32,000 nucleotides of DNA, from assembly GCA_964589775.1 (NCBI GenBank), contig CAZPUN010000062.1:1-32000 (forward strand). The letters are read 5' to 3'. The DNA is from an uncultured archaeon (GTDB lineage Archaea; Asgardarchaeota; Thorarchaeia; Thorarchaeales; CAZPUN01). How positions within the stretch are numbered: the stretch's first letter is position 1; every line of letters begins with the position of its first letter. The notes beneath the pieces were generated by a model, which searched no databases, had not been told where the DNA came from, and saw only the letters and a list, made by a program, of their open reading frames with translations. A program made the translations under genes and the position numbers. This document shows positions 1 through 32,000 of this stretch, piece by piece.

Positions 1-33
1 ATATATGATATACTTTGGATATCTATTAATCAA

Positions 34-1680
34 TTAAGTCACCACTCTCTCGTCATTTGGATTTTTATCTGGTTGATGGAATAAAGGTCCTTTTGATTTC
101 ACATCATAAATTAATTCAATATTTATATCACGCATATTTTGAATTATATGATGCCACCATTCAATTGGTATGTGAATTAATGCAAAGCCGCCATGTGTCA
201 TGTGATATAAATGCGACTCCGGTATAATATTTAAAATATTCTCGGCTAAATATTTAAACTTCTTGGGGTCCTGCGTCATTAGAAAAATATTTGGTTGTGG
301 TATTACGTGATGGAACGTCAAAAATAATTGTGCATGATTTGCAATTTTTGCTTCTTCCAAGATTTTGGATTGTGATGTTGTTATTATACCTGAATTGTTT
401 ATTGTATTTAATATTTCCAATATATCTTCCGAAATTGAGGTTGTAGTTGGCTTGAACTCAATTGTCTTGCTAATATTATCTGGATTAAATGAAATGCCTA
501 AAGTTTTCCTAAGGAAAATTCCTCTGATTTTCTGAGTGAGAGCCCATCCATCCTTTTTTGGCATTACTTGTCTAAATGAAATATTATGTGTATATTTTGT
601 TATTTCATCATCGCAAGAATTGTCTATGATCTTTATATAGTATTCATTTTTCATTGTTTTAATCTTTAATTCAAACTTGTCTGTTTTTTCTGTAGTAATG
701 CAAAGGGATTTTCCCAATGCTTTATAGTTTATAATTATTCTCGGAGACAAATGGATTGCGTTTGCGAGTTCAAAGTTTCTCTTATTTGTGAAGAATGAAA
801 AATCATTTATCGCATCATCAATCATGAATGCGACATTTTCATTTCTAATATAATGTAATGCATGAAATGCTTCTAATATTTTATATGGTTCGTTATCTAT
901 AATGTTTGGTGAAATTCCTTTTATATGAGTTACAAGTTCTGCTATATTTGGAAAGCCATACGTGTATTCATGTCGAATTAAATGTGTTGATATTTCATAA
1001 TTTACTGAGTTGTCTTGCCATTTTGTTCGCCAATTTTCTTTTTCTTCTTTTGAAATCATTTTTAATGCAACAAAGTTTCCAAGTTCGATACATAATTGAG
1101 AATTCACTATTGGTTGAGGGCACAAGCTTCTAAATGCTTCTCGGATCATTAATCCCTCGATGAGTGGCATATCAATATATTTTTCTTCAAAAATCACTCG
1201 TTCTTCTGTCCGAGTTGTTCCAAAAAGGGAGTTTTCCTCATTTAGCGGTGTTTTGGATATGAATACCACTGGATTGTTTAAAATTTTCAAGTTTAGAGTT
1301 CGTTGTACTCTCTTCAATATTTTTGTATACTTTTTAAATACTTGTTCAGTTGCTTCTAAATATAGATCTGCTTCTGTTGGCTCTTCCGGTTTTGCCAATC
1401 GATATAGTAATCGTGCTTCTTTGCGAGCTTTCTCATATTTTTCATGGGGAAAATTGTCTGCGCCTAATAACATACCTTGCGGCAAGAAGAAATATATTCT
1501 TACATAGTCTTTGTATGTTTCTGCAACAATAAATGTAACCCCGCGAAGTTTCTTGAAATGTTTTATAATAGTTGAATTCTTAATTTTCAATAATTCGACA
1601 CTCAATGGCTTTTTTGTTTTAAATTCATCATCTACAAACTTCCTTAGTGCAACAAGTACCTGCCTTTCCAAATGGCGCAC
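34..1680 (-). CDS. Hypothetical protein (548 aa)
   Basis: Long uninterrupted ORF with GTG start preceded by a GAG/GAGGTG purine tract. No family confidently recognised. Confidence 0.8.
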   Translation of the reverse strand: MRHLERQVLVALRKFVDDEFKTKKPLSVELLKIKNSTIIKHFKKLRGVTFIVAETYKDYVRIYFFLPQGMLLGADNFPHEKYEKARKEARLLYRLAKPEEPTEADLYLEATEQVFKKYTKILKRVQRTLNLKILNNPVVFISKTPLNEENSLFGTTRTEERVIFEEKYIDMPLIEGLMIREAFRSLCPQPIVNSQLCIELGNFVALKMISKEEKENWRTKWQDNSVNYEISTHLIRHEYTYGFPNIAELVTHIKGISPNIIDNEPYKILEAFHALHYIRNENVAFMIDDAINDFSFFTNKRNFELANAIHLSPRIIINYKALGKSLCITTEKTDKFELKIKTMKNEYYIKIIDNSCDDEITKYTHNISFRQVMPKKDGWALTQKIRGIFLRKTLGISFNPDNISKTIEFKPTTTSISEDILEILNTINNSGIITTSQSKILEEAKIANHAQLFLTFHHVIPQPNIFLMTQDPKKFKYLAENILNIIPESHLYHMTHGGFALIHIPIEWWHHIIQNMRDINIELIYDVKSKGPLFHQPDKNPNDERVVT

Positions 1681-1767
1681 CTCTTAATACACATTTATAT
1701 ACTATGACACTAAATCCACAAGCTATTAAAAGGTTTAACTAGATAAATTATTTGTAGGTGGGCATAT

Positions 1768-2307
1768 ATGAAAATCCGGGAGATTTTACTTGATATATCT
1801 GAACATTTGGATAAGTTCGCCGCACAATCTGATGAACTGCAAGCAGGACTTATTGTATCCGAAATTATTAATGCAAAAAGGGTTTGCATTTCTGGATTTG
1901 AGCGGACGTATCATTGTGCGGGCCTTTATGTAGACCGTTTGAAATTAATTGGTATTAATAGCATTCTAGTAAATCCCAATAATGGATTTGAATTCAAAAA
2001 TGGTGACTTTTTGATAATTATATCAACCACAAAGGAATCCGAGTATCTTGACTCTTTAGTTGAAAATGCGAAGAATGTAAAAATTAAAGTTGCTCTATTT
2101 ACTTCAAAGATGAGTTCAGATATTAAAAAAGCAGTTGATTATGCTGTTTTTGTGCCTGAAGAGTTAATGAGAAATCAAAAATTTGAGCTAATTTCAAAGA
2201 ACTCCATATTCTCAATTTCTGCGCTTTCTGTATTAGAAGCTATTGCGATCGAAGTTCAATTAGGTCTCATAGAAATGGCAAATCAAGATTCTGAAGATGA
2301 GGAATAA
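1768..2307 (+). CDS. SIS-domain protein resembling 6-phospho-3-hexuloisomerase (PHI/HxlB), motifs degenerate
   Basis: Layout IINAKRVCISG..R / GDFLIIIS...ES / AK.V.IKVALFTS..SS.I.K.VDY follows PHI SIS proteins. AGGTGG RBS upstream. Confidence 0.7.
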   Translation: MKIREILLDISEHLDKFAAQSDELQAGLIVSEIINAKRVCISGFERTYHCAGLYVDRLKLIGINSILVNPNNGFEFKNGDFLIIISTTKESEYLDSLVENAKNVKIKVALFTSKMSSDIKKAVDYAVFVPEELMRNQKFELISKNSIFSISALSVLEAIAIEVQLGLIEMANQDSEDEE

Positions 2308-2360
2308 AATCATTTATATATATTTTTTATTACTATCTCTATTAATAGGTGGACCTAAAA

Positions 2361-2510
2361 ATGATTACATCAAATGAAATGTTCTTCATAATCTGGTTTG
2401 TTGTTCCTGCATTAATCTTCATGGCACAAGCAGCCTATGCCGAATACAAATATAGGAAGAAAAAGAGATTATTAAAGGCACGCGAAGCCGATTTTGAATC
2501 TAAATTCTAA
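2361..2510 (+). CDS. Small single-pass membrane protein (49 aa), absent from the ORF track
   Basis: Translated by hand: MITSNEMFFIIWFVVPALIFMAQAAYAEYKYRKKKRLLKAREADFESKF*. AGGTGGA RBS at 2347-2353. One hydrophobic helix followed by a basic cluster. Confidence 0.7.
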   Translation: MITSNEMFFIIWFVVPALIFMAQAAYAEYKYRKKKRLLKAREADFESKF

Positions 2511-2971
2511 TCATTTCCTAATTCATCAAAGCTTTTGATCATTATTTCTCTAAGGTTTGGTGAATTAAGATATAGGTCTTCAACATTTCCATCTTTCAGA
2601 AGAATTATTCCATAAAAATCATAGATGAATTTATCTAACCTAATATTTTTCCCTTTTTTGGGTTGTTGTTTTAATAGCAATATTATATTAAAATCGGTTC
2701 TTGGTGCTTGACTTAGGATTCCTTTTTTCATACCCTTTTTCGGTTCTAAATTAATATTTGATGGTGTTGATGGTTTTTTGATCAATGAATATTTGACACG
2801 CGTAAAATTGCCCAATTCATCTTTTTTTGGTCTGAAAAATGCAATGGCAAATCCCAAATTTTGTAATGTCAAATATCCCACTTCCGCTTTGTATAATGGT
2901 GGGCTTAACGGTTCTAATTCTACTTTTCGAATTTCTTTTATTTCATCATCGATTTGTATCTTAATGTTCAT
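2507..2971 (-). CDS. Hypothetical protein (~154 aa), co-transcribed with ogt
   Basis: Track start is 2989, but GGAGG at 2983-2979 favours the ATG at 2971. Overlaps the ogt 3' end. Confidence 0.65.
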   Translation of the reverse strand: MNIKIQIDDEIKEIRKVELEPLSPPLYKAEVGYLTLQNLGFAIAFFRPKKDELGNFTRVKYSLIKKPSTPSNINLEPKKGMKKGILSQAPRTDFNIILLLKQQPKKGKNIRLDKFIYDFYGIILLKDGNVEDLYLNSPNLREIMIKSFDELGND

Positions 2972-3464
2972 TAACATTCCTCCTTTCACACATAATTAAT
3001 CTTCTTTTTATTTCTTCACCATATCCATATTTTCCAAATCCATCTTTTCTAATTACTCTATGACAAGGTATTAATAGTGGAAATCTATTCTTTTGCATTA
3101 CATTTCCTACGAACCTATATGCTTTGGGGAGACCAATAGCTTTTGCAACATCTTCGTATGTTACTGTTCGTCCATATTCTATATTATATACATAATCCAA
3201 TACTAATTTTTCCTTTTCCGAATATCCACTAAAATCAAAAATGGTTTTATCTACTCGTATTGGTTTGCACAACCACGCATTAAAAATCAGATCAATAATT
3301 CGGGTATGTATAACTTCAATTGTTTCTATTTTTACACTATATTTCTTTAGATGATTTAATACACTTTCTTTGCTTTTCATTGGAATCGTATTCGCATATA
3401 TTTTCTCTTTGTTTTGTATGATTCCTACCCATAAATCGTTTTTACTACTAGTAAAAATTTTCAT
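2961..3464 (-). CDS. ogt: Methylated-DNA--protein-cysteine methyltransferase (O6-alkylguanine-DNA alkyltransferase)
   Basis: Active-site IPCHRVI, HTH YG.TVTY.DVA.AIG.PKAYR.VG, C-terminal G.YG.G..IK..L..E. Confidence 0.95.
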   Translation of the reverse strand: MKIFTSSKNDLWVGIIQNKEKIYANTIPMKSKESVLNHLKKYSVKIETIEVIHTRIIDLIFNAWLCKPIRVDKTIFDFSGYSEKEKLVLDYVYNIEYGRTVTYEDVAKAIGLPKAYRFVGNVMQKNRFPLLIPCHRVIRKDGFGKYGYGEEIKRRLIMCERRNVNEH

Positions 3465-3539
3465 ACTTGTTCTTTATTTAAAGATGCTGATAAAAATAGT
3501 GATGCAGGACATAAAAAATTCGTCCTGAATTCTTTTTGG

Positions 3540-4433
3540 TTAAAGTAAATTCTTATGTTTCATTACTGCTTGTACAAGTAGTGCAGTTAATTCGGGATCA
3601 CTTTGTGTCATCCAGATTGGTTTCCAACCACCATCCTCATTTTGTGCTTCAAGAATTAATTGCAATGCTTTCTTAATTATCGTTTCTTCTTCTGGGCTAA
3701 GTGGTTGATCTATATATGCAATATCGACTAAATCCCACAGGAATTCTTCTTTCTTCATTGCCTCTTCAATGCTTTTGACCAATGCATTTCTTCCCTTGAT
3801 GTATGCCTCATCTTTTTCGAGACCTGCTTTCTTAAATGCATTTATAATATTACCTGTTGCTAATGGATCTGGTTCTTCATGATCCGCAGTATCGGGCCAA
3901 TGGCCGCTATCGTGTTGTAATTTTTTAAGAAATTCGATACCTCGCTTTATGCGTTTTTCGTTATTATAATTTGCACAAATTAGAGCTTCAATAGCTTTTC
4001 CTGTTAGCCATGTAATACTCTTACCGACAGGATACCAATCTCTTCCGTTTATTGCTCCCCATTTCATTTCTATATAGTCATCAAGACCTTTTACTTCTGC
4101 GAACCCTCCATCACCTTTCTGGCGTTCTGCAATAAAGCCTGCCATCTTTTCAATTAAATCTCTCTCTTCTGGTACTATCTTTGACAATGGTGTGAGTAGT
4201 TCTGCAGTGTCCTTTAGACAACTTGGATTTTCTTCTTCAAAATCAAAAGGCACGCCACCTTCTGGATTCAATATTTCTTCAATTTCAGATACGATTTCAT
4301 TAATAAAATCTTGGTCTTTTATATCCAAAGAAAAAATTATTCTTGCCTTGTCTATTAGGTTTCCATGTTCTTTTACATATTCGACAGGGTCTTTTTTAAA
4401 AACCATAAAGGGAACCTCCGATAGTTCTGTCAT
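3540..4433 (-). CDS. Prenyltransferase/squalene oxidase repeat (QW-motif) alpha/alpha toroid protein
   Basis: Repeats RQKGDGGF, LQHDSGHW and AQNEDGGW, each followed by a helical T..A/L segment. GGTGA RBS. Confidence 0.8.
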   Translation of the reverse strand: MTELSEVPFMVFKKDPVEYVKEHGNLIDKARIIFSLDIKDQDFINEIVSEIEEILNPEGGVPFDFEEENPSCLKDTAELLTPLSKIVPEERDLIEKMAGFIAERQKGDGGFAEVKGLDDYIEMKWGAINGRDWYPVGKSITWLTGKAIEALICANYNNEKRIKRGIEFLKKLQHDSGHWPDTADHEEPDPLATGNIINAFKKAGLEKDEAYIKGRNALVKSIEEAMKKEEFLWDLVDIAYIDQPLSPEEETIIKKALQLILEAQNEDGGWKPIWMTQSDPELTALLVQAVMKHKNLL

Positions 4434-4565
4434 GGGGTATCACCAACTTTAAAAAAATTTTCTACACTGGTTTGGAGAATGCTGTACTTTTTCTCCAGTT
4501 TCTCTTGTCATAATGTTTCACATGTATATTATTTGTATCTCCTTACCTATAAAGATTATTCGTGT

Positions 4566-4850
4566 CTAATCAGAATCCATGCTTTCCATCATCATGTCTA
4601 GTAATGCCTTTCTGCGCTCTTCCTTTTCATCTTCGGTTTCAGTTTCGACTCTGCTCTCTTCTTCTTCAATTATAATAATTTTTTCGCGTGGTGAATGCTT
4701 TACATTAAAGTGCATCTTGTAGTCTGGATCTGCTGCGATTTCTTCCTCTGATACTTCTTTTATGTAGTCACATTCACGACATTTAAGATAGAACTTGTCT
4801 CCGTCTCGTTTAGGTAATAGCAATCCACCACACTTTGGGCAGAATTCCAT
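4566..4850 (-). CDS. TFS/RNA polymerase subunit M-like protein with only the N-terminal Zn ribbon
   Basis: MEFCPKCGGLLLP...LKCRECDY is the typical TFS/RpoM N-ribbon. An acidic helical tail follows and there is no second ribbon. Confidence 0.8.
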   Translation of the reverse strand: MEFCPKCGGLLLPKRDGDKFYLKCRECDYIKEVSEEEIAADPDYKMHFNVKHSPREKIIIIEEEESRVETETEDEKEERRKALLDMMMESMDSD

Positions 4851-5026
4851 AGTCTTTACCCCTTTATTTGCGTTAATTTTACTGTAAGCCGTTTAATTTA
4901 TTTAAAAAGATTGTGGTATATTTGGATTTTGCCATTTTTCACTCGTCATATTTGATATTATCCAAAATGCTTAATATATACAAATGTATACTATTTTGAA
5001 TATAATATATAAAAGCAAGAAAATAA

Positions 5027-5046
5027 CCCCGCTAATTATTGCGGGG
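5027..5046 (+). promoter_or_regulatory. GC-rich inverted repeat overlapping the RBS of the GNAT gene
   Basis: CCCCGC-TAATTATT-GCGGGG in very AT-rich intergenic DNA. The right arm runs into GGGGAGG. Confidence 0.45.
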
Positions 5047-5057
5047 GAGGGTCTGAA

Positions 5058-5546
5058 GTGAGATACGAAATAGAGATTCGAAAAGCAAATATGAATGAGG
5101 CAGATTTAGTAGATCGAGTTATTAAAGCTGCATATGCGCCATTAATGAAAATTTTATCTAGACCTCCCAAGGCTCTTACTGAACGTACTTCCACAAGGGC
5201 GCGTCAAATACAATTTGGTCATATTCTCGTAGCGATTCTTGGCGATGAACTAGTGGGCACAGTAAGAATTTATGCTGATGGCCCTCGCGGTTTTATTAGC
5301 CGTCTTGCAGTTCACCCTACACATCAAAGGAAGGGTATCGGAACTGCTTTGCTTACTGCTGCAGAACGTGCTCTAGCAGAAAAAGGCGTTAAATATTTTG
5401 AGCTTGAAATATATGATAAAGTTGATTTTCAACACGCGTTTTTCAGTGTAAATGGATATATCGAGGTAAATAAATTTGAGCGAAATGGTGAGATAATCGT
5501 TAATATGCAAAAAAGTGCAAAGAAAGCACTAGAAGAGGAAATATGA
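5058..5546 (+). CDS. GNAT family N-acetyltransferase
   Basis: Acetyl-CoA motif A: ISRLAVHPTHQRKGIGTALL. Downstream FF..NGY segment. GTG start with GGGGAGG RBS. Confidence 0.9.
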   Translation: MRYEIEIRKANMNEADLVDRVIKAAYAPLMKILSRPPKALTERTSTRARQIQFGHILVAILGDELVGTVRIYADGPRGFISRLAVHPTHQRKGIGTALLTAAERALAEKGVKYFELEIYDKVDFQHAFFSVNGYIEVNKFERNGEIIVNMQKSAKKALEEEI

Positions 5547-5560
5547 CATTAATCAGTCGC

Positions 5561-6109
5561 TTAATTTGTATTTACTATATTTGTAATATGTTCAAATAAT
5601 TCTTCTATTCCAATATTATTTAAAGCACTTGCCTCAAAATAGCTTACTTTGTTTCCTATGAGTTGGCTCATATAATTGATAAACCTTAATATATCATTCT
5701 TTGATATTTCTCTTTGATCTAGATCAATTTTATTTAGTATCAGTATGACCTTTTTATTCTTATTCAAACTATTTTGTATCCATGGTAAGATTTCAGAGAC
5801 AAATATCTCCCTTGCTCGTTGTAACGTCTCACGTCGAGAAACATCAACAACTAACCCTACTATTGATGCGCCTCTATATTGCCCTTTTCGCATAAAATCA
5901 AATTGTCGTCTTCCTGCAATTTCAACAAATTGAAATGTAAAATTGGTATTCATTTTATTTATACGTTTTGAAAAAATATCCATACCAATTGTCATTTTAT
6001 ACGTGGAAACAGTTTCATTATTTATATATCTCTTTAATAATGCTGTTTTTCCGGTTTGCGCTGCTCCAGTAAAAATAACTTTAATTGTATTCAACTCTTC
6101 TCTCTCCAC
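5561..6109 (-). CDS. Rab/Ras-like small GTPase (eukaryotic signature protein family)
   Basis: G1 GAAQTGKT, switch I YKMTIGMDI, G3-like EIAGR, G4 NKID, G5 EASA..N.GIEELF. Confidence 0.9.
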   Translation of the reverse strand: MEREELNTIKVIFTGAAQTGKTALLKRYINNETVSTYKMTIGMDIFSKRINKMNTNFTFQFVEIAGRRQFDFMRKGQYRGASIVGLVVDVSRRETLQRAREIFVSEILPWIQNSLNKNKKVILILNKIDLDQREISKNDILRFINYMSQLIGNKVSYFEASALNNIGIEELFEHITNIVNTN

Positions 6110-6238
6110 ATTTATTCTGATTTAATATACTTCAAATTTACTTATATACTCGTCAATTTTACATATGTCAATATTTGACTTGTAATATAATTAACTTTTT
6201 TGCTTATGAATAAAATAAAAAAGTAGAAAAAATGAGAC

Positions 6239-7219
6239 TTATTCTGTATTTTCTTTTGATTTTCTGGTTGGTTTTGTATGGTATAATGATTCGGTCTTAA
6301 ACATTTCAGAAACTGCTTTCCATGTTGTAGATTTGTAGGTGATTCCAGTAATGTTTTTGATTTTAAATACTATAATTGCAATTACATCGATCAGCACGAT
6401 GTTCATCATTAGTAATGAGAAGCTTCCAAAAGCAATATCCCAGTATCCCCAGATTAGCATTAGACCAACATTTACAGCTGGTGGCATAAGTGAGGCTGAA
6501 ATTGCAACACCGACCAGGGATGACATATCGCCACGAGTGACTGCAAGTGCTACAGCAGCACCTGAAGTTGCAGCAACTCCTACATCAATTAAGGACCACG
6601 AGCCTCTTGCTGTGATCTCATGTGGTAACGACGAATACGGTATTTGAGTCATAAACATGCCTAGCAAAATGCCCATAAAGAATGATAACGCTAATGCTAT
6701 CAGTTCATTTATTACGCCTTTGATTGAGAGTCGTATTTCTCCAATTACTGATGCAAAAGCGGTTGCTAGGATAGGTCCCATAAGTGGTGAAAGTAACATA
6801 CTTGCAACGATGATCGTAACGTTATTATTGTAAAGTCCAAATCCTGCAATTAATGCGGAAGTAACGACAAATGCAATGAAATCAAAATCTAGTTGTGTTC
6901 CGCCTTTTATGCGTTCATACAATTCTTCAACAGAGAGCAAGGATTCTACTTTTAATCCCTTTTTCTTTTCCTCTTCTTGTTGAATAGGTAAGGATGCTTG
7001 TAAGCTTAATACGTCTACGATTCCATATTCGATTCCTACACCTTTTTCCTTTAGATTATTTAGTAATTCAAAAACCATACCATCTGAAACCCGAAATGTT
7101 AAAATAAATGCTCCATCTGCATGGACCTTTATTATGTTTTTAATTCCCATATCTTCTATCAGGAACTCTAATATTTCTGTTGTTTTTTCTTCGGGTAATG
7201 TCAATTGGATTTGCTTCAA
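6239..7219 (-). CDS. TIGR00341/DUF389 family multi-pass membrane protein
   Basis: Motifs IA.FGL..NN...IVASMLLSPLMGPI, EI.AR, GVAI(S)ASLMPP. TTG start with AGGAGG RBS. Confidence 0.9.
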   Translation of the reverse strand: MKQIQLTLPEEKTTEILEFLIEDMGIKNIIKVHADGAFILTFRVSDGMVFELLNNLKEKGVGIEYGIVDVLSLQASLPIQQEEEKKKGLKVESLLSVEELYERIKGGTQLDFDFIAFVVTSALIAGFGLYNNNVTIIVASMLLSPLMGPILATAFASVIGEIRLSIKGVINELIALALSFFMGILLGMFMTQIPYSSLPHEITARGSWSLIDVGVAATSGAAVALAVTRGDMSSLVGVAISASLMPPAVNVGLMLIWGYWDIAFGSFSLLMMNIVLIDVIAIIVFKIKNITGITYKSTTWKAVSEMFKTESLYHTKPTRKSKENTE

Positions 7220-7339
7220 TAGCGTTTCCTCCTAGAATTACAAAGAAATTATTGTTTTTATCAGTTTTAATCCTTTTCCTTTTATTTCTTAACAGTGTTA
7301 ATTATCATATTCTAAATAAAAAAATAAGAAAAAGAGAAT

Positions 7340-10273
7340 TTATAGGTTCCGAAGCTGTTGAGCTACGTCAAGTTCTCCGGCTTTTCCGCTCTTCTTCCAA
7401 CATATCCATATACTAACTATTGAGATCAAACCGAATAATATTGTTAGATCTAAGACTGGAACAGTAATGATTAAATCTATTACGTATGGCATTGGGAATC
7501 GATTTATCGCCATTACTTGAATCATATATGTGAGTAGAATCCCAAGTCCAAGTCCAACTGTTAATGATGCTATTACCAAGCTTGAAAATTCTAGCATTAT
7601 TACTTTTGTAATTTTCTTGCGTGATGCTCCTATGGCTCGTAGTATTGCTATTTCGTTTTTCCTATCGGATATTACCGAACCCATTATGACGCTTAAGCCA
7701 ACAAAGCCAATAACGGTTGCTGTTAGAAATTCGATGCCTAAGATTCCCATAGTATCTTTCATGAATTTATGCTGCGCAACACTTTCTGACCAAACATAGA
7801 AATCATTTTCTGACAACACCTGTTCGACTATATCTAAGTTTTTAAGTCGTTGAGAAATTCGGGGATCGGTCGAATATGGATTTCTCTGTGCCAAAACAAT
7901 TTTATTTTCTGCAAATGTGCCTATGTTTAAAGTTTTTGTCAATAAATCTATTGGAACAATTACGAACGGTTTATTCATTTGTAATCCGAATCCTCTCTGG
8001 ATTGCTTGAGCATTTGGTTCTGCAAATCCTAGGCCTGGTGCAGAATTTAGAATTCCCACGATAGTTAGATTTCTGCTGTTCCATGCTCCGATGCCTGGAA
8101 TCTGATTTATCTCGATTTCAATTACAGAGCCAATTGTCAGATTTAGTGCATTAGCAAGGCTTTGATATATTAGAATTGTATCTCTATTTTTCGCCATTTG
8201 GTCTATCGCATCTCTGAGATTTCCTTCTTTTAATGAACTTTTGTCCCAATGAGCAATGGCATAGTTTGCTTCAGGATCTATTCCTACAACTGAAAATTCT
8301 GTGTGCATTCCAACACGACCTGGTGTGGATACAATTGCAGTTGCTCTTTCTATGCCACATACTTGTACAATTTGATCAATTGCTTGTGTTGCATCTATTT
8401 TTGTTGTAATACGATAATCTGCTCCTAGATAATAATCAAATTCGCGTATATTGTTAGTTTGGATTGTAGTTGTTTCTGTTATTGCAAACACGGATACTGA
8501 AAAGATTAATGTCAGGATAATCACGAGAGGTAATGTTTTTTGTGCTCTACGTTTCATACTTATTATAGACAAAATGGCTTCGGTTCCCAATCGATTAGTT
8601 GAGCGTTCATAGATTTTTCGTATAAAACTTCTAATTCCTGAGGAGAGGCTCCAGCCGGCTAATATCCATATTACAAGGGTTATGATGAACTGGATATCTC
8701 CAAAAACTGAATTTGAAACAGCACTCATGAAGAAGTATTCCATTACAAGCAGAATAAAGGCGATAATTCCTGCAGCCTTAGGTCCTCTTCCAATTCTTGA
8801 TTCTGGTTCGAGTTTGACTGTTGTTTCTCTTACGGATGTTTTCAAGAACGCTGTTAGGTCCTTGAATGATATTACAATTGGTAATCCTATTGCGATGATT
8901 ATTGTACCGATTAAGATATCTGGTGTGAAATAGATCGCGTTTATGTGTTTTATTAGTTCATTAAAATTAATTTGCATAAATCCATTTGTACTGGGTATTA
9001 CAACACCAAAGACCGTGCCCAATATTATCCCTATGAATTCTCCAATTAATGGAATGAATGTATATTCTAAACCTAATGCACCATATATCTGAGAATTTGT
9101 AGCTCCTTTTGCTCGTAGCCGTCCTACTTCGTTTCGTCTTGTTGTAGTTAAAATTTTTGAGGCATAAACTGTAAAGATAATGGATATTATTACTGCAGGG
9201 ATTGTAAATAGCATAGATGCTTCACTTTGAATAAATCTGCCAATTTTAATTTCTAAATCCGTAATTGTTTTTGATTCTACATTTGATACATAATATTCTC
9301 TAACAAGCTTATTTCGTAATATTGTTAGTGTATTCGGCATATTTGTAAATCCCAAGTCATAAAGGATCTTTATATTTGGTCTGAGTAATAACTGTGGTAG
9401 AAAACCACCTTGAATTAGATCACTTTTGAAAGTTTCATCAAGTAATTTGTCTGATAATATTATTGAATCCGCCCAGCCTAAAACATCTTCAATCGGTGTT
9501 TTATTATCGCTCTCACGACTGACTGATGGGAATTTATTATTAAGATCTACCAATTCTTCACTGTTGTAAATACCCACGATTTTTAAGTCTGATATTTTTG
9601 TAAAATTAAAATCTGAGAAATGGTTTGTTGAACCCCATGAAACCGCATGTTTTGCAATATTTATGTCTATGTGTTGTCCGATTTCGAGTTCTGTTCCGAA
9701 GATATTTTGATAATCTTCTACAAATCTTTTACTAACTAAAATTGTGTTGTTTTCAAGTGTATAAAAACCTGTGATATTTAGCCGTTCTTTGTTGCGCTCC
9801 AGGAAACTATTGGAAACAAAGAATGCTTGGAAATCTTTAATAGACTCACTATATGGATAGTATGGAAATTCTTCGCTATTGTTCCATATTTTTGTAGTAT
9901 AGATACCATAGCTCCAAAATACAACATCAGTACTTTCTATTAATTGATAATTGTTCGTTATTGAATCTGAAATTTCTGAAAGATAATTTGGATTATCAAG
10001 TTTTGTGGGTGTTAGCCCTATAGGATATGCTGTCTCTCTAAAGTAATCTTGGGTCATTACTTTTGAATCTGTATTTGTCCATATATACATAGATGATACA
10101 ATTGAGACACTTATCGTGAATAACAGTATTAGTGTTAATGATCTTGAGCGATTTCTTGTCATACTTGAATATGCATATTTGAACAGGAACATTGTTTTTA
10201 CGCGTGTTGATTCATTGATAGGGTTTTTTTCGCGTTTCAAGTTGATCACCCACTTTACAGGATTGTGCCACAT
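7340..10273 (-). CDS. ABC transporter permease, MacB/FtsX family (two-module, large extracellular domains)
   Basis: Two FtsX motifs, RRNEVGRLRAKGAT and RKNEIAILRAIGASR, and about 8 TM helices. The true start is probably 10249 (GTG) or 10240 (TTG), after the ATPase stop. Confidence 0.9.
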   Translation of the reverse strand: MWHNPVKWVINLKREKNPINESTRVKTMFLFKYAYSSMTRNRSRSLTLILLFTISVSIVSSMYIWTNTDSKVMTQDYFRETAYPIGLTPTKLDNPNYLSEISDSITNNYQLIESTDVVFWSYGIYTTKIWNNSEEFPYYPYSESIKDFQAFFVSNSFLERNKERLNITGFYTLENNTILVSKRFVEDYQNIFGTELEIGQHIDINIAKHAVSWGSTNHFSDFNFTKISDLKIVGIYNSEELVDLNNKFPSVSRESDNKTPIEDVLGWADSIILSDKLLDETFKSDLIQGGFLPQLLLRPNIKILYDLGFTNMPNTLTILRNKLVREYYVSNVESKTITDLEIKIGRFIQSEASMLFTIPAVIISIIFTVYASKILTTTRRNEVGRLRAKGATNSQIYGALGLEYTFIPLIGEFIGIILGTVFGVVIPSTNGFMQINFNELIKHINAIYFTPDILIGTIIIAIGLPIVISFKDLTAFLKTSVRETTVKLEPESRIGRGPKAAGIIAFILLVMEYFFMSAVSNSVFGDIQFIITLVIWILAGWSLSSGIRSFIRKIYERSTNRLGTEAILSIISMKRRAQKTLPLVIILTLIFSVSVFAITETTTIQTNNIREFDYYLGADYRITTKIDATQAIDQIVQVCGIERATAIVSTPGRVGMHTEFSVVGIDPEANYAIAHWDKSSLKEGNLRDAIDQMAKNRDTILIYQSLANALNLTIGSVIEIEINQIPGIGAWNSRNLTIVGILNSAPGLGFAEPNAQAIQRGFGLQMNKPFVIVPIDLLTKTLNIGTFAENKIVLAQRNPYSTDPRISQRLKNLDIVEQVLSENDFYVWSESVAQHKFMKDTMGILGIEFLTATVIGFVGLSVIMGSVISDRKNEIAILRAIGASRKKITKVIMLEFSSLVIASLTVGLGLGILLTYMIQVMAINRFPMPYVIDLIITVPVLDLTILFGLISIVSIWICWKKSGKAGELDVAQQLRNL

Positions 10274-11274
10274 TCAGGGCATGTTGTACGATCTTTTGGA
10301 ACTAAAGCACCGCATACTTTACAGGTTACTAATTCAACAGCAACTTTTCTAGCTTTTTCGCCTTCTTTTCGGGGGAGAAGTAAGATATTACCATCTATAA
10401 TTTCAAGCTGGAATTCTTTTGGATTACCTATTTTACTTAATATGGAATTCGGAAGATGTATTCGTCCTTGGTTATCTAATCTTAGAATTCTTGTTCTATC
10501 AAGGTCTCTGATCGAAACACGGTCATTATGAATTCCTGAAACGATTCCATCAGAAATTTCTAATGTTCTTCTTGCTTTAGATGCAACTTGTTGTGAATGG
10601 GTTACAATTAAAAACGCCACACCGGTTTCTTTATTCAATCTTCTGAACAAGTCAAGTATTTTTTCAGCGTTTACAGCATCTAGAGACCCTGTAGGTTCAT
10701 CTGCCAATACTAGTCTTGGATTATTTACAAGTGCTGATGCTATTGCCACACGTTGCATTTCTCCACCAGACAATGCATTTGGAAAGTGTTTAGCTCTATG
10801 TTCTAAACCTACTGCATTTAGTAAATATTCAACACGTTTTTTGCGTTCAGATTTTGGGACTCCTGCAATTCTTGCGGGTAATTCAATATTTTCATATGCT
10901 GTGAGATATGGGTTCAGATTCCCAGTTTGAAATACAAAACCGATAAAATGGCGTCTTGCTTTAGTAATTTCATGTACATCTAACTTTGTAATATCATGCT
11001 TATTGATCGACCAATAAACTCTTCCTGCTGTTGCTCTATCGAGTCCTCCTAATATGTTCAATAGCGTTGTTTTTCCAGAACCAGATGGACCTATAATTGC
11101 GATTAATTCTCCATCGTATACTTGAAGTGTAACCCCTCTAAGCGCAACAGTTTCGATTTCTCCTTGTTTATATATTTTATACACATCTTCTGCAGAAATG
11201 ATTAAATCATCTGTATATTCATATTTTATGTCTTCAACTTCTTTTGTTGCAGGTTTATCTATTGCTTCTGTCAT
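10255..11274 (-). CDS. ABC transporter ATP-binding protein (LolD/MacB type) with C-terminal AbrB-like segment and Zn ribbon
   Basis: Walker A GPSGSGKT, signature LSGGEMQR, Walker B LADEPTG, H-loop IVTH. Tail LDNQGRIHLP...CKVC...CPECG. Confidence 0.93.
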   Translation of the reverse strand: MTEAIDKPATKEVEDIKYEYTDDLIISAEDVYKIYKQGEIETVALRGVTLQVYDGELIAIIGPSGSGKTTLLNILGGLDRATAGRVYWSINKHDITKLDVHEITKARRHFIGFVFQTGNLNPYLTAYENIELPARIAGVPKSERKKRVEYLLNAVGLEHRAKHFPNALSGGEMQRVAIASALVNNPRLVLADEPTGSLDAVNAEKILDLFRRLNKETGVAFLIVTHSQQVASKARRTLEISDGIVSGIHNDRVSIRDLDRTRILRLDNQGRIHLPNSILSKIGNPKEFQLEIIDGNILLLPRKEGEKARKVAVELVTCKVCGALVPKDRTTCPECGTIL

Positions 11275-12002
11275 TTCGTGTCATCTCCTTCAGGGTTAAA
11301 ATATTCTGTTGGAATCTCAGAATGCACTTTTCCATCTTTCAATAGGAGAACTCTATCTGCTCTTCGTGCAATTGATTGATCGTGTGTTGCCAATAGTACG
11401 GTAACTCCATCTTTTTCTGCAAGTTCGCGTACGAGTGCCATTACGACATCTCCCGTGGCAACATCAAGGTTTCCCGTCAATTCATCTGCGATTAATATGG
11501 ATGCATCATTTGCTAAAGCTCGGGCGATAGCAACTCTTTGTTGTTGCCCTCCTGATAATTCATCGGGTTTATGTAGCGCATAATCCTTCATTCCCACGCG
11601 TTCAAGAAGTTTTAATGCCTTCTTTCGACGTTTTTCATCATCTTTTATGCCTGCAAAAATTAATGGCACTTCTACATTTTCTATAGCATTCAAGTATGGT
11701 AGTAAGTAAAATGCCTGAAATACAACTCCTATTTTTGTTCTTCTAACCATAGAAATTGCTTCATCATTCAAGTCGTTTACTTTCATTCCATCTAAGATTA
11801 AATCACCATAATCTGCTTTATCCAAACAACTAATTATATTTAGTAGGGTTGTTTTTCCAGAACCGGATGGCCCTACAATTGCTACAATTTCGCCTCGATT
11901 CACTTCTAAATTGATTCCTTTTAGCACGTGGACTACTGCCGGGCCATCTTTGTATGTTTTGTGAATATCTCGTGCTACGATTACCGGAAATGATTTTGAC
12001 AT
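11271..12002 (-). CDS. ABC transporter ATP-binding protein (LolD/MacB type)
   Basis: GPSGSGKT, LSGGQQQR, IADELTGNLD, ATHD. GAGGTGA RBS. ATGA overlap with the next ATPase. Confidence 0.95.
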   Translation of the reverse strand: MSKSFPVIVARDIHKTYKDGPAVVHVLKGINLEVNRGEIVAIVGPSGSGKTTLLNIISCLDKADYGDLILDGMKVNDLNDEAISMVRRTKIGVVFQAFYLLPYLNAIENVEVPLIFAGIKDDEKRRKKALKLLERVGMKDYALHKPDELSGGQQQRVAIARALANDASILIADELTGNLDVATGDVVMALVRELAEKDGVTVLLATHDQSIARRADRVLLLKDGKVHSEIPTEYFNPEGDDTK

Positions 12003-12029
12003 TTTTTCACCTCAGACAATTTATTTTCA

Positions 12030-15008
12030 TTAAAGTTCCCTCAAAACTTGGGTGATGTTTACATTGGTCGCCTTTCTTGTAGGCAGTAAACAAATTCCAA
12101 TATTGATAGCAAGTATCATCAGAAATATTGTAATCAGGATTGGCCATGGTATTATTACTGTAAATGGTAAGACTGTTGGGAATGGGAATAGAGATCTTAA
12201 AACCGCGAGTAAGAGCCAAGATATCGCAATACCTAAGACTATACCTACAATGAATGCTGATATTACAATGCCTACAAATTCGCCGAATACTATTTTCCTG
12301 ATTTGGTGTTTCCTCGCACCTATAGCTCTATATATCGCATATTCCTTTTGACGTTCTATTATTATTGCGCTCATGATAACACTAATTGCTAGAACGCTCA
12401 TTACAAGCCCAATTAAGAACTCAAAAGACAATGCACCGTATAATCCTGATAGGAATATTTTAACATGTGCGGGTAGGTCATTTATTGAATATGTTAATGG
12501 TGTATATACCTGCTTTACTATTGGAATATTATTAATTATATCAACGAGATCTTTTGCAGGAACTGAACCATCAGTTGATGCTATAAATTGGTCTAGCACC
12601 TTGTATTTTGATGCGTTTAATGTATTCCATAAATAATTAAAGTCCATAATTGCGAATTGGCTTTCAAATTGGAAACTTAAACTTCTGTTCAAGTCTTCTT
12701 CGGTTGGTGCTGCAACGCCTAGACCCGGTGCTGAATGAATTATTCCGCGTACAGTTACTTTAACTTTTCTCTGAATAGCACTTCCTTTTCCTAAATACAA
12801 ATTGATAGTTATATTATCCCCTATTGAAAGTGTATTGTCTTTCGCGAATTTATCATTAATAATAATTCCCGGATGTTGTGTATCTGTTAATGCTGTCAAC
12901 GAATCTTTTGGATTCCCTTTCGTAAAGCTTGTCTCATACCAATACCCTATTTGTAGATATTTGAGCGATTCCACTCCAAAAACTGCTAAGTCTTGTTCTG
13001 CAACAGTTGATGGAAACATCACTAGTGGTGTGGCATTTGCAATTCCATTTATTGATTCTAATTGTTCGACAAGTGTATAGTTTGTATTGAACGTTGTGAT
13101 TCTGAAATCTGCACCTATATCGTATGAGTATTGTTGATATGTATTGTTTTGGACAGTCTGAGTTTCAACAATTGCGAATACACCTAATGAAAAGGTTAGC
13201 GTAAGAATTACAAGTAATGAGACGACCTTTTCCTTTCGGCGTTCTAAGCTGGCAACAATTAATAGCGTTTCAATACCCAAGAATCTCTTCAAGGACTTTG
13301 CTACGCGTTCAACGAACTTTCTTAATGATATTGAGCCAGCTGCACTTACAAGAACCCAAACTAGTATTATAAATCCTGTTTGTATTCCTCGTAATATTGG
13401 ATTAACTTCTGATGTTAATACCCAATGACCAAACAAGATTGCTATTATTGCTACTAGGACCATATATATTGCGACATATCTGTGTTTTACATCTTTCTCT
13501 TGTTTTTCTAATCTTTGCAGATTTGCCTTAATTTCGCGTCGTACGAATAACCAGACATCTTGGAATGTAATTAAGATTGGAATTACTATTGTAAGCATTA
13601 GGGTTATTACTACTGAAACATTAGAGATTGTCAAGCTTCCCATATAGTTAAAGAAGACCGACATATCGAATTGCAAGAAACTAGTCGATGCCGGTATTAA
13701 ACAGCCTACAATTCCACCTCCAATAATACCGAATATAAATGCTATACTGGATAGAATTACAAATTCAGTCAAAAAGATCCCAATTATTTGATACTGGCTT
13801 GTTCCTTTAGCTCTTAATATTCCTATTTCTTCCTTTCGTGTTTTTGCTAAAGTCCTACTATTTGATACCGTGATCATAAATGACAAAATTAACGCCGGAG
13901 CCAAGAAGAGAAGTATTGTTTGTGATGAGAGATATTGATTTATCGCATTTTCCAAATCTTCGACTACATTGTATCCAAAGACGTGTAATTTGTATGTTGT
14001 TTCTAATCGTATCTTTAGATCCTTAAGTGCATTGGCAGAATTTATATAACCCGAAGTTAATAATGCCTTGGGATCTGCTCTTATTAGAAAGTGTGGCTGG
14101 GTCAATCTTGCCAATCTATCCTTTGGATTTGGCCCCATAATAGAAACTGGTAATATTATTGAATCTACTAGACCAAAAACTTCTTCTGGAAGACCAAATG
14201 GATAATTCACTCGCATTGTCGATGGGAATGTATTAAATAGTACATTGTCTTCTCTTTTTATTGAATAAATTGCTTTTATTTTCAGATTTTTCAGAGTGAC
14301 AAATTGATATTGATAATATACTGGATAATTACTTGTATGTAAGCTTGTTGCTACGTCTAGTCTATCAATTACATCTCCAACTTTTAATGTTCTATTATAT
14401 ATCCGTTTAAAATCATCAATGACTCTTTGACTTACCAATACTTCTAAATTATTATATACAAAGCGTCCTGTAACAGGATCTCTATATCCATATGAGCCTT
14501 TTTCTGATAACGAAAAGTCTCCTGTATAATTAAAATGCATTTTTGTATGTTCTAAAAATTCTGGTTCTACAAAATAGGCCGCCATATCTTTGATTTTATA
14601 TGAATATGGCGTTTGATATTCAAAATGGCCCAAAGATACCCATGATACATTATAGAATGCTTTTGTTTCAATTACCAAATCTGCTGTATCAACTATTTTA
14701 TCACTTTCTACCTTTTGTTGGAGCGTTTTTAGATATTCAAAAGAATGGATTGGTGCAACATCTGTAGGGTATGTATTAAATTGATATGTATTTTTATCTA
14801 AATATTTGTTTAGTTCAATTGTGGGGCCTGTTTCAGTCCAGAACAAAATACTTGAAAATAAAGTAACACTAATCATAAATCCTATTACTAAAGATATTGA
14901 ACGCCTTCTATTTTTTCTCATACTTCGCATTGCATACGTAATCATAAATAAACCGCGAGATAATTTACTCTGTTTTTTTCCTTTGAAAATTTCTGATGTA
15001 CTCGTCAT
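12030..15008 (-). CDS. ABC transporter permease, MacB/FtsX family (paralogue of 7340-10273)
   Basis: RKEEIGILRAKGTS and RQKEYAIYRAIGARK motifs. Shares GAD(F/Y)RITT, SAPGLG and EF-containing segments with the other permease. Confidence 0.9.
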   Translation of the reverse strand: MTSTSEIFKGKKQSKLSRGLFMITYAMRSMRKNRRRSISLVIGFMISVTLFSSILFWTETGPTIELNKYLDKNTYQFNTYPTDVAPIHSFEYLKTLQQKVESDKIVDTADLVIETKAFYNVSWVSLGHFEYQTPYSYKIKDMAAYFVEPEFLEHTKMHFNYTGDFSLSEKGSYGYRDPVTGRFVYNNLEVLVSQRVIDDFKRIYNRTLKVGDVIDRLDVATSLHTSNYPVYYQYQFVTLKNLKIKAIYSIKREDNVLFNTFPSTMRVNYPFGLPEEVFGLVDSIILPVSIMGPNPKDRLARLTQPHFLIRADPKALLTSGYINSANALKDLKIRLETTYKLHVFGYNVVEDLENAINQYLSSQTILLFLAPALILSFMITVSNSRTLAKTRKEEIGILRAKGTSQYQIIGIFLTEFVILSSIAFIFGIIGGGIVGCLIPASTSFLQFDMSVFFNYMGSLTISNVSVVITLMLTIVIPILITFQDVWLFVRREIKANLQRLEKQEKDVKHRYVAIYMVLVAIIAILFGHWVLTSEVNPILRGIQTGFIILVWVLVSAAGSISLRKFVERVAKSLKRFLGIETLLIVASLERRKEKVVSLLVILTLTFSLGVFAIVETQTVQNNTYQQYSYDIGADFRITTFNTNYTLVEQLESINGIANATPLVMFPSTVAEQDLAVFGVESLKYLQIGYWYETSFTKGNPKDSLTALTDTQHPGIIINDKFAKDNTLSIGDNITINLYLGKGSAIQRKVKVTVRGIIHSAPGLGVAAPTEEDLNRSLSFQFESQFAIMDFNYLWNTLNASKYKVLDQFIASTDGSVPAKDLVDIINNIPIVKQVYTPLTYSINDLPAHVKIFLSGLYGALSFEFLIGLVMSVLAISVIMSAIIIERQKEYAIYRAIGARKHQIRKIVFGEFVGIVISAFIVGIVLGIAISWLLLAVLRSLFPFPTVLPFTVIIPWPILITIFLMILAINIGICLLPTRKATNVNITQVLREL

Positions 15009-15020
15009 ATATCTCTTCTC

Positions 15021-16535
15021 CTACCTTTCCTTTTTCTTAACATGCCTGAACCACAATGCAATTGCTACAACCGCTATAGAAGCAGCTATCATAATGTATA
15101 TCGTTTGCCGATCAATCTTGATCTCAAAACTAATCGATACTGGACTTGAACCTTGAGCTAAATCTGAAACTATGAATATTTTTGCAACATACTGTCCTCG
15201 TTCAAAATTCAAAGCTGATAATTCTACACTCCAAATATCCTTCGTGCTATCGTATGTGAGAGACGTAGTTGTTATATTTTCTAAAGTTTCCATGTCTGTA
15301 CTGTTTGTAACCATTATACCCGGTGGGACTTCATAGATTATACATTCCATTTTCAAGTTTGTATATTCATTGACACTTTTTCCAGGTTCGTTCGTTATTA
15401 CATCGGATAATTTTATATTAATCGTAAATAGGCTTGTACTAATCTTTGGTGTTGATGCGGATATTGTAAATATTCTTCGTGTTATTTTTAATTGCTGAAT
15501 CGGATAACCTTCTGAAAACATCAAGAACAATTGATTGTTAGAATCTTTGCCAATTAATGGGTCTATACCCGCATTTAACCAAAATTTTCTGGGCCTTAAC
15601 CAAGTCTTTCCATCTGCCGAATATGCAGAATATATCTTATGACCTGATATTGTTTCCGATTCGAAATAAAGCATAAACACGCCATTATCATTTACGAATA
15701 AACTAGGCATCATGTCATTATTGTTGCCATTTTCGTCATTTTCTGCAGCTAATATGGGGCTTGTCCAATTAATCAAATTATTTGAACTTGTAATATATAT
15801 ATCATAGTCTGTACCATTTATTGAGTTATCATTATCTTTAATGAATGTCATATAATAATTGTTAGCATGGCTAATAATTCTCGGCTGCAGTGCGTTTGTG
15901 TTGAAAAATGTAATCTGTGTTTCATTTGTAAGTTGATAAAGTGTTGTGTTCAAGCTCATTTTATAGATGTTAAAAATTCCTGTATGATTTGCTGCATAAA
16001 ATAGTGTGATATTTCCATTATCGTTAACAATTGTGGGATGTATGTAACTAACATTTCCGCTTCCGATTGTTTTTATTGAAGACCATTCTGCGGTGAAAAT
16101 GTCTTTTGAAACATTTGCATATACAATTCCAATTCGATAGTTTCCACTTGTTTGCATTGTAAATGCGACAGCAATGATATTCTTGTTAATTTGGACAATA
16201 CTCGGATAGAAAAAGTCTATTGTAGATACATTAAATTCTTTAACAATTTTGAAATCATAGTTTTCATCTATCATATTTTCGGCTTTTAGAATATATATAG
16301 ATCTTAAATCTGTTCCACTATTCGCTGCAGTCATTGCGAACAATAATCCATAACTTGTACTGGCGTACGTAGTTTGGGTGCATTCAAAATTTTCTAGTGG
16401 TGCAATGATTTTTGGTGGGATCATTCCATTTTCTACTTGTGCATCAACATGAACAATATTATTCGACGTATTAATTTGAACAAATATAATCATCACTAAG
16501 ACAATTAATTTTATTGTATTCCTTGCTACTCTCAT
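15021..16535 (-). CDS. Secreted, C-terminally membrane-anchored protein with BNR/Asp-box (sialidase-like propeller) repeats
   Basis: N-terminal signal-like MRVARNTIKLIVLVMIIFV. Repeated P-S/T-hydrophobic blades (YPSIV, HPTIV, QPRII, MPSLF). Asp-boxes SSNNLINW and SADGKTW. C-terminal TM helix plus RHVKKKER. Confidence 0.7.
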   Translation of the reverse strand: MRVARNTIKLIVLVMIIFVQINTSNNIVHVDAQVENGMIPPKIIAPLENFECTQTTYASTSYGLLFAMTAANSGTDLRSIYILKAENMIDENYDFKIVKEFNVSTIDFFYPSIVQINKNIIAVAFTMQTSGNYRIGIVYANVSKDIFTAEWSSIKTIGSGNVSYIHPTIVNDNGNITLFYAANHTGIFNIYKMSLNTTLYQLTNETQITFFNTNALQPRIISHANNYYMTFIKDNDNSINGTDYDIYITSSNNLINWTSPILAAENDENGNNNDMMPSLFVNDNGVFMLYFESETISGHKIYSAYSADGKTWLRPRKFWLNAGIDPLIGKDSNNQLFLMFSEGYPIQQLKITRRIFTISASTPKISTSLFTINIKLSDVITNEPGKSVNEYTNLKMECIIYEVPPGIMVTNSTDMETLENITTTSLTYDSTKDIWSVELSALNFERGQYVAKIFIVSDLAQGSSPVSISFEIKIDRQTIYIMIAASIAVVAIALWFRHVKKKER

Positions 16536-16753
16536 GGGCCAGCATCACATTCTTTTCCTTTTGATGGAAGGTTGAAAAAGATATATATAATATTTAACAC
16601 TAGCGCAATTCATATTTTCTATATGTATAGTTTTAATTTTACATTTGTTTTATTTTATCAATTTTTAATTTTATTTTTTAAGTTATAGCCTAGTAAATCT
16701 TTTATTTATAGAATTACAGAACTCTAACTAGAGTTTGATACTGGTGAGAAACT

Positions 16754-17539
16754 ATGCATTTCATTAAGTCATTGATATTGGGCAGTCCGAATGACATAGC
16801 ACATCAAAAATTTACTAAGTTTGGTATTGGCGACTTTCCGGGACCACAACTTGTGATTAAAAAATCATCTAAGAGAATTACTCTGATTTCAGATATTGAT
16901 TATGATGATTTAATATTCCGGATTTTTGTAAATGCAATTCCGAATGATTCGCAGGAATATGAAGTAAAAGGGAATATTGTTGTTTATGCTTATTATAGTA
17001 AAGAGCGAGATAAATTCAATAATACTGTGTTTGATATTTCATGGAAAAACAAGAAGCTTACATATGTAGGATCTGTAAAACAAGTTGTAAAGAAAGAAGA
17101 TTTAGTTAGTTTAGGAAAAATTGAATTTCCAGGTCTTTATTACATGCTGACGATTAAGCCCAAGCCTTCATTATCTCCGTGGTCTCTTACTACAAAAACT
17201 AGATTTCCAAAACTTGATAAGCCTGATGAAGCAGAAGAAGGTGCAAAGGAGAAATTACCAACATATTGTAAAGCAGTTCTTAGTTTCTCTGATGAAACTC
17301 TTCAAGCTATACTTGATGAAGCGGTTCCCAAATTAAAAGACCGTATAGATCCAAAATTCAAAGTTCTGAAGATTAAAAACCGCTTTGTAATTGATGAGTT
17401 GATCTTTCCGCCTGACAAGGATAGTATTTCTCCTGCAGAGCTTAGAAGGCAAACCAAGCGGAAGGGTAAGATCATACAGACCATTTATGTTGATGGAGAT
17501 CCTCAAGGCATTCAAAATGAATATGAATTCGTAGCTTAA
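16754..17539 (+). CDS. Hypothetical soluble protein (261 aa)
   Basis: Full ORF with GGTGA RBS and a T-rich tract after the stop. Function not recognised. Confidence 0.85.
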   Translation: MHFIKSLILGSPNDIAHQKFTKFGIGDFPGPQLVIKKSSKRITLISDIDYDDLIFRIFVNAIPNDSQEYEVKGNIVVYAYYSKERDKFNNTVFDISWKNKKLTYVGSVKQVVKKEDLVSLGKIEFPGLYYMLTIKPKPSLSPWSLTTKTRFPKLDKPDEAEEGAKEKLPTYCKAVLSFSDETLQAILDEAVPKLKDRIDPKFKVLKIKNRFVIDELIFPPDKDSISPAELRRQTKRKGKIIQTIYVDGDPQGIQNEYEFVA

Positions 17540-17560
17540 TTTTTCCATTTTTATTTTTGT
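17540..17560 (+). terminator. Oligo-T archaeal terminator candidate
   Basis: TTTTTCCATTTTTATTTTTG directly after the stop codon. Confidence 0.4.
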
Positions 17561-17625
17561 ATTTGATTTGTAAAGATAAGATTTTTAAGATGAATGATAA
17601 ACAATCAATTAGCATTTAGAAATCG

Positions 17626-17847
17626 GTGATAAACATGCTTCCAGAATTACTATTCTTAACAAGTGACCTTATGGTTATACTAGGTACAATTGGTATTGCA
17701 TTAGGTGTAATTTCATTAATTTGGCTAATAATTCATGTTGAATACGGTCGTGAATTCTCATGGATTAAAGCAATTTCGGCAATCATACTAGCATCATTAT
17801 TTTTGGGATTTGGTATTAACCTTCTTGTCGTTATGATGGGACTATAA
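17626..17847 (+). CDS. Small membrane protein, 2 TM helices (~70 aa)
   Basis: Two hydrophobic helices joined by HVEYGREFSW. GGTGA at 17625 suggests the ATG at 17635 is the real start. Confidence 0.75.
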   Translation: MINMLPELLFLTSDLMVILGTIGIALGVISLIWLIIHVEYGREFSWIKAISAIILASLFLGFGINLLVVMMGL

Positions 17848-17962
17848 TTAAGGGTTTTAAAACCCTTTTTAGTCCAATATTGTCTTTTATCTATTTTTAC
17901 ATAAAAATTATTTATAGGAACACGTCTGAAAAACATTGTTTTTGAAATATATGCCTAACCGC

Positions 17963-17977
17963 CGAAAAGTTCATAAA
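17963..17977 (+). promoter_or_regulatory. BRE + TATA-like archaeal promoter
   Basis: CGAAAAG (BRE) directly followed by TTCATAAA. Standard spacing predicts a TSS near 18000, where the structured element begins. Confidence 0.55.
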
Positions 17978-17999
17978 ACCGTAAGCATATAACTTAAAC

Positions 18000-18207
18000 T
18001 AAGTAATTTGAGGATTTAGAATAGATCGAGACGTAATGTATCGAATCCAAAATATCCTCAATAGAGATATGGAGCGAAACGAGAGCTCCCATTCGGGGGC
18101 ATAGCGAATATATGCGCAAAATGACTATTGTATAAATAGTCTATACGTAAAACCTCCGCTGTTCATTGCGGAGTGTATGTCCGATATGATATGGTCATTT
18201 ATACTTA
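18000..18207 (+). ncRNA. Candidate structured non-coding RNA or cis-regulatory leader (family not recognised)
   Basis: Closing helix TAAGTA/TACTTA. Stems TTGAGGAT/ATCCTCAA, GGAGC/GCTCC, GCATA/TATGC, AAATGACTAT/ATGGTCATTT and CTCCGC/GCGGAG. G-U wobbles favour the + strand. No tracked ORF overlaps it. Confidence 0.55.
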
Positions 18208-18241
18208 ATATATGGTTTGTTCTTTATGGAGTGAGAATAAA

Positions 18242-18853
18242 ATGAGATTAGTTATGATAGGCGGAATGGTTACGGGTATTGGCCTAGCCTTGCTAGGTAT
18301 TGCCCTCTATAACCAATCAATCATTCCATCAGCAGCAGAACATAATGTTGTTTTTGTATATGGTGCTATTGCTGCTTTTGGGCTTGCACTTCTAATTGCA
18401 ATTATTGATACATTTACAGATTGGACTGGATATGTTCATCCATCAGAAATGCTGTTTTCAAATGTGTTCACATTTATCATGGGGCTCGCAATCCCACTTG
18501 TTTGGGGTTATTTCTGGTATGACATGAGAACAGTATTTTACACCATTGCTGAAATGCTGGTGATGGCATATATCTTCTTATTAGTATTCATTAAAGTGCG
18601 ATTCAAAATCACGACTGAAGAAGAACTAGAAATGGCAGAAAAAGTTACAACTGCAAAGTTCTTACTTGTAGCATTATTAGTCGGAGGAGTTATGGCTGCT
18701 GTTCAGTATGGAATGAATTGGTTGATTGCTACTTATGAATATACTCTAGCTAGTTTAGTTCTCGGTGGTGCAACAAGTATATTCATCATAGCCATGGCTG
18801 CCTTATTAGATATAAAATATGAACCAGTTTCTGCGGGTTCTGATGCGGAATAA
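18242..18853 (+). CDS. Hypothetical integral membrane protein, ~6 TM helices
   Basis: Six hydrophobic segments. GGAGTGA at 18228-18234 favours ATG 18242 over the track start 18212. Confidence 0.85.
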   Translation: MRLVMIGGMVTGIGLALLGIALYNQSIIPSAAEHNVVFVYGAIAAFGLALLIAIIDTFTDWTGYVHPSEMLFSNVFTFIMGLAIPLVWGYFWYDMRTVFYTIAEMLVMAYIFLLVFIKVRFKITTEEELEMAEKVTTAKFLLVALLVGGVMAAVQYGMNWLIATYEYTLASLVLGGATSIFIIAMAALLDIKYEPVSAGSDAE

Positions 18854-18862
18854 TTTAAAACT

Positions 18863-18880
18863 CCTTTTTCTATTTTTTAT
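18863..18880 (+). terminator. Oligo-T terminator candidate
   Basis: CCTTTTTCTATTTTTTAT just downstream of the stop. Confidence 0.35.
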
Positions 18881-18996
18881 TAAAAATTAATATAGGTATT
18901 TGTAGTATATTTTATATGTATTTAGACCTGATAATATATTTATATTAAATTAGGTTGTAAGAATTATTTGAAAAGGCATTTTTGTGGCGATGATTT

Positions 18997-20967
18997 ATGG
19001 CTGATACAGATACAAATCTTTGGCTCGGTTGGAAAATAAACGATAAGAATGAGGTTACAAAGGAAAAATTCGAAATTGATCCAAATCTTCTTAGACGACA
19101 TATGGGTATATTTGGAAGTACTGGTTCTGGTAAGACTGTGTTAGGTAAGATAGTACTTGAAGAAGCAGCATTACACGGTATTCCTGTTATTGCTTTGGAT
19201 CCACAGGGCGATATTGCGAGCTTGATTTTACCGGGTGATGTTAAGAAGTTAGAGAAGAAAGGTGTTCCGGCTAAACGATTAGAAGACTATTTGAAGAAGG
19301 TAAAAGTAAGAATATACACTCCTGCTAGTACAAAAGGTCTTCAAATGTCCATTAACCCTGTCAAATTACCGGATAAGAAAGCAGACCCCGATGATGCTAT
19401 TAGATTAATGGACAATTCGGCTAGAACTCTTGTTGGGGTCTTAATGAAGTTAGGTGGGCTTCCGAAAAGTAATCAAACCAAAGCAATTGCTGTTATTTAT
19501 GAAGTAATCCGTACTGCTTGGAAGAAAGGCATGGATATTAACGACCTTGATAGTCTGGCAGATCTAATAATGAGTGACGAAGAAACATTAGGTGTTGATC
19601 TAGGTCGATATATGAAGCCTTCAGAACGTGAACGTCTATCTTTGGCTATTCGGAGCCTTACTGTTGGAACTGCTGAATTGCTATTCTCTGATGAAGGGCA
19701 GTTCGATTTTAATGATTTATTAAGGCCTGTAGATGGCAAGACTCCCATAAATGTTATCTTTTTGAAGACACTTCGCTCTGAAGAAGAAAAACAGTTCTTT
19801 ATTGCGATCTTCTTAAACGAATTATATTCATGGATGCTTCGGCAAGGATTCAGTAAAGACCCTCGTATGGTATTATTTGCTGATGAAGTAGCGCCTTTTA
19901 TTCCCTCTGGAATGGCAAAACCCGGTCCTAAAGAGGCATTTCTGTTGATTTTCCGACAGGCAAGAAAATACGGCGTTGAATGTGTAATTGCGACACAAAG
20001 CCCTAAGGATATTGATTACAAGGCATTTGAGCAATTCAATACTATTGCCTCAGGTAGAATAACATCCGAACAATCATTAAAAGTGTTGGAGCGTATTATT
20101 GAGCCTATCGTTGGTGAAGTAGGTACTGATGAAATCATAGACAAGATCACAAAGACAAAAACTGGAAAGTTCATAATTGTTAATCCTGAGCTTCCAGGTC
20201 GTGTCGTACGAATTAGTACTCGCTGGCTATTGACAAATCATACGACACTCACTGAGAAAGATGTCGTAAAAATAATGGCCGAAGAGCAAAAGCGACTGGA
20301 ACTTCAAAAGAAATTAGAAGAAGAACGTTTGCGAAAGCAAAGAGAGGAAGAGGAACGACGTAAGCGTGAAGAACAAGAACGACTTGAGCGCGAGCGACGC
20401 GAACGTGAGCGACAGAAAAAGCTTGAGGAAGAACGACGCAGACGAGAAGAAGAACGAAAGAGACGTGAAGCGGAGCTCAGAAAGTTACGTGAGAAATATA
20501 AATATGCAAAGGACAATGAAAAAGTCTTCGTAAGGAAAGGCGAATCGAAGCCGGAAGTCTCCTATGAGGACATCATGAACGCATTTGTAAATAAAATTGC
20601 CAAAGTTGCAAAGACAAGGTATGGCTTACCTTTCTTGAAAGAGTTAGTCTCGGACAAAGAGTTAATCTATGAGAAAGCGTTGACATATTATTACAGTGAA
20701 ACAAAAGCCGCAATTAAGAACGGACTAGCTCATGTTGAAGTTCGTGAAATTGAAAAGAACGGCAAGAAAAAGAAAGTAAAGATGCTTATTTATGATTTCG
20801 AAAAATTGCTTGACGAAGTTCTCGAACAGATGAAAATTGCCCAACCCGAATATGTTGACCCTGAACGACTTAAGAAAATGTTCGAAAAATTAGTAATGAC
20901 TTCTCAGAAAACTAATCTGCTCGAGCGAATACTCCTCGGTGAGCCATTCTTAAAATATAAAATATAA
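18997..20967 (+). CDS. HerA/FtsK/VirB4-superfamily ATPase (DUF87/DUF853-like) with ER/K charged helix and C-terminal domain
   Basis: RHMGIFGSTGSGKT (Walker A), LDPQGD, LFADEV (Walker B), arginine-finger ARKYG..IATQSP.D. Confidence 0.9.
   Translation: MADTDTNLWLGWKINDKNEVTKEKFEIDPNLLRRHMGIFGSTGSGKTVLGKIVLEEAALHGIPVIALDPQGDIASLILPGDVKKLEKKGVPAKRLEDYLKKVKVRIYTPASTKGLQMSINPVKLPDKKADPDDAIRLMDNSARTLVGVLMKLGGLPKSNQTKAIAVIYEVIRTAWKKGMDINDLDSLADLIMSDEETLGVDLGRYMKPSERERLSLAIRSLTVGTAELLFSDEGQFDFNDLLRPVDGKTPINVIFLKTLRSEEEKQFFIAIFLNELYSWMLRQGFSKDPRMVLFADEVAPFIPSGMAKPGPKEAFLLIFRQARKYGVECVIATQSPKDIDYKAFEQFNTIASGRITSEQSLKVLERIIEPIVGEVGTDEIIDKITKTKTGKFIIVNPELPGRVVRISTRWLLTNHTTLTEKDVVKIMAEEQKRLELQKKLEEERLRKQREEEERRKREEQERLERERRERERQKKLEEERRRREEERKRREAELRKLREKYKYAKDNEKVFVRKGESKPEVSYEDIMNAFVNKIAKVAKTRYGLPFLKELVSDKELIYEKALTYYYSETKAAIKNGLAHVEVREIEKNGKKKKVKMLIYDFEKLLDEVLEQMKIAQPEYVDPERLKKMFEKLVMTSQKTNLLERILLGEPFLKYKI
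20278..20500 (+). repeat. Low-complexity E/R/K coding tract (single alpha-helix-like)
   Basis: EEERLRKQREEEERRKREEQERLERERRERERQKKLEEERRRREEERKRREAE; QKKLEEER occurs twice. Confidence 0.8.
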
Positions 20968-20981
20968 TTGGAGTCTATGCT

Positions 20982-20994
20982 CCTTTTTCTTTTT
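20982..20994 (+). terminator. Oligo-T terminator candidate between convergent genes
   Basis: CCTTTTTCTTTTT after the ATPase stop. Confidence 0.35.
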
Positions 20995-21802
20995 ATAACA
21001 TGTCTATTATTTTTTCTAAATTATCGACTTCAATATCTGGTTTTGCATCTGTATTTAAGCCATAGATCGTTGCTGATGGACCACCTGTACGCCTAACGAG
21101 AATTGTTAGCATTCCAACTGAATTTCCGCCTGCGATATCCGTCTGAGCGTTATCACCGATCATGACTGTCTCTTCCGGTTTGAAGTTCAGTTCGTGAAGG
21201 ATTTGTTCAAACATTTCTTTGTATGGTTTACCGATAACGACGGATTTTACACCAGTTGCAAATTCGAGAGCCTTTGTGATTGCCATTTCTCCAAGGAATT
21301 GTTGATCTTTACCAAGATATTTGCCTGTAAATAATGCGCTTCCGCTCACGCAAACTAATTTTGCGCCCTTTAGTAATAGTTGTGTTGCATAGTTCATTTG
21401 TTCGTATGTCATATCTCTGTCTGTGCCCACTAAAACATAATCTGCATCTCCATCAAGAATCATTTCGAGTTCATAATCTGATGCATCTTCGATCAGTCCA
21501 CTTTCTGATATTATAAAGCATCTTGCATTTGGTTTTTGTTCCTTAACATATGCTGCGGTTACGGAACTTGCTGTAAACACAGCATCAAGTTCAACCGGAA
21601 ATCCGATCTCCAGCATCTTTCTATATATGTACCTTCTGGACTTTCTTCCAATATTTGTCAGGACTGCAATCTTTTTTCCACGTTTTTTCAATTCGTGGGC
21701 AAGTTTCAAGGCATCTTCATATGGCTTCATATCTTCAATATTTGTGCAAATGGTCTTATCGACATCAAATATGAATAATTTGTAGTTTCCTAGTTCTGTC
21801 AT
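20993..21802 (-). CDS. HAD-IIA family (NagD-like) phosphatase
   Basis: Motif I FDVDKT, motif II LTN, motif III GKP, motif IV MIGDN..TDI.GG..VGM. GGGAGG favours ATG 21802 over the track start 21829. Confidence 0.9.
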   Translation of the reverse strand: MTELGNYKLFIFDVDKTICTNIEDMKPYEDALKLAHELKKRGKKIAVLTNIGRKSRRYIYRKMLEIGFPVELDAVFTASSVTAAYVKEQKPNARCFIISESGLIEDASDYELEMILDGDADYVLVGTDRDMTYEQMNYATQLLLKGAKLVCVSGSALFTGKYLGKDQQFLGEMAITKALEFATGVKSVVIGKPYKEMFEQILHELNFKPEETVMIGDNAQTDIAGGNSVGMLTILVRRTGGPSATIYGLNTDAKPDIEVDNLEKIIDML

Positions 21803-21855
21803 TGTATTGCCTCCCTTACCAATTGTCATAAAAAAGAAAAAGAGGAATTGTTTAT

Positions 21856-23922
21856 TTATCTGACTTTACTACCTACTGGAGGATCTTCAACAGTAATTAA
21901 TGTAAAATCTTTTGGATTGTCTATGTGTTCTACAGCTAAAATCATTCCCTGGCTCTCTATGCCTCTGATTTTCTTTGGCTTTAGGTTCACCACAACAAGG
22001 ACTTTCTTATCTACAAGTTCCTCCGGTTTGTATTTTTCTGCCATTCCTGCGACTATTGTTCTGACTTTATCTCCAGTATCAACTTGGAGTTTCAGTAGAG
22101 CGCGTGTATTTGGTACGCGTTCTGCACTTTTTATGTGACCCACACGAATTTTTACTTTCTGAAATTCTTCAAATGTAATATAATCATCTTCCATAGTCTT
22201 TTTCGCCTCGACTTTTAGTTTCAAAGCTTTTTCTTTTGCTTCAGCATCTTGGATTCGTTTTTGAGTTTGTTTCTGAAGGTCCTTTAATTTTTCATCTGTT
22301 ATTTTCTGGAAGATTATTTTTGGCTTCTGTATTGTATTCTTTGTATTTACTGGTTCTAATGCCGCGTCGTATTTCATTTTATGGATTTCTGTAGGATCTT
22401 CATAACCTAACATTTTCCACACTTTTTCAGCTGCATTTGGTGTGACTGGTTCCATAATTATTGCTAGAGCCTTCACTAAGAACAAACCATTGTATAATAC
22501 TTGTGCGAGTTCTTCGCTTTTACCTTGTTTTGCAAGTTCCCAAGGTTTATGGTTTTGGAAGTAGGCATTTCCAAAAGCTGCAAGTCTTAAGACTTCATCT
22601 GCAATGACTTTGAAATCATAATTATTAATTGCATTTTTAATTATTTGTAATGCTTTTTCCACTTCTTTTTTCACTTCTGGTTCAAGAGTCCCTTCTGGTA
22701 TTTTTCCAACTTTCGAGTATGTAAAATGAATTGCTCTGTGAATAAAATTCCCTAGTGTTCCAACAAGTTCGTTATTTACTTTGTCTCTGAATGTCTTCCA
22801 TGAGTAATCCATATCCTTTGTATGGTTCGTATAGCTTACAACATAATATCGCAGAAAATCTGTATCCAAGTCATTTTCAAAAAAGTCTCTTATCCAGACA
22901 ACATATCCCCTTGATTTGCTGAATGTATGCCCTTCAATTTTTACCATTCCTGAAGCTATTATTGCATGTGGAAGGTTGTAGTCTGCTCCTTTTAGCATGG
23001 CAGGCCAATATACACAGTGATGATGTACAATGTCTTGCCCGATGAAATGTATGATTTTACCATTTCCGGGAAGCCAGAACTTCTTCCATTCGTCTGGTTT
23101 GCCAATTTTTTGTGCCCATTCTTCGGTCATAGACATATATCCTATTGGCGCATCAACCCATACATATAATACTAATGAGTCATCTCCCGGGAATTTCACA
23201 CCCCATTTCAAATCTCTTGTTATGCACCAATCAATTAATCCAGACCGAACCCATTCTAAAGCATATGCGATTGCATTTTTAGTGCCTTCGACTTTAGTAA
23301 GATATTCTTTAAGAAAGTCTGTAAAAGCTGTAAGCTTTAGATAATAATGCTTTCTTTCAACATATTCTGCAGGGGTTCCACAAACAGCGCATCGTGGATT
23401 TAATATTTCACCCGGTTCGAGGTGCTTTCCACAGCCTTGATCGCATTCGTCTCCTCTTGCATCTGCTCCGCAATATGGACAAGTTCCTCTCACATATCTG
23501 TCTGGAAGTATTCTTTTGCATTTTGGGCAATACGGTAGTTTGATCGTTTTTGGATATACATATCCTTTGTCAATTAGAGCCTGGACGATTTGTTGCGTCC
23601 TATGATGATTCAATGGATGGTCAGTACTTCCAAAATTATCGAAGTTAACATTAAGCTTTGGAAACACTTCCAAGTAATGTTTATGGTATCGTTCGACAAT
23701 TTGCTTTGGGGACACACCTTCTTGTTCTGCAATTACTGCTATGGGCGTTCCATGGGTGTCGCTTCCGCTTATGAAGACAACTTCCTGTCCCAATTTTTTT
23801 AGTGCTCTTACAAAAACATCTGCAGGAATATATGTTCTTAAATGACCAACATGAAGTTCTCCACTTGCATATGGGAGCCCACACGTGACAAGAACTGGAT
23901 CTGTGCTAGGGTATTCTGTCAT
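21856..23922 (-). CDS. metG: Methionine--tRNA ligase with C-terminal tRNA-binding (EMAP/Trbp111-like) domain
   Basis: LPYA.G.LHVGH (HIGH), SD.HGTP, Zn knuckles, YVWVDAPIGY, FSKSRG (KMSKS-like), C-terminal NLKPKKIRGIESQGMILA. Start at ATG 23922 preferred over 23961. Confidence 0.97.
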   Translation of the reverse strand: MTEYPSTDPVLVTCGLPYASGELHVGHLRTYIPADVFVRALKKLGQEVVFISGSDTHGTPIAVIAEQEGVSPKQIVERYHKHYLEVFPKLNVNFDNFGSTDHPLNHHRTQQIVQALIDKGYVYPKTIKLPYCPKCKRILPDRYVRGTCPYCGADARGDECDQGCGKHLEPGEILNPRCAVCGTPAEYVERKHYYLKLTAFTDFLKEYLTKVEGTKNAIAYALEWVRSGLIDWCITRDLKWGVKFPGDDSLVLYVWVDAPIGYMSMTEEWAQKIGKPDEWKKFWLPGNGKIIHFIGQDIVHHHCVYWPAMLKGADYNLPHAIIASGMVKIEGHTFSKSRGYVVWIRDFFENDLDTDFLRYYVVSYTNHTKDMDYSWKTFRDKVNNELVGTLGNFIHRAIHFTYSKVGKIPEGTLEPEVKKEVEKALQIIKNAINNYDFKVIADEVLRLAAFGNAYFQNHKPWELAKQGKSEELAQVLYNGLFLVKALAIIMEPVTPNAAEKVWKMLGYEDPTEIHKMKYDAALEPVNTKNTIQKPKIIFQKITDEKLKDLQKQTQKRIQDAEAKEKALKLKVEAKKTMEDDYITFEEFQKVKIRVGHIKSAERVPNTRALLKLQVDTGDKVRTIVAGMAEKYKPEELVDKKVLVVVNLKPKKIRGIESQGMILAVEHIDNPKDFTLITVEDPPVGSKVR

Positions 23923-24110
23923 AGTAATCACTCTCCTGAATAATTTTGAGACAATTATCAATTACATGGAAGACTCTAAAATGAGAACATAAAAATTGTA
24001 ATTTCAATTTTGCAGCGAGTTTTCTTCCACCTCAGAATGAATTTTATTTAGGTTTATTTCATAATTATTTATTAATTTATTTGTTAATAAATTCAACTGA
24101 AGGTGTTATA

Positions 24111-24782
24111 ATGGGAGCTGCGGACTCTATATTTGAAATAATTGGTCCTATTATGGTTGGGCCTTCAAGTTCTCATACTGCTGGGGCAGTGCGTATTGGT
24201 CTCTTTGCCCATGGATTATGTAAGAATCCAAAGTTTGTAAGAATTCTTCTACACGGTTCCTTTGCAGATACATATCGTGGTCATGGAACTGATAAGGCAC
24301 TTGTAGCTGGGCTTCTTGGTTTGTCTACGGATGATGAACGCATAAAAGATTCATTTAAGATTGCAAAAGAAGTAGGCTTAAATTATCTCATTGAAACTAC
24401 TGATTTGGGACCGCGATATCATCCAAATACAGCAAAGATTGTTCTGGATTGCGAAGATGAAAAAATCGTAGTTATTGGTAGTTCTGTGGGTGGAGGAAAT
24501 ATAACTATTGTTGAACTGAATGGATACCCCGTTGAAATATCCGGGGAGTATCCCACTGTTCTTATCATGCTACATGATGTATTAGGCGCATTAAGTCATA
24601 TTACAAAAATTATTGCTGATGCAAAAGTAAACATTGCAATTGTTAAAGCTGCCCGTGTATCATTTGGAGACCTTATGCTTGCAGTATTTGAGAATGATTC
24701 TTCTATTTCAGATGCGGTTCTTAAGCAGCTAAGAGATCTTGATTTTGTAGAATGGGTTCGACAAGTGGAGGCATGCGCATAA
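24111..24782 (+). CDS. sdaAB: L-serine dehydratase, Fe-S-dependent, beta subunit
   Basis: IIGPIMVGPSSSHTAGAVRIG, GSFA.TYRGHGTDKAL, HPNT, GSSVGGG, C-terminal ACT-like domain. AGGTG RBS before ATG 24111. Confidence 0.95.
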   Translation: MGAADSIFEIIGPIMVGPSSSHTAGAVRIGLFAHGLCKNPKFVRILLHGSFADTYRGHGTDKALVAGLLGLSTDDERIKDSFKIAKEVGLNYLIETTDLGPRYHPNTAKIVLDCEDEKIVVIGSSVGGGNITIVELNGYPVEISGEYPTVLIMLHDVLGALSHITKIIADAKVNIAIVKAARVSFGDLMLAVFENDSSISDAVLKQLRDLDFVEWVRQVEACA

Positions 24783-24792
24783 GGAGGAATTC

Positions 24793-25665
24793 ATGATGCG
24801 GACATTGACAACAATTTCGGAAGTTTTGGAGTATTGCTCGAAATACAATAAAAAAATGAGTGAAGTATTCATTGAAATAGAAGCAAAAAGGACAAACAAG
24901 TCTTGTGATGAAGTTTTTGATCAAATGCGAAAAATGTGGAATGTAATGAAGGAATCAATGGAAAAAGGAATTGCTGATGATTCATTATCTCCAAGTGGAC
25001 TCTCGGGTGGAGATGCTAAAAGAATGTGGGATGCCCCTGCGATTGTTGCGGGTGATGTCATCCGTAGAGCTATTGCAAGAGCTATGGCAGTTTCGGAAGT
25101 TAATGCAAAAATGGGGCGAATTGTGGCAGCTCCTACTGCTGGCTCCAGTGGAATTTTGCCTGCAGCTCTATACACTGCAGCTGAAGAATTAAATGTTGAT
25201 GAGGATACAATTATTCGTGGCTTATTTGTTGCAGCAGGACTTGGCATTGTTATTTCTTTAAATGCTTCTCTTGCAGGTGCCACTGGTGGATGCCAAGCTG
25301 AATGTGGTTCTGCTGCAGGTATGGCAGCTGCCGCAATAGTTGAAATGGCAGGGGGATCTCCCGAACAATCTGCGCATGCTTTGGCAATTTCACTAAAAAA
25401 CGTTCTAGGCCTTGTATGTGATCCTGTGGCGACACTTGTCGAAGTTCCATGTGTGAAAAGGAATGCAATGGGTGTAGTGAATGCGCTATCTTCAGCTGAA
25501 ATGGCACTGCATGGCGTAAAAAGCAAGATTCCTCCGGACGAAGTCATTATCGCTATGAGTAAGATTGGTCGTGAATTACCTGAGAGCCTCAGAGAAACTG
25601 GTGAAGGCGGTCTTGCAGATACTCCTACTGGAAGAAGGCTTCGGAAACAAATTCTTGGATATTAA
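24793..25665 (+). CDS. sdaAA: L-serine dehydratase, Fe-S-dependent, alpha subunit
   Basis: EVNA.MGRIVAAPTAGS.G, GGCQAECG, LGLVCDPV..LVEVPCVKRN, LRETG.GGLA.TPTG. AAGGAGG RBS. Confidence 0.96.
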   Translation: MMRTLTTISEVLEYCSKYNKKMSEVFIEIEAKRTNKSCDEVFDQMRKMWNVMKESMEKGIADDSLSPSGLSGGDAKRMWDAPAIVAGDVIRRAIARAMAVSEVNAKMGRIVAAPTAGSSGILPAALYTAAEELNVDEDTIIRGLFVAAGLGIVISLNASLAGATGGCQAECGSAAGMAAAAIVEMAGGSPEQSAHALAISLKNVLGLVCDPVATLVEVPCVKRNAMGVVNALSSAEMALHGVKSKIPPDEVIIAMSKIGRELPESLRETGEGGLADTPTGRRLRKQILGY

Positions 25666-25666
25666 T

Positions 25667-26509
25667 TTAGATTTTACGAGCGAATAATTTCAGAGATTGA
25701 ATATCTGCAGGAATAAACGATAGATCAATCTCTACGATATCTCCTTTTTGTACTTTTATGGGATCTTTGAATGGGATGAATAGTGGTTTCCAACCATCTT
25801 TATAGTCGATTTTTATATTCTCGCTTATTTCTGATTCAAACACACCAAAGAGGCCTTCAGCAATTCCATCTTGGTCTGCTTGAATCTGCATGGTTCCCTT
25901 TACAGGAATTTCAATTTGTTTTCGAAAATCGAACTCCTTAAAGAGATACATTTCTGAAAGTTCTTCGCCTTTCCATTCTTCAACAGATTGTGGTAATGGC
26001 GGAAATTTAATATCCTCGAATGTAAATCTTTCTAAGATACCCTTTGAATTATACAACGAAAAGTAAACTCGTGCATTTTGGGGGATCATTATTCCATCTT
26101 TCTTTAGAATGTATTTATTTGCATGATTCGCCATTGTAATTTGTTGTTCAATTATCATCGCTGAGCTTAGCATCTCAGAAACTACAATATCTGCTTTAAT
26201 CTCTGGCTTTATGTCTGCAAAATGTGCATTTACAAAATGAATTTTATCACTTACATTATTTAGTTCTGCAGCTTTTCGTGCATAATCAATATTTAATGGA
26301 TCTATATCAACTGCAACAACTCTTGCAGCTCCTGCCTTTGCAGCTAAAATGGCTAATATTCCTGTTCCCGTTCCCAAATCATAAACAATGTCTGTGTCTT
26401 TAATACTCTTTCTAAGAGCCTGTGCGAATGCCCTTAATCGCGTCTTGTGACTCAATAGGCTTGCCGCATGCAATATACTGAATGGTGTTGCTAGTTTTAT
26501 GTTTTCCAT
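25667..26509 (-). CDS. Class I SAM-dependent methyltransferase, protein arginine methyltransferase (PRMT)-like
   Basis: H..LL..K.R..AF..AL helix, VYDLGTGTGILA, DIVVSEM.....IE double-E-like loop, LKKDG.MIP, beta-rich C-terminus. Probable start MENIK (26509); track start is 26635. Confidence 0.8.
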   Translation of the reverse strand: MENIKLATPFSILHAASLLSHKTRLRAFAQALRKSIKDTDIVYDLGTGTGILAILAAKAGAARVVAVDIDPLNIDYARKAAELNNVSDKIHFVNAHFADIKPEIKADIVVSEMLSSAMIIEQQITMANHANKYILKKDGIMIPQNARVYFSLYNSKGILERFTFEDIKFPPLPQSVEEWKGEELSEMYLFKEFDFRKQIEIPVKGTMQIQADQDGIAEGLFGVFESEISENIKIDYKDGWKPLFIPFKDPIKVQKGDIVEIDLSFIPADIQSLKLFARKI

Positions 26510-26623
26510 CGTAATCAATCTCTCATGATTTCTTGCATATGTACAAAGATATATCAATGATATTACTAAAGAATTCTTCAATATATACATTTCACAATAT
26601 TTGAGAATTAAGGGGTAATTTAT

Positions 26624-27763
26624 TTGGAAGAGCAAACCAAGCAGCGCATCACACGAATTCTTGAAAGTGGAAAATACGATAAAATACTTGTTGAGCTCGA
26701 ACAGATCGTGCGTGAAGATCCGGACGATGTCGATGCGAAAGTTCTTTTAGGGTTATCATATATTCAAGACTCTAAGCCAGAACGAGCTATTGAAATTCTT
26801 GAACAAGTCTCTAATGAATTTGAAAGCAATCCTATAATCTGCCATTTTCTAGGTCATGCATATCTAGCAACGGGTCAATTAGAAAAAGCAAAAGATGCCC
26901 TTGAGAAATCTGTACATGAAGATGAAGGTAATTTATCTGCATTATATGATCTTGCATTAACGCTTTTTCATTTAGGCGAATATAAAAATGCCATTGATTA
27001 CATTACCATTGGTTTAAAGAATTTTAATAATGCTGCCGTACTTCACAAGCTTGCAGGCGATGTATGCCTCTTATTAGGTGACTATGAACGTGCTATTTAT
27101 CATTGGACCGAAGCATTACCTGCGAAAATTGAACCTGAAACTATTATGCATAATATGGCGTTAGCATATATTTTATCTTCAGATTTTGAGAAAGCAATAG
27201 ACCTGTTAAATGACGCTCTTTTAATAACTCCTGATGATAATGATATTAGAAGCACATTGGCTCTTGCATTCATTAGAATTAATGAATTAGATAAAGCTGA
27301 AGAACTATTACTTTCTGTAATAAACAAGAATCCAACGCATTTCAATGCTTTACTCTTCTTATCTCAAGTATACTATCTCAAACGCAATCGAGATCTGTGT
27401 AATAAATACTATGATCAGGCAATGTCCTTGATGGGTACTGATGCAGATAAGTTATTTACTGTTGCATTGACGTATCGTAATTGTAAAGAGTATGATGAAG
27501 CCGTATCCTTCCTGAATCTTGCAATTGGACAATTACCTGATGTGCCAATATTTCATCAAGAACTAGCAAAGACCTATTTTTATATGGGCAAGATGCAACT
27601 TTCTTATGAGGAATTAGTTAAAGTGTTTGAACTGCGTGGTTATTTAAAGCTTTCATGCCCTAGCTGCAATATGATTACCAAAATAAAATCCCTAGATGAT
27701 AAATTTGAATGCCCCAAATGTAAAGCGATATTAAAAATGCCTGAAAATTATTGGTGGAAGTAG
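26624..27763 (+). CDS. Tetratricopeptide repeat protein with C-terminal Zn ribbon
   Basis: About 9 TPR-like repeats (LG..Y...G..E.A...L). C-terminal CPSC...CPKC. TTG start after GGGGT. Confidence 0.88.
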   Translation: MEEQTKQRITRILESGKYDKILVELEQIVREDPDDVDAKVLLGLSYIQDSKPERAIEILEQVSNEFESNPIICHFLGHAYLATGQLEKAKDALEKSVHEDEGNLSALYDLALTLFHLGEYKNAIDYITIGLKNFNNAAVLHKLAGDVCLLLGDYERAIYHWTEALPAKIEPETIMHNMALAYILSSDFEKAIDLLNDALLITPDDNDIRSTLALAFIRINELDKAEELLLSVINKNPTHFNALLFLSQVYYLKRNRDLCNKYYDQAMSLMGTDADKLFTVALTYRNCKEYDEAVSFLNLAIGQLPDVPIFHQELAKTYFYMGKMQLSYEELVKVFELRGYLKLSCPSCNMITKIKSLDDKFECPKCKAILKMPENYWWK

Positions 27764-27775
27764 AGCTGGTCAAAA

Positions 27776-28198
27776 ATGAAGAGACCTGAAATTGCAGTCA
27801 GTGGAATTATAACCAAGAATAACAAAGTACTTTTAATTAAGCGTGGGCATGAACCCGCGAAGGGTTGGTGGTCTGTTCCAGGTGGTCATGTAGAATGGGG
27901 CGAACATATTCAAGAAGCTCTTATTCGTGAAGTACGTGAGGAATGTAATATAGATGTAAAGCCAATTCGCTTATTTAGTATTATTGAGGCTATTGATAAG
28001 AAAACCCCTCCTGATTATCATTTCATTCTTATCGATTATATTGCTGAATATGTGTCAGGTAATCCAACAATTGGTAGTGATGCTTCGGACATTGGTTGGT
28101 TCTCCGAAAATGAACTGGACAACATGAAGGTTGTTCCTTCTGTGCTAAAAGTATTAAAATCATATTTTCGAGGGGATCCAAGTTTTATTGACCTCTAA
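27776..28198 (+). CDS. NUDIX hydrolase (ADP-ribose pyrophosphatase/YjhB-like)
   Basis: Nudix box PGGHVEWGEHIQEALIREVREEC; VLLIKRG.EP.KG.WS. Confidence 0.93.
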   Translation: MKRPEIAVSGIITKNNKVLLIKRGHEPAKGWWSVPGGHVEWGEHIQEALIREVREECNIDVKPIRLFSIIEAIDKKTPPDYHFILIDYIAEYVSGNPTIGSDASDIGWFSENELDNMKVVPSVLKVLKSYFRGDPSFIDL

Positions 28199-29427
28199 CT
28201 TTCGATTAAATATGTTTTTGTATCTTTTTGTGGTTCCTTGATTGTAATCAGAATAAGCAGTCCGATAATAAACGATACTAATGGTACGAAAAGACCCTCT
28301 CTTAATGAAAGTCCCGGAAGATCTGCAATTATGCCTGTTAGTAATGGTCCTAGGATACCCCCAAATAATCCAAAGATCGCTGAAACGCCCATGAATTTTC
28401 CTTCTTTTCCTTCTGGAATTAATGCACAGTATAATCCTCTAGTAACTGCTAAATTACCCCCTAATGCAAAACCCGCAATTATAGCTGCAATTAAAACTGA
28501 TACATTTCCTGCCATGAAAATAATATATCCTACACCTGCAATCCATAATAACAAAATTGTAGATTGTATGAGGACAAGTCCAAGCTTATCTCCCATTTTT
28601 CCTAATATTATACTTCCTAATAACGCAGCAGGAAGTGCGAAAATTAAAAATAAGCTAACTTGTGTTTCAGGTACCCCCATCACTTTTGTCACGATAAGCG
28701 ATGCAAATGTCATTATTGCAGAAACGCCATCACCCCATGCAATTGAGGCTATTAGAAATTTAAAAACATCTGGGTCTTTTCTGAAATCATTAATCGTAGA
28801 AAGCAATTCCTTGAAGATATTTTTTGATGTAATTTCTACTGGTCTTGTATCTTGTAGTTTGATCGCAGGTATCATGGCAAATACGAGAAAGAAAATCGCA
28901 ATAAATTGGAATGCTGAAGCATTACCATGTGTCAAGCTCACGAGTACAGCTCCTACTGTGCCTATGCCCCCTCCAAGATATCCCATTGCAATACCAAAAC
29001 CTGACACTGAACCAACTTCCACTTCTTCTGCAGCAACTGCCAAATATGAATTGCATGCTGTCCAACCTGTTTGGATGGCAATTGATGCGACCGAATATAA
29101 AATAACAACATAGACTGCATTATTTAATGATGGCATAAAATATATCGATATTGTCGCAATGATGGTTGAAATAAATATTATTTGTCGTCTTTTCTTACCT
29201 TGTTCTTGGGATTTATCTATGTACGTACCAACAATTGGAGTCCAAAATGCAGTAACTATCGCAGTAATTATCGGAATGATTGAAACAAGCGTATTACTAC
29301 CTGTTAGTTGATTTATTAAAAGAGGGAGAAAAATGCTATTTACAACAAATGCTATTGGTGTAGTTGCAAAGTCCCAAAAAGACCATACTAGTTTGTCCTT
29401 GAAATTCATGAAGTTTTTGCTCCACAC
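28195..29427 (-). CDS. MFS transporter (UMF1/Atg22-like)
   Basis: About 12 TM helices. W..WDFA, G.YID, NSYL, VSGFG.A.GYLGG, G..GDKLG, R.LY..LIPEGKEG.F.G. Start may be 29409. Confidence 0.88.
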   Translation of the reverse strand: MWSKNFMNFKDKLVWSFWDFATTPIAFVVNSIFLPLLINQLTGSNTLVSIIPIITAIVTAFWTPIVGTYIDKSQEQGKKRRQIIFISTIIATISIYFMPSLNNAVYVVILYSVASIAIQTGWTACNSYLAVAAEEVEVGSVSGFGIAMGYLGGGIGTVGAVLVSLTHGNASAFQFIAIFFLVFAMIPAIKLQDTRPVEITSKNIFKELLSTINDFRKDPDVFKFLIASIAWGDGVSAIMTFASLIVTKVMGVPETQVSLFLIFALPAALLGSIILGKMGDKLGLVLIQSTILLLWIAGVGYIIFMAGNVSVLIAAIIAGFALGGNLAVTRGLYCALIPEGKEGKFMGVSAIFGLFGGILGPLLTGIIADLPGLSLREGLFVPLVSFIIGLLILITIKEPQKDTKTYLIES

Positions 29428-29459
29428 TGGTTTTATTTAATTTTCCTGTTTGTTTTGTT

Positions 29460-29999
29460 TCATAAATCTATTAATTTAGGGATTTCTTTGTTTGCGTAAA
29501 TTGTATCGCCTTGAATCGTAATATAGTTTAGGCTTTCCAAAGCTCTTAAATTGTTCGATAGTTCGTCATGGTCCATACCTGACAATTTTTGAAGATCGTC
29601 AAATAGAACTGATTCGTGCTCTTGTATTATACATAATATTTGATATTTTGGCTCTTTGCGAATGATTTCAACATATTTTATAATTGACAACTTAGTATCG
29701 CTAAGTACTTTTTCTTTTTCAACTAATTGGGCTGATAATTCATCAAATTTTGTTAAAGACTTTCCAATTAAATTCAAGGTTTGCGTAATCAGGTCTGAGA
29801 TTTCTTTTGCGGAGTCTGAAACTTCATTTAGTTTCGTGATAAATTGTTGTCGTAATTCCTCGTTCTTTTTATCTTCCATTGGTTTTAACTTCATAATGTA
29901 TTGAATGTAATCACTGATTATTTTACGCGTAGCATCTAATTTTCCTTGATATTGCATCAAAAATTCTTCAGATTTTCGAAGTTTCTCGTCTAAGGTCAT
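29460..29999 (-). CDS. Coiled-coil protein with C-terminal winged helix-turn-helix
   Basis: Heptad-rich first ~110 aa, then PKYQIL.II......FDDL.KLSG.....L...L..LE...YI. ATGA overlap with the upstream gene. Confidence 0.7.
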   Translation of the reverse strand: MTLDEKLRKSEEFLMQYQGKLDATRKIISDYIQYIMKLKPMEDKKNEELRQQFITKLNEVSDSAKEISDLITQTLNLIGKSLTKFDELSAQLVEKEKVLSDTKLSIIKYVEIIRKEPKYQILCIIQEHESVLFDDLQKLSGMDHDELSNNLRALESLNYITIQGDTIYANKEIPKLIDL

Positions 30000-31558
30000 A
30001 ATTCTTCCTCCTTAATTCCGAATTCATCCAAATACACACGCTCTTTGTATTTTGTGTAATTAGTTTTTGTTTTCTTAGGTGTCCATCCCTCTAACATAAT
30101 ATCAAATGATATAGTTGTAAAAGTTTTTGAGAACATTTTTCCATTTAGTACAACACTTTCTTCTGGTTCTATCTCCTTAACCTTCCAAATTATTGATGTT
30201 CCCGCCTCTTGTTCATGTATTTCGCTATTTTCAAGATCTGTTAGAATTTCATATTTTTTAGATGGTAGATTGATAATTCCCTTAATTCCGAAGGCTTTTG
30301 TCGTTCGTGGATTTGTAATTTTGAACTTCCAATATTTTATATCGTCTTTACCTTCAATAATATCTAATGATGCATTCAAGTATGTTTTATTCTTACTAAC
30401 TAACTTCTTTGTCTGGCGATAAATTATTTTGCGTTCGTCTAACGTATATGTGATCGTTAGATCATGTTTTACATTATTTTTCGTTATTTTGTATCTTAAT
30501 GCCGTGCCTATTGCAGGTTGTTCTCGTTCCATGCCCAGCATCATTGGTGTTATTTCAAGAATATCGTACTGTTCTGGTATTATGTCTTCAATTATAATGT
30601 AGTCGACATCGTCTGCTCTTGGAATTTTAAATTCTAATTTTGAATATATTTTTTCATCATTTCTTATTATGTCTCCATATTGTCGATACATTTTCAAGAC
30701 GCCATTCTCACTAATTATTATTGTTCGATATATTCTGGGCATGAGGTAATATGTTGTTTCGATAGTATCTCCCTGTTGTAATTTATTGATTTTCCATATG
30801 TATTCCGTGCCATCTGGTGTAAATCTTTTAGTACCTTGTTCTTCAGTATATTCAATGTGAGTTACTTGATATTCGTTAGGGATAACGTCCTTGATTTCTA
30901 CATTTTCAATATGTTCACATTCTGTGTTTGTAAGTCCGGATATCAAAATTGATGTCCATGATGTAAAATTCGAAATGATCTTGATTTTATTATGTGCCTT
31001 TATTTGTTCTCCATTAGCCCAATTAAAATATCTAAAACTATTTGCAATTCCCGTTATTTTTGGACGATTTGCAACTATTAAATCTTCAAAATCTTTTATT
31101 TCACTATCTTGTGATAATTCGTTAATATCTATGTGAATCGGAAATCTAGGCGTTAAGGAAATCAAGTTTGTTCCTTCATCATATACCGTATGCTTTTCAA
31201 GAATATTTTCCTTTTCCCCTTTTGCTTGCATGACAAGATCATATACTAATGCAAGCTCTGGAAACATATTTACAGAATCCATATCTAATTCTCTAAGAAG
31301 ACTTGAAATTCTTCTCGAATCGTTGTTGAAATGTGCATATAGTAGTGCTTTTGCTTGATACCTAGCAGACTGTCGGTAATTCACTTTTAAAAGGTATAGA
31401 AATGCTAATTTTGATGAAACTTTGGATGCCATATCATAATTTCCATTTTCTACAAACATTCGTACTGCAGTTTCATACGCGTCAATTGCTTTATTCCAAT
31501 TTGATCGTGATTCATATTTTTTTCCTAGCAAATAATATTTCCATGAGCATATTATCAT
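29996..31558 (-). CDS. Hypothetical protein: N-terminal TPR/SNAP-like helices plus about three beta-sandwich (DUF11-like) repeats
   Basis: NWNKAIDAYETAVRMF..NGNY..A helical repeats. Repeats IKDVIP...YIWKINKL..G, IEDIIP...LRYKI and ITN...NLP...IIWKVKEIEP. ATGA overlaps on both sides. Confidence 0.7.
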   Translation of the reverse strand: MIICSWKYYLLGKKYESRSNWNKAIDAYETAVRMFVENGNYDMASKVSSKLAFLYLLKVNYRQSARYQAKALLYAHFNNDSRRISSLLRELDMDSVNMFPELALVYDLVMQAKGEKENILEKHTVYDEGTNLISLTPRFPIHIDINELSQDSEIKDFEDLIVANRPKITGIANSFRYFNWANGEQIKAHNKIKIISNFTSWTSILISGLTNTECEHIENVEIKDVIPNEYQVTHIEYTEEQGTKRFTPDGTEYIWKINKLQQGDTIETTYYLMPRIYRTIIISENGVLKMYRQYGDIIRNDEKIYSKLEFKIPRADDVDYIIIEDIIPEQYDILEITPMMLGMEREQPAIGTALRYKITKNNVKHDLTITYTLDERKIIYRQTKKLVSKNKTYLNASLDIIEGKDDIKYWKFKITNPRTTKAFGIKGIINLPSKKYEILTDLENSEIHEQEAGTSIIWKVKEIEPEESVVLNGKMFSKTFTTISFDIMLEGWTPKKTKTNYTKYKERVYLDEFGIKEEEL

Positions 31559-31977
31559 ACAAGATTCCTCTCGATCTCTATTATCTCAATTTTTTCTCTT
31601 ATGCTTGCGATGATTGAAATCGGTTGCTTTTCGACTTCTATTTGTGACACTCTAAGTGGTTCCGGCTTCTGAGTTGGTACTTCAATATGTGCTGGCTTTG
31701 TGAGTTGTAAAATTCGCCATGTTACTCTTGAGCGAGTTCTTGCAAATTTTAATAGCATATTTTTAATATTTTCATCGAAAAAGCGTTCGCAGATCTCTAT
31801 TAGCTCCTCCTCACTGCGTTTATTTCCAGATGCAATCTCCCTAATTAAAACTGCAATTCTTGCATCTAACTCCGTAATATTCTTCTCTTTCTTTAAGCGT
31901 TCAAGTAATGATAGATTTCCATCCATAATTTGGCAAATCTCTTCATATGCCAACCTTCTTAATACCACTGTGGCCAC
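31555..31977 (-). CDS. Hypothetical protein (140 aa)
   Basis: GTG start in an AGGTGG context. Its stop overlaps the start of the 520-aa gene (ATGA). Confidence 0.65.
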   Translation of the reverse strand: MATVVLRRLAYEEICQIMDGNLSLLERLKKEKNITELDARIAVLIREIASGNKRSEEELIEICERFFDENIKNMLLKFARTRSRVTWRILQLTKPAHIEVPTQKPEPLRVSQIEVEKQPISIIASIREKIEIIEIERNLV

Positions 31978-32000
31978 CTAATTTTAAATCTATTCGCTAA

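Follow-up and report, generated by a model that had tools for sequence, protein, structure and literature searches.

In the window, by which we mean the whole 32,000-nucleotide stretch of Thorarchaeales DNA analysed here (contig CAZPUN010000062.1, positions 1 to 32,000), the longest non-coding gap very probably holds a PATE, an IS605 derivative without protein genes, that was inserted long ago and carries an omegaRNA relic, a reading to which we assign a probability of about 0.93. An autonomous element of the parent family is present in DHVE2 archaea, and the window copy consists of its left end and promoter joined to the 3′ end of tnpB and the right end. The region is of a known kind, a PATE with an omegaRNA relic, and is not a new RNA family. 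The finding explains structured ‘RNAs’ with their own promoter that lack an Rfam match in archaeal intergenic gaps, and it connects repeats that carry no genes with a TnpB system of DHVE2 archaea that is intact, seems to be active, and has a predicted TTAC motif.

Fold and true extent of the element

The gap measures 364–394 nt, depending on the choice of start codon, in agreement with the ~390 nt of the sequence-only reading, which had drawn positions 18000–18207 as an unrecognised structured RNA. The motifs and helix strands listed in that reading all lie where it placed them. The interval folds at −57.6 kcal/mol (z −3.23, with 0/200 dinucleotide shuffles equal); Rfam returned no match at the gathering score and noise alone at E ≤ 10, and no tRNA was found in the region. 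The closed multibranch that had been drawn is not the favoured fold, as judged by pairing probabilities that are low for the long arm (0.04), TATAC/GTATG (0.03), hairpin 1 (0.23), and GCATA (0.20). Among the drawn helices, the outer helix (0.90) and CTCCGC (0.99) alone hold. The GACTATT hairpin, treated earlier as an alternative, has a pairing probability of 0.95 and is the ancestral one. In both the outer helix and the long arm, the 3′ strand belongs to the host flank, beyond the element; a 10-bp helix with the flank arises by chance in 4% of shuffles and is found in 1/32 copies, and both the outer helix and the long arm are compatible with chance. The proposed mutually exclusive switch folds are not conserved: the long arm needs the flank, and the switch helices are copy-specific. 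The argument from G-U pairs for an RNA is weak: the reverse complement folds as well or better (z −4.4 vs. −3.3), and a modest bias to the + strand (G-U 83 vs. A-C 53 at ancestral G-C pairs) is seen family-wide. The TATATGC/GCATATA repeat that brackets the promoter is present but private to the window copy, being 37% paired in 25 others. What stands is RNA-type structure on the + strand behind a real archaeal promoter.

The unit 18000–18207 does not correspond to the real one, which is a 268-bp element at 17916–18183 (+ strand, as are all features below) because conservation among copies is bounded by TTAC and TCAG. It begins right after TTAC, ~35 nt upstream of the left limit set by the sequence-only reading, and stops at TCAG, 24 nt short of the right limit; at either end, it can be aligned with the DHVE2 element L108. 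The target tetranucleotide or TAM adjoining the left end (17912–17915) is TTAT here and TTAC in the family and parent. Alignment to the parent and consensus places the left-end DNA guide AAAG (here AAAA) at 17930–33 and, at 17934–53, a left subterminal hairpin that has decayed to 6/9 pairs, counted by eye. The BRE-TATA motif at 17963–17977 lies within the left end. From 17995 to 18165, with an approximate 5′ junction, runs a fossil of the last ~55 tnpB codons, which is frameshifted and contains stops; the translated copies and the parent C-terminus show that it keeps the zinc-finger CxxCG, the RuvC DRDLN..ASxNIL, and the C-terminal tail. Hairpin 1 of the earlier drawing falls within this fossil and is the decayed CG..DRDLN..ASxNIL coding stretch. 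The omegaRNA (reRNA) core at 18068–18183, defined by the covariance model, the parent fold, and pair counts, contains the GGAGC hairpin, the CTCGTCG hairpin (eroded here), the TGCG stem, the GGCTA-type hairpin (GACTATT, 18123–41), and the right-end hairpin. The right end itself (18150–18183) comprises the guide GAAC (here AAAC), the hairpin at 18154–73, and the terminal TCAG (here TCCG). Host flank follows at 18184–18207, where copies lack conservation past the terminal motif; it includes the would-be 16-nt guide (18184–99). Resemblances to RNase P, SRP, and group II introns were set aside in view of the tnpB origin.

Downstream lies a membrane-protein gene of 203 aa with no Pfam family (18242–18853; the ORF may start at 18212), followed by a HerA-like ATPase. 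A search of the ESM Atlas with this 6-TM protein gave no informative match. Across 17626–20967, a small two-helix protein with a weak Ost5 match (E 0.001), the 6-TM protein, and the HerA-like ATPase stand in a row; the small two-helix gene was not detected beside 6-TM orthologues.

Parent family and genomic copies

The left end of the family reads TTAC, 12 nt, AGAAAG, and a 9-bp hairpin, and the right end reads GAAC, a hairpin, a short spacer, and TCAG; the family guides are AAAG on the left and GAAC on the right. This layout follows the IS608 rules. The same layout and the same TTAC-to-AGAAAG spacing flank tnpA and tnpB of an autonomous IS605 from the same order (L050), and the right-end layout of the window copy matches both this element and the DHVE2 parent. 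The target/guide principle has been described (10.1101/2023.03.14.532601).

A 27-nt exact pattern from the core is found at 18 loci, all in Thermoplasmatota/DHVE2 MAGs. Most of these are the last codons of an ORF that ends in a TnpB zinc finger and RuvC motif, and a number of these loci are preceded by tnpA and by a left end like that of the copies. The locus L108 (JAVRLK010000029.1) encodes a Y1 TnpA (PF01797, E 4e-29; NF033573) and a TnpB (NF040570, E 4e-73). In a blastn comparison with the Asgard genome, this element matches over no more than its initial ~100 nt and its final ~140 nt, and in tblastn the parent TnpB matches only over residues ~359–409. These protein matches fall on the repeat copies, the best being 57% over 47 aa with E 5e-9. 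Each end of the L108 element has its counterpart in the window copy, whose BRE-TATA aligns to a BRE-TATA-like motif ~30 nt before the tnpA ATG in L108, L114, and L120 and is the parent’s tnpA promoter. The DHVE2 IS605 shares both ends, the promoter, the tail of tnpB, and the omegaRNA core with the window copy, and the genome copy closest to it has 83% identity over 130 nt. It differs in its length of ~1.7 kb with tnpA and tnpB and in its young, near-identical copies; it is a close relative and not the exact donor. L108:1412-3133 and L104–L121 represent a young multicopy IS605 family with an intact ~409-aa TnpB in vent DHVE2 MAGs. Its tnpB frame spans the whole omegaRNA, with the stop in the right-end hairpin, and its TnpB is a candidate thermophilic TnpB with a predicted TTAC motif. 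Shorter PATEs of the family, formed independently, occur in DHVE2 genomes at L113:2526-2731 and L105:3635-3820.

A reRNA consists of the tnpB 3′ end, the right end, and ~16 nt of flank (PMC8612924), and PATEs often encode omegaRNAs (10.1101/2023.03.14.532601). The covariance model R1 matches 18068–18184 with 94 bits, the window copy being part of its training set. The parent omegaRNA folds into five helices (z −4.6), the same as those of the window core; across the parent family, folds reach z −4.6 to −5.9 and stem variants keep pairing. The stems go back to hairpins of the omegaRNA and of the transposon ends, and the ‘unrecognised ncRNA’ turns out to be the omegaRNA region of a TnpB transposon in a multicopy gene-less IS605 derivative. 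The parent omegaRNA also matches the whole HgcC model (RF00062; E 7.5e-5) at 28 bits, where 50 would be needed to reach the gathering score, the least-decayed genome copy scores 14 bits, and the window copy gives no match; the parent omegaRNA is a relative of HgcC and not a member. At TnpB loci from the same order, the omegaRNAs belong to other families. A K-turn-like bulge (GCA, then G-A, A-G, A-G pairs) can be drawn on the TATAC/GTATG stem of the consensus and parent (window 18142–18179); it is exclusive of the TGCG stem, is degenerate in the window copy, and may simply follow from the DNA guide motif.

In its own genome, which also encodes actin and profilin, the region gave 18 matches by blastn, 45 by iterated HMMs, and 52 segments with the full model. 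The 33 near-full-length copies have a median pairwise identity of 59% and a maximum of 84%, and they adjoin unrelated genes in both orientations. TTAC precedes 16/33 copies, against a background of 0.45%, and TCAG ends 11/33; neither terminal inverted repeats nor a target duplication was seen in end alignments inspected by eye. As regards the criteria for PATEs, the window copy is 268 bp long with broken frames, and there are ~45 loci. The copy tree is star-like, and the spectrum of changes is dominated by C>T (0.23) and G>A (0.22). Among copies, changes are about as frequent at paired as at unpaired positions, RNAalifold on the full alignment recovers 4 pairs only, and genome copies are 79.5% paired vs. 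77.9% when shuffled, a slight covariation; the family decays nearly neutrally, but not wholly so. A second deletion class of ~220 bp, which lacks the zinc-finger stretch, is found at G000 C23, C27, C39, C50, and C53 (L032–L034, L036, L038) and is less decayed, with up to 84% pairwise identity. There were at least two founding deletions. In the copies at G000 C21:44145-44498 and C64:25942-26236, a second, tandem right end follows.

Neither tnpA nor tnpB, and no TnpB cognate to the omegaRNA, was found in the assembly, a 64-contig MAG of 96.75% completeness in which multicopy IS genes may be unassembled. A search for guide targets with the copy flanks returned targets at control level, and a stricter pattern gave 0 matches over the genome. 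For want of a close relative, no empty site could be seen; a 401-nt stretch is identical in two other assemblies, and orthologous loci without the element are too distant to align. By blastn, the family had no match of weight in 40 relatives and, in 399 other Asgard genomes, one left-end match only, within an unrelated PATE. The covariance model, run on 151 genomes, found the family in its own genome only (0/150 other Asgard genomes), and plasmid, phage, and viral collections held no family match. The lack of family matches in these other Asgard genomes, together with the closeness to the DHVE2 element, suggests horizontal transfer among vent archaea, in either direction. One copy lies at a metagenome contig edge upstream of a phosphate-transport cluster (L044:1-124, Ga0164318_10016472), and a PATE of another family in the phylum (L048:1490-1740, G313) has a similar TTAC left end with a different omegaRNA and right end.

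History, promoter, and present role of the window copy

The proposed history begins with an internal deletion that would have fused the tnpA promoter to the omegaRNA region. With TnpA acting in trans, the derivative would have spread in the single-stranded peel-and-paste manner, inserting itself behind TTAC. As long as TnpB remained, any copy could have made an omegaRNA with its 3′ flank as guide, and guided cleavage of the empty site would have helped that copy to persist. Today, the window copy is probably immobile because all four transposase-recognition motifs are mutated (TTAC to TTAT, AAAG to AAAA, GAAC to AAAC, and TCAG to TCCG); the left hairpin is also broken. Given this probable immobility and the lack of a known protein partner among the genes of the assembly, its RNA fold is most likely a relic. 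The promoter may still fire.

The one unusual hint in this copy is the possible retention of its promoter for the next host gene. Here the promoter is 0.88 identical to the consensus, vs. 0.58–0.73 for other parts. In a post hoc test on 31 copies, some of them related, with rough ORF starts, promoter identity to the consensus was 0.85 in 8 copies located ≤80 nt upstream of a same-strand ORF vs. 0.70 in 23 others (P 0.0015, or P 0.027 with a four-copy subclade merged); the left end, tnpB relic, omega core, and right end of these 31 copies display no such position-linked difference. The window copy belongs to that four-member subclade (support 98/97 for the 3′ part and 85/94 for the whole element), in which every copy has a same-strand gene a short way downstream; the host genes in question are the 6-TM/HerA pair, one for a small GTPase of the Ras family, and two unknown ones. 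Their promoters share a pairwise identity of 0.89 vs. 0.60 in other quartets, with the left end and omega core not better kept. This pattern, together with the resemblance of the motif to the AAAGGTTAATA box upstream of 6-TM orthologues, leads us to consider tentatively, at odds clearly below even, that the tnpA promoter has been kept by selection and transcribes the downstream host gene or genes, the omegaRNA relic being a passive ~240-nt 5′ leader. Besides the small numbers, patchy gene conversion could yield the same pattern, and a TATA-like TTTATAC/TTAATA between element and gene (18198–18211) may be the gene’s own promoter. Such a role is compatible with a PATE origin and, if the promoter bias holds, the copies would form a clean natural series in which an Asgard archaeon has co-opted IS605 relics as promoters for its own genes. 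For the RNA fold itself, selection has weaker support than it has for the promoter. A rival reading, which we regard as improbable, is that the RNA is functional now, either as a domesticated ncRNA or regulatory leader derived from the omegaRNA and common to the subclade, or as a trans guide for an unassembled TnpB. The hairpin 1 core and right-end hairpin are invariant in the subclade, double changes there number 13 vs. 5.8 expected (a figure inflated by shared ancestry), and a PATE-derived RNA in Halobacterium is transcribed and affects growth (PMC4615843). Yet the window copy alone falls short of significance, both in the ancestral pairs it keeps (25/30, P 0.06 vs. random decay) and in its double changes (3 vs. 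1.6 expected, P 0.17); 3/7 pairs of its CTCGTCG hairpin are lost, the omega core is 0.59 identical in the subclade against a background of 0.60, and the subclade is partly defined by right-end similarity. The lack of a TnpB in the assembly and the control-level flank targets also speak against this reading. The fuller scenario, in which the four copies, no longer mobile and without their nuclease, are domesticated, the promoter drives host genes via an omegaRNA-derived leader with selected stems, and the cassette was probably acquired horizontally among vent archaea, is unlikely. If true, an Asgard archaeon would have made a TnpB guide-RNA cassette into an element for the expression of its own genes.

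A host riboswitch or a stand-alone novel ncRNA specific to the 6-TM gene would account for the good folding z-score, the promoter, and the missing Rfam match. In its strong form, this reading is refuted by the transposon origin, and we give it very little credence: the copies have unrelated neighbours in both orientations, none of the 14 orthologous loci read has the element, and the switch helices depend on the flank or are copy-specific; direct descent from tnpB coding sequence also counts against it. Orthologues of the 6-TM gene are found in 68/86 class members and HerA adjoins downstream in 14/14 loci read, but the element precedes the gene in 0/14, where only a short promoter region is found. 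Of the suggested leader for the 6-TM gene, a weaker form persists: the transposon promoter may transcribe the gene through the relic. An archaeal H/ACA guide, for which AUA after two hairpins of the original drawing had been cited, is less probable still. The consensus after hairpin 1 reads AGAAAAA, the second hairpin needs the flank, the window copy has no K-turn, and neither the ANA box nor a K-turn is conserved in the family alignment. The evidence as a whole favours an old PATE insertion with an omegaRNA relic.

Comparison with known systems

Four described systems bear on this PATE and its omegaRNA relic. The ISDra2 reRNA (Karvelis et al. 2021, PMC8612924) is likewise built from the tnpB 3′ end and the right end, followed by a flank guide; ISDra2 uses the motif TTGAT, in contrast to the IS608-type TTAC/TCAG here, where the nuclease gene is deleted and the omegaRNA is predicted from sequence. 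HgcC and the archaeal sotRNAs (Gomes-Filho et al. 2015, PMC4615843) have the right-end hairpin and terminus in common with the parent omegaRNA and, below the gathering score, are relatives only; HgcC had already been linked to tnpB 3′ RNAs and to a PATE-derived RNA in that work. The omegaRNA-only IS200/IS605 elements of Geobacillus stearothermophilus (Meers et al. 2023, 10.1101/2023.03.14.532601) differ in that the proteins are present in the genome and excision was shown, whereas here none were found and the ends are mutated; they share the arrangement of left end, omegaRNA, and right end and depend on TnpA and TnpB in trans, as proposed for the window copy. The PATEs of Haloquadratum walsbyi, especially HqIRS71 (Dyall-Smith et al. 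2011, PMC3119063), belong to another sequence family and host, and no strain-specific insertion was seen for the Asgard copy. Like the family described here, they are protein-free and multicopy, have IS605-type near-terminal palindromes, and lack terminal inverted repeats, and their heterogeneous copies include some with a disrupted C-terminal coding piece.

Follow-up and report, generated by a model that had tools for sequence, protein, structure and literature searches.

A compact enzyme of the protein arginine methyltransferase fold, restricted to a single Asgard order and encoded next to a TPR/zinc-ribbon gene

The stretch of archaeal DNA analyzed here (32,000 nucleotides, hereafter the window) carries a gene for a protein of the protein arginine methyltransferase (PRMT) fold in which both the SAM site and the arginine clamp are intact. 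The protein belongs to one Asgard order, and its gene forms a divergent pair with a gene encoding a TPR/zinc-ribbon protein, after which a Nudix hydrolase gene follows. The features of the locus are listed below.

25667..26509, minus strand: PRMT-fold methyltransferase gene, 280 aa (open reading frame, AlphaFold2 model, Foldseek/VIA-align, family profile versus PDB)
26351..26380, minus strand: SAM-binding motif I, DLGTGTGILA, residues 44-53 (G46, T47, and G48 invariant in 41 sequences)
26141..26179, minus strand: double-E loop, SEMLSSAMIIEQQ, residues 111-123, with E112 and E121 (both Glu invariant in 41 sequences and aligned on the PRMT double-E loop)
25790..25798, minus strand: DGW, residues 238-240, at the place of the PRMT THW loop (D238, G239, and W240 each at least 90% conserved in 41 sequences)
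26510..26623, no strand: AT-rich spacer of 114 bp between the divergent PRMT-like and TPR genes, presumably a shared promoter (median spacer 110 bp in 74 genomes)
26624..27763, plus strand: partner gene, 379 aa, with about ten TPR repeats and a C-terminal zinc ribbon (Pfam TPR families; AlphaFold2 pLDDT 92.6, 20 helices plus a beta ribbon)
27656..27721, plus strand: zinc ribbon CPSC...CPKC with C345, C348, C363, and C366 (four Cys invariant in 13 orthologues)
27776..28198, plus strand: Nudix hydrolase gene, 140 aa, 12 bp past the TPR gene, with its Nudix box at 27884-27952 (PF00293, 1.9e-20)

The open reading frame that encloses the enzyme gene extends over 25667..26635 on the minus strand, and the 280 residues are counted from the ATG at 26509. 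This start is supported by our alignment of 41 family members (which was also used for conservation, the family profile, and the AlphaFold2 model), since the N termini of the relatives begin a few residues ahead of a conserved ATPF string. A Rossmann SAM domain occupies residues ~1-144, and a beta-barrel domain with a short arm covers residues 145-280. The N-terminal helix motif reads HAASLLSHKTRLRAF (residues 14-28), and all SAM motifs of the Rossmann domain were found, i.e., VYDLGTGTGILA (motif I), VVAVD (post-I acidic), KADIVV (motif II), and LKKDGIMIP (motif III; residues 135-143). Residues R24, G46, T47, G48, D107, E112, E121, G139, and P143 are invariant in the 41 sequences, and the motif set as a whole is far beyond chance. 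These motifs fit the PRMT definitions given in passages of PMC12153873, namely V/I-x-G/A-x-D/E for post-I, SExMGxxLxxExM for the double-E loop, and LKxxGxxxP for motif III.

Every string that a preliminary description of this DNA had quoted for the gene is present within 25667..26509, on a strand (minus) that the description left unnamed. The N-terminal string that it wrote as H..LL does mark a motif there, but the true spacing is H, three residues, and LL. Its comparison of two Glu residues nine positions apart with the PRMT double-E loop is confirmed by E112 and E121, both of them invariant. In PRMTs, this pair of Glu clamps the guanidinium group.

With respect to the THW criterion, only the Trp of Thr-His-Trp is retained in the enzyme, and KPLFIPF follows directly after DGW. 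In an alignment of 59 rows, DGW occurs in 12/12 family rows and T/N/D-H-W in most other PRMT-likes, prokaryotic and eukaryotic. The same alignment shows LLS[H/Q] or LLGQ in 12/12 family rows at the helix position of the "ML.D" Asp, and ML.D in most other PRMT-likes. Given that both changes are found in all 12 family rows, the THW His and the helix Asp, which touch each other in PRMT1, have been replaced together. The family is a lineage-specific variant of the PRMT site, in which Gly stands for the THW His and His or Gln for the helix Asp, with a shortened loop ahead of the Trp and a shortened arm region.

The absence of the THW His from all 12 family rows could also point to a "prozyme", a PRMT-like subunit with a regulatory role or without catalysis of its own, of the kind represented by trypanosome PRMT3, which lacks the conserved loop residues. 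Indeed, passages of PMC8226133 put on record an inactive PRMT paralogue that is devoid of THW and double-E residues, but they likewise describe TbPRMT7 as active with Gln329 at the position of the THW His. Unlike a prozyme, the family keeps both Glu and the SAM motifs invariant across the 41 sequences, and the window's genome contains no second PRMT-like gene that such a subunit might serve. We consider it highly improbable that the protein is a dead subunit.

The AlphaFold2 model, obtained with the 41-member alignment, has a pLDDT of 91.7 and a pTM of 0.87. It comprises an N-terminal helix pair, a Rossmann domain, and an all-beta C-terminal domain (strands in 145-279) with a short insert at residues 155-187. 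A Foldseek search of the PDB returned, among the matches listed, only PRMTs (PRMT7, 5, 3, 1, 6, and 2), with E values from 1.2e-21 to 1.9e-19 and query TM scores of 0.72-0.82. VIA-align, applied to the Foldseek candidates, gave PRMTs in 50/50 entries listed (Z 26.8-28.0; rmsd 2.5-3.5 Å; 268-278 of 280 residues). More specifically, the model superposes on PRMT1, PRMT7, CARM1, and PRMT5 at Z 27-28 (rmsd 2.5-2.6 Å; 269-278 of 280 residues), and it reaches residue 280 on their barrels. Since 268-278 of the 280 residues superpose on PRMTs, barrel included, the barrel is whole and the protein is compact, not truncated. The "reduced barrel" of the preliminary description is only partly right: over the span aligned with PRMT8 the protein falls 23 residues short, but every barrel strand is modelled, with high confidence. 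The missing residues are located in the arm region (~13) and in the loop ahead of the DGW Trp (8-9), and the arm-like insert at 155-187 contains a single short helix; R161, F169, P170, Q174, and T175 of the insert are near-invariant. In PRMTs, the arm mediates dimerization, and activity depends on the homodimer.

Profile and sequence searches lead to the same fold family. The family profile matched solved PRMTs at E values of 7e-40 to 1e-28, with profile positions 7-269 on PRMT8 42-327, and it sets "edgwrelflP" on "thwkqtvfyl" of PRMT8. Among the best 60 PDB chains found with this profile, 59 bear arginine-methyltransferase names, and the remaining one (8rbk_A, "MGC151858 protein") aligns like PRMT9. 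With the single sequence, 56 of the best 60 PDB matches were arginine methyltransferases, including PRMT7 (3.6e-16) and Hmt1/PRMT1 (2.2e-15); the other four were an RNA methyltransferase, two trimethylguanosine synthase chains, and PrmA (1ufk; 2.4e-7). Thus, the structural and profile matches bear out the preliminary view of an archaeal PRMT relative that is neither PrmA nor a small-molecule methylase, and neither of the latter came up as the best match in the Foldseek comparison that had been suggested as a check.

PrmA is nevertheless the best Pfam match of the enzyme (1.5e-19), although it covers only the shared methyltransferase core, i.e., residues 30-145 on profile positions 153-266 of 296. 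Combined with NCBI records in which relatives are named "50S ribosomal protein L11 methyltransferase", the name that most records carry, this match could mean that the enzyme modifies a ribosomal protein at lysine or at an N terminus in the manner of PrmA, or that it is some other non-arginine protein methylase. We regard this as quite improbable. None of the 25 NCBIfam models shown reached its cut-off, and TIGR00406 (prmA) scored 68.2 bits versus a cut-off of 183.15; solved PrmA was matched far less well than PRMT7 in the single-sequence search above. The enzyme and PrmA have a class I Rossmann core and a similar motif I in common, but PrmA has an N-terminal domain of its own, no double E, and no barrel, whereas the enzyme opens directly with a PRMT-type helix and thus lacks the N-terminal L11-binding domain. 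Moreover, both double-E Glu are absent from the PrmA outgroup rows of the 59-row alignment, and these rows split from the PRMT-fold clade at SH-aLRT 99-100. Matches in the ESM Atlas were limited to the enzyme's own cluster and bacterial clusters labelled "PrmA".

The Pfam PRMT_C family (PF22528) gave no match to the enzyme at E values up to 1, which counts against a PRMT assignment, and PRMT5_C (PF17286) remained below its curated cut-off (18.9 versus 30.3 bits), with the PRMT5 model also being weak. Despite these sub-threshold scores, the structural model indicates that the PRMT C-terminal domain is present, albeit diverged. A comparison with eukaryotic PRMT cores (PRMT1/Hmt1, PRMT8, CARM1, PRMT6, TbPRMT7, and PRMT5) is consistent with this assignment: they share with the enzyme the N-terminal helix, the Rossmann domain, and the barrel with an inserted arm, as well as motifs I, post-I, II, and III, the nine-residue spacing of the double E, and the Trp of the THW loop. 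The eukaryotic cores differ in length (313-343 residues versus 280), are 16-22% identical to the enzyme, and have THW plus the helix Asp where the enzyme has DGW plus His/Gln.

A word-indexed search retrieved 195 relatives at E values up to 1e-3. The first 74 clusters (268-313 aa) have E values up to 2e-52, after which the values drop to 3.9e-23, and the named members of these clusters are Thorarchaeota or Promethearchaeota proteins. Their record names include "L11 methyltransferase", "predicted RNA methylase", "UbiE", and "RsmD", and in two instances "PRMT7" or "PRMT1". An exhaustive search yielded 11686 matches at E values up to 1e-3, only 6 of them at E values up to 1e-30. Among longer proteins (551-2000 aa), 12 matches were obtained and no fused form of the family, which is weak evidence; two of the 12 are unnamed, and the source names of the other ten are eukaryotic (one brown alga, the rest PRMT7-type fish proteins).

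Species genomes yielded 14 close loci (10 labelled as Thorarchaeota, 2 as Promethearchaeota, 1 as Hermodarchaeota, and 1 as "uncultured archaeon"), after which come bacteria of many phyla with full-length matches of 23-29% identity. Across 400 genomes of the phylum, family-level matches occur in the window's order only, in 80 of 87 genomes (the window's genome and 79/86 genomes of family f2). Families f17 (3/3), f18 (2/2), and f27 (1/5) contain distant PRMT-likes (1e-34 to 1e-43), which occur nowhere else among the 400 genomes (e.g., 0/135 in f22). The enzyme is encoded once in the window's genome (2.16 Mb, 96.75% complete), where the sole other match is a generic methyltransferase core (1.4e-7). 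Single in the window's genome and present in 80 of 87 genomes of the order, the gene is under selection.

We examined the neighborhood with 12 window proteins, i.e., the enzyme and eleven neighbors, by tblastn against the 14 close loci. The TPR gene is adjacent and divergent to the enzyme gene in 14/14 of them, and the Nudix gene follows the TPR gene in 13/14, being absent from L016. None of the 14 loci contains any of the nine other neighbors (MetRS, serine dehydratase subunits, MFS, HAD, HerA, and three hypotheticals). A profile of the TPR protein, run on the 400 phylum genomes, identified it at E values below 1e-40 in the window's genome and in 76/86 f2 genomes, a range that is the same as that of the enzyme; seven matches in other families (1e-31 to 1e-36) end short of the zinc ribbon. 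Once rows from other families had been removed, combining the two tables gave 80 genomes with the enzyme, 77 with the TPR protein, and 76 with both. Of the latter, 74 have the two genes in divergent orientation with less than 600 bp between them (median 110 bp). The contig starts at the enzyme gene or within ~140 bp of it in one of the two exceptions (G326) and in three of the four enzyme-only genomes.

Apart from the four Cys of the ribbon, R338, Y340, and K342 just ahead of it are also invariant in the 13 orthologues of the partner protein. We considered R338 (in "ELRGYVK") as a candidate substrate arginine. This residue closes the final TPR helix, where the ribbon joins on, and is followed by G, E, R, S, or Q; R338 is more likely structural, and we therefore dropped the idea.

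The Nudix box is conserved in 12 orthologues of the Nudix protein. Next to the PRMT-like gene, the Nudix-box pattern was found in 13/14 close loci versus 0/66 loci of distant relatives. Within the PRMT-like proteins themselves, it appears in 1 of 269 collected sequences (P0131, a single metagenomic protein with a PRMT_C + NUDIX fusion), and no match spanning both halves of such a fusion was present in the 400 phylum genomes. We also asked whether the PRMT-likes of 417-441 aa in other Asgard families are NUDIX fusions and rejected this: Pfam detected no NUDIX domain in the three scanned, and the box pattern occurs in 0/5. PADLOC pointed to a defense system: it assigned the enzyme to mad2, through residues 26-151 of the methyltransferase core alone, and the Nudix protein to the candidate PDC-S07. 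We judged these matches to be generic domain similarity, given that the three genes are a core feature of the order, syntenic and in single copy.

The Nudix neighbor could be an RNA pyrophosphohydrolase, as weak matches suggest, and the enzyme might then be an RNA methyltransferase that works with it on RNA 5' ends. The name "predicted RNA methylase" in JGI records of relatives and weak matches to the TRM5/TYW2 and RNA-cap guanine-N2 methyltransferase families agree with this scenario. We give it only a very slim chance. The RNA-family matches are confined to the generic Rossmann core, whereas PRMT specificity shows in the barrel, in the double-E clamp, and in a superposition over the whole length. 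In addition, the Nudix protein is closest to MutT/NUDT1-like chains (4dyw, 1.8e-21) and lies below every curated NCBIfam cut-off.

With the aim of placing the family among PRMTs, we compared it with eukaryotic and prokaryotic representatives. Scores to the family profile were 120-200 bits for prokaryotic PRMT-likes, 109-149 bits for eukaryotic type I PRMTs, and 84-94 bits for PRMT7 N-modules. The THW-type prokaryotic PRMT-likes (PF22528), which come from many bacterial phyla, mostly under the label "L11 methyltransferase", and from one Sigynarchaeota, belong to the same fold family as the enzyme, keep the double E, and align with the family profile over the full length. They differ in retaining T/N-H-W and the helix Asp, and in having no TPR/Nudix neighbors (Nudix box in 0/66 loci). 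PRMT_C was matched by 19/30 scanned prokaryotic PRMT-like representatives, while the Thor-type enzyme has no match. Scored with a profile of eight THW-type prokaryotic PRMT-likes, eukaryotic proteins named as PRMT6, PRMT3, or type I reached 257-277 bits.

Two quick IQ-TREE trees were calculated (LG+C20, SH-aLRT only, rooted on three PrmA sequences), and their branches are long. The rows were hand-picked: 12 of the ~74 family clusters, 7 loci of other Asgard genomes, 20 of 66 distant loci (full-length non-Asgard; 19 bacterial and one Woesearchaeota), and database proteins from outside the family (13 in the 59-row tree, 23 in the 69-row tree). The eukaryotes were represented by PRMT7 and type I only. 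The 59-row tree recovered the family as one clade (support 93) inside a basal polytomy. In the 69-row tree, which includes ten eukaryotic type I proteins, the family lies at the base with a support of only 37 for its own monophyly, and all other PRMT-fold rows form one clade (90). Eukaryotic type I PRMTs (99) nest there with P0157 (89), with the Sigynarchaeota protein P0150 plus P0131 (98), and with P0076 (83); P0157, P0150, and P0076 are of the THW-type prokaryotic group.

The groups for the AU tests were named after the trees had been seen. Uniting the family with eukaryotic type I (69 rows) lowered lnL by 52.3 (p-AU 0.0072) and was rejected, as was uniting it with the other Asgard PRMT-likes (lnL 54.6 lower; p-AU 0.00067). 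A clade with eukaryotic PRMT7 had an lnL 4.3 higher than the free tree and was not rejected (p-AU 0.596). Since a single clade for all Asgard PRMT-likes was rejected, these proteins are polyphyletic, with more than one origin. Collectively, our data show that the family is a deep, divergent PRMT branch, and an ancestral position relative to eukaryotic PRMTs does not follow from the phylogeny. The special relevance to the origin of eukaryotic arginine methylation that the preliminary description had put forward is not upheld in the form given: the family is limited to one Asgard order, the phylogeny with PrmA that it proposed does not group the family with eukaryotic type I PRMTs, and the THW-type prokaryotic PRMT-likes are nearer to the latter. 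A clade with PRMT7 alone is left standing by the AU test.

The nearest relatives outside the family are prokaryotic PRMT-likes, and passages of PMC3417536 place the closest bacterial PRMT relatives, as peptide methylases, in secondary-metabolite operons for antibiotic-like peptides, tracing the origin of PRMTs to such bacterial enzymes. Given these operons, a non-protein substrate is possible, and the enzyme might methylate peptides or guanidino groups, with a free peptide or a small molecule as its target instead of a folded protein, as proposed for the bacterial radiation said to be ancestral to PRMTs. This seems unlikely to us: NRPS, dioxygenase, and amine-oxidase genes are absent from the window and the conserved neighborhood, the conserved neighbor is a TPR protein, i.e., a protein-binding scaffold, and, across the order, the gene has the character of a single-copy core gene.

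We consider it fairly probable, judging from the motifs and the structural model, that the protein is an active SAM-dependent PRMT-fold enzyme that most likely methylates the guanidino nitrogen of protein arginine, with the TPR/zinc-ribbon protein as its dedicated partner. SAM would be bound in the Rossmann domain, where it is predicted to be held by motif I, by D68 (post-I acidic residue), and by R24 in the N-terminal helix. The gene order suggests that the TPR/zinc-ribbon protein may serve as a substrate-recruiting adaptor or may itself be the substrate, and that the co-transcribed Nudix hydrolase may act in the same pathway as the enzyme.

As for possible substrates, we scanned the window's genome for RG/RGG repeats. 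A loose filter retained 11 of the 7699 six-frame open reading frames (60 aa or longer), and real RG repeats are present in only two, C20:16012-16491 and C2:2440-2733. Neither is located near the enzyme gene, and no link to it was found in this genome; both kinds of protein also occur in organisms without PRMTs.

PRMT9 consists of TPR repeats fused to PRMT modules, and in PRMT3 a zinc finger is fused to the PRMT module. At the locus described here, both kinds of module reside in one separate protein that is encoded back-to-back with the enzyme, and the likeness of this partner to the TPR and zinc-finger accompaniment of PRMT9 and PRMT3 would be one of architecture. It is conceivable, if doubtful, that the PRMT-like, TPR/zinc-ribbon, and Nudix genes constitute a vertically inherited, order-wide arginine-methylation module of Thorarchaeota-type archaea in which the choice of substrate is left to an adaptor in trans, as a counterpart of the fused domains. 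In addition, the family could preserve a compact, pre-THW state of the fold, given that its branch is the deepest among the PRMT-fold proteins sampled when the tree is rooted with PrmA. In that case, protein arginine methylation by a dedicated enzyme would be older than eukaryotes and would have existed within Archaea.

Protein-arginine N-methylation by PRMT-fold enzymes is treated as a eukaryotic trait. A full-text literature search, with subscription journals outside its scope, found no published account of such an Asgard PRMT; what is newly seen here is the confinement to one Asgard order together with fixed TPR/zinc-ribbon and Nudix neighbors. Since databases mislabel the enzyme as an L11 or RNA methylase, our assignment also sets right a systematic misannotation that affects the named members of ~74 protein clusters. 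A compact PRMT-fold enzyme with an intact clamp and fixed partner genes makes archaeal arginine methylation directly testable. The three small soluble proteins offer a concrete system for asking whether archaea methylate arginine and on which substrates, how a PRMT works without the THW histidine, and whether a TPR adaptor acting in trans sets specificity.

The PRMT-like proteins encoded at three loci of relatives assigned to two other Asgard families (f17 and f18) are 417-441 aa long, and the alignment revealed that "PSW" or "ATW" replaces THW, the barrel-loop motif of PRMTs. In addition, all three possess a C-terminal extension of ~130 aa for which Pfam returned no match. The corresponding genes are as follows:

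L083:2584-3852, minus strand, PRMT-like (genome G127)
L085:2974-4227, plus strand, PRMT-like (genome G123)
L086:2911-4236, plus strand, PRMT-like (genome G126)

A variant locus was found in a Thorarchaeota record (L016:5001-5772), where the PRMT-like gene was matched as two pieces corresponding to residues 20-195 and 163-275 of the query, i.e., the 280-aa enzyme of the window. Since the two pieces share part of the query, a frameshift or an assembly error in this gene is suggested. No Nudix gene was detected downstream of the TPR gene in this locus. For the Nudix protein of the window itself (27776-28198, plus strand), PADLOC gave a full-length match (1.4e-21) to PDC-S07, a candidate phage-defence entry; we judged the match to reflect generic Nudix similarity.

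Other genes of the window include the following:

5561-6109, minus strand, small GTPase of the Ras/Roc/Arf family, 182 aa (PF00071, 2.8e-26)
29460-31558, 34-1680, and 15021-16535, minus strand, sizeable ORFs of 179, 520, 548, and 504 aa

Small GTPases of this type are among the eukaryote-like traits typical of Asgard archaea. None of the four sizeable ORFs was matched by a Pfam family at the cut-offs applied.

With respect to putative substrates, the window's own genome contains only two RG-repeat ORFs (C20:16012-16491, plus strand, and C2:2440-2733, minus strand). One carries a C-terminal (GMGR)n tail preceded by a seemingly NifX-like domain, and the other encodes a small protein with the N-terminal start MPRGNGRRGFGRGFG. 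Both are possible candidates for arginine methylation.

ESM Atlas match 4 (score 0.96 to the query) is a cluster of 160 proteins, 95% of which bear viral labels (Uroviricota, ~313 aa, PrmA-labelled). Phages may carry related methyltransferases.

The Sigynarchaeota protein P0150 (314 aa) combines a canonical THW with PRMT_C, and its sister in the 69-row quick tree is P0131, a PRMT_C and NUDIX fusion from a 3.3-kb contig. Eukaryotic type I PRMTs clustered with these two proteins in that tree (SH-aLRT 83). It may be this Asgard lineage, rather than the Thor-type family of the query, that bears on PRMT origins.
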